DNA of 64,000 nucleotides from Kudoa neothunni (Eukaryota > Animalia > Cnidaria), in NCBI GenBank assembly GCA_964304625.1, contig OZ199838.1, positions 14,875,907 through 14,939,906 of the forward strand, read 5' to 3'. The notes under the pieces were generated by a model that ran no database searches, was not told where the DNA came from, and saw only the letters and a program-made list of their open reading frames with translations. Shown one piece after another: positions 1 to 64,000 of the stretch; the first letter of the stretch is position 1; every line of letters begins with the position of its first letter. Position numbers and translations under genes: made by a program.

Positions 1-501
1 AACTGCATGGATATCATTTTTAATCATAGAAGAGATATTGTGATAAAACTTGGGAGTAGACATTTATTCACATACATATGCAGAACTACTCAGGTTTTAT
101 TTTTTTATCTTATCCTTATTTATCATAAACATTTCAATAATTATTTCAATATTTTTATTAATAATGGAGAAAATAAGTCTCAAGTTAACTTAAACATATA
201 TTTTTGGGTTTTAAAATGATTTTTATTTAATTTTTTTCAACAAAAAAATAATTAATATTGGATTATAGAACGACCTTAAGTTTTAACTCTATGATTTGAC
301 CAAGATAATGGAATGAATAATTATGAATATTATTTTTAATATAAAAAATTCAGCAAATATATGCTTTAAAACAACTAATTCATTAACATTAATTAGGGAG
401 TGAACTTCACCTTTTTATTAACGAACTTGTGCGAAATTTAAGTCTTGCGTGAAACCCTATGGAAATTAATTGGTTTATTTATAGAAAATTATACTAATAA
501 C

Positions 502-1844
502 ATGAGTTGTTTGTTGAGAAAAAAGAATAATTTAAACTTAATTCGTTCTTGCTTTCAACGAAACGTTTCCAATCAACCAAAAAATCTGAAAGTGTTTAGT
601 TCAAATGAATTAAATTTTCTAGGTTATGTACATGGAGGGTCCATTTTGAAATCCCTCTGTGATAGCGGCCTAAAAGAAGCTAAAGAATTTTTATGTTGTC
701 AATCTGGTATTATTTTGGAAAGTAGTTTAACATATAATAATGTTCCAAGTTGAGAATCGAAAACTTGTTGACGAAATGGTCCTGGCTCGAATGGAAAAAG
801 TCATGTTTAGAAAACCTGTAAAACTGAATGATTTGATTGTAGAAAAGTCTGCTGTAGTTTTTGTTTCGCCTCATAGCTTATGTGTGGAATGCTCACTTCA
901 GCTACTCCCTCACGAACTCAATTCTCACAATAAATTCACAGTGTGCGAGTAGTGCATTATTATTGTATTTATTTATGATATTTATCGATAAAAGTGCAAT
1001 ACTCTGGTTTGTGCCCGTGTCTATCGAAGAGTGCGACAATGGTCGCACAATTAAACTCATCCCCAAAAGAATTGAACCAACTTCATCACTCCCATCCTCA
1101 AGCAACAACAATATATGGCATAGTCTTTACAAAAAACAAAAACTTGAAAGAAATAAGGATGACATAGAATTTCAAGTATATGTGAGTTTTGGATAATATC
1201 CTTGCATGATCGAAATATTCAAGACTAAATCATGGAAAAGTTACATGGCTACGGCTCCTCACTCCCATGCCACTTATACAAAAGCTTCAACCATTCCAGC
1301 TTCGTTCGCCATAAATCAACTTATAATTTCAATGGACCATTGTTACAATGGCAAAAGAAATATTTTGAATGCGGCTAGTCTCCTAAAGTTGATCGATGAA
1401 ACTGGAGCTATTTCAGCAATGAGACATGTTAATTGGAATTGTGTGACTGGTTTCATCGGTAACTAATTCAAATTAAAAAATATTATTCACACTGATGTAG
1501 ATAAGGTTAATTTTCATAATCCAGGAATTAAGGGACATTTTTTGTCGATTTATGCCCAAGTCGAATACACCACTAAATCAATTGTGTACGTTGGAGTGAA
1601 AGCGTTTGATGAAAATCATCTAACAGGTTAAATACTGACTTTTATTTGTAATTTTCTACCTATTTTTCTAGGCCTAAGGAATCTTATTTGTTCCTGTGTG
1701 TTAGTGTACGTAGTGGTTCCTCGCAATAACCACAAACCCTCAGTTCCAGAACTCATAATAAACCATCCATATGAGTGGGCGAAATTTGAAGAAATGCAAG
1801 CTCTTCATAGTTACTATCGAGAAAATTATTTCAAAACTAAATGA
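502..1844 (+). CDS. Tandem hot-dog acyl-CoA thioesterase (ACOT7-like), multi-exon
   Basis: Domain 1 NFLGYVHGGSILK...LARMEKVMFRKPV; domain 2 LLKLIDETGAISAMRH...DKVNFHNPG; short GT-AG introns; stop TGA at 1842-1844. Confidence 0.8.
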
Positions 1845-3455
1845 CGCCTTAAAAAATTTATAAAATTGTTTATATTTATTTTATTCCTTAATATACCGTT
1901 TATTTAACCTAGATCTACAATCCGCGTGTTTTAATCGGTAACATTTTAATCTTTTACATTAAGTTATGATAAAAGTATCTTTTATGGTAAGTTCTCACTG
2001 TTGCAATCGTATAATTAATTTCCCCATAGATTTTTCTAATTTAGTGTATCTGGTTCTTTTTTTTTTAAATTTATTATCAATTTAGTCAAATGCAGGATTT
2101 AAATTAAACAATAAACAAATTTGTCGTTGTTTTGTCTTAGAAACACCTATTTGATTTAATTAATGGTATAATTTTATTCCTAAATTTAGAATATTGCGTC
2201 TATCCCCTCAAATTCACTATCATCAAATTTTTTAACCTCGGTTAGTTATTTCGAAAGAAGTCCCATTATTTATATATTTTCATTTTTGTTTTTTGAATAT
2301 ATTTAAGTTCTTCAATTAGGCATACAGTGAGAACATTAATAAGGAGAACGTCCCAAATTATCTTTAATCGTTAATTTCACTGCATTTTCTAAAAAAATAA
2401 CATTTCAAATATTTCTATTCAAAATTAATTTTATATCCAATTAAGATAAAAATTTATGAATATTTAATTAGTTTTCAGTTTTTTGTAACTCATTATTTTT
2501 ACTCCAAGTTTATTGATTACGAATGGGTTAATCTGTTGTGTTAAAATATATGATACACAATATCACTGGACTTACATTTCCGTTATGAAACTGCTGAGTA
2601 ATCTGCTCCAAGACTTTACGTATTTCCAAGATAAATAAGTTGAGCGAAGAATATGGTGTTTTTGAACAAAAAGCCAATTACAGTCGAACCTCGATTATCC
2701 GGAAGAAATTAATCTGCCTCTGGTGCGAATAACACTGACCTTAGATATAATCGATAAAAGGTTAAAAATTTGAGAATAACGTTTTTCCATCATATTTTTA
2801 AGGATATTGATTAAAAAATCATTTATTTAATTAAAATATCTTAATTTTTCAGTTTATTAAGTGACAAATAAAGGAACTTTACCCTCTTATGGTACTTATA
2901 TTGGTTCTAGCTTGGTTACGACACTTTTATTATACTCGCATCAATTTAAATTCGATTTGTTTTGATTTTTAAACAAATCTGTGCACCTATTTTTCTTAAA
3001 TAGTGTCTTTATATCTATCATTCCTATATTTTAGGCGATATTTATAATTACACCTGAACAGTTTAATGTCAATTTGTAGACCACAAAAATATTTCATTGC
3101 TCTCTGGCAGATTCATTTAATACTCTTACACAAAATAGACCTATAACTCCACAAAAACCTTTGATACCAGTGCTCATAACCGAGAGTTTTTAAACTTTAA
3201 CAATTTAGGAAGCTGCGAATATTTTCACTTTTTCCTTCATCGCATCCAACATGTTAGGCGTTTGTATCAAGTTGTTCACATTTTCATCAATTTAATTTTA
3301 TTTTAGTTCGAGTTATACGTGAATTTAAGGTTTAATCTTTTTAGCAAATTAGATCTAAGATTGAATGATCATTCCTAATTTAATGGAACTATAATATGCA
3401 TCCTTCACTTGGCAAGTTAAAATGTTTCATAGTCGTAGATTTTTAATATTATATT

Positions 3456-4383
3456 TCTCTATATACATAAAGTAGTAGTGTCTGTGTGAGTGCATCAATC
3501 TTCCCCTTATACAGAGACTTTATTTACTTAATGAGTCTTTCAGTTTATTTTGAAAAATACAGAATTAATTACAAAAATATAACGTAGCGTTCCACACGCT
3601 TATAAAGTGGTGAATTCGTAGTGTAAACTTTTTGTATACAGATTAGCGTTAATGATAATAGGATTACCATTGCACATGATTTACTAATAAGTCCAGCGAT
3701 AGGCGTAAGTAACTTTGATTTTCAGTATGAAAATACAATTTTAGCTACTAACTTTACTCTTTATTACTCTTTGAATGTAGAACATCCGTTTTTGCGTAGG
3801 CGGCGACTCGGTGTAAACGAAGGTTTATTGTTTTAACGTGAGATTAATTCAGGTGGAAAAATTGTATATCATTCATTTTTATTTGGCGCTAAAAATGTTC
3901 GTTATCTTTTATGAAATTTTATGTTAAAGTTAACACGTTTCCTTCAAACGCGATACTGCTAAAAACTTTTAGATTAGCTGGTTCATCGACGGGAAATTTA
4001 ATGCGATTAAGACGCCGCACGAGATGTAAGAACTTCTGATTTCTGAATGTAGATAAAGTCCACTGCAGGAGAAAGTGAAGAAAATCGGGATATTACTGTT
4101 TATTTTGATTGAAACTCTTGCCAAAAGAATGAAACTGTGATCCAAATTTTCATTTATTACTCTAATCGACGGTTAGTTTAAAGAGAAAGATAATTTTTAT
4201 TAAGTTTTTCTAAATAAATTATCGCACTTTGAGACTAAGTCTGATATATCTAAACAACTAAAAGAGTTTATTCGGTTCAAGAAAGGGTTATATAAAGGGA
4301 TTAATATTTTTTAATTCTTCAAGATATTTCTTTTTAATTAAAATTAGCGAACTCCCGGGCACACACCGAAGTTTTCGCGCTAG
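3456..4383 (+). mobile_element. Non-autonomous Helitron-like element
   Basis: 5' TCTCTATATACATAAAGTAGTAGTG (shared with the copy at 18508); 3' GC-rich CCCGGGCACACACCG shortly before a CTAG|T end. Confidence 0.55.
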
Positions 4384-5246
4384 TTGATTTATAAAATCAT
4401 ACACTCCCACTTTTCTTTTCAAAACAGTTAAATTGAACAACGGAGAAGTTCGATTTTAAGATACTAAGATTAAAATGCAACGAATGGTTATGCAGTAGCG
4501 AGATCCAATTTTCATCCTCATTTTTAAATACTTAGATCGTTTAAATATATACAGTAGATTTCTTTTGATAATCACTATAAGCTATGTACTAAAATAAACA
4601 GATTAAACAGTAGATGGAAGGTGGACGTTAAATTGAGAAATATCGAGTCATGCGGTATCGAAACCTTACTGTATATTTTATTTTTAAAGAAATCGCGACA
4701 AATAATTCAATAATTAAAATATTTGAAAAAATATGAAAGTGTTTTTGCCGATTTGGTATAATCAAATTTTTACGAAAGTATCTGAAAAGTACGTACAATA
4801 CGAGTGTAAATGTGGACAATAATGTTCACTTATTTGGCTCTTCAATAGTTTTCCTGTTCATTTATTCAACAGAATCGACGATATCGTTAACTTCATAAAA
4901 TTCAGGGCATTGGATAACTTTTACATATACATATTTGGACTTTAATGCCTAGTCAACAATTCCATTTTACACAATTAGGGAAACTGAAATATTCCCTCAA
5001 ATCTAGAATAATCTGGCATTTTTTAAACAAATTTTAATTTATTCTGAGTTTGAGGAATTAAAAACATATGATTATTTCTCGTGGAGTGCTACTAGGGGTT
5101 TAAAAATCGAAGATTGAGATTTGCGCGATCTAATTGTGCGAACGTCATCGAAATAGAAACATTTATTATGTATCGTACGACGACCAAAAAATATTTATCC
5201 TATGTAACATGTGGATTATAACGATTGTAATCCATCAATTAAATGC

Positions 5247-5321
5247 GCAATCGAGAGCAGAGCGGGACGACACCACCGCCTTTCAATGTTAATAACGCAG
5301 GTTCGAATCCCGATTCGGTGC
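5247..5321 (+). pseudogene. Degenerate tRNA-like sequence (tRNA pseudogene or SINE head, Glu-like)
   Basis: Intact B box GGTTCGAATCC and A-box-like AGAGCAGAGCGG, but the stems pair poorly. Confidence 0.45.
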
Positions 5322-5389
5322 TTGTGTTACATCGTATATCTCACTTTTATTATTATATTTAATATTTATTTATAAAAACGAGGCATGCT

Positions 5390-7343
5390 TATTTTTTAAA
5401 TATTTCGTATAAACGATCCATGTCAGGATGTGGAGAGAACAAAGCTGAAGGTTTTTCAGCTATAAAGGCCATTCTAATTGTGCTTATTGAAATGTAGCGC
5501 CAAAAATGCAAAAGAGGGAGACTCAAATAAGAAATAAACAAGACAATAATAATACTCTAATCACGAGGTGGTTTATATAGGGAGAGGGGCTGGTGATTCC
5601 GATTTTTTCCGGGTCTCCAAAATGGTCGGGCGCGCCTCCGCCTTTGAACGAAACGGGATCCTCCTCGCCCGGTCTCCTACGTTCGGCTTAGACCCAAAAG
5701 CTCCGTAAGCAACTCGTAGGTCTAAGACTAGAGCTGTCGTGGTGGAGAACCCGGGGTCAAACACGGCTTGGATTCAGAGGGAAATAGTTTGTAAGTGTTG
5801 ACCCCGCGGCCGTCCGAATGTTTCCCGCGCTAAACTGGAGAAGTCGGAGACCCAACACTTATCAAGGTCTTCAGTACATATAGAATTATTTAATTTTCTT
5901 GTGTTATAATTGTCAGATCCACCATCATGAACGGTTTCAACCTCTTCCATAGCGCCAACGTCATCGGGGTCATCTAGTATAATCAAACCAGATAAGCATC
6001 AATTAATACCGTCAATAATTTCATGATTTCCATAATTGTAATCAATTAACGATTTTTCTCTGTGTATATTAAATATTTCGAAATCGACAAAAATATCACT
6101 ACAGAAAATAGGAGATTTATTAAAAAAATTTCTTATGACTGAATTACTAACTGTTTCCTAAGCTTTGTTTAATGTATTTAGACAATCTAATATGGTGTAT
6201 TTCGGAATATTTGTGGCATCATCATCAAATATAAGATTTTGGGCCAATATTTTTCTATAGTTTGCCTTAAGACTATTAATAACACCGAGATTCATTGGCT
6301 GCACGATGCTGGTGGTATTTTTTGTGAGAAATAATAATGTGATCTTCGTAAATGAATTAATTGATTGAGGATGAGAAGGGAATTTATCTATTAACATAAG
6401 AACGTTTCTATTTTCTCTTAGAAATTTATTGTCCAAATCTTTTATTGTCTCCTAGAAAATAGCTGCTGACATCCAAACATTTTTTGGAGAGAAATATTTT
6501 CAGGGGAAAGCATTCACCACTTTAAAACAACGTGGTTTTTGAAACTTATCAATAACATAAAGCTGAAGTTTTTCTCCAACCAAAGATGCAGTTACCAACA
6601 CGGTCACTCTTTTTTTTTTGATCGCTTAAAGTCCCTCTCTTCGATTTCGTCTTTTGTTGTAAGTACTATAAGTACGTATGCGAAGTTGTTCGTAAACAAA
6701 GAAAATTCGTCAAGATTAAAAATATTTTCATGATTAAAATTATTTATTGCATCCAAATATTGTCCAATCCATTCATTCGCCGCCAACATATCGACACTAC
6801 CTGCTTCTCTGTGGAGCTTTTGATTTTTCAAACTGAACTGTTTTTAGAAATTGCAAAACCACCCATTACTGGAATGAAAATCTTTGACTTGAAGATTATT
6901 TGCTATAAGCATCGCCTTTTCTTTAATTATAAAGAATGAGATATTTTTCTTTTTTCTCGCATGCTAACTATCCAATTATACAACTCATTTTCAATCTGAG
7001 TTTATTTTTTCCGAGTAACTCGTATTGGTAAATTGAAACGTTTGCACTAATGAGTTAATCTTTTTTTGATAATATTCTATCAAGAGAGGAATGACCTATC
7101 CTGATTTATCGAAAGCTAAAATCTAGTCATTACTTGGCAGGTTAAAATGCTTCATTGTCATCATTTTTGCCACAGATATCGTTATAATCGGGTCGTATTA
7201 TTGACTTATTTGAATTTGATTGAACCAAAAATTAATAAACGTATTTTCAAACATGTTTTCTATTGATTGAAATACTTTGTTGAAACTTATTAAGTTAGAT
7301 AACAACGAAAAATCTTTAATTACGCTATATCAAGGCCCTACTG
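5390..7343 (-). mobile_element. Decayed pogo/Tigger-type DNA transposon (CENP-B HTH + DDE_1 transposase pseudogene)
   Basis: Fragments ENIFNLDEFSLF, NVLMLIDKFPSHP, NTTSIVQPMNLGVINSLKANYRK, LHREAGSVD with stops and frameshifts; TA|CAGTAG-type end at ~7343. Left boundary approximate. Confidence 0.85.
5488..5857 (-). mobile_element. Solo LTR (370 bp) inserted into the pogo relic
   Basis: Minus strand TGTTGGG...TTTCA termini; perfect 5-bp target duplication CTTAT at 5483-5487 and 5858-5862; GC-rich body; TATA-like CTATATAAA on minus near 5575. Confidence 0.8.
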
Positions 7344-7366
7344 TAGTTTTTTAAAGTGTCTTTTAT

Positions 7367-8900
7367 CTATCTAAATGAAAGTGTTTCATTACAGTTATCT
7401 TCATAAAGGTTTCTCACTATGAACACTGTGACTAAATTTTCCGGCGGGTTCCATTTTGTATAATCTGTATTATAAAATAAACTTTTCGAATAAATCAAGC
7501 TATTTAATGTTTCGGTCTTCAATAATGATCTATTTTTCGTTTTGATTATGTTCAATGGGGAAAATATTCTTTCGGCACAAGCAGAGGAATGGGGTAATGA
7601 GAGCAAGCTCATCATTAGTTTTGAAATTAATGGATATTTAGGAGCATCCCCCATTCGTTTTTGGGGATCATTTATCGAAAAGAGATTTGAGTCTTCGAGA
7701 GTTAATTGTCTTCATTCAATATCCACATTTTTAATGATTTCTCTTTTCATGAATAAACTGGAAATTACTTTTACTGTAACACGAATTGAATTCTTTAGCT
7801 TGTGTATTCGAAAGGTTTCTGATTGGAACTCAAGATTAAGTTTGTTCACTACTGGGAGTATAAAGTTTAAAGATTCAAAATACATATGATTTATTAATTT
7901 CGCAGATTCAAAATCATTTTCTCATACTGCAGTAGCGTAAAACATTTTAAGTGCATTCCATTAATCGAGTATTCTAGCGACGACTTGTTCAAGTGAAAAC
8001 TCTTGTGCTACAAGCGCGTAATATCTACCTAGGGAAAATATCAATTATCTTTTGAAATTCCTTGTATTCACTCAAATGTTTCGGGCTATTCGAAATATAT
8101 GTGTAACTACTTTTAGTTAAATCTTTCAACTCGTTTGGAAGTTGATGAGAAGCTTTGGGAGCACGTAAATTTACTGAGCGACAAACGTAACCTTGCGCGT
8201 AAAGCGATGGAATTATTTGTTTCAGTAAATTCTGGACAACACTTTTGTTACCCATCATAACATTTGCATTGTCACTGGCCAATCCGATAAGACTGTGAAT
8301 GGAGATATTATTAGTTTTAAAAAAATTTATCAATAATTAAAAAATTCCTTTGTCAGTACAATTCGTTATCTCCAATATGACCAGATATTTGTCCATTGTC
8401 TTTTTAACATGGACATCATAATATCGAACCACTAAAACTAGTTGTTTAGCTGTGGATATATCTCTGTTTTCATCTATTATTAATGAAAATTTGGTTGTTT
8501 GTAATTTTAAAATTAAATTTTTAAGTAATATTTCCCAATAAAATGACGAAAAATGCATTTGCCTTTCGTTCGAGCACATTTAATTTCTTTGCTAACAGCA
8601 GAATCTTCACAAACATTGGCGCCTAAAACAGGCAAATGATCCAAGATTGACAACGGCAAATTGTGTTCCGCAACAAAGACACATATTTTCAATTCTGCTG
8701 TAGCTATTTTTCGAGCATATACAACAGAACTGTTTAATTCTATATAACTATCTATTTACGTATTATTTGTGGATTATCTCCGATTTCTTAAATGCGTTTC
8801 GGTTTGTGCAGGTCTTTCGATTTGTGAAATACTCCCCAAAACTTCACATTTACACATTTAAGAGAACACGCTCTCCTTGCTCATATCAATCCACTGGATA
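7367..8900 (-). mobile_element. Decayed hAT transposase (ZNF862/Blackjack-like)
   Basis: FSLIIDENRDISTAKQLVLVVRYYD, IGLASDNANVMMG and C-terminal dimerisation motif LSLPHSSACAERIFS; broken reading frame. Confidence 0.85.
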
Positions 8901-9854
8901 AATCTTCGATCTCCCACCATTCTCTTCTTACCTTGCGTTTATAATCTTCATATATTTTCTTTTTTGGTGTGTTACTTATATCGCTTTCGCAGTCGCTATC
9001 GTTTTGATTATAGGCCATCAAGAATTATTAACCCAAAAATTATTACATTATGTACAACACAATTAAAATTACAGAAATTAATTCAACGTGTTTAATGCAA
9101 AAACTATGCAGTAAATTACTAAAACGCGCGCTATTAAGAATGAATTTGTACGTTTAATAAATGTTTATGTATAAAATTTTATCCTTATCGCATTCCGGAC
9201 ATTGTTTTCCTCTTCAACTTCGTTTTCATATAATTTAAATATTTTCGGATGTCAATGATAACTTTAATTTAAAAAAATATAATTTATTAATTATTCCCCT
9301 GGTTAGAAATGTATAAACTTCCCTTTTTAGGGAATTTTTTTAGCAAAAACTGAATTTTATAACTCTTTGGAGGCAGATTTTTTTTCGTTAAAAAATAAAT
9401 TTAAATCCTAAAGTCTAAAACTTGTAGGCAGCAAAAATAATTTAGTGAAGTAAACGAGCTAATTGCCCGCGTATACGGTTAAATATACATTGGGATAACA
9501 TGGAACTGATTTGACCATGAAATCCAAAAACGTTTCATTTAAAACAATAACTAGATAACGTTATCGTGGTAAGAAACTCATTGAGCATGTAAGTAATAAA
9601 AAGATAAGCTTTGGTTTATAAAATTATGTTAAATGAAAATATGTTGAAATTTAATTGTTTGTTTTGTTTTCTTTATGAGACAAAGCATTATAGGAATAGA
9701 TTGGATATTCAAAATAACATTGAATTTAATACGAAGACATATTTTGCATATCTTCGTATAATATTATATCTATACGCTGAAATAACAATAAGTAAACATA
9801 AAAAGTATAAATTTTTAAATAAGCTATTAATGCTACTTTTCATGCATTATTAAT

Positions 9855-10795
9855 ACCTAACCAGACACCGAATATCGTTGAGGGGATTAAAAATCTTGCC
9901 TTGAAGGTGAAAAAGTACCATTTTGATACGAACATACCAATTCTGGCAACTTTGGACCGCCAACTTACTACGCAATACCAAATTAGCACGCAATGTCGAG
10001 TTACGCGCGGGAACATTATACGAAAAAACGATTAAACCATTTACCGGCTCGTTTTCAAGCATAAACTCATTTATATAACGAGATTAAGGTTTTTACATTT
10101 TTATTTCATCTTAAAGGAAACATTCTACCATTAATTGTACCAGCATTTCTCTCTCCTGTAGAATAGCTATTTTTGAACCTATGATGGATCGAAAGTCATA
10201 TAAACTTGAATTTTAGATGAAGGCATTTTGACGACGAATTGTTCCGTTTGGCACTCATTATCAGAGTTGCTGGCACATGGCTCACTATTAAATTAGGCTA
10301 CTTGTAAAGTATCCCCTCCATTTATGTCTCCGTCTGTTAAAAATGTCACTCCTCGAAGGTTTTTGTTCTATCGATAGGATTCCGCAGAGGGTTGAATGTT
10401 CTTTATATTTAAAGCATATTAATTACCAAAACATATAATTATTTTATCATAATTCGATTAAGTTGGTGAAGGGTTCAAAAATTAGCCGCTTCGAAATTTG
10501 GTCTTAGTAATAACTGATAATTTAAATTTATCGTCATCATCCTTCTGTATTCTTGACATGGTCAAATTTACTGCGCAAAGTGGAATCAAAATGGCTTTTC
10601 CGGATCCTAGAATTGCTACATAATACAAAATAAATTTACATATATTTATGAGATAATGTAATTGTTACTTAGCAGTATTGGAATTTATAAATGGTTAGAA
10701 AATTCGAGAGATATTGGACAACCACACCATACCGAGTAACACTATATGGAGGCATGATTGTATCAAAAAATGAACGGTACCAAATTATAACTCCT
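9855..10795 (-). CDS. Possible multi-exon gene of unknown product (model unresolved)
   Basis: Several higher-GC blocks bounded by plausible GT/AG sites on minus (e.g. EREMLVQLM|FMLENEPVNGLIVFSYNVPAR); no family recognised. Confidence 0.3.
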
Positions 10796-11385
10796 AAAAT
10801 TTGGAATAGATTACTATAGATACTATTTATATTTAAGGCATTTTTGTTTCCACAACAATTATACTCATATTATAGTCATATTTTTATCACATTTGATTGA
10901 TTATTAATTCTGTTGTCAAAACCATAGTTTTATCACTAAATAATAACGTTAATTATTTGTCATTTTTTGTAATGGAAACTCTGAATGGTCAAAATAAACA
11001 AATGAAGATTCTTATTCTTAAATATTTGCACTAGAATGGCCATATAAGCCGATTTATTCCTACGCATCACAAATGCTCAAATCGAAGTCTAACTCGGTCA
11101 AATATTACTCAAACATAGCGAACGCACTACCATACAATAAATCATAAATTTATTGAGAAATGGCTGAAGCCATATATTAACGGCAAAAAGCCATTCCTGA
11201 ATGAAAGCGAAAGTCTAACCCTAATCTAATTTACATCTGTAAAACTTGATTGCGAATATAAAATATAGTTCAATCTTTACGCTGAAAAAAAATTCGTTTA
11301 CAATTTGAAACATTTAAATCTTACAAAACCGCTAAAAAATTCACATCATGGGGAGTTTAAGTTCCCTATCTGACTGAGGCCGTTG

Positions 11386-12972
11386 TTAGCATTGGGAAGA
11401 TTTTTGTCTGTAAGCTCGAATGTATTTTTCGTCCACACTTTCCAAATAAAAAGTGCCGTCATCAATCTCTTCAAGAGGACAATTCGAAAGCTGTGCTGGA
11501 TTAACAATTACAGCTTCTCTATTCTTGAGTGTGAGTTCATAATGTTCGGGCGTCATTTTAACTCGTGAGTCGATTCTCATCTTGAAAGTTTCCAAATATT
11601 TTTTTATCGAATCAAGCGAAAAACTGGAAGACCCCAGACCAACACTCATTGTGTACATAGAGGCAGTCGATCCAGAACCATAGGAGAAAACCAACATTAT
11701 TTTCCCATCAAGTTCCTCAATATTATGTCTACAACAAATCACGTAAATGGTATACATTCCAACTTCAAAACAGTGCATACTCAGCTAATGAAGATAGCAT
11801 CGAAACAGTCACACTATTTGTGTAAGTATTGCCACATACTTTAGAAAAATAGAGACACTTTTCATAAGAATTATAGGCGGGAAGTGATTTTAGCTCGTTA
11901 ATCATTTGGGTCTCATTTTGTCGATTTTTTTCAGCACATTTCCACATATCTTCATATTGACTGACTCTATAAAGATCCAATACAATAAATAATTTAATAC
12001 CCAAAATTACAGATATTCTATAGTGTGTTTATGCGAAGAATCATTCACACCATTCATCGTAGTTAGTTTTCTGTCCATATCATTGATGTAAGCTAACGCT
12101 TTGATTACCAAACGAGCATAAGGTGAATGGAAAGCAACCAAATTAACATAACTATGCCAAGCCACTCTATCAAATCATCAACATCATACAATGGGGAAAC
12201 AAATAGAAAATTAATTACGAGCAACCAAGCAGTCCTTTATCAATTAGAGTTTTCCTCAAATTGAACCAACAAATTAGCGCACTTCTCAGGTAACATTGTA
12301 TCGATTGTTTGCCATCGAAAATGGGATATTCGGTAAACATGACAGGTTTGAAAAAGTCGTAGGTGTGCATCATAAACGAAGTGCGAATTCCTGGGCTATA
12401 AACAAGTGGTGCATTTGGGCCGATTAAAATAGCAACAGCTCCAGCTCCCCCGGTGGAATGAGCTGAACACTCTCTCTTATACACTGCCACATCGGTTGTA
12501 ACCACCAATCCCAATCGGCCTTCAAACCAATTCCATAAAAATATACTCCAAATAAACAACTACCATCCCAATATGAGCTTTCGATCCAATGGATTACATT
12601 GAGTATAGCTGCTGTACCTCCGTAACAAGCATTAACGTTATCAACACCTTCCACATTGTAACAGTTATGTTTCGCAAACAATGTCATCAAATGACTTTTG
12701 ATAGACTTGGACTTGTCGATATTGGATTCGGAGCCAACATCTAATCTACCAATATTCTGGTAGTCTATTCCTAGTCGATTCATCAATTTGTTAACTACGG
12801 TCAATGCCATGGATATGGCGTCTTCTCGGCCATTGCAAAATCCCATTTTCAACTGTCCCAACCCAATCGTGTATTTCCCCGCAGACACTCCATCATAGAC
12901 TTCCAACTCACTTTGATCAACGTATAAACGTGGAATGTACAGCTCGGTGGCAAGCACCCCAATGTTTAGCAT
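11386..12972 (-). CDS. HMGCS: Hydroxymethylglutaryl-CoA synthase
   Basis: [25 protein letters not shown], catalytic [42 protein letters not shown]; short introns. Confidence 0.97.
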
Positions 12973-14130
12973 TAATTTGTTGCGATTTACGACGAGTACT
13001 TTCGTAGAAAATATTCACCTTCTCTCACTTATTCAATATTGATTTGGTTATTGCACCCAAAATACCTTAACAATATTTGATTCTCATGAGGCTCTTCAAT
13101 TTGAGGTCAATCATTATCAACGTGATACACTATTATGTAAAATAATTTGTTGTTGAGGATTTGAGGATTGAAGATTAAAAAAATTCAATATTTATTATTA
13201 TAATATTGTTTTCCTTACTAGTTATTGCATTTTTAAGTTTATTGGTTGTGAGCCATTCACCATCAAGAGGTTTTGGTTAGATGACAACAAACACAGTCTC
13301 ACAATCACGATTATGTGATATCAACTAAAAATAGTGAAAAAACGATATAACACATTGAAAATGATTAAATTTTTTTATCGGAAAAATTAGAGAATAACCA
13401 AATATTTATTAGTAAGAGATTTGGTATATATTTTTATAAATTTTTTTATTATTGGACTCAATTTAAGAGGACATTTAGACGAAAATGCAGCCATAATATT
13501 AACTTTGTTGTCCTTTCTCATTGCTCACTACTATGAGTTTTATCACATTTGATGGTAATCAGGTAACGTTGTGGCATTGTCATGTCTAGTTTTACCATGC
13601 GACAACATTTCAATAATTTATTAGTGAACTTATAAATTTATTTTTGGGTGAAATATTTGACTCGTTCGTCGATATCTGCCTTTATGATAATAATCGTCAT
13701 ACCTAAGTGTTATTTGTATTGTAAAAATTGGATGAATGATTGCACGCTTTTCATTATTTTTAAGCCTGGTATACGCCGACTTAATGCGATAAACTATTTA
13801 TAGGTCTTCACCTTTTATTATTTCGGGCCCAGTCGGCGCGACGAGAATTTTAAACATGAGGGGATAGTAAAAATTGTATTATTTTAATAGATATTCTTAA
13901 TTAAATATGATGGGTGTTATACGTTTATCTTGAGTGGATGTTGGGTTAAGGTGGATTCTAGTTATTTAAGTTAGGTCTCGATATAAAATATCTTTTTAGC
14001 TTTAATAATTTATTGTTATATATCGAAATGTCAATTTAAGTATGGAAATAAAAATAATCGTTTATATATAGTTAATTCGAACAAGTGATGTTAAATTTGA
14101 TATTTTGTAGGTTCATTTCTGGATCTTTAA

Positions 14131-14508
14131 CCCTAGAAAGCTCACAAAAAATAGTTACACAAAGGCTCAGTGGGCCCCTTTTTTATTCCAAGTATAAATT
14201 GATCAAATAAGGTATCATTATTATCGTAAAGTATTTTTTTATAGATTATGTAAATAAAAATGAGAAAGGATATTTCTTGTAATAATTTCAGGAATCTATA
14301 AATTAAAAGATTCGATGAATAGTTAAATATTACAAATATCATTCTCCACGAATATTTATGGTTTATAAATTCCTGAGATTTGAATAAAAAATAGCATTTC
14401 TCATTTTTAGTTAGATAAACTATAGAAGAACTCTGTACGATAATAAAGAGACCTTATTTGATCAGTTTATACTTGGACCAAAAAAGAGGCCCACTGAGCT
14501 TTCTAGGA
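14131..14508. mobile_element. Short TTAA (piggyBac-type) MITE, same family as 27803-28998
   Basis: TTAA|CCCTAGAAAGC...GCTTTCTAGGA|TTAA with diverged internal inverted arms matching the long copy. Confidence 0.8.
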
Positions 14509-17091
14509 TTAATTTTAGTGATCATAATTGATTTTTGATACGATAAGAACTTTTATCCAATACTTTAATTTAATACTAAGTTTGAATGGAACTCGGACTA
14601 CTATAATAACCGTGAGTTTCATGTGACGACTTGTGAATTAAGTTGGGCATGTATATCAAATTGAATAGGTTTTTGACAAAAATACCACGTAGATTACAAA
14701 AAAACCATTTTTATTATTCTTTAAAACTCCGAGGAAGAATTTGTTCAGAATTATAATCTTGTTTATAACTACAACAAGGTTTCTATACTGCGTAATTCAA
14801 TGTTTACCTCCCGTTTATTACTAAATTTGTTTAGTTAAATGCATAATTGTTAGTAATTATCTAAAAGAATTTATTCGACTTATAATCAATTTCTATTTGT
14901 GTTAGCCTTAATAACTGGGAAATTATATTGGATCTCGTTACTACTTAACTATTTTCTGGATTTAATCTCATAATCGTTGGATTATACAGCCCCAAAATTC
15001 TGTATTGTTAAACCTCAATAAATCCCAGAAACGTAATTAGAATATGCTGATTTTATTATTCTGTAACATAAATTAAATTTTCTATAGCTCTATGATTGTA
15101 AAGCTTTTTAAATTGTTAAGTAAGGGTACATATTATAGTTCCGATTATTTAACACAGGTGATTTAATTTTGGAAATCATTTAATTTAGAAAAAATGAAAT
15201 CATAATATGAAATATTTACCTAACCATAAAAATCTTAATAATGAAATTATGGAGGATTTGAAAAGAAGAGAATATCAAGTTGGTTGGAATGGGGAAAGCG
15301 GAAATAATTACCGTCCTTTGTATATTAGTGTAGATAAGTCCCAGTTGGTAAAACTTTCAATTAATGATTTTAGTAAATTGAAATTTTCGACCATATTGAA
15401 ACGTTCGTCCTAAAATAAAAACATTAATTCCAATCTAAAAGCGAGGAATTAGAACGTGATGATATTTAATTTGAGGCGGTTGACAAAGAATTCTTAAATT
15501 TTAAAGAAAATAATGTCGTTAATTTAATCATTAATATGTTATCAAAATAAACTCTCGACAGAGTTTCTTGATTCACATCCTGTAATGTTCTAGCATTATC
15601 ATAAATTAAACAAACGAACTTGGCGTTTTAATTTTAAATAATTTATGTGAGGAATAAAAATATAATTACGCAAGCATAGTACATTGATTTTCGTAAGGTC
15701 TTTTTATCGTGTAACCCTTCTATGGACTCAATAAGCTATGCAATACTGAGGACTATGAAATTTTTATATTTTTGAAATTAGATGACGCTTATTGGTGTTT
15801 TATACCAGATTAACTTAGTTTATTAATTCATTTCTAATAGTCAGAAAAAATTATTTTTGGATAATTAAGAGATTTGTACAACATTAATATATTTCATTTA
15901 TGTTCAACTACAAATTTTTACATAACTTAATATTTTCATAATTGTAATAAATTTTCTTACTAATAAATGTTATGTATACAGGTGTCGTTGTAATGTTACA
16001 TAAATTTTTGAATTATTAATGTATTTAATTTTTTAACTATAACTTATATTTGAAAAAATATGAATTTGGTAAAGCCATACAGTAAAAAAAAATTGAACAA
16101 AATAAGTAATAAATGAGCGAAACATAAATTTACAGGATATAGAAATAATAATGATTCTAAAAGCTTTATGATTATCAATTACAATAATGTTAAAACCTTT
16201 AAATAGATATAACTTTAATATTTGACTTATAAGCCGTTATTATTATTTACTCATTTTATTCCTATATAACAGATTAACTTAATGATAATTCTTTTAAAGT
16301 TGATTGGGGCCCAAAATTTTATCGATTATAGCTTCTACCTGTTTCGAACGGTAGTTTGATTTTTGATACCAAACATAAATCAGCTCAGTCGATGAACCGA
16401 AAAATTATAACACGTGAATATAAGAATTTGCGTATAAATGTTTTTATTTTATTTTGAATTGTTCCGTATTGTTTTTTGGAAAAAATTAAAAAAAACATGA
16501 GCTATCATGGTGAAATCTAGGGCCACAGAATATGCCATTACCTACAACTGCCTATTAAAAATATCAAGGTATGATAGCTTGGATTTCAAATGGAACGTCG
16601 ATGCAGTTAATGGTTTCGGCGATTTTAAATCAATTTCTACAATAAAATAATTTTTTAGCCAGTTTTACATTTATGTTCAAATAGGCCTACGAACAAAATC
16701 CCACCAAAAAACGTAGATAGAAATTTCTGATTACTCGTCGTAATAAATATGGATTTTAAATTTATCTAACAAAAAATAACAAAACAAAGAAATGTGAATT
16801 AGCTTACAAAAACAAGAGACAGATTATGACTTTAAACTTACTAATACTTAAAAAGAGGCTTTACAGGAAAAGTGAGCTATATTTGCCAATGCATTAGCAA
16901 GAAAAATTCGATCACTCACGTAATTAGATTTTATTTGTATGATTCATCATGGAATAACAGAACTAGTTTTAATGGAATGTTTTAGACGTGAGCTTCCATC
17001 AGGAGATTTATTAGGTAATCCCTGGACGAGGTTTCTGGAGTGTGCGTGTTGCGATCGACGTTACTCTAAACTGGTACGTTGATCTGTTAGA

Positions 17092-17514
17092 ATGCAATCG
17101 AAATCTCACGGAAATCCATCACTTTATATTATATACTGGTAAAATCAATTAGGCTGGTCTATTTATAATTTTATTATAAATATAGCGCCGCATGAAATTA
17201 CTTACCTCAGGTTATTCTTTAAATTATTATTGATTCCTATCTCTGCATAGACTAACACATTTATACAACAAGTAAAAGAACATTTTGGAAATATCCCAAT
17301 CGATATTGTATTATTTAAGCTGGAAAACACCTTTTAATCAAATTCGCTTAAGGCTACGGAAGGTACAATTTATTCTAGTGGAAAATTCGAAGTTTTCCTT
17401 AACGGCCAACTGATACATAGCAAAATTGGTGGGGAGGGTTTTATTGATACAGAAACTAAACTGCAGAAGGTTTTGTCCAAGATAGAAACATCTTTTGTCA
17501 ATTCTCATCAATGA
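17092..17514 (+). CDS. SELENOW: Selenoprotein W (Rdx family, CxxU), 4 coding exons, 96 aa
   Basis: Exons 17092-17138, 17186-17210, 17251-17307, 17353-17514 give MQSKSHGNPSLYIIYCAAUNYLPQ...GKFEVFLNGQLIHSKIGGEGFIDTETKLQKVLSKI; in-frame TGA at 17193-17195 aligns with SelW YCGAUGY and FEV...LIHSK.GDG.VDT. Confidence 0.93.
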
Positions 17515-17542
17515 ACTATTCATTACACATTACTCTTCACTT

Positions 17543-17614
17543 GGATGCTGATCATGATGTGAATAATTAAATGCTTATAGGCACCTTATTCATTAAATTA
17601 TTTTAACAGCGTTC
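17543..17614 (+). promoter_or_regulatory. Candidate type-2 SECIS element in the SELENOW 3' UTR (non-canonical core)
   Basis: Helix I GGATGCTG/CAGCGTTC; ATGA 17554-17557; 11 nt to AAA 17569-17571; ministem TGCT/GGCA; helix II GTGAATAA/TTATTCAT; the 3' core reads TAAA instead of NGAN. Confidence 0.6.
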
Positions 17615-18507
17615 TAACTGAGTAGTTTTATGAATAGTTTTTTGTGTTATTTTGGTCTTACGTATCATTTATTAATGGTGCGCTGTGCAGATTTTCTCAA
17701 ACCTATTATTTATCCAATGATGTGAATTTGGCTCGTGTCTTTTATTTGATTGAATTACCTAAAAGTGTCGTAATTAAGTTGAGCTAAATTTAATAATATA
17801 CCGAATAAATTGGTCTATAGGTATTTTATAAATTTTAACATTGTCAATCCAATTAAAAAAGCCATATTGATCGACGCCCCTCTCAATCTTATTGCAGTGT
17901 GAAAATAACCAATCTCCAAAGAGTTTGGACGGAATGTGTATAAGTTATTCTGATTTTTAATATTCTTTTCCGTCAATGAATAATCAAATTTGAGCTTATT
18001 GTCGCTAATTTTAAAATATTTTTAACATCTTAAATTAATTGAATTTGAAATAATCGTTTAAAAGTGTAGCATTGGAATCATTTTTATAATCTTTTTAGTA
18101 AGTGGTTATTGACACGGTAAATAACATCCAGATGTTACTAATTTTGACTGTTTGTTGATTTCTGGTCCGCTGCTCCGCTCCCAAGGATCATAAATAATTA
18201 AATATAGTAGATTGTAAAAAATTAAATCGGTATATAATTTGTGAGTAAGAGTAATTGGGATTAGAAATCTCAACAACGCACGCGTACATGGTGCTTAGGA
18301 TTAAAATTTACCGAGTCAATAACCTCCGCTATCTTTTTAGAATCTTAAAATGAATAAAGTAAATTTAACTTTATCGTTTAAAATGCAACATTGGAATCAT
18401 TTTATTTTTATGTGTAATAAATGATTATTCAGTCAAAATATACCAAAAATAGAGTAAGATAACATTTTTAATTCTTTAGTGCCTAATTATTTATTTAAGT
18501 TATCCTA

Positions 18508-19242
18508 TCTATATTCACAAAGTAGTAGTGCCCGAATGTTCGTGTATATGCATTGAATTTGTTGTATATTCGGACATTAATTAAATTTTGATAACATCAA
18601 ATGTTTCTTTCAAAAACTATTATTGTTGTTTTCGAACCCTCTAAAGCTCCGAAAGCCTCTAGGGACTAATGAGTTTGATTTAGTAAGCACACTTCAAAAG
18701 ATCTGTTAGAGATTTTAAAAACACTTAGGGCCAAAATTTTCTTAATTCTTTATAAATTTATAACCGAGATTAATTATCATTAGATAGATCACATTCTTAT
18801 AATACATGGATTGTGCCCTTTAAGTTTCATTGAGGTCACTGGCTAAATTGAACACGTTCAGAAGTAAATTTTGATATAGAAGTTGTAATTTTGTGTTATC
18901 TAATTATTTAAATAATTTAATTTTGTGTTATAGGGATGATCAGCTATTTATCGGAAAGATTACTTAAAGTTTATGTTTGGTAAAGAAGTATTAATTTGTG
19001 CAATAAAAATTAAATATCATAAGGTTTCGTAAAATTATATAGTTTTCACTGTTTTATGAAAACTATAATGATATTAATTATAATTTTGCATATAATAATC
19101 GTCAAAGTATGATAATTAAAAAATATTTCAGTTTAATACCTTCTTCATATAAATAAACGTAAATACTATAACATATTGAATGATTTAAGAGATTTTTTAA
19201 TGAAAAATATTCCCGATCTTGGTCGGATTAAGCTTGAGCTAG
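18508..19242 (+). mobile_element. Non-autonomous Helitron-like element
   Basis: 5' TCTATATTCACAAAGTAGTAGTG like the 3456 copy; 3' hairpin CCGATCTTGGTCGG then CTAG|T. Confidence 0.55.
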
Positions 19243-19426
19243 TTACTTTTACGACAACAATTCAATATATCGGCGTAAACTAAAAAGGGAATATTCGATA
19301 AGTTTTTTAATTGAATATATTAAATCATAAAAAAATCTTAAGCAAAAATGTAAAAATTTCTATCAAAAAAGAATAAATTGTTCGAGTAAATGATCTCTGG
19401 CATTGGCGTGACAATAGCAGGTAATC

Positions 19427-22400
19427 TTATTCAAAGTCTTCGGCTTCAAGTGATTCTATCAGCTTCCCCAAATTATTTTTCACAGTCTACACATATCAGT
19501 AAACAGCAGAAAGTTAGTGGCTAATTGTGCATCTATATATTTACCGAGGATATTTTTATTTGACGTTCACAATAACTGACCTACAACAAACAAATTAAAA
19601 AGATATGGGAGGCGTTTAAGCTCACAAGTTTCTTTTTGAAAACTTTGATTCTATTTTGCGATTGTTTATCCAATTCTATAAATCAGAAGCAAGCAGATAA
19701 GTAAGAAGGACATGTATGACCAAGAACCTACCCCCTTTGAGTGTGTTGGTGAAAGTTTCCGTTTCTCTAATGAGATTTTCCACAATTTTCTCGTGCTAGC
19801 ATCATAGTTGTAATGAAATGTACAAACAACCACAACAAAAATACCACCGGTATGTCTTTACCGGTCATTTTGGCTTTGTCTAGGTTTCTCTGGGCAGACA
19901 TAAGGTTCTGTTGAATTTTAAGTTTTTGGAGAATAATCTCTAGACAGATCTCGGTTTCATCATAGAAATATTTGAATGTGTCGATCAGATAGGAGTCTTC
20001 AGTCTCTATGGATTTTACGCTTTGTTTCTATTTGGACAAAGAATAAATAAAAATAATTATAATTTAGCTATCTGTATTCTACTCTGTAGGATTCAAGAGT
20101 GGAACTCAATTGATGGTAAACTCTAATAAGCAAAATATAAATAACTAAGTATATTATTGGTAGATTAGAAACCTTGAAAGTTTGGAATATTCAACCGACT
20201 CGAGTGAATCAAGAGAGCTCGACAGCGAATTCAATGTTAAAGAAGATTCTCGTTGCAATTTGATGAGTGTCTGCGCTTGGGAGATGGCATTACCTAAACT
20301 ATTACAATACGACAATATAACAAACTATTAACCGGCTGAAAATACTTTGTTAGATAACCTTTAAAGAAAATTTTATGTTTTTCGATTTCTTCATCAAACT
20401 CCTACACAAACAATAAATTTATACTCCTGCCATTACCAAACCCATTGTGTATAAAAAAGCGGTTACTGTAACGGAATAGCTGGAAGGACTGGACGAATCC
20501 AAGAGTTTTCTATCAAGGGTTTTGAACAGACCAACAGCAAACGTCTTTAGCGAGTTCAGTTTACTATTTCCAGTGTTTAACTGTCAGCAACAAGTTAAAT
20601 AAATCCATAACCACCCTGTAATCTGTACCGAATAATCGTACGTAAGAAAATGTTGTAAACTACGATCCGTTCTCAATCGTTCATCAGCAGCTATTGCGGA
20701 TAAAAAGTCGTTGTGAGTACTTACTGTTCTGGCAAATAATCTCACGTATTCACTTAATTAATATGGAATCAAATACAAATAACGCCGTTTTAATATGCTA
20801 AAATTACTTTTTAAGTTCTTCTTCATACCACTCAGTATTATCAGTCTCGTGCATTGTGATAAATTGTGAGAAAGTAAAATCAGGTTTTCTTGGAACAGGC
20901 GGTATCTTTAAAAATAAAAATGAATCAAAATATATATCAATAAGTCGATCTTTATTTATAATCCATTAAAATTGTAAATAGTATAAAGGCAAATAAATAA
21001 TTAATAAAAAATAAGAAGGAAAGTACGAACCTACAAAAGTAAAAATTATTTTTATTATTAAACTAAAATATGGATATTATTTTCAAAATAAATACCTAGC
21101 AAAATAATTGAAGAGAAGGCCGAACTTAATCTAATCATTGAATATCTGAGGGTGGCCATCAACGCTTATTATATCAAAACTTTTACAAAATATTTTATTT
21201 CCTGTTTTTCCTTCGTGTATTTTATAGTATAATGATAATTTTAAAAATATTTGAATAATGGAGTTCTACGTTTAGTTTTTTTGCTTAAAAGAAAAAAAGT
21301 TACACACATACCTGAACATGCCCATCATATAAATAATAACGTTTAGATAATTAAAATATATAAAAAACCTTTTCTGCAATGGAAAAAAAATTATAAATGT
21401 ATTATAAAGCAAGGATTTTTTTAAAATTTATTTTGTTGTTTCTATAACAACTTGATTCTGTTAAGTAATTCGATCTGGAATGTGAATTGCAAATATTATA
21501 ATAATTTTGTTAAATCACATATAAACAAAAAGTAGTAGTTAAATATAGTTGTTTAAATTTAATTTAGACCATCTTGTCCTAACTTGAAAATTAAAAATCT
21601 AAGAATTCGTAGACTATGTATTTCTTATTCATAAATCAATTTTAAAGCTAAATTTCAATTTATAAAGTACGAAATTATATATTTAACCTATTTCTGTCAA
21701 CAGAGGAAGAGATCTCATAATAAAATCATGTATTTTGACAATAAAACAAAACATTAACTGTTAAAATAAGAATGAGAAGAAAATGTAAAAAATAACGTAA
21801 ATACTTATGTTCTTAATCTTAAATGCAACGATTTTTAGTATTTCAATACATCTATGCATGTGGTCACAATGACCACCTCCAGGAATTCGTGGAACTTTTT
21901 TCTTCGGGTGTTCGAGAGTTAAATTAAGTAGATATAGAACGTATTTATATTTAATTTGAAATTTCAACGTTATGATTAAATCGAAAGTTATAGCCTACGA
22001 AATCTCTCAGATTATGTTTCACCTTAGTTAAGGATTTGGAAATAGACATTTATGTGAAAATATAATGCACTTGTCATTCTGAGGTTTTATATGCAAAATA
22101 TAATTAGGGGAAATTGTTAATTTTGGTACCTATTTTTAAAAGTTGGTAATGCTTCAAATTAACTTTTAAAATTGTTTTAACAATAAAGAGATTAAGATGA
22201 ATTAATTTATGTGGGCCAAACAAGACTTATTCGGCTTATTTCAGCACATTTTAAAAAATAAATTTTTTTCTCAATTTTAACACTAGCAGTGACATCTATT
22301 TGTTTAGAAGTGGACAAACAATAGTTAAGTAACGCAGATTACGAGGGTTTAATTCTATGAAGACGCGATAAATATTAATCCATGCAGCCTCAGTTAAAAT

Positions 22401-23326
22401 AGACTTGTGTTTAAATTTCGGTTAAATTCGTTATGCCGTGCAAAAATAGACGTCTGATAAATCAGTGATTATCAATGATATTACTGGAAAAATTAGTTTA
22501 AATAATTGTGAAATAAATACAAATAATTTTCGTTATAATTTTAATTCAAGTCAGTTAGCTTGTATTCTTAATGGAATTATATAATTACATAGCACGGTTA
22601 ATGTTGGTTTTAGCTTGTAAAAACCGAGAATTCAACGTGTTTGTAAACGTGGATGTTATTCAAATCACATGACATATAAAAGTAAAATGAATGAAACATT
22701 CTTTTCGAACAAAATAACGATTTTATAAATATGTTATTCTCCGCTGTTATTAAAAAAATTTGGTTAAATAAGTCTCTTCTTCAAAGATATAACGTAATAT
22801 TTGGCGTGCTGATAAGGAAACCAAAAATCTGGATTAGCTTAATATCCAAATTCGACACAAAGAATGATATTTTTATAAATATTAATTTTCTAGTTCGACA
22901 TTGAATATATTATCTGAGTATATTTGTACAATAAAATAATTACCACAATTCCACCGTATTGATTATCACTTTTCAAAACCGTAAACAGCCATATAAACTC
23001 ATCATGTGTTCTCTTCACTTGATACAAACGATTAGGCTCATAATTTTGTAGAATGGACTATCAACAACACATCATATCAAATCCAATCAATTTAACCAAA
23101 AAATTGTTGTTCTACTTTGCATGAAATGTTGTAATAAATTTTCCCATCCACAGAATTGGCTTCACTTATCGCTGTACGCAAGGGATTCTCATCATCAGCA
23201 TTTTCGAGGTTATTTGGAGGGTTATCTTCAGACTATATGAAACCAAATTAGGAAATTTGCGAATTTAATTCAGTACAAAAGTTTAAAATGCATTCTATGT
23301 TATAAAAAGTTATTAACCTGATTCAT
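19427..23326 (-). CDS. SNX6: Sorting nexin 5/6/32 (PX-BAR), many exons
   Basis: Spliced: LRTAISEANSVDGKIYYNISCK|SILQNY...VKRTHDEFIWLF...YGGIV|IPPVPENPDF...EYVRLFARTVSTHNDFL...LDKAKMTGKDI...RIKVFKKKLV; matches SNX5/6 motifs (VRQHEEFIWL, IPPAPPRPDF, FKKTVAMHEVFL, FRKNLV). One ~2-kb intron contains a MITE. The SNX5/6/32 paralogue cannot be distinguished. Confidence 0.88.
21135..21918. mobile_element. TTAA-type MITE in the SNX6 intron; inverted copy of 31329-32241
   Basis: Reverse-complement similarity along its length (e.g. GGTCACAATGACCACCTCCAG vs CTGGAGGTGGCCATTGTGACC); ends ...TTCGAGAG|TTAA. Confidence 0.8.
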
Positions 23327-26300
23327 TTGTGTATAAATTGAAATCGTTTAATTCCGGGTAAACTCTTCAATCAATAGTATTAAATTGTTTCGACAGGTTT
23401 TCGGTTTTTGATATACATATACACCATATCCACAGTTGATGGTGGATTCTGTTTATTGTGAAAATATTCTAGATCGGTTGATTCGCCTACATCCAATATG
23501 CTCGGATATGCTGCAAAAAAAAAACAAATCAAATCTTGTAGGTATAGGTAATTGTCAGCTATAATCCTAACTCGGAAGAATATTATAATTCCCCATTCGG
23601 ATTACAGAAATGTTATGAGTATTGTTATTTTATATTTCAAATTCGTTTGAAACAAATAGCAAGTGGATTCTATGGAAACTTCTTTTTTCGTATGTGTGTT
23701 GTTTTTTAATTCCATATATAATTAAAAGATTTTATCAATGTTCTATGCATCTGTTTACGTGTAAAGTAATTATTAGGTATGATTCCAGACTAAATATTTT
23801 ACATATTTTTTGTTAATAGATACTTTTTGGTGGATTTTAGAATGAAAAATAATTTTAAATTATTTGGATATCTATTATAACTCGTTTGATATCCTCATAA
23901 TTGCTCGCGTGCAATAACGGTTATATATCACCACTTAACTTTGTTTAGGAATTTTATTAAAATAGATTATTCTATTAATTATTTTAATGTCACAAATCTA
24001 TGCATTATTAAATAAATAATGAGTTAATGCTGTCCAACCGCGAAACAAAATTTTTATTTAATTATAATAGGATAATTAATTCTCGCATATTAAATATTAA
24101 TAATTAATTGAGTTAATACATAAGATTACAATATTCTCACTTTGTTTAACCCTATGGTTCTCATTTTTCGTTGCAGGGAACAATCGATGTTTTGTTTAAC
24201 AACATAATGGAACATGTTTAATTTTTTCTAGTAAAATTTATTTTTCTAATTATATTTAATGTTACATTTAATGATATTTGTAAAAAAATAACCATACTAA
24301 AAAAGTTTGTATAAATGCCTACTTTCTGCCACTATTGATATAAAATATGAAAATATTAGATCGCTTAAAAGCCTTATTAAAAAATTTTCGGATATAAATA
24401 CCCAATGTTCAACGAAGAGAAAATGGTTACAAATCTTCAGAATTTATCAATAGGAAGGTCGTATACACCTAGAGATTTACATTATTCTTATAACTTTCAT
24501 TATATTGATTTTTGGGAGCGGAGAAAAACTTTGGAATGAAAGGATTAAATTAAACAAAAATATTATAAAAACGCACGTGAGTAATTTCAACGAAAAATGA
24601 ACTGTCAGTGTTGTATTTTAATTAATTTCACATTCAAGTCTCCTATCGCTATTCATTCTCATTCCCAGTTTTCCTAGAGTTTTCGGAACACTGATAACTG
24701 TGTACATAGCCACATTAAGTATTTTTCGATAAAAATAGTTAGTATTACATTTTTTCATATTAATGTAGGAGGAGGCTACTGGAGCGTAACTAATATTCGT
24801 GTAATCATAATTTTTATTACAGTAAGGTCTTGATACTGCGCCCACCAAGTCGGGACCTGAGCTTTTACTGCCCAATATCTATAGATGGTTCGCGCATGCG
24901 CACATAGAATAAATGTTTTATTTTTCAACGAAAAAATGATCTACCTTGTTTATCTTATCAAATTAAAGGTGTGAAAGGCATCATTCTAATAATATACGAA
25001 CTTTTCCTCATCTTTCACGAACTTGGGGCGAAGAATTTTTAAAATATCAAGAAGGTAGTTGAAGACATCCAATCATTTTTTGGATCGTTAATATTTAACA
25101 GAAAATTCATAAATTCCTTTTAAACGAGGGGTGTCTTTTAATTTACCAATGACACTATGTGGGAATTTTATCCCTATAAATTAAGCCCTCTATAATTCTA
25201 TTACAGGTTTTTGGATTGTTTCATTCCCATTTAATTCAACTCCTTTATATCATATGTGCGTTGAGTGTATTGTTCTTAGGAAAGAGAGGTTTCACAGAGA
25301 TTTAACATGTTTCCTTTTTCATATCTATTTTTTGCCTAATAAAATTTGATTACCTAATCATTAACAATATTATCATCGACTTACCTCCTTCTCCGCGAAT
25401 GGTGAATTAAAAAAACAGACAATATTGAACGTTTTAAGCGAACAATTTTTTACACTTAAATAAGTGATTTAAGATCATCGGCAAAAAGTTTTGCCTTCTC
25501 AGTGATAAAAACTCTAGAATATTTGTCTTTTTTGGTATTCTGACACAAGCCGGTCATACAACGCAATTTGAAGTTTGATGTATGTTTTATTCGTAATTCC
25601 TTTACTGAGAGAAACAACATTGGAGGTCATTATATCGGATTTATTAGATAAAATTCTAATCAAATTAGAATAACTAATGTTTATTTGAATAAAACTCAAC
25701 ATAACTGAATTCATGATATTCTATGGCATTATAGAGTAACTTTTTAGAATTTAAAGTTGAGGTAATTTAATCATAATATTGAATAGTTCCAATGTTATAC
25801 CAAAAATTTCTTTTCTTCCACAATACCGAACGGTTCGAATGTGTAATTTAGTGGATTAGTCGAATTAAAATTGGAAGTAACCACTGTCCAAAAACAAGAC
25901 CCTGAATTTTACAAAAAATTCCTTTTTTTAAATGTTATTTAGTATTTTTGAGTATAAAGCTAGAATAGAAGACTCTATACATTGAAAAGATTACAATGTT
26001 GGTTACGGAAATTTGAAAAAGGGTCGATTATCCTGTATCGAACCTCGCAATATCGAGACCTTACTGTATTTTTTAATTATAGATTCCAAAAAATAAAACC
26101 TGTAATTACATATGAATAAGAATTGCAAGAATTAAAAATTCCAATTGTACAGGATTACGTGTCGTTTAGGATTGTAATTGACCTTCCAATAGCTTCTGCC
26201 TATTTATAATATTATCGTATTAGAAGTATGGTTTTTTAAAGTCAGCTTTCATTATAACAAATAATTTACGAAAGACTAATTGATAAATAAAAGTCTTCTT

Positions 26301-26554
26301 ACGGACCTCTTAAATTAGTGCGTTGCACCATGGGTAGTTCATAAACATCATGTCGCTAAACACAGTGTTTTTCAATTCATAATTTTTGTTAGCCAATCTA
26401 GATTTAATCTAAGCCCTGGCGTGGTAATTATCACTGTAGTTAATTATTTCTGACTTATAACTCCATTCTTAAATACCAAAAATAAACTATCATAAATTCT
26501 AAAAAAATAATTTTATATGTAAAGTTATGGGCAGGAATTGTAGAAATTCTAAAT

Positions 26555-27763
26555 CAGTGTTTCCCAACTTTTTTTTACAAAGTCAAACCTCTGGCGCAAC
26601 TTGTTAGATTGTGAAGTTCGGGCTGGTTAGGCCTGCTCCATTTACGTTTTAGGCACCGCAGCGTCATATAAGATGACTTACATTTATGCGGTAGTGTGGG
26701 ATTTTAACCCACTAAACATCCTCGTTTCGGAGCAACCACCACCCCAATCATACCCTGGATTAACTTAGAATTAGTCTGGGAAGTCGCCTGAATGCGGGCG
26801 TCCGGTCTACAGAAACCCCCTATTGGGTTTTATTTCGTTCGTGTATCCCGGCGTTCGTGAGTTTGTGAGCGCTCGAGTCTATCCTTCCACCAGGCTCCCC
26901 TTTCAGCTGCAAGCAAGTCCACGGTAAATCGTAGATCTCTGCGATTACTACAGCCTTCCTACTTAATTTCGGATTAGGAGTACAGGAACGCCCGGACTAG
27001 GCTTCGAACTCACAACCTCGGAGTATGCCATCTCGACCTAACACCACTATGCCATATTGTCCAGGCTTCTAGTGTATCCCAAGTCCCACCGGTGGGGCAT
27101 TGAAATTTTTGAACGTTTAATGAACCGCGGAAGATCCTGAGTATTGGGGGTGATACGGATAATGGTGAGAAAATTGAGCAGTACGACCTAATTTGAAGCC
27201 AACATCGCGATTATTGGTATCAGTGATTTTTAAATGACGATTAATATCATAAAATTACAACAAGCAATGACTAATTTTATAAAATTTAATAATAATATTT
27301 GAAGTTCTAATCATCCAAATTGAATCTGAATGGTTTGAATCACAATCTTGTCTCATTTAGAATCGTATATCCCCTTTTAGGTTAAACCTAATACAGTATT
27401 GATTAGTTTTGTAATTGCATCATTTATTTTCGGTTCAATAGCCCCTTATACACGCAAGTCTTTCTAATGAAGATAGGATTACCACGAGTTTCATTTGATG
27501 CTGTTTTTGACGGAATGAAGAACTAAAGATATTAATTTTAAGGTCTATCGATAAATTAAGTTAGATCCAATCGAACACATTTTAATTTGAATGAGAAAAG
27601 AAATTTATATTAATTTCTTTCAAATTTTAATGTGATAGGGAGTTTTAATTAAAATTATCAACAGTTTAAGTAAAAAAAATAAATACTTATGATAGAGATG
27701 GGGGTCGGAATTTTTTTTCGATAAAAAAGTGAAAAGCGATAGAAATAAAGTAGGGACACCCTG
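26555..27763. mobile_element. hAT-family MITE carrying a SINE insertion
   Basis: Termini CAGTGTTTCCC / GGGACACCCTG; perfect 8-bp TSD TTCTAAAT on both sides; sister copy inverted at ~42960-43688. Confidence 0.88.
26569..27066 (-). mobile_element. tRNA-derived SINE, copy 1
   Basis: Minus strand A box TGGCATAGTGG, B box GAGTTCGAAGCC, GC-rich structured body and A-rich tail; second copy at 53189-53644. Confidence 0.8.
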
Positions 27764-27802
27764 TTCTAAATGTTTATCCGCGCATGCTCGTATAATATTT
27801 AA

Positions 27803-28998
27803 CCCTAGAAAGCACACCAAAAATAGTTACACAAAGACTCAATGGGCCCCCTTTTTTGGTCCAAGTATAAATTGATCAAATAAAGTCACCTAATTATCGT
27901 AACGTATTTTTGTATAGATTATTTAACTAAAAATGAGACATGATATTTTGTGTAATAATTTCAGGAATCTCTAAAATTAAATTTATCCGTAGAGAGTGAT
28001 TTTTGTAATATTTAGCTATTCATCGAATCTATTAATTCGTTATCATAAATTAAAATCGATTGTGAGAAACAAAACTTTAATATTTTTAAAAATTTTGTAT
28101 TCAAAACCATAATATACGATATTGATAAGGGGGACCTAAATAAGCACGATGTAATGTTGGTTGTCGAATGTATAAAATGGAGATTAAGTTTTATACACCA
28201 CAAGATTTGCAATGGTTGAGAATAATACGTTTAACTACGATACCTTTCATTCCGAAACATATTTCAGCGTTAAATTATATTTCAAAGAATATGATCATAA
28301 TATTCAGAAGTTATGGAGCGATAAAGATGATAACCTGTTGTTGGATGGCGACCTGACTCCATGGAAATAGCGTAATGACCTTACTCCGGAAATAATACGC
28401 CGTCTTGTGTTTTTTAAATTATGATAATAGCTAATCTTGTTGTGCATACAACTTAATCTCCATTTTATACATTCGACAACCAACATTACATCGTGCTTAT
28501 TTAGGTCCCCTTATCAATATCGTATATTATGGTTTGAATACAAAATTTTTAAAAATATTAAAGTTTTGTTTCTCACAAATCGATTTTAATTTATGATAAC
28601 GAATTAATAGATTCGATGAATAGCTAAATATTACAAAAATCACTCTCTACGGATAAATTTAATTTAGAGATTCCTGAAATTATTACACAAAATATCATGT
28701 CTCATTTTTAGTTAAATAATCTATACAAAAATACGTTACGATAATTAGGTGACTTTATTTGATCAATTTATACTTGGACCAAAAAAGGGGTCCATTGAGC
28801 CTTTGTGTAACATTTTGAACAAGCTGATAAAAAACATACATAGAGTGAAAAATTATTTTTTATTCTTGTAAATATAATTACATAAAATTTATGATATAAT
28901 TTACGTAACATTAATCTTGTTGTATACAATATCCTTATAATTTTATAAGCATTTAATTAAATTTTGGACCAAAAAGGGACCCACTGAGCCTTCTAGGG
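27803..28998. mobile_element. TTAA (piggyBac-type) non-autonomous foldback element with ~380-bp internal inverted arms
   Basis: TTAA|CCCTAGAA...TTCTAGGG|TTAA; ~27827-28210 is the near-perfect reverse complement of ~28430-28811. Confidence 0.9.
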
Positions 28999-29360
28999 TT
29001 AAGGTTAAATTTATTATGAGTAGTTAATAACAGATCAAATCTCCTCTCAATTTCTTCAACTTTAATTTTTTGAAATATTCTATCCGACATACAATCATAA
29101 AATTATTATTAGACATAATTAGTAAAAAGAAATGCCGGGTATTATCACAATTCTACTGGAAGCAGACAATCAATGATCCCTTAAACTAGTTTGTAAATAC
29201 CAGGCGGGGTGTCGTTTCGCTAGAACGATAAAGAAAACAAGAGGCACCAAAAAGTCGTATATTAATATTAAAATTCTCAACAATATAAAACACCAACCAA
29301 AAACAAATGTTGAAATACAATAAACTAAAAAATATTATTGGCACATGGAGCCAGTCTTGA

Positions 29361-30311
<951 letters not shown>

Positions 30312-30847
30312 CAAGTTCCAATCAACTTAAATCAGATGAAAGCTACCTAAGAAGCTTAAACGTTCAAATCTTATGCTATTAATAGATGACGCATTGTTTT
30401 TGCGCACATTGTTGTAATTCAATCTGAGGTTTGTTCACACTAGAAAATGAAAGCTTAATAATTTTAGATAGATAATGCATGTAAGGATAAATTTTAAATT
30501 TCTTGATTAAGCAGTATATTTCTAAGAGATATTGATTGTAGATTTTCTTATTCGTGTATCGTAATCAAAGATCTATATAAATCAGTGGATTAGATTATAA
30601 TTTGGATTTGCTGCTACATAGGTGACTAAAGTTTTTCATACAATCGTACTGCATAATTCGAATTTTATGACTATTAGTGAATCAATTGGTTCGATCAGCC
30701 TGATAATAATTCCCTCAACGCTCGTTAATGTCAATTTATATCGTTAACTTACGAGAAAAATACTTTTTTTAATGAAAACACAAAAAGCAAAAGTTCAAGT
30801 AAAATTGTAAAAATATTTTCCATAGGAAAGAATAAGTAATTAATATG

Positions 30848-33800
30848 TCACACATTTAATTTGAGGAACCAGGATATTCCCCATCGGTTGGTTTTACCCT
30901 GGGTGAAGGTGGGGTGGTGGTTTCTACTTGGAGATGTGCACCTAACGAGCTAATGTACGATTTGAGTTTCTTCAACGTCGATTTTTTCCCCAACATAGAC
31001 GTAAATATTATTTTGAGATTGTTTTTGCGTGTTTCCGGATGCAAATATTTGAGCGATTTAAATATGAAACCACACAGGAACTTCTCTTCGCCACCCGAAC
31101 AAGAAATCTACACAAATACATAAAGCTGCTGTTATTAGTACTGCATAAATTTGGTATTAATGACACGAACGCTTACACACATTACATTTTTAACCCCTAC
31201 AGCTTACAAATATAAGCCACCGTTAATTATTTAGAATGATATAGTTATATTTTTCTATATCAGCGAGATGTGAAGGAAATAATTAACGATAGTCTTAAGG
31301 CATAGGCTGTTGGCATAGTAAATTTTAAACCTCGAACACCTAAGGAAAAAGTTACCCTAATATCTGGAGGTGGCCATTGTGACCACATGCAAAAATGTAT
31401 TAAAATAATAAAAATCGTTGCACTTAAGATTAATAACATACTTATTTACGTTATTTTTTCCAGCATAAAATATAATAAATTTAGTAAAGATAAATCAATG
31501 ATGCATTTTTGTGACGTTTACTTTCTCAAGTGCGAAGAACAGGAACAATTACGTTTGTATATACTTAGAATAGCATGAAAAATTAGAGATGAACTGTTTT
31601 ATTATTGTTTCATTTGTCACATTTTCTTCGTCCTATTATTATTAATATTTTAACAGATAAGGTTAGTTTTTATTCTCAAAATTCATGATTTTATTATAAA
31701 ATCTCTTTCCCTGTTTACAGAAATATGTTAAATGTATATAATTTAGGGATTTTTAGATTTTAAATTTTTGAATTATGATAAGATGGTCCAAATTAAACTT
31801 TAAGCTACTATAATTGGCTTAATACTTTTGTTGATACGTAGTTTAACAAAATTATTAAAATATGCGCGATTCCAATGTCAGATTAAATTAGTTAACAGAA
31901 TCAAGTTGTTATAAAAACAAAAAAATGAATTTTCAAAAATTCCTTGCTTTAAAGTACATTTATAATGTTTATTTTATTGCGGACAAAGTCTTTTGTATAT
32001 TTTAACTATCTAAACGTTATTGTTTATATGGTGGACATGTCAAAGTATGAGTGTAACCTCTTTTCTTATTTTGATTTTAAGCGAAAAAATTCAACTTAAA
32101 ACTCCATTATTTAAGTATTTTTAAACGCACCCTTATGCTATAAAATGCATGCAGGAAAAACAGGAAATAAAATATTTTGTAAAAGTTTTTGATATAATAA
32201 GCGTTGATTGGCCACGGTGATCACCCCCACGTATTCGAGTGTTAACCTTAAACGACATGTACGCTTGCTCAATTGAAAATTTATATTTAGTCTCATCAAA
32301 TCTTACTCGCACGGTGTATAAAAATTTAATGTTTTAAAATCTGTTATATTTAATTATTTATTGTGCCAACAGCAACTCCCTAATTTAATCTACATATGAG
32401 AGGGGATTAAACGCGTTATCACAGACAATAAACACTTCAAAAATAAAATACCTCATGGATTTGGGCAAAAGAATTTTGCCTCATCTTTGAAATATTTTCC
32501 CTTAAAGTTGAGGATTTTCGCAAAAATGGAACACTAGCGCGAAGATTTTTCTTCTCGTTCGGTTTGGAAATCGCGAAAAATGGAGGATTGCACATAGTGA
32601 AAATTCTATCCGATACACATACTCAAATAGTAACAAATGAAATAATCAAACTACACCGTGGTGGTTTTTGGCGGTGAACTCTCACATTCAGTAATAATCT
32701 TCTCCATCGATTCAAAAAACACGGAAAAATCATTATCCATCTCTTTAAGCACTTGTATTTGTGACCCCAATCTATTTTTGAGTATAGTCTGTAGGGCCAA
32801 TTTCACGTTTTCTTCGTCGATATCAGTTCCTATGAATTTCCAATCTGGATGGGCTCTGGACAACAGCACTGAGAACAAATTGTACGGTCCACAGCCTACA
32901 TCCATTCCCCAATAGATTGTACTGTTGAGATTCTCTACGTTGATTAGGTGCATATCTAACAAATCTTGAATCCATAATACGTAGTTGAGACGCATTGGGA
33001 TCCGAGGAACCAACCTAAATGTGTGCAATCAAACAACGAAAACAACAGTAACCTATTAACCTTACTAATTTAATACTAAAAAAATAACAATTAATGTTAA
33101 ATGACTTAAAAACCATCGAATTTGATTGGAAGGGTATCAAATATTAGACTGATAAAAATAATTTGATCCATATTATAAAAAGGAATATCAGTCTAATTCG
33201 ACAAACACGTAACAGTCGTTTGTTACAGTATGATATCTGTAAAAGCTATATTCCATTCATGTTTAACTCTAGATTGGCAACTAATAAAATATTATTAATT
33301 GCCAATATATATACACAATTTTTTACGATGTAAACAACATGAATCGTATTTTTTAAGTAAATTTAATTTAACTAACTGCCGTAATCGAAATTTTTCTGAT
33401 TACAATATTGAAAAGGAACCGTATAGGATAATAATGAAATACCTCCCACAGTCCAATATATTTTTCCCTTGGCACATATGAAAAGAGAAACGTCACTAAG
33501 AGAGAGATTAAACGCGGAACCTCATATAACACATTTATTCACTTAGGTTGCACAAGTTATTACCGTCAGCGTGAAATGTGCGAATAGCAATGTGAATAAA
33601 AATCAGAGCCGTATTAATTAGATGATATATGAATAAATCTTAATAATCAAGTTTTTCCCTAACCTCAAAAATCCAAATTAACAATATAAACATTTTCCCC
33701 TAAGACACACAGAATCGCAGAATGTACTAATTTGATTAAATTTATGCTTAACAGATTGAAACACCTTAATTATTCAGCATACACACAAAAAATGATTTTT

Positions 33801-34350
33801 ATGCATTGGATTATTTGGTAAAAGTGAATTTCGTGACTGCATGTGCAATTATGTATGGACAAGCTTAAATTAAACCATTTAAATGTAGTTCTGACTATGC
33901 TTAATCATTTTTGTGTGATCATAATGACGCAACTTAATTAAACGTAATAGCTTTTATAAGGCGAATCTTATAAGCCAACTATAAAGTGAAGATGTTTAAA
34001 TTATAATGATTGCACAGGCGCCATAATATTTTTAATCATTTATTGAATTTACGCGCGAAAATTTCCGAACTGTCTTGTAACATTATTCCAGTCGTATACC
34101 GAAGGTGTTAATAGGTTTGTTAATACATAAATAACAACAATAAATACCTATTTCCAGCAATTTCAATATCCACTTGAAAATATTCCAACAAACTAACTCG
34201 ACATAGTTCTTGTAAAGCTTTAGGATTTGAATACACAAAAAAATAACGCCCACTCTTCAGATCAACATTCACATACGGGCAGAGTGACGGGTATTTTTTG
34301 CACAAACACTCAAAATCTATACCATTCTTGAAGATGTTCTTATCGTGCAT
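30848..34350 (-). CDS. METTL16: U6 snRNA m6A methyltransferase METTL16 (MTase domain only; frameshift or odd micro-intron near the C-terminus)
   Basis: MHDKN, DF..L..KYP, RLVPRIPMRLNYVLWIQDL, GMDVGCG, FIGTDID, FTMCNPPFF, E|ISCSGGE, FTSMLGKKS, then QGKTNRWGISW in a shifted frame. Confidence 0.92.
31329..32241. mobile_element. TTAA-type MITE in a METTL16 intron
   Basis: TTAA|ACCTCGAA...TTCGAGTG|TTAA; homologous (inverted) to 21135-21918. Confidence 0.8.
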
Positions 34351-34992
34351 TTTCTTGAGGTTGGTTTAATTTCTAATCAGTTGACCTTTAAATATTGTAG
34401 GATTATTTCCAATGTAAAAATATAGGTTGATTTAATTGTTTCCGTATCCAATTAAAAATAATTTCATGTCAATATTAGCTTAGTTATGTGTGAATATAAG
34501 AACTAAGCACTAATCTTAATATATTAGTCGGGCATGTTCGCCGCTATTCGCATATTTTTTAATTCCGAGATGTGATCATTTATACGAGCGCTTCCAGATT
34601 CATTTTAGTTTCCCCACCTCTTACCTAACATTTATGAGGAAAACGCTGCATTCCTGATTAAACGGAGATTATAAAAAAGACTCATTTTTACACTGGTAAC
34701 AAAGTATTTGGGCTAAACTACAGCATTCATGCCATCATCGAGCGGCAAAATCACGCGATCGGAGCCACTCGTAAATTATTAAAACCTTTTCATGCCGAAA
34801 TTTTTTGTTTGCCGACTGATATAATATATTACGTTAAAATGCTCAAAAAGTTATTATCATCAAATTACAATAAAAAAATGAAAATATGATAAAAATCTAA
34901 TTTATATGAACCGTAGCCACGTACAAATTTCAGGATGCCTTTAAAATGCAGTGGAAAATTATTTTGTATCCGACTTATATACAAGAGCCTAA

Positions 34993-36921
34993 TCTACTAT
35001 ATATATATATATAAAGTTCTTGTCTGCCAGTGTGTGTGTATGTGTGTGTGTTTGCAGCAGTACTCATGTGCTACGGAAAAACTTTTTTTATTTGCAGCTT
35101 TTAGTTTGCGTTTGTAAAGATGATACCGTTAATAAAAATCGTTCATTCACTTAGAAGTATAAATATAATCAATATCGGTATCAGACGTAAGGAATTTTCT
35201 GTTTATCTACATCAATTAACAGGTTAAAAAGTACCTGCATAATATTGATACTTGTTTACTTCAAAGTGATAGTCAATTAGAATAAACATTTACTCATTGC
35301 GTACAAAGAGAATCTTCTGGTTATGATGTAGAATGTTTTAGAAATGTTATATATGTCGTTTGGAGTAATTATGAGACAAAAATTATTAACGTCACATTCA
35401 CAAGAGTTGTTGCATTCCCTTAAAACTTAAAGTTTGAAGCATACCCAAATTATTTAGGATGTATTTTCATTTTTTAAGCGTTGCGGATATAGTTAAGCGA
35501 ATGATATTATGATCATTTTAAATCAAACATATGATTCGAGATTATAAGTTGTTGCCATGTCGGAATAATTTGGGGCTCTATACGAATTCTAAAAAGGATG
35601 AAAACTATGTGTAGTGTTTTAAAATGATTAAAATTTCCTGATAATTTCTTAAATGAAAATTATACTTCATCGGAATTCCTGAGATTGAAATTGTATTCAT
35701 TTTTCCAATAAGTTTTTACTAATTTTTTTGGTTTTCCTAAACTTTCTTGCGAAACAACTGGCATAACTAATTCGTTAAGTTTCTATATTTGATGGGATAA
35801 TTTTATAAATATGATTTAAGCTCCTTTAAACATAATTATTTCCTATCTTCAAACTTTAACATTAATATTTGTAACAATATTAAGTTTCTTTAGGTTATAA
35901 ATAATTCAGAATGATATAAATACAGCGTGAAAATATGACATATCTCATACTATTGGGAGTTGAAGAATTTATATCCAAGACTTCTCATTCATTTAATAAA
36001 GTCCATTCACATTATGTACTATGTTAGTTAATAAGAAATTATTTTTTCATTCGATATAACCGATATTTTCCAAAATTTACGTTAGTCTGAGAATATTTAA
36101 ATAAAATGTAATTTCCTGTGACAATCAAATAGTACGCTTATTTTTAATGAGGAGCACTCCTTTGAGAAAACTAAATGACTTTTAAACATTACTGTAGGTT
36201 TTCAAACCAAAAACAACTTTACATTTGAGGTTAACAATATTTTGTTAAGTAAACTTGTATTTTTATGAACTAACAAGTATGTTTGCTAAAAAAAATGGTT
36301 ACATTTACATAAAAATCGAGAAACTTTTCTAAAATAACGAATCTATAATTTTTCGCTCTCAGATTGTTAAAACCTGATTAACAAACTTCATAAAATTATG
36401 AGATAGGAGTAACAATTAATATTCTTATTTCACAGGCATTTTAGATTGATTTAATTTTTGTTTCTTATCATTTGGAGTCTAATAATAAATTTTAAGATTA
36501 GACGAATTAATTTTTATCGCCAAATTTAGTAAGAGCTGAAAGTCCTATTTTAAATTGCTTCATGGCTTTTTTAATAAGTAAATAAATATTAATAGTTAAT
36601 TAGATTGCTCATCAAATTATAATAACTGTATTTTTTTGTCAATAATTTGTATAACAAACTTAAAAATATTGATTAATTTTCTCTCAATACATCTATTTAT
36701 ATTTTATTGAAATGTGCATACATATTTTAGTGTATCTAAATCACCACAGTGCAAAAATAATGCCAAGCTTTAAAATGCATAAATAAACAGGAAATATAAA
36801 CTTTACAGGTTTTAACGTGCCAATTACATTAACTTTACTGTAGAATTTCTCCATTAAAAAAAAATTATAAGTTAAAATTTTACACCATATAGTACCAGGC
36901 AAAGCTGGGTATTAGTGCTAA
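34993..36921 (+). mobile_element. Helitron-like non-autonomous element with 5' (TA)n/(GT)n microsatellites
   Basis: A|TCTACTATATATA...GTGTGTGT start; 3' hairpin CCAGGCAAAGCTGGG followed by CTAA|T. Confidence 0.5.
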
Positions 36922-37391
36922 TAATCAATATGCTTAAAACGATCAATTTTTTGTGCATGCGTGCCAATTTTGATGTCAATTTGTAATGCTAAAAACTAAT
37001 CCATATCTACTAAAATTTAAAGTTGAAGCTTTTAAAAAAAGATTCCAGAGATTGAGTTTTAGTATATACATTTTTTTAACCGAAATAAATACATTGTGCA
37101 TTGATAAATAACGACAGTAATGATTTATTAGGTAATACACAACAATAATCCCTTTAAACTTATTTAAATTAAAAAATCCTTTCAATTTTATATATAAATA
37201 TATTTAATTGTTTAGATTGCCAACGGCTTAATTTTCAATATGTATTATGATGTCATAATTCACTTAAATTATTTTTAAAAGGTATTTAAATAGACAAAAT
37301 CACTATAACACTTTAAAACTATTTCGGAAAAATATTCAAAATAGAGTGTTATGGAAAGTGCTATTTTTTCTCTTGTTCATTTAAAAGTTAA

Positions 37392-38786
37392 CCCTCCCTG
37401 TCCGGAGTGGGGTCCATTAAGGACCCCAATTTCATTATTTTTCATGTTATTCTGAAAGTAAACGATTGCTTTCTTAACTGTTCCAGGAATGCCTCTATAA
37501 TTTTAAAAAGTTTGTATAAAAATTATAATTTTTTTTGTAATTTAAAAAATACGCCTTGGAGAACATATTTATTTCATGATCTGAATATTTATTCCTATAG
37601 AATTTCAAGAAAAATGATCCATTGTATACATATTAATCAATTTTACTCATTTATACTTATAAATAAATATTGTTTAATTTATTTTAAAACCATATATATG
37701 TAATGCTTATATATACTTAGATTTAATGGGGAATTAACGGAACTAATCCGCATTATGCGGGGCTGGTAGGCTCTTGTTTTTCTGAAGAATCTGTGTTTAT
37801 GGACAATAAACTAATCCTTGATTCATCGTATGCAATATAACTATTAGAATATTTGTGTACCATCCGGGAATTCCGTAATTTTTATACAATGTAAAATAAA
37901 TTGATACAATATAAAGTATTTGGAAAATAATATTCTATTGCCAATTTATTAAAATAAATAGTACGACCTATCAATAGTTTTTTAAAATAGCCAGAAATAA
38001 TGGCCATTATTATTTTAACTGAGTATATAATCTTAATTAAGGCATCATGTGATTATTAATTCTTGATATCGAAATTTATGTGATACGAATTATTCGCATG
38101 GGAGCGTTAAGCATATGTTCCGCCAGTTTCCCAAGTGTTGATACCAAAACATTTAAAAAACTTAGGTTACTTAAAAATAAACTCTTCAATGTACTCATAC
38201 TAACCCTTAAATATGAAAATAAATTAAAAAATAGTTCCTATGAACATAAGGGAATACAACATTTAAAAATGTAAATAAATTACTAAGCAGTGCACATTTT
38301 ATAGTTTTTTAAATTAACTTTTGAAAGAATTAAAACGAGATGAGTTTTTCAAACATTGTTTTCTCTGAAATCTAAGAGTAAAGTGCAACCGCGGCTACAT
38401 TTCCCACTTCCGAAAAGTCCGATAATTTCTACAGAACGGCGCCTAGCTAGGGCTATGTTTCATCATCATCATCAATTAATTTTTGTTTAACCTAATCGGA
38501 TAAATTAGATTTTTATTTAATTTAGACATCTTCAAAACCTTTAGTGTTGAAATGTATGCGCTAATTTTATCACAATGGTCCAACACAATAAGTTCATCTT
38601 GGTCTCGTATCTGCATTTTAAGTTACCGGAGAGAACTAGATTTTGTTCTTTATACTTATAAATGTCTTTAAATAACATCACGTTAGTTTCATAATAATTT
38701 ATGGCGTTTAAGACCGATTTAACAGGGTGTCCCAAAAGGACTCCATCGGCACACGCGTAATTTTTTCGCACGCAATAGGAGAAGGG
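37392..38786. mobile_element. Degenerate TTAA-type element with subterminal GGGGTCC..GGACCCC palindromes
   Basis: TTAA|CCCTCC start, GAAGGG|CTAA end; related palindromes occur at 63100 and 63281. Confidence 0.5.
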
Positions 38787-40120
38787 CTAAATGAGCATTG
38801 GGTACAAAAGATTTAAAACATAAATTAATCATGGAAAAGGTTATTGTTACGATAAAATTTGGCCCTAAACAACATGTAAGTTTTCTCAATAATAATTTTT
38901 AATCCCAGCAACATTAAATCACGAGTTATAAACAGATTCAATTTTTTCAGAATCCTTTATATTTTGTTAATTCTGATTTGTAGCTTAGTTCGTGACAACC
39001 ACAAATAATTCAATATAATAAAAACTAGTGAAACCTGGATATTATTTATCATGTAAATAACCACTTCCTTTTTTACTGCAGCTCGCACCTATTATGTATT
39101 GATAGAATTGAATCATATCGAATGAGATTAAAATATGAGTTAATTGGCGGATATATCGAAATATTGCAGTCAGAAATCAATATGAATTCTTATATTAATT
39201 TGAAAAAATGTATTGTAAAAATATACGAATTAAAATTTTGAGATAATGTTAACCCCAAAGTTCGTTGGAGGTTGTTTAATTTTTGTTCATTAGAATGTTA
39301 AGTGACTTGTTTTACGTACTTTTTCCTCATTCTCGAAAAAATCGCATAAAAATTATTACCTATTGCAGTCGTATATAGATTAAAAGGGATCGCAAGAAAT
39401 AGGGTTCGAAGGTTGCGGTCGCTTGGATTTACGGAATTTATGTGGGAGAAATTAAAACACAATTTCGGATGGATTAGGAGTGTAGTTTCATACAACATAG
39501 GACGTCCCTTAAACCCCTGTGAAGTTTGTTGAACCAAATAAGCTTCGTATGATTTTTATCGTATATGAAAAACAAATAAGATCATACCAATTTCAAGAGA
39601 ATCCCAAAAAATCGATTATCTTTTGCAAAACTAATTGAAATCTATAGTTACTTTCGAATAAATTTTTCTAAATATTAGATTGTCACTTTGATTCAAAACT
39701 TGATAATTAAGAACTAATTATTAATGAAATTGTTGCCGATCGAACAATGGCTTCATTTATGTACGTGACACATTCTTCGGTCTCTCTCAAACAATATTTA
39801 ATAAATCACTGTGTGATTAATTGTTGAACTGACAGTTAATTAATATGTAAATAAAGAGATTATGCGTCGCGATATAAAGGGTCGAAAAGCAACTTATTCT
39901 TTTCACCAGCAATATTGAAAGTTGCTACATAATATTCAAACTGTATAATTAGAAATTTCCATCCGTATTCTTATTATGAAGGACGAAAAATTTATGATGA
40001 AAAACTCACCAGACTGCATCAAAAAATATATCGAAGTATCAAAATGATTGTTGAATTCTGAGCCTTAACAATAAAGATTTAAAATATTTTATAATTAAGT
40101 ATAATTATTTAATGGAATAG

Positions 40121-41654
40121 GAAAATCAAGGTGATCCCAACGTTGACACCAGCAACGTTCAAACTGTTGATGTAATACGCCTAGCAAAAGTAATGAAAAA
40201 ATCCACCATTTTACATCCAATACCACTTAGAGCAAGAAAACTATATTTTCCATAAGAACACATTGTAGCTATAGTTTTCACAATAGAGATAGTCCCATAG
40301 TCGAGCTGAATTTGGAAATAGAACCATTGCAATATTTTCATGTGAAACATGTAAGTTTTTTTTGATAAAAAATAAAATCAATAATTGTATTCCACTTACA
40401 CACCAAAAAAGATATATGACGACGACTGGTGGTTAGCTTATCGAATAAATCCAGCTTCAAAGTTAGGATTTATTCCAAGGTTCGGTTGGGGATTTTACTG
40501 AAAAAATTTGATTGATTATTTAAAGTATGGTAAACATTGAAAAAATTCACAAGCCTCGCTTTATTGAAAGAATTTTGTATAAAGAAGGCATAAACAATTT
40601 TTTTAATAACTAGTGTATTAGCCTGAAGAAATATTCCAAACTCAGTACTATAATAGTGGATCGAAGTGATAACCAAAAAAATCTCACGATACAATGGACG
40701 TAGAGATGAATTAGAAGGTAATAGATTCCAAGTTAATTCCTAATTTTGTAAAAATGAAGAGGAAAAAATTGAAAATAACAAAAAAATTCAAGTTAAAATA
40801 TTTCCAAAGCAACCCTACGAATTCGTACCGATAATACGTCCAATTGTATTTGTAGGCCCAACGTCCAAAAAAATACATGTAACTATTTAGAACCAAATAA
40901 ATAAATAAATAACTATTTAATATTAAGTATGCGAATTTCATGCAGAATGCTATAATTTCAAAATTGACGTTAAAATTTCCTAAGTATGTTTAATTCGATG
41001 TTTCTCTCATCATTTAAAACAGTTGCCGAATTATTTTCACATGTATTAATCTACATAGGTTGATTGTCTATCATCTCAACAGTAATGTGAAAATAATGCG
41101 GGACATAAGCTATTGGAACATGGAAGCATCTCCCTCGACGAATAAACAAGAATACAGTATTATTGTTAACTTGGTGGATACAAAGTAAAACTTAATTACA
41201 GCCCAATGTATTCAAGAAAATCAAAAATATCTACAACCTCTGTGAAGGGAATCGATTTATTGTACTTGAGAATGTGGATCTCAGCTATCCCTCCAATGAA
41301 ACTCCAATCATCGATCCTATCTATATCTACATACGAATTAACGATCCTCAAGTAAATTTGTTAACACACAATTCTACTATTGCTAATTACAGATATTGGA
41401 TAATATACATAAACTCGATGACCAAGTGACGTCAAAAAAACTCCTATTCAGATCATTCTACACTTTGGCAAAATATGACGATGTAAATAATTAGCTAACA
41501 TGGATATATATATTTTAAATAAATGTAATTATCGTCGTAGAAATGTTTTGACCTTATTGTTGATGATTGCGATCTAACGATTGCATTTGAGAAAATCAAT
41601 CGTTACCTAACGCAATATTGGGACGATGCTCATTTATCAGAAAATCAACTCTAA
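40121..41654 (+). CDS. CACNB: Voltage-gated calcium channel beta subunit (SH3-GK); 5' end not resolved
   Basis: LAK|SKKTIFSIRTHCSY, FHVKH|IYDDDWWLAYR...LGFIP, PYEFVPIIRPIVFVGP, FMQNAI, PIYIYIRINDPQ|ILDKYI, FDLIVDDCDL...RYLTQYW; match Cav-beta FAVRTN, YNNDWWIGR..GFIPS, PYDVVPSMRPIILVGP, FDIILDENQL..YLEAYW. Confidence 0.87.
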
Positions 41655-41743
41655 TAACTGCGATTTCGTTTGCAAAGAAAAAAGCATCAATCCATCATAT
41701 ATAATACACACCCACATATAACTATAATTATTTATTGGTGCAG

Positions 41744-42193
41744 CTAAGCTGTGTCTTCCAAAGAGAATGGATTCTCGATAGATTCGATTCCATCAGCTGG
41801 ACTGATAACTAAAACGGTTGTTCCACGTACAACCACCAGTCCCAATTCACGCGTTTTATCACTCAAAATAGATGGATCATTAGGATCTAATAAAAAATCC
41901 TCAATTTGGGCATTCAACCGATCTATTACCCTTCAAATATTCGATGGTATCATCCAAAACTATATTGTATATTTGATCTGAGCCTTTTAGCACGCCAGAA
42001 ACTATAATGGATTAATTTTTTTATCTGCAAACGCAATTGTACCTTCTCTCCCACCCTGAAATTTGATGTAAACTCTTCTATCGATATATTTAGCCAACTG
42101 TATAACACTTGGATCTCTGTTCTTTTTTAGCTATATTCATATGGTAAATGTGTTAAGATTGAGTGAGTGAGTTTTTATTACTTTTTGGACCAT
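41744..42193 (-). CDS. LSM7: U6 snRNA-associated Sm-like protein LSm7
   Basis: Spliced: SVIQLAKYIDRRVYIKFQGGRE|VSGVLKGSDQIYNIVLDDTIEYLK|DPNDPSILSDKTRELGLVVVRGTTVLVISPADGIESIENPF; convergent with CACNB across an ~90-bp gap. Confidence 0.95.
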
Positions 42194-42959
42194 GATAAAG
42201 GTAGAGTTGCGTGCGCATTGTTTATTTTTTAGTTCAGTTGTCGCTTAATTTTTTCATTGGCTGGTTGCATTTCTAATTTCTAAATACGTAAACGATGAGA
42301 TAAGAAAATTTTAATAGATCACTATGGTTTATCGCCTCATTTGCAACGTGAACTATTCACAGAATAACTCTTTATTAACAGAGTTAAAGTTTCCACTGAA
42401 ATGTTTTGTAATGTTAGTATTTAAAGTGAAAGTAGAGTATTTTTTTGATGTAATTATTAATCATTCAATAAACAATGAAGGAAATATAACAACAATAATA
42501 CAACTTAAATCTTTTGATCCCATTTTTTTATTCATAAAAAATACATGATTAAAAAGGTGCTCAAACGATAAAACATTGTTTAAAAAAATAATTATTGAAT
42601 GATTTTTATGTATATTTAAATATGCAAGCAAGTTTGCATGCATATCTCGTTCAAGATTTACGCTTCGTTTTAATTAATCCCATAAATATTTTTAATTAGT
42701 TTGAATTTTGAATTTTGTTTTCATAAGCGTGCATTTACAAAATTTTGAAAAAAATGCAAGTTTAATTCTCCTATCTTAAGACATAATATGATTTAGAAAT
42801 ACTTGATTAAATCTTCCTATTTAAATTTAGCGAAATTACATTAAATTTTAATATACAAAGATAACAATAATTAAAATATGAAATTTTTGAAACAGAACGT
42901 TATGGCGATTCAAATATGTATCATGTATATTTATGTGTATATTATAATCCTGCGTTTCA

Positions 42960-43688
42960 TTAGCTTTTTTCTATCGCGCTCCACTTTTTCTTGAAAAAAA
43001 GTTCCGGGCCCTATTTCTTTGAAAAGTATTGATTCTTTTTACTTAATCGATCGATAATTTTGAATAAAATTCCTTATCAAATTAAAATTTGAAAACGATT
43101 CATATATATTTCTTTTCTCACTAAAATCAAAATGTGTTCGATCAAATCTAATTTAATTTATCGATGGACCTTAAGAATTAACATCTTAAGCTCTTCATTC
43201 CATCAAAAACATCATCAAATGGAACTCTTGGTGATCGAACCTTCGTTAGGAGAGACTTTCGTGTATACGAGGTTGATGAACCAAAAATAAAGAGTATGAA
43301 TACAAAATTAATCAACATTATATTAAGTTTATTCAAAAAATGGGTTACATGATTCTAAATGAGACAAGTTTGAGATTCAAGCCATTCTGATTCCATTCGG
43401 GTTAAGTGCACGTTAAATATTATTATTAATTTTGATGTAATTAGTCGTTGCTGTCTGTATCTTTATGTGATTAATCGTCATTTAAAAATAAGCGATATCG
43501 AAATCGCGATATTGACTTCAAGGTTCGTCATACCGCCAAAGTATCTCACTATTATCCGTGCCACACCAATATTCCGAATTTTATGCGTCATATCAGCACG
43601 GTTTAATAAAAGTTCAAAAATTTCGATGCCCTACCAAAATTATTTCACGCCTCGCCAGTGGGGAATGGGATCCACGTTGGGAAACACT
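42960..43688. mobile_element. hAT MITE, SINE-free sister copy of 26555-27763 (inverted)
   Basis: Ends GTTGGGAAACACTG; reverse complement aligns with 27070-27745. Confidence 0.8.
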
Positions 43689-45818
43689 GCTGTAATCTAA
43701 AGTTAACAATTTAAAATGTGCTTTAGCAATTTGTAGAATATATCCTAATGGTTCTTATTTATTATATCGAAAATCTTATTATATTGATAAATTGCTTTAG
43801 ATTATTTTTCTTACTTTTAAGTATTCAAAAAATCATAAAAAAGTAATAATTATGGCGTTATATTTATACTTTAGTATGAAAATGATGGATAAACAACTTT
43901 GAAAATGAAACTACACAATTTCAGGTGAATATGCCCCTGGGAGTTAACAGGATTTTGAGGGATCCATCTTGTTCATGCTCGTCACCTCCTAATTAAAAAT
44001 CAGGCTCACTTCCTCGATGTAACTTTAAATTTTTGCCCAGACACCTATGTGTTATTAAGCGATATTACACATTTAATTTAGGAAAATAATTTAAAAAACT
44101 ATCATTGATAAGTTATTCGGAATTGAATAGTTTTATTCAATATAATTTCTACATTGGTAATTTTATTTATAATCAGTTTTCGTTATGATGGCTTAGATTG
44201 GATTAAATTTTTAACAAATGCAGTTTCACAAAATCGGATGTTTTACACTCTTCTTATATTAAATAACTAGTTTCATCACATAAATTTAGAGTTGTTTTGT
44301 TTCAATCAAAAAATAACAAGAAAGTTCTAGTTAATATGCCCAGAATGACTTTTTATATAAATTATTCACCAATACATTAGGAAGAAACTGAGACGAACAA
44401 ATACTCGCTCCCGATTATTTCAAAGTTCTTAAAATAAACGAAAGCTTTACTAATTTTAAAGAATATTTTTCCATATTGAGCTCATTGAGCGCATTGAATG
44501 TATTAAGCCATGGCGGACCCTCGCAAATACACTTGGGAAGCCCCGCTCTCAGTAAACCTAAAAAAGCCAATTTCAAGGAGATCGACATAATCCTGATAAT
44601 TTATATGAGTTTTATTAATTTGAAAGCATACTTAAAAATCCCACACATTAATACATCTGGAGAGAAACTATCTCTAATCACATTTAGAGTTTGACCTCAA
44701 TTCGCATTTTCTACTTCAATGACCTAAATTAATGAGTATATTTTGCAGAGTTTCTAGTTATTTATAAGAATAAATATACATCAATTTAAAAGTATTACTA
44801 CCATTTATTCGAATTGAAGAATTATTGGTTCTAATATTAAGAAACTGATTTAAAATTCCCCTTCCTCTTAGTTACTTAAATGTTGGCGATAAATTGGAAT
44901 AATTATTAAAAAATTTAAAATTCAAAAATAATAATTCAACTGAATCTAAAGATTGCTATGGTTATTCTAATGGGAGGATACTATCCTAATTAGATGTGGG
45001 CCCGCATCATGTTTAAACTAAAAACTCCTACTTATAAGTTATAACTACGGGTCGCTGTTCTCGATTTTAATCGTCGAATTCTCAAAAAAGTTTAGACGTT
45101 TATTTTCCAGGAATATTCGAGAACTTCCGTAAAATATGAAATGAGTAGTAACTGGAAAGAAATTGATAGGTTTCTTGTTGAATGGACCAACATAGAGAAG
45201 AGGGAAAATGAATTAACCTGTAAATATTGAAAAGTGAAATTATCCTTACAAAAAATAGAATTCACAAGCAAATAAATCAAAGAAACATCACCAAAAAAGC
45301 GTTTCAAGACACTTCTCGGCCAGTTATTTTTTAGAGATAGAGAAAATGGCGAAATTAATAAAAATTTAGATTCTATAATTGTTCTCGATGTTTTTTCGCG
45401 GAGATTCTTGTTCGATTTTTTTAATTTGAAGTTTTCAAATATACGCGCAAGCGCACTGATGGACCAACAAAAAAACGTCGATTTTAGTTGTCGAACTTTT
45501 TAAAAATAAACGTCGAAAACTACGATCCATACTTATAACTAACTTATAATTTAAGTTATAAATGATATTCGCAGTTAATTAAAAAGTGCTATATTAATTG
45601 TTTCTGAACATCCGCTGCGCTTCCAAGGGTGTATGTAATTAAAAATAATCAAGACTAGACCTATCCCCATTTTATGGTTCGTAAGAATAATTAATCCTTT
45701 AAAAGAGCCTCAAGTCTTAATTTATAGAAGCGTTTTTCTGATAGCATATATAAACAGAAGATTCTTTTATCACGCCGCAAAAAATCGAACAACGTTGACG
45801 AAATATAAAAAATAAAAT

Positions 45819-47057
45819 CTACACGTTATCATTATCAATTAATGCGGTTGGCTGTGTTTTTTTAAAGTATTGATTTATAAGCAGAGTGAGTAAAATGATA
45901 GAAGAATTAATCAAAAGTAGATTGGAATTAATTTCTTTGAGAGAATTCGATTGAACTATCGCTACCAAATAAGCCAAAGTGGAAAATGTCACTCCTATCG
46001 ACGCTATAGATCCTACATTTGAGCTCATTTTATCATCCGTCATTGTTAATGTTTTCATGCTGGAGTAGACAATTGAAAACAACACAAGCAATAGAATATA
46101 GATTCGATATGGGATTTTTCGACCCAATTTAGTTTCCCCACCAGACACTTGATTGATTGCTTCTTGGATAAATCCAAGCGATACAAACACTGCAAGGAGA
46201 TCTCCAAGTGGAAACCATTCAATTGGTTGTTGCATCATCGACAATCCTGCGACACATGTGTAAAATATGAGCGGATATTTGACCAATAGTTGAAGATATC
46301 TCGTCAAATAAGAGTAAATATATGCCACAAATAAAGTCAGTAACATATGACCTTCACAGTCATTTCTAAAAACTTTTAAATTAACAAGAAAATTCGTCGA
46401 ATACACATTACATTAGAAAGTCGAAATTTGTACAATACAAATATGCCATAGTGATAGGTATAGTTATGGCGCATATGTTAGATATATCAAAATAGGATAA
46501 TTTGATATTTTCATCGACTGTAACTTTCATATCCATTTCTTCAACTTTCTCATCTTCCTATTATTATTATTATTATTAAAAATCTGATTATTTTGTAGTT
46601 GTTTAGGAAACATGTAATCACATACTGATTTTGTATAAAATTCAAAAGGACTGACCAACGTTTTAAACAGATAAAACGGCGGGAAAAAACAACTTTTTAA
46701 TAAATTTGTTACTACGAACAAATTAGCGAAATCAAGCCACACGTTTCCCATGGAAAGCAGCTCTTGATTGTGGTTGTAAAATGCGATTATCCATGCACTA
46801 GGTGTAGCTAATAGGTATGTTTGTTTTAAATTTTGAAATTCACACATTTTCAAAGTAGAAGTGTAATAAAGTTTCAGTTTTTCCAGCATAAAAACAGATT
46901 CGGTTTTTGGTGTAGTTTTTTTGGGATTCATTTTAAACTGTGGTCTTTGACATGTTTTATTTATTTTGGATTGATTTGTCAACGATCTGTATACGACACC
47001 TGTTTTTGTGTGATTTTTAATGATCGATTCGCTCAGAAGAAAGCCCCTCGTGAGCAT
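45819..47057 (-). CDS. Highly diverged COQ2/UbiA-like membrane protein lacking the Asp-rich motifs
   Basis: Exons 47057-46626, 46557-46412, 46365-45819 join in frame. TYLLATPSAWII resembles COQ2 TWLLYLPCTWSI; DEKVE ~ DKNVE; YSYLTRYLQ ~ YPFSKRYVQ; EA...TKL matches the neighbour; intron phases (0 then 2) match the neighbour. An upstream ATG at 47090 is an alternative start. Confidence 0.7.
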
Positions 47058-47120
47058 TTCAAAATATGAACATGCACGCATGCGCCACAATAAAAATTAA
47101 TCCTTTATTGAACTCACACT

Positions 47121-47150
47121 CATATATATATATATATATATATATTTATA
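47121..47150. repeat. (AT)n microsatellite between COQ2 and its paralogue
   Basis: CATATATATATATATATATATATA directly visible. Confidence 0.9.
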
Positions 47151-47168
47151 TGTAATATATAACTTAAG

Positions 47169-48440
47169 TTATAAATCAGAAAGTTGGCTCTTCTGCCTAG
47201 AGTATAATAAATCTAAAATTAGACCAGTAAATATTATCAACGCCAAATTGATGGAACCCTTAAAAATAGGCCCAAGGGTTTTAATATTTCTTGTGTCAAG
47301 ACGATTCAAATCTCTCATATAATACAACGAGGCGACAGCTAGTGAGAGATAAAAAGGCCAATTCTTATCGGTAATATAACCACAAAATCCAAGGGAAACT
47401 ATAGACCCCGCCATGAATGCGGAGATACTCGTCTTGGCATGTTTATGTCCGAAATATCGAGCATATGAATTAATATTGAGTTTTGTATCATCTTTGAGGT
47501 CTTGATAGGAATACACCGCTTCGTAAACCAAAGTATAAGCGATGTAAGCAAGTGCCATAGGAACAGCACTTTGGAGATCAATATTTAACTGTAACGCTTT
47601 GTAGACAATAGGAATTGCGACGGCATTAACACTAGCTAACACAATTGAAGGAATTTGTACATATCTTTTTGAAAAAGGGTATAGCGTAATCCCTACAGCT
47701 CCCAACAATCCATAGGGGAAACTAAATTGTATTATAGTTAAATAGAGTTTCAAAAGGGGAGGATTATTTTTGACGAGTTTAATGATAAAGAAGTTCACCA
47801 TTCTAATGGAAGACTAAGAAGTATTCCTAATGAAGCAGTCATAAGTCCACCAAGAATAGTTAATGCTTCACCGGTGGTCACTGATTGTGTTGCTAACGGT
47901 CGATTCTTTGTTCGTTCAACCTACAATATAGAGTCATTTATCCGACTTAACACCATTATTGACTTTACATTCTTATCAATATCCATATCTATGAGATCAT
48001 TAATCACACATTGGGCAGTTCTGGTGAAAAATGAGCCAAGCATTAATTTTGTAAACAGCAAAAGGTCAGGAAGCTGACCAGGTTCTGTCAAAAATCCCAA
48101 GGCCCACATAGCTGGTGCAGCAACAAAAAGTATTGCCTGTGGTTTATCCAACCTCATCAATTCCAAATATTTGTTCCTTTTTAGTTGGTTTTTAGTTTTG
48201 TTTTCGTTGTCGTTGTTCAACGCTGAGCATGGAGATATCTCCTGAGTCGAAGATGTAGATAAGTGAGTTGATTTTAATAAAATTGTTTTAGATGTGGATG
48301 GAAAGCAGATTTTATCAACATTATTCGATAAATAGCGATGTAAGCTTAAGGAGAATTTATTATTTGTATTGATCGCGCTGCCAAAGTGTCTAAACAGTTT
48401 TATTGTAATAACAAATATAAATTAAAACTAACCTTCCCAT
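47169..48440 (-). CDS. COQ2: 4-hydroxybenzoate polyprenyltransferase
   Basis: YLELMRLDKP, RTAQCVINDLIDMDIDKN|VERTKNRPLA, YPFSKR, YEAVYSYQDLKDD; introns 47921-47968 and 47722-47798 plus a 5' intron; Ser/Thr/Lys-rich N-terminal extension. Confidence 0.93.
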
Positions 48441-48741
48441 TAGGCGACATTCTAAGACATAATTAAACCTTAAGTTAATTTAAATTCATTTAAATAGGAA
48501 GAATTTACATCTAACACCACTACAACACGCGAACTTAAAAATCCGATCAATTAATTCACACGTGGTCGGTCATTGGAATTGGACGTTTATTCGTTCCATG
48601 CAATAAAAAAAATTCTACTTATTTTTCATCGAGTTTGTTGGGATCAGTGTAACTTTATAATTTTTAAATGACGATGACTTGCACTTTGAAATAGATACGA
48701 ATTTTTTAAATCTTATTTTATTATCAGTCTACAATTTAGAG

Positions 48742-49930
48742 CAGTGGTTCGTAACCTTTCTTCCTTGCGGATCCCTAATGTTTTCAATGGACTTATCACG
48801 GGTCGCATCTTGTTTCAATGCATCATCCAATCTAGATATAAGTGTTAAACCCTTTCGTTCCCCTTATTCATTACAGTGGACTGATAAAATTCAAATTGTA
48901 TATAATTTTAATATTACTCTAATTTAAAAAATTATCGATGCAAAACGAAAATTCGGGACGAGAGGTTTAACTTGGATTATTTATCCAATATTTCCTATTT
49001 TATTAAAATATTTGTTATGTAAATTGATTATGTCTTTAAATATATATTAAAAATCTTGAATCACCAAGACATGAATTAATTTTGATAATAAAATAAAAAA
49101 ATTAACAACTATGAAAGCCTTCCCAATAATTTTTTAGAAATTAATGAAATTCTAACCAAGTATAGACAATGACGCATAATATTTTAAAATAAAAAAATGT
49201 AATGATATTTATTGAATTATTATGTATACATGACTGAATGTTTAAAAGTAAAATCCATGAAATTTTTAACTCAAAATTCTTTTGTAATAATCGAAATATA
49301 TTATATACAAAAAATCTCTATTTTCGTTAATTACTGGGCTTATTAGAATAAGTAGTTAACAAAGGAGGAATGATTATATAATAGAATGCGAGATTAATGC
49401 AAAAACCTATTTTTTATATAAATAATAGTCATTAAAAGGATATTTAATGAGACTTTGGTAGTTGATTTTTATCAATAAATTCACAAAATTCTGACAAATT
49501 ATCTGAAAGAGCAACACACATTAAACGATTTCGTTACTTTTTTTATGGTAACCAGCATGGAAATCTAGTTTCGCAATATTAGGTTGTTATAAAATGCGTA
49601 ATCAATCTAATTGTATACTTTGCATCATGAGGAAATATTTTTTGGAAATTTTTAGTTTTTATCAAATAACCTACTTTATAGCTTTCGTTTATAAAATACA
49701 ATATGACACAAGGAAATTTTGTAATAAATATCAAATATTAATAAGGAACAATCACGCAAGGGTATGTTTGAAACTTTTAATAATTATGTTATGTTAAAAA
49801 TACCTAATTATAATGAATGCACGATGATAAAATTGGATGCGGATTTTACTGAAAATTCTCATGGAACCCCCTTGGATTCGTACTCGGACCTTTTAGGGGT
49901 CCGTGAACCTCAGGTTATAAAACGCTTATT
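48742..49930. mobile_element. Degenerate hAT/Charlie-like MITE
   Basis: CAGTGGTTCGTAACCT...GCGGATCCC start and GGGGTCCGTGAACCTCAGGTTATAAAACGCT end. Confidence 0.55.
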
Positions 49931-50255
49931 TAGAACCTAAAAATATTTCCCTTATTGTTGATAATAATGATTGAGCTAAAAAATTAAAAATTTTTGTAAG
50001 TATAAAGAAAAAGATGTAGATATACAAACAATCTTATGCTTGCATTATTAAACTCGAATTAATTTCCCAAAAAACTGTCTAAATGAAAAATTTTAATAGC
50101 GTAAAGACGATTAAAAAGTAAGCGAATGAAAACTTCAATATAATTTATAATGAGCACAAAAAACCGGCTACGTAAACTACGTAAAACACAAAACTATATG
50201 ATACACTTAGCTAATTCACTATGTTTGTCCACTATTACATGAATCTCTCGATCGA

Positions 50256-52517
50256 TCATTTTCTGGATTTCTTAGTAGATGGGCCAGACACAACGCCGCC
50301 GGTAAACTCATCAAGCAAAAGAGCAGATGCGGATCGAATTGAGTTTTTATTAGTGTTTTTAGGAACTCGAACTTTATAATGATTCAATTTCGATATTGGC
50401 TTAACATTCGTTGATTCTTTCGCACCTCGAGAGTAGTTCTTATCTTTGGACAACAGACGTTTGGAAATTTCAGTGGGTTTTTCTCGGATAGCAAACGATT
50501 CGGCCAAATGACCTTGATGAAGGTTTCTCAAACAGAATATTTGTTTGAGTGCTCGTGGATAGCTGGTGTAAGCTTTAATAGTTGAGTTGTAGGCCTTTAG
50601 AGCAAGCGAGTATAAATCGTCGGTTGAAACAGCTTCTCTAATCTCACGAAAAAGTGACGTTGCATCATCTTCCAAATTTTTAGTATTTTTCGATATTTTT
50701 TGATAGAGCGAGTAGATATTAAGCTGTTCAATAGAAAGATGACTTTTATATAGTAGGTCCATGTAAGACATTTCGTGCGGATCCAAGAAAAGCAATGCGT
50801 TACCATTGTTTCCGATACGACATGTTCTACCAACTCGATGAACGTATTCTTTGATTTCTCTCGCAGGATTAAATTGGATGATCCAGTCAACACAAGGAAA
50901 ATCAAGGCCACGAGCAGCAACATCGGTCGTAAAAAGAATACATTGGTTGTGTCTAGAAAACATCTCATAAACGTGAATTCTTTCTTTAATCTCCATGGAA
51001 CCATGTAGTAAAAGATACTAAACAAATTTATCCATAAGAGCCATTCCATGAAATATTCTTACCTTAAAATTAGAGGGTGATAACGATGGTATGATTAGGC
51101 GACTGAGATTTTGAAATAGTTGACAGTGGAAATCAGCCGAAGCAACACTACTAAAAAATATGATAATTCTTAGGCTGTCGTTGTTGTTGTTGCTTAGCGA
51201 AACAATATATTTAATCATCCACACTAGAGCAATAAGACGAAGTTTGGTAGGAATTTCAATTATGAGTTGTTTAAGATTGGTTGGATAGTCAAATTCAGCC
51301 GAATTGGTTCCACCTGCGACATCGTTAAGTTGATTTTCGTTACCAACATCATCAATACACACAGCTGTTTCTAGATTTTGGATACAATTTTCTAAACTGA
51401 CAGTTTCCTTCGATGCATCAACAAAATAGGTATTTTCACGGAAAATCTGAGAGAAAAAATCAATGAATTTCTTCGAAAGTGTGGCCGATAAAAATATTTT
51501 CTGACATCCATTCATCACCTCTGATGGTATGCAATCCTTGATTTCTTGAAATTTTCTTTCGTAACCCATATCAAGCAGTAAATCAGCTTCATCAACAACA
51601 AAACATTCTAGATTGCTCAAATCTAGACATTTAGTATGAACCAAATGATCGTGCAATCTTCCAGGTGTAGCAACAACAATATTGAGTCCTTTTCGAAGTC
51701 TAGACTTTTCCGCTTTTCTCTTATCACAACCATACAATCCACCAGGTACAATCCATACAAAATTCCTAAAATAAGCAAGTATGAAAAGTAAATCGACAGT
51801 GCTGTTCAAAAATCACACCTACCTACAAATCAAAGTGAGTATGTCAGTGATTTGTTTGGCCAACTCTTTCGTTGGTACCAATATGAGGGCAAACACACCA
51901 TCTTGTCTGCTGATTTTGGGGTCCTTTTTAATGAGACGATCAATAATAGGGACCAGAAATGCTAACGTCTTTCCTGATCCAGATGGAGACTTGATGAGAG
52001 TATTTATACCCTTCACAATAGTGGGCCATGACAATCTCTGAACTACAGTTAAATGATTCGAATTAAGATAGGTCTTTAAAGCTGTTCTCAACCTCCTATC
52101 AATATCTTCAAAACCATCCAAATCAATTTTGTTATCAAACAGGCTATGGTCTATGGTGGAATCTATTTTCCTTATATTTGTAGGTGTTTTCGTAGCTAAT
52201 TTTTCTGCCTCTCTTATCACATTGAACAGTGGTCTATATTTCTTAGGATTGTTTGCAATTGGTTTTGGATCTGTTTTTTCTTCTGTTTGATTAGATTTTG
52301 TGACATTAAAGGAAGCTTCGGTTTTTATAAGCCTCGTATTGGGTCTGTTAATATTGAAAGGTGTACTGTCAAACATCCTTTTCCGGCTCCCTTTGTTATT
52401 TTGGGGTGATTTGTGCAAAATGGAATCATTCGGCAATTTAACAATTTCTTTCTTTGCAGAAAACTTGGTGGGGTTAATATGGAAATTTATAGTAAGGGAA
52501 GAACCATCGAAATCCAT
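50256..52517 (-). CDS. DDX31: DEAD-box RNA helicase DDX31/Dbp7
   Basis: SPSGSGKTLAF, ISRQDG.FALILVPTKELA, WIVPG...KRKAEKSRLRKG.NI..ATPGRL.DHL, DEAD, SAT, LLHGSM, DVAARGLD, YVHRVGRT, LHQGHLAESFA; only two introns. Confidence 0.95.
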
Positions 52518-53188
52518 CTCAGGGGCGACGGCCAACTAGATTATTAGTGTTGCGTACGCACACTGACATGAATATATTATCTAGGGCTAATTTTTATTCC
52601 AAGCTAGCGTAATTACTAAACTTATTTCGAAATTTTGTATTTAATATTTTGAGAAACCAGTTAGAATACGTTTTATTTATGTCGCACATGCGTCTGCGAA
52701 CTTCAGGACACACAAACACACGAACAAGGGATTTTAAATGTATATATATATTTAAGATGTGTATCTATAGTATTTTTGGATTATTTATAAAAAATATAAA
52801 GATTCTGAAATCTTGTAGTGGTTTGTTTGCGCAAATTTAGATATAATAATTGGTCTCAATAGATATAGATACTCCAACAAAAATCGTGTCAAATTATATG
52901 AATCCTTGATTATAATCGATAAACTTGGTTATCTCGTGATCAAAGAAAATATAGAAAGCATATTTATTTAAAAATAATAATGTTAATGTGATTCCAAATG
53001 AATCAGTTTAGGACGAAAATTATACATAATCATTTTTCTTAAAAATTAGGTAAAGTATTAAATTTAAATTGTTAAAGTTTTTATTATTTTAGCTAAATTA
53101 TACTTCCCATAAAAATGTGTTTTGTGTAATTATTCAGAAAATTATAAAACAATGGCAGAAAGAAATATACTTTCTTTTCCCTTCATCA

Positions 53189-53644
53189 TTTTTTTTGTTT
53201 GCGAGATCAAACCCCTGGCGCAACTTGTTAGGCTGTGAGGTTCGGCCGACCTTCTCCATTTACGCTTTGCTCTATGTGCCGCAGCCTCATATTAAGGCGA
53301 CTTAGGTTTATGCGGTATTGTGGGATTTTAACCCATTAAACATCCTAGCTACGGCAGCAACAACCACCCCAAACCATACCCAGGACTTACCCAGAATTAT
53401 TATGGGAGAGTCGTCTGAATGAGGGCGTCGGCTCTACAAAAATCTCCAACTGGGTTTTATTAAGTTCCTGTACCCTGGCGTTTATGAGCGCCAGAGTCCT
53501 CTCCCAGCTGCAAGCAAGACCACGATAAATCGTAGATCCTTACGATTACTTCAGCCTTCCTACTTAATTTCGGATTAGGAGTACAATAACGCCGGGACCA
53601 GGCCTCGAAACTCGCAACCTCACAGTATGCCATATTGTTCAGGC
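53189..53644 (-). mobile_element. tRNA-derived SINE, copy 2
   Basis: Collinear with 26569-27066; part of the tRNA head deleted between TATGCCAT direct repeats. Confidence 0.8.
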
Positions 53645-54686
53645 AATACGATTATCCATGATTTAAATGAAAACTGCTTATCTAATGGTTAAAAATACGT
53701 TTTTTCAGCATGATGTACTAACTTAAACTAAAGTATGCTATAGATATTAATGAAGAAAATTAGAATAAGCAATAGTAGAACCAGGAACCACAATAATGTA
53801 ATCATCCCCACAGTCAAATGTGGAACAACCGGTTTGTTGTAAGAAGATACGGATGGGAACACTTTTATGCAATTCAAATCTATTTTACCGTGCGCAATGT
53901 AAGTTCAAATAATTATACACTTCTTTAACCAGCGAGACTAAAATCTTTCCTGGTATTAATTTTTGTGCAATACTATGTTGGGATGGTCAAATTATAAAAT
54001 CGGATTTTTCAAACTATTTTTGTTCAATGTTATATTTTTGTCAGTACTCTTCGATTCTTCGAAACTTTCAACATTCAAAACCGACTCCAAAATTATTTCA
54101 TTCCCGTAACAAACCATTAAATAGTTATTTCCTTGTTTAGAAATAAAAAATATGTAATAATACCAATTATTTGTTGAATTAAAGTAATAACGTGTTTATT
54201 GCAATATTTAAACGTCTCACTTTAGAACAAACAAAGATTTATTAGACCTAAAATTATCCTTAGCTTATTTACTAAATTAAATATCAATATTATAATAAAA
54301 AACAGTATCCAAAAATATTTTTCTTCGCTCGTTCGTTCAATGGCAAACTAAAATGTTCTTTTTCCCTCATTTAATTAAAAAAATATAAATAATTAATATT
54401 TTATTTCTCTCATTAATTTAACTTTTTATATTTTAATTGGACAGTGGTAAGTCGAATTCTTGCAAACGTTTTAAGCAAGCGTATAACAAGGTATTTGGAT
54501 CGGTTATTATGGAAACTTTCAGACCTCGTACCAATCCAAAAAATGTTGTCAAATAAGCTCTAAATAAAAATTATAATTAATCAGGTAGATCATGTATAGA
54601 CTAGAATACTCGATTTATGAATTATGAATATGCAAAATATATTCCACGCACGCGTTAACCACAACGAGGTAAAATCATTGCATGAA

Positions 54687-57600
54687 ATGACCACCGTAAC
54701 ATTTAAGGATTTGGTATGTAACGATAGAAACAGCTTTAAATGGTTTTATCTAAAAATAACTACAATTTAGGGAATTGTTGAAGAATTAGAATCCACCATG
54801 AAAACCATGGGTTGGACTATGCCCACAAAAATTCAGGAGCGGGTTATTCCAGAAGCATTGCAAGGTTAGATTGTAGAAACGTCTTAAGAATTTAATTTAA
54901 ATTTCACCGCCGCGTTCACATCTGTATTTATATAGGAAAAGATATAATCGCGTTGGCCGAAACCGGATCAGGAAAAACAGGAGCTTTCGCTATTCCCATT
55001 CTTCAGTCTCTTTTAGCCAATCCTCAGCGTTTATACGCTTTGATTCTCACTCCAACAAGGTTGTTTTTAATAAAATAGATTGAAAAGATTTGGTATGTTT
55101 AGAGAATTAGCTTTTCAAATTTCAGAACAATTTGAAGCACTAGGTTCATCGGTTGGTTTAAAATGTGGTATGGAAGTTTAATTCTAATTCAACCAAAACA
55201 ATTCAACTAATCTAGTTGTGATTGTTGGTGGGGTTGACAACGTCACCCAAGCTATCGCGCTCTCAAAAAAACCGCACATAATCATAGCTACTCCTGGTCG
55301 CATAGTTGATCATCTCGAAAATACCAAAGGATTCTCTATCAAATCTATTAAATATCTTGTATTTTTTAACACCGTGGTGTAAATGACAATTTTTCTATTC
55401 CGATCAAAATAGGTGATGGATGAGGCCGATCGTATATTAAATATGGATTTTGAAGAGGAAGTCGATAAGATTGTGAATGTTTGCCCTGTGGAACGCAAGA
55501 CCTACCTTTTTTCAGCTACCATGTCCTCCAAGGTATGCTGCGCAATGATAACCGTTATGATGATAACAATTTTAAGGTGGAAAAATTGCAACGGGCGTCT
55601 CTTAGAGACCCGGTTCGAATTGAAATAGCCACCAAGTATTATTGCTTAGAGCTACTTATTATTTATATATAATACATTAGGTATTCTACTGTGGAAACAC
55701 TTCAGCAATATTATCTCTTTGTTCCACAAAAATATAAAGTAATATTTTATGCTATTAGAATCAATTGAATGTTCTGTTTGTTAGCTACATTATGCGGTTT
55801 ATGTGCTGAATCAATTGATGGGGAACACTTTTATGGTTTTTACAACAACGTGTTTGTCCGTGCAAAAGTATCATTTGTTGTTTGCGGAGGAGGAGGCAGT
55901 ATCCCAATCTAATAACAACTAAATTAGGATAGCATTAATGCTAAAGCATTTGAATTTTTCAGTGGTAGCTCTTCACGGTCAAATGGATCAGGTATAATTC
56001 GAGTTGGTTTGCTTATACTATGAATATATTCACATTCAATAGAACAAACGTCTTTCTGCTTTGAAACGATTCAAGGCGCAACAGCAAAATATCCTCGTTG
56101 CCACTGATGTAGCCAGTCGAGGATTAGATATTCCTCATGTTGACGTTGTGATAAATGTCGATGTTCCTACTCAAAGCAAGGTTTACATTATTATGAGTTA
56201 TCCTTTATATAATATTTTGGCTGGGGTTTCAAAAAAGGGGAAATTAAATTATTTATCTATGCAGACACGCGAAACTTCTTGTTGGATTGAAAGTCAAAAT
56301 TTAATCTCAATATTGCTTAGCGATTGTTAGTTGTCAATTTAATTGGTAAAACAAAGATTGTGTAGTATAACGCTCCGACACAGGTGCACACTAAATTAAT
56401 TTTATAGCGTAGATTCTGTTGCGGGTGAATTCGATACTTTTTCAGGGCGCCCAATGAGACTATCTGAAAAAACACAAGGTTGAACTCTTAAAAACCACAA
56501 GGACGCAAATAAAACATAATAATATTATTAAAATAACAATAATTTTTATTTAACCGCGTTTTCTAATTATTACCGTCAACCGAATCGTCTTCTTCATCCT
56601 CACAACCCTCAGTTAAGAAGTCTGACCTATTTTTTAAGCGTTTAAGGTGAAGTTGACTCACATTGTGTGTTAATTCATTTGTTGTGTGTAACGTCAAACA
56701 CGTATTATTATTTCTTCTGAACAACTGCTTTTCTATAAGTTTACATTTTATAGTTTCAACCTTTAATGAGTTAGTTTGTTCAGTTTTTACTGCATTGATT
56801 AATGAAATGATTCTCTTAACATTTGCAGTAGCTGGAATTGCTGTCCTTAGCATCTTGATCAAACCAATCTTTAAAATCTAGTTGTAACCAATTTCAATTC
56901 GAGCACATATTATTCCACGCTCTTTTTGAACTCCGTTTGAATTTTCATTCATTAATTAAAATAATATATGTCAATAACTTCAAAATATGTTATTAAAAAT
57001 CTAGAAAATTTTATGACGGCATTTATATCCTCAAATACAATCACAGAATAATAAGAAAAATTGATTAAATAACAATTATTCAAGGACTGGAAAGTAGCAC
57101 GTTGCCGACGAACATGATATCTTTTTAAATTTCGAATAATTCTAATTCTCTCCACTCTTAAAACAATAAATATGATTATTATACCTAATTTAGAAACTTA
57201 TTATTTATAAACTGATCTCAAAAAAATTCTGTAATCTATAGGTTTTGTAAATAAGCAAAAAACTCCGAGAACCCAAGGTTTGAACGCCCTGGACCAAATG
57301 GATTACACATCTGCGTGAACCGCCATTCTTAACTACAAAAACTCCTATTTTTGGATTATATGCTGAATTAACTTTCATGAACAATAGTTCTACCTGAACA
57401 ATATGATTTTTAGAAATTTCCTAAATTATATGGATGGATAACTTCTCGAGTTTTTCATACATAAATATAATCACTTTTGACTTTAAAAAACTTTATTTAA
57501 ATGTCATTCAACTTATTATTTGACACATTTTATCCTGTTCTTAGGCCGAATCTCTTATATTCTCGTTATCTAATATGCTCTATTCATATGTAAACGTAAG

Positions 57601-60600
57601 GCGTCGAATGTTATGATCATAAGTAATGAATGCTTACATTTGTTTATCAATTTTGTAGTTTAAAATTTTTCGTTTTTATTATTATTTATTATTTTTACAC
57701 TCATCGCTGATCACTTATCAATTTTATGGAATAAATTATTAACGCGTTTGTTATTAAATTCCCTCCATCTTTAGCAATTTGGGTTATAATACTTATAAAT
57801 CAAAAACCAAATTGGGGTAAATAATCTTAACCCTTCCGTGCCCGAATTTTTATTTATCCTTGAAAAAATTTTTTTTAATACAATATATTCTTCTAATACT
57901 AAATAAAAATTTGGAGAGAAAAATTTTTGTGGGCTAATATTAAGTTGTAAGTTTTGTTCGGTAGACTGAACAATGGGATTTTGTGGTAAAGAAAATGCGC
58001 AAAAAAGAAATCGAATTATTATAACAGTAACAGATAGAGTTATCAATAAAACAATAATTTTAAGTATTATGGTACACATAAAAACAATTTCTACCTTTTA
58101 CAAGACAATAAGGGGCGCCACATTTTAAGCAAATTATTTGAATGTTTCTTCCACAACTTCTGCATCTACTTGGCGTAGATACTACCTCTGGAAAATGGCC
58201 GACATTATCATATCTAATGTGGTCTGATAAAAGAGTATTCCTCTTGCGTTTCGATATAGTAGATTCCATTATTTTTTGTGAATTACAATCATTAACCGGA
58301 CGACCACGTTTTCGAGTTTGTATTAATGTTTCGTTTTTATACAATAATGATTCACAGCTTGAATATGTGAACGAAGGCAAATCAGGAACTTTACTCTTGT
58401 TTACATTATTCATGGAATTTTGCCTCCGATACAATAACCACGAATTAGTGATCGCGGTGTTAATGCCCCAAAAAAATATCCGCATGTAAATATGGTTTAA
58501 CCTATATAGTGACATTAGCATATCGGACAAATCAACACCACCCATGTTTTTGTTATATTCCGATACAACAGCTGGACAATCGACTTTATCGCGTTTTTTT
58601 TGCCTATCGTATCTATTTACAGTTGTTAGAGGTTCACTGCCAGAATGAGTGGATGATAAAGTCACAACAAAGCTATCATACCGTCGAGTTAATACTAATG
58701 CATCATTAGAGCTTTGAGCAACATCAAATGAGCCACGTCCTTTTTTCATTAAGTCGTTTTTACCGAGTAAAGGACATCCTTTAATTCTATTACAGTATTT
58801 CAAGACATAAATGCAACTTTTTTAAAATGAAACATATTTCTAATTTTCAATAATGTCCGAGTTTAAACAACGAGTAAAATACGATTCCGAATGATTGCAA
58901 TAGTTTAAACAGTGCTGGAATGTAATTTCATCTGGCCCTTCCATAATGGCGTTAAGCAGTTCTTCTTGGTTGGAAGGATTTTTATTGCGTACAATAGACT
59001 TTTAACTGGTGAAAAAATTCCTCATTTGGGTTCAAGAAAAGACTGTAGGGTGGTAGGAAGAGGAGTCTGTGACCATTAATTTCAATCTTTCGCATAATTA
59101 TGTCAGTTTTGTGGAACCTCACGTTGTCCATTATCAAGAGGGCATTGTCAACTTTGTTTATTTGAAGATCATGAAATAGTTTATCGAGAAATAAAGAAAA
59201 TATTTCCTGGTTTACCGAACCGTTCTCTAGGTGAAATGTCCATACCTTTTCTGATGATATAGCGGCAATTAGTGTAACATTTTTTGAACGGATAAATTTA
59301 ACTTTAAGGTTTGCCCTAGCTCCCACGGGTGACCTGCCAAAAGACCTTCTCATGGATGGAGAAAACCCAGATTCGTCAATGTAAATGATAGTTGGGTGAT
59401 TAGGTCTACATTGAAGATATTCCATAACATAACTATAAAGTTTTAATTTATTTTTTATTAAAATTAAGCTAACTTTTTTCTTTTTAATATAACATCAGGT
59501 GAATTTCTAGCGATTGGAACAAGTGATATTCTTTTTAAAGAATAGTGGAAATGATTTAGGTAGTTGCTAACTGTTTGCTTAGTAACTTGAATATTATGTA
59601 TTTCTTGGAGTTTTTTGGCAATCATCGACGAACTTATTGTGCAATCATCATTTATTAAACTTATAATGAATCCTTTGTGCACATCGGAGAATTTTGATCG
59701 TCGATCACTGCCTTTTTTATTGACCGGACAAACGTAAACACCTTCCTGATGTCGTCTTAAAATTCGTCCAATCGTTGATTTGTGAACACCCATGGACTCA
59801 GCTATGTACTCATTTGTATATTTCTAGGGCATTTTACAAGAAATCAAACGAAAATCAGTTACTTTTGCTAAATTAACAACCCTATTTCGCATGTCCATGG
59901 GTAATGTCACATATTTCCGTTTATTTGGGTTATTTTGATTATAATTTGATGAGGGTGTGTTTTGATCCGACATCTATCTTAGTACGTGTTCAAACCAGGT
60001 TTTGATACAAAAATGTTTTTTTAATTTAAAAAAATCCAATAAACAATTAATTTCATATTAAAAGATTGGTTGCATTTAGGTCTTGAAATACTGTATTTCT
60101 AATAGTCCCCACTGTATATATTCCCCTTTTTTCAATATAAGTTGCATCCGGAATGATGTGAACCAGCTATCGAAATACAATAGATACATCCTATTCTTTG
60201 GAAGTTGTTCACATAATTTTATTACAAAATCCCCAGAAACCAAACCACAGCTTTCTTGTACAACAGGCGATTTTCCATCATACAAATGAAAATCATGCAC
60301 TATCCCACTTATTCCACATCTAGCAAAAACTTTGAAGCCCCATTTGGTCGGTTTATTTGATATATACTGTTTCGTCCGGCACTTATCCTTAAAGGGAATC
60401 ATTTGTTCGTTGACTGAATTTATGCTCTCTGGAGTGATTTTTAAAAATGCTTGCCTCAAGTGCTCCAAAAAAGGTCTAATTTTGAAAAACCGATCAAACG
60501 TTTGGGAAGACTGATTGTTAGTTGCATTGTCATTATTATTAAAATGTAAAAATTTTGAGAGTTGCTCAAATCTGTCTCTAGAAAGAACATCCGAAATAGG

Positions 60601-63600
60601 TGAATAATTGAAATGGTTGGACCAATAGCATCGGTAACGAGGCATCCGTACAATCCCCATTAAAATTATGACTCCCAAATAAATTTTAATTTCTAAACCG
60701 TTTGTCTTGAAATTCGAATTATTTTGTATGGCGTATCGATTTGATTCGTTTACAATTAATTCAATCAAATCATCGTCAACAAATTGGTTGAAATAATCGA
60801 TGGGGTGAATTAAATGATCTAACTTTTCAAATTTGTCGTTTAAGTTTCACAATTCCTCTGGTAAATTTGAACTTATATCTTGTTTCTTCCATTGAAGGCC
60901 AGCGTCAGAATCACCGGATGATGAACATTCTTTCGCATCTGAAAATTTGTTCAATATTGATGATGTAAATGTTGTATCGTCTTCAGAATATGTATCCGGT
61001 TCGGATATGTCGACATCAGGTAGCACTATAATTTCCGAAGTTCTTTTTCCAGTTTTATCCTCATCGTTACAAATGTCGTAATCCATTGCGATTGTCCAAA
61101 AATAGGTCCACGTGTTCCTGTTGTTCACTTTACTGACAAGACTTAAAATCTTATCATTTCAGATAATAATAAGTTTCCTAAAATTTAAAGAGTCAAATTT
61201 AATTAACAACAACATATTGTAACTGTAAAAATTTTGGTTCCAAAAAATAATATAATTCGGTATACGAATTAATACATTACTTTTAGGACGAACGTGATAT
61301 GGAGAATTGAACATTGTTAATGAAATTTACTATACATAAAATTTCTTAAAAATGTAATATTAACGATTTTTATACATTTAATTGAGTTAAAATTACGTTT
61401 TTGTAACGAATATGAAACAATAGTTCAATGTTCATTTTAAACGAAGCAGAAGTTAATGTTCAGTATACCGCACAATGGGCATGAAAGGGTTAACATAAAT
61501 AAAATTGTAAGTCTAATTTTTAACTTCCGTTTATTTTTTATATGAAAACTAATAATTGAATATTTAAGGATTATATGATTTAAAAATATGAATTGTTTAT
61601 TTGCCCCAAACGAATTAAATTCCTCATGTGTAGTTTAGACCAGGACTGCCAGGGGGTTTACAAAAACCACAAGGATGGACGCTCAAAAAACCAAAGATAG
61701 AGTAAACGCTAGTTTCAAGTACAACAAAAAATAGAATCGTATCTGCTAAAGTTTTTAATCTTCCGATTCTATAATTACGTCTTCAGATATTAAATGCAAA
61801 TTTATCGTCGTATTATTGCAATTTTTCGGCGCGAACACTCACTCATACTTAATGTCTGGCATAGATCTATATACACACAATTAATTCCTTTATGGTTCAA
61901 GATTATTTTGAAATTACATTTAAATTTATAGTGTACGACAATGTTTACTGTGTAATTATGTAATTGTGCAATGTTAACTTTTCCAGCGCCTGAAAACCGA
62001 CTTTACACATTCCTTTTTTAGGACTCCAATGGAACCCTCATTTTTTTAACTTGAATTATGAAGAAAAATGCAATAAGTAATTTACTAAAGTATGAGAGAA
62101 AACTATCGATAAAATATTGAAAAGTGTCACAATTGTAACACCGCCGGTTGTTAACAATCATTACCGAAACATTTAAAAGGTTAAATTAGGCATCTAATTT
62201 AATAAGTTTAATTTTATTTTTTAAATTAATGCATTTTAATAAAATTATATATCATTCCACATTTACAAAGTCTTATAAATTGTTTCCTTTATAATCAATT
62301 CCTTAATTATCACGCCCAATAAAACCCCAAATACATATTGTTTCAAAATTGATAAAATGCGAGTTATTTATATTATTTTAGTTTTTAATGTTACAAGATG
62401 TCACGCAAACAAATTTGAATTGCTTTTATTACAGTTGGTTCCACAAACAAAAAAAATTCCTCGCTTTCTTATCTTGAGATCTTGAACAATAACAGCATCA
62501 CTCGTGACAAAGAAATTCGAGTGATTATAATTTAGAGTTGAGAATTAAGATATAGACAAGGATTCCAATATAAGCCAGTAACTGCTGGTGTGTCATATCT
62601 TCAAATAATGCCGACAATTATAATAGCCAAAATTGTTAGTATTTGAAATAACAGTTGAGGTAAAGACTCACCATAAAATATGAGGAATGCATAAGCTGAA
62701 GAGGTTATTCAGTTTAAAGCGTAGGAATGCGAATCTTGAGATTTTGAAAAATATTTCGTTTAGACCATTCAATTATTTGAAGTTTCTCAGAAAACCAATT
62801 AACATCGTCCTTATCTTTGTACATATTTCGATAGCATTTATTACCGCCAGGAACAATAGAATGATGTTAATAACTAAAGTATCGAAGTTTATCGTAAAAT
62901 TCTTATATATCGGATTAAATTTTATGCAGAATATTACACTAAGAACCATTTATGACAGCATTTCACTCGTCGGTAATGACCGGTATTTGGCGTACACATA
63001 GTTTTTTCAAATTATCTCTACTTCCTCTGAATAGAATTTTATTTAATTCTCAAAATTGTTGTAAATTATTTTTCTTCATCGTTTGGTAGAAAAAAAACGT
63101 GGGGTCCATTGAACCCCAAAAGAGGGAATGTGTAAGTATTTTGATTATTTCGTGACTTGAATTTACAAATTAAAATATTCTGTGATATTTTAATAGAACT
63201 CATATTTGTAGGAGAATAGATGCGATCTTAAATTCAATGATGTAACATAAGATTCTTTAAAATTGATTCAAACATCCATTGGGGTCCGATGGACGTCAAA
63301 GAGGCTCCGAAGGTTAAACAATCCAATATGCTGTCGTCCAATATCGTAAATGTTTAAACCCTTCAAGATATAATCTGAATAAGATATGTTATTAAAAATA
63401 TAAATATTTATGCCGCACAAAAAAATTTGTGTTATTTTTCAATGTTTACAGGTTTTCAATGAAAACTCAAGATTTTGTAAAAAACGAAAAAACTCCAAGA
63501 ACCCAAGGTTACTATAAAAACCAAACCCTGGTTTGGACTATAATTGATTAATTATGGTAATTACGAGCGTAATGATGGGCTAAAAATGGTAAACCTTAGC

Positions 63601-64000
63601 AGATTAAAAAAATAAGCCGTGTTTGAGGAATATAGATGAGTTATGGGATTAAAATCAAGTTTTTGGAGTTCTTAAGTGCTAATTATTTATCTTTAAAGCT
63701 TTATGGCCAAATTATTCATCGGTTGATATTGTTTTCTACACATTTTTAACGTGTTTTTATTTAGGACTATATTCATCGCGTGGGCAGAACCGCTAGAGCA
63801 GGTCGTTCTGGAAGAGCTATCACTATTGTTTCTCAGTAGTTTACTGTATTGTCGTCGAGAAAACTATTACCGACTTTTCATAGGTATGACATTGATTTCT
63901 ATCAACGTATAGAAAAACTTATAAACAAAAAATTGCCAGAATTTCCCCATGTTGAACAGGAAGTGATGAAACTGGTAGATACGGTCAACGAAGCCGAACG
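54687..64000 (+). CDS. DDX47: DEAD-box RNA helicase DDX47/Rrp3 (continues beyond the window)
   Basis: TFKDL|[30 protein letters not shown]|[58 protein letters not shown]|[16 protein letters not shown]; many tiny introns plus one of 7584 nt (56181-63764). Confidence 0.96.
56443..57291 (-). mobile_element. Internally deleted hAT element in the DDX47 intron
   Basis: CAGGGCG...CGCCCTG termini; remnant [32 protein letters not shown] resembles the hAT dimerisation domain; subterminal motifs shared with 61641-63530. No clear TSD. Confidence 0.65.
58793..60093 (-). mobile_element. Tc1/IS630-type DD34E transposon nested in the piggyBac
   Basis: 25-bp TIRs CAGTATTTCAAGAC(A/C)TAAATGCAAC with TA duplication; YIDESG / MDNVRFH / LPPYS..LNP.E; removing it restores piggyBac GTIRN-NRIKGCP. 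Confidence 0.95.
58840..59973 (-). pseudogene. Tc1-like transposase with two spliceosomal introns and one late frameshift
   Basis: Introns 59824-59862 (39 nt) and 59433-59473 (41 nt) join MSDQ...VNLAK|[18 protein letters not shown]...KRK|NYVMEY in frame; frameshift near 59000. Confidence 0.8.
61641..63530. mobile_element. hAT-type non-autonomous element containing a decayed piggyBac-like relic
   Basis: CAGG...CCCTG ends; 8-bp TSD GTTTAGAC/GTTTGGAC; internal LLAYIGIL-like fragment and GGGGTCC palindromes at ~62000-63316. Confidence 0.65.

Follow-up and report, generated by a model that had tools for sequence, protein, structure and literature searches.

A probable non-catalytic duplicate of COQ2 beside COQ2 itself in the myxozoan Kudoa neothunni

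The aspartate-rich motifs of UbiA-type enzymes bind Mg2+ and prenyl diphosphate, and in the animals that make rhodoquinone (helminths, annelids and molluscs) the coq-2 gene carries mutually exclusive exons, giving catalytic splice variants that differ in a few residues of the pocket. The locus that we describe here, in a 64-kb window of the Kudoa neothunni genome (the whole stretch of DNA that was analysed), resembles these rhodoquinone-associated forms of COQ2 in that one locus region would give two COQ2-related products, but it differs from them in that the second product (that of gene B) comes from a separate gene without any catalytic motif. A likeness can also be drawn with the pseudoenzyme paralogues of metabolic enzymes, where an intact frame that has lost its catalytic residues lies beside the working copy; the homology of classic pseudoenzymes, however, is demonstrable by sequence or fold, whereas that of gene B is deduced from architecture. 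Finally, when gene B is set against COQ2/UbiA itself (PF01040, TIGR01474), the two have in common a tandem arrangement on the same strand, near-identical exon lengths, the same intron phases, helices distributed as 2+1+6, a long loop behind each of helices 2 and 6, the positive-inside pattern and the length of the N-terminal extension, but gene B has neither a significant sequence or profile match, nor the aspartate-rich motifs, nor the RT..RP stretch, and its loop between helices 2 and 3 (L2-3) is acidic. A search of the full-text literature for "UbiA" together with "pseudoenzyme" returned no paper.

We think that gene B is probably an ancient tandem duplicate of COQ2 whose product survives as a membrane protein of nine helices without catalytic function, probably in the mitochondrion.

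COQ2 and the gene that follows it

The upstream gene (gene A) encodes COQ2, 4-hydroxybenzoate polyprenyltransferase, and occupies positions 47169-48440 of the minus strand in four exons (48440-48433, 48389-47969, 47920-47799 and 47721-47169). The three large exons are matched by PF01040 in Pfam and, collinearly, by TIGR01474 in NCBIfam (model positions 3-70, 72-108 and 116-281, with 55, 31 and 92 bits, respectively), and both aspartate-rich motifs are in place (NDLIDMDID and YSYQDLKDD); judged from its sequence, gene A is a genuine COQ2. It has a phase-0 intron at 47968-47921 and a phase-2 intron at 47798-47722. Its apparent first exon is of 8 nt only (ATGGGAAG, 48433-48440) and is followed by a 43-nt intron (48390-48432, GTTAGT...TTTAG); such a small exon is needed because the long open frame has otherwise no ATG upstream of the conserved domain.

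Between the stop codon of COQ2 (47171-47169) and the ATG of gene B lies a spacer of 111 bp (47058-47168, minus strand), in good agreement with the distance of about 110 bp given by the first-pass annotation. This spacer contains a (TA)n microsatellite at 47122-47148 and, at 47109-47104, the sole AATAAA past the COQ2 stop, which is 47 nt ahead of the ATG at 47057 and 23 nt ahead of another ATG at 47081. Positions 47110-47161 were skipped as repeat in the read mapping, and it is there that both DNA contigs of run X1 break off. A DNA run covers the locus of gene B and has no differences from the assembly there. From the sequence of the interval, COQ2 and gene B may form a shared transcription unit or have overlapping transcripts.

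Gene B had been described in the first-pass annotation as a three-exon gene of the minus strand at 45819-47057, and the exon and intron borders that we obtain match that description to the base. Exon 1 (46626-47057; 432 nt, 144 codons) begins with the ATG at 47057, the ATG at 47081, eight codons upstream, being an alternative in-frame start; it encodes an N-terminal extension of about 79 residues, whose basic and hydroxylated character had also been noticed in the first pass, and then the predicted helices TM1 and TM2. Intron 1 (46558-46625; 68 nt, phase 0, GTATGT...AATAG) separates it from exon 2 (46412-46557; 146 nt), which encodes an acidic loop, EDEKVEEMDMKVTVDEN, and then TM3. Intron 2 (46366-46411; 46 nt, phase 2, GTAATG...TTTAG) would, if retained, introduce a TAA stop directly beyond its donor. 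Six further predicted helices, TM4 to TM9, are encoded by exon 3 (45819-46365; 547 nt including the TAG stop). The exons add up to 1125 nt of coding sequence, that is, 374 codons, and the nine helices predicted from hydropathy and from the secondary structure given by AlphaFold bear out the earlier proposal of a multi-pass membrane protein.

Architecture and sequence compared with COQ2

The coding exons measure 8+421, 122 and 553 nt in gene A, and 432, 146 and 547 nt in gene B, with last exons of about 183 and about 181 codons, respectively. The phase-0 intron falls after codon 143 in gene A and after codon 144 in gene B, and the phase-2 intron at codon 184 and at codon 193, so that the claim of introns in phase 0 and then phase 2 at roughly the places of those of COQ2 was well founded. 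According to hydropathy, the helices are distributed over the exon blocks as 2+1+6 in both genes. In the last exon, the helices in AlphaFold2 single-sequence predictions span residues 3-19, 25-44, 49-77, 92-117, 121-140 and 143-182 for gene A (pLDDT 48.9), and 2-29, 31-42, 53-74, 86-106, 113-139 and 142-170 for gene B (pLDDT 52.1); since the real COQ2, used here as a control, scores as low as gene B, this single-sequence test has no power as a test of the fold.

The loops follow the same plan. L1-2 and L3-4 are short in both proteins, L2-3 has 30 residues in gene A versus 38 in gene B, L6-7 has 28 versus 19, and L4-5 has in both cases 9-10 residues, two of them basic and none acidic. The regions rich in lysine and arginine (the N-terminus, L2-3, L4-5 and L6-7) are common to both and have the same parity, and the extension that precedes TM1 is basic and rich in Ser, Thr and Asn in both, with about 80-85 residues in gene A (when its first exon is counted) and 79 in gene B. 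A UbiA protein would be expected to have nine transmembrane helices, its N-terminus inside, and long loops on the cytoplasmic side behind TM2 and TM6. Hydropathy, the secondary structure from AlphaFold and the number of K and R in each loop predict this topology for gene B too, although it is not specific to the family. The overall likeness of the two architectures is partly post hoc, the choice of start codons and helix limits having been made by eye and the comparison without an empirical null drawn from the genome.

The genomic setting is relevant here. The assembly of K. neothunni has 40.2 Mb in three chromosomes plus a mitochondrial genome, with 30.4% GC, and the median values reported for this species are 112 bp for exons, 49 bp for introns and 3,578 bp for intergenic distances (PMC12239612). 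With such medians for exons and intergenic distances, two neighbours with long exons at 111 bp from each other are atypical, and tandem duplication is therefore the best explanation for their presence side by side. It is the gene architecture and the predicted topology, by themselves, that point to paralogy with COQ2 as the most likely relationship of gene B.

The aspartate-rich motifs are another matter. At the first motif site, gene A reads NDLIDMDIDKN directly before the phase-0 intron, versus VSPFEFYTKS in gene B; at the second, gene B has IQEAINQVSGGETKL versus YSYQDLKDDTKL in gene A, and the collinear place of YSYQDLKDD reads IQEAINQVSGGE. Both motifs are thus missing from gene B at the positions equivalent to those of COQ2, as the first-pass annotation had said, and UbiA-type prenyltransferase chemistry is therefore impossible for its product. 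The RT..RP stretch that comes after the first motif has been replaced in gene B by the strongly acidic run at the start of exon 2 (46506-46557, minus strand), while the same stretch of COQ2 is basic (VERTKNRP); in L2-3 of gene B, 10 of the 38 residues are acidic.

The "patchy COQ2 similarity" that had been attributed to gene B, by contrast, does not rise clearly above chance in BLASTP, shuffle or profile tests, all searches with gene B having been run exon by exon. The best BLASTP match against the COQ2 exons has E = 0.048 over 18 residues of TM1 (LATPSAW versus VAAPAMW), the others having E > 1 or giving no alignment, and the shuffle z-scores are at most 1.7. An alignment anchored on the introns gives z = 2.2 for exon 1 and a summed z of 1.9, a sum that about 3% of hydropathy-preserving shuffles also reach. 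With an E cutoff of 10, neither Pfam nor NCBIfam gave a UbiA match for any exon of gene B. For a further comparison, a UbiA profile was made from 45 UbiA proteins of proteobacteria, which were taken from genome loci for the sake of diversity (a word search with E. coli UbiA gave only near-identical enterobacterial proteins). In hmmsearch with the filters off, this profile gives 0.2, -1.6 and 0.4 bits for the exons of gene B, inside the range of shuffled sequences, versus 52, 26.5 and 91.5 bits for those of COQ2 with the same settings; a collinear banded alignment of gene B to the profile has z = 1.1. A comparison with hhalign went the same way, with a probability of at most 0.5% for gene B versus 97-99% for gene A.

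Weak local matches fall nevertheless at three collinear places, in TM1, L4-5 and L6-7. In TM1, a PxxW pattern is found in LLATPSAW of gene B, AAPAMW of gene A and WPtlW of the profile; in L4-5, YSYLTRYLQL of gene B may be compared with YPFSKRYVQI of gene A, three residues off the intron-anchored register; and in L6-7, ETKLGRK of gene B was aligned by eye with DTKLN of gene A and DlkiGvK of the profile, one residue off. As sequence traces of paralogy, these matches are suggestive only. Another candidate, the resemblance of residues 95-123 of gene B exon 3 to the region of the second motif (0.2 bits), was rejected, being off the collinearity of the helix map and not above shuffles.

Coding status and rival explanations

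It may be asked whether gene B is a working gene at all, rather than a set of chance open frames or a dying, unexpressed pseudogene of COQ2. Such a reading could invoke the poly(A) signal of COQ2, which at 47 nt before the ATG of gene B leaves little room for a promoter, the fact that phmmer with exon 3 of gene B against 1.84 billion representative proteins gave zero matches, the value of 1172-1319 for the "recognition" of gene B by a protein language model, which is in the range of shuffled sequences, and the lack of support from RNA; on this last point, the three metatranscriptome runs labelled with the same species contain no parasite reads, and hence none on the locus, so that they are no test of expression (host transcriptomes are stated to contain very few reads that map to the parasite; PMC12239612). 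Against it stands the coding signal itself. In the whole window, on both strands, there are only 12 stop-to-stop frames of at least 150 codons, and four of these belong to genes A and B; exons 1 and 3 of gene B, whose open frames are 189 and 197 codons long, a rare length at 30% GC, account for two of the twelve, side by side on one strand. The GT-AG introns are well formed, of typical size and low in GC (19% in intron 1), and the middle exon keeps the frame. With a codon-score table trained without gene B, all three exons score positively, and in the reading frame only (exon 1, for example, has +0.06 in frame versus -0.44 and -0.23 out of frame). About 8% of random codons are stops at 30% GC, which is roughly the composition of the genome, and a neutral copy so diverged would fill with stops; an open frame of 374 codons is therefore hardly a neutral relic. 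The view of the first-pass annotation that a frame of about 370 codons suggests selection is thus supported, the intact frame and the codon bias being what speaks for it. Gene B is very probably a maintained coding gene, and we consider it very unlikely that it is no working gene.

If gene B is accepted as a gene, it could still be an unrelated, lineage-specific orphan coding for a multi-pass membrane protein, its likeness to COQ2 in layout and topology being coincidental. All homology tests of gene B were indeed negative. Besides the searches described above, a word-index protein search with exon 3, a sequence search of the PDB and a feature search of the ESM Atlas with exons 3 and 1 returned nothing significant for gene B, and a search of the organism's own genome for paralogues of gene B found only gene B itself. 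An exon of the true COQ2 gave no match in the PDB either, exon 3 of COQ2 gave none in the word-index search, and, as the window's own protein is absent from the results of both protein searches (word index and phmmer), these blanks say little about other Kudoa species. Myxozoan genomes are, moreover, described as rich in orphan genes in one report (10.64898/2026.02.11.705288), and hydrophobic helices arise easily from AT-rich coding sequence. An orphan origin would require, however, that the intron at codon 143/144, both intron phases, last exons within two codons of each other, the 2+1+6 helices and the pattern of loops and charges all coincide, and that they do so precisely in the gene that lies next to COQ2 on the same strand; we regard it as rather unlikely. 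We find it very unlikely that gene B is a re-tooled transferase, in which EDEKVEEMD...VDE, the new acidic cluster that the start of exon 2 contributes to loop L2-3, would serve instead of the aspartate-rich motifs: this loop, the usual site of the first motif, is certainly well provided with acidic residues, but the residues of the cluster are not spaced as in NDxxDxxxD, neither the second motif nor the conserved basic residues (RT..RP) remain, and no profile recognises the region. We also considered that gene B might be the missing UBIAD1 and rejected this candidate, since no UbiA model matches it, it shares the intron layout of COQ2 and the only further UbiA-family locus found in the genome encodes COX10 (heme O synthase; C1:15524199-15525100, plus strand; TIGR01473, 152.8 bits); no UBIAD1-like locus was found in the genome at E up to 1.

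Possible history and role

Descent of gene B from COQ2 is the reading that we prefer, and the following history may then be proposed. A tandem duplication of the neighbouring COQ2 would have produced gene B, which would then have diverged past sequence recognition in a fast-evolving myxozoan lineage. The chassis of COQ2 would have been retained in the process (the presequence-like N-terminal extension, the nine helices, the N-terminus inside and the long loops L2-3 and L6-7), and both aspartate-rich motifs for Mg2+ and prenyl diphosphate would have been lost. The product would accordingly be expected to have a UbiA-like fold, to reside in the mitochondrial inner membrane and to play a non-catalytic role. 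As for this role, our guess would be a protein that binds polyprenyl or quinone lipids, or a structural protein of the inner membrane.

The first-pass annotation went further, with a "scaffold, regulator or lipid carrier" and a "two-gene quinone module", which we take as conjecture. That gene B pairs with COQ2 is the step with the least behind it, and seems doubtful even at best. The most elaborate version would make gene B a pseudoenzyme with the UbiA fold, the first non-catalytic member of its kind, co-expressed with COQ2 (the spacer being of 111 bp, perhaps even as a single transcription unit). In the mitochondrial inner membrane it would then be a partner of COQ2, its regulator, or a subunit that binds polyprenyl lipids, while the parasite remodels its quinone metabolism; we consider this combination quite unlikely.

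If descent from COQ2 is true, gene B would be derived, as a dead enzyme, from the UbiA membrane prenyltransferase fold, and it would indicate that a myxozoan duplicate can drift very far while its exon layout and membrane topology are still kept. It would also be a warning that the "orphan" genes of such genomes may be unrecognisable paralogues. Gene B bears, finally, on the much-altered ubiquinone pathway of Kudoa, as a lead and not as a result.

One further observation concerns the 2 kb downstream of gene B, which are free of ORFs. A short repeated motif, TCGATTTTAxTxGTCGAA (with TAAGTTATAA nearby), occurs there twice, at 45035-45106 and at 45478-45576, about 420-520 bp apart, and is possibly the remnant of a repeat element.
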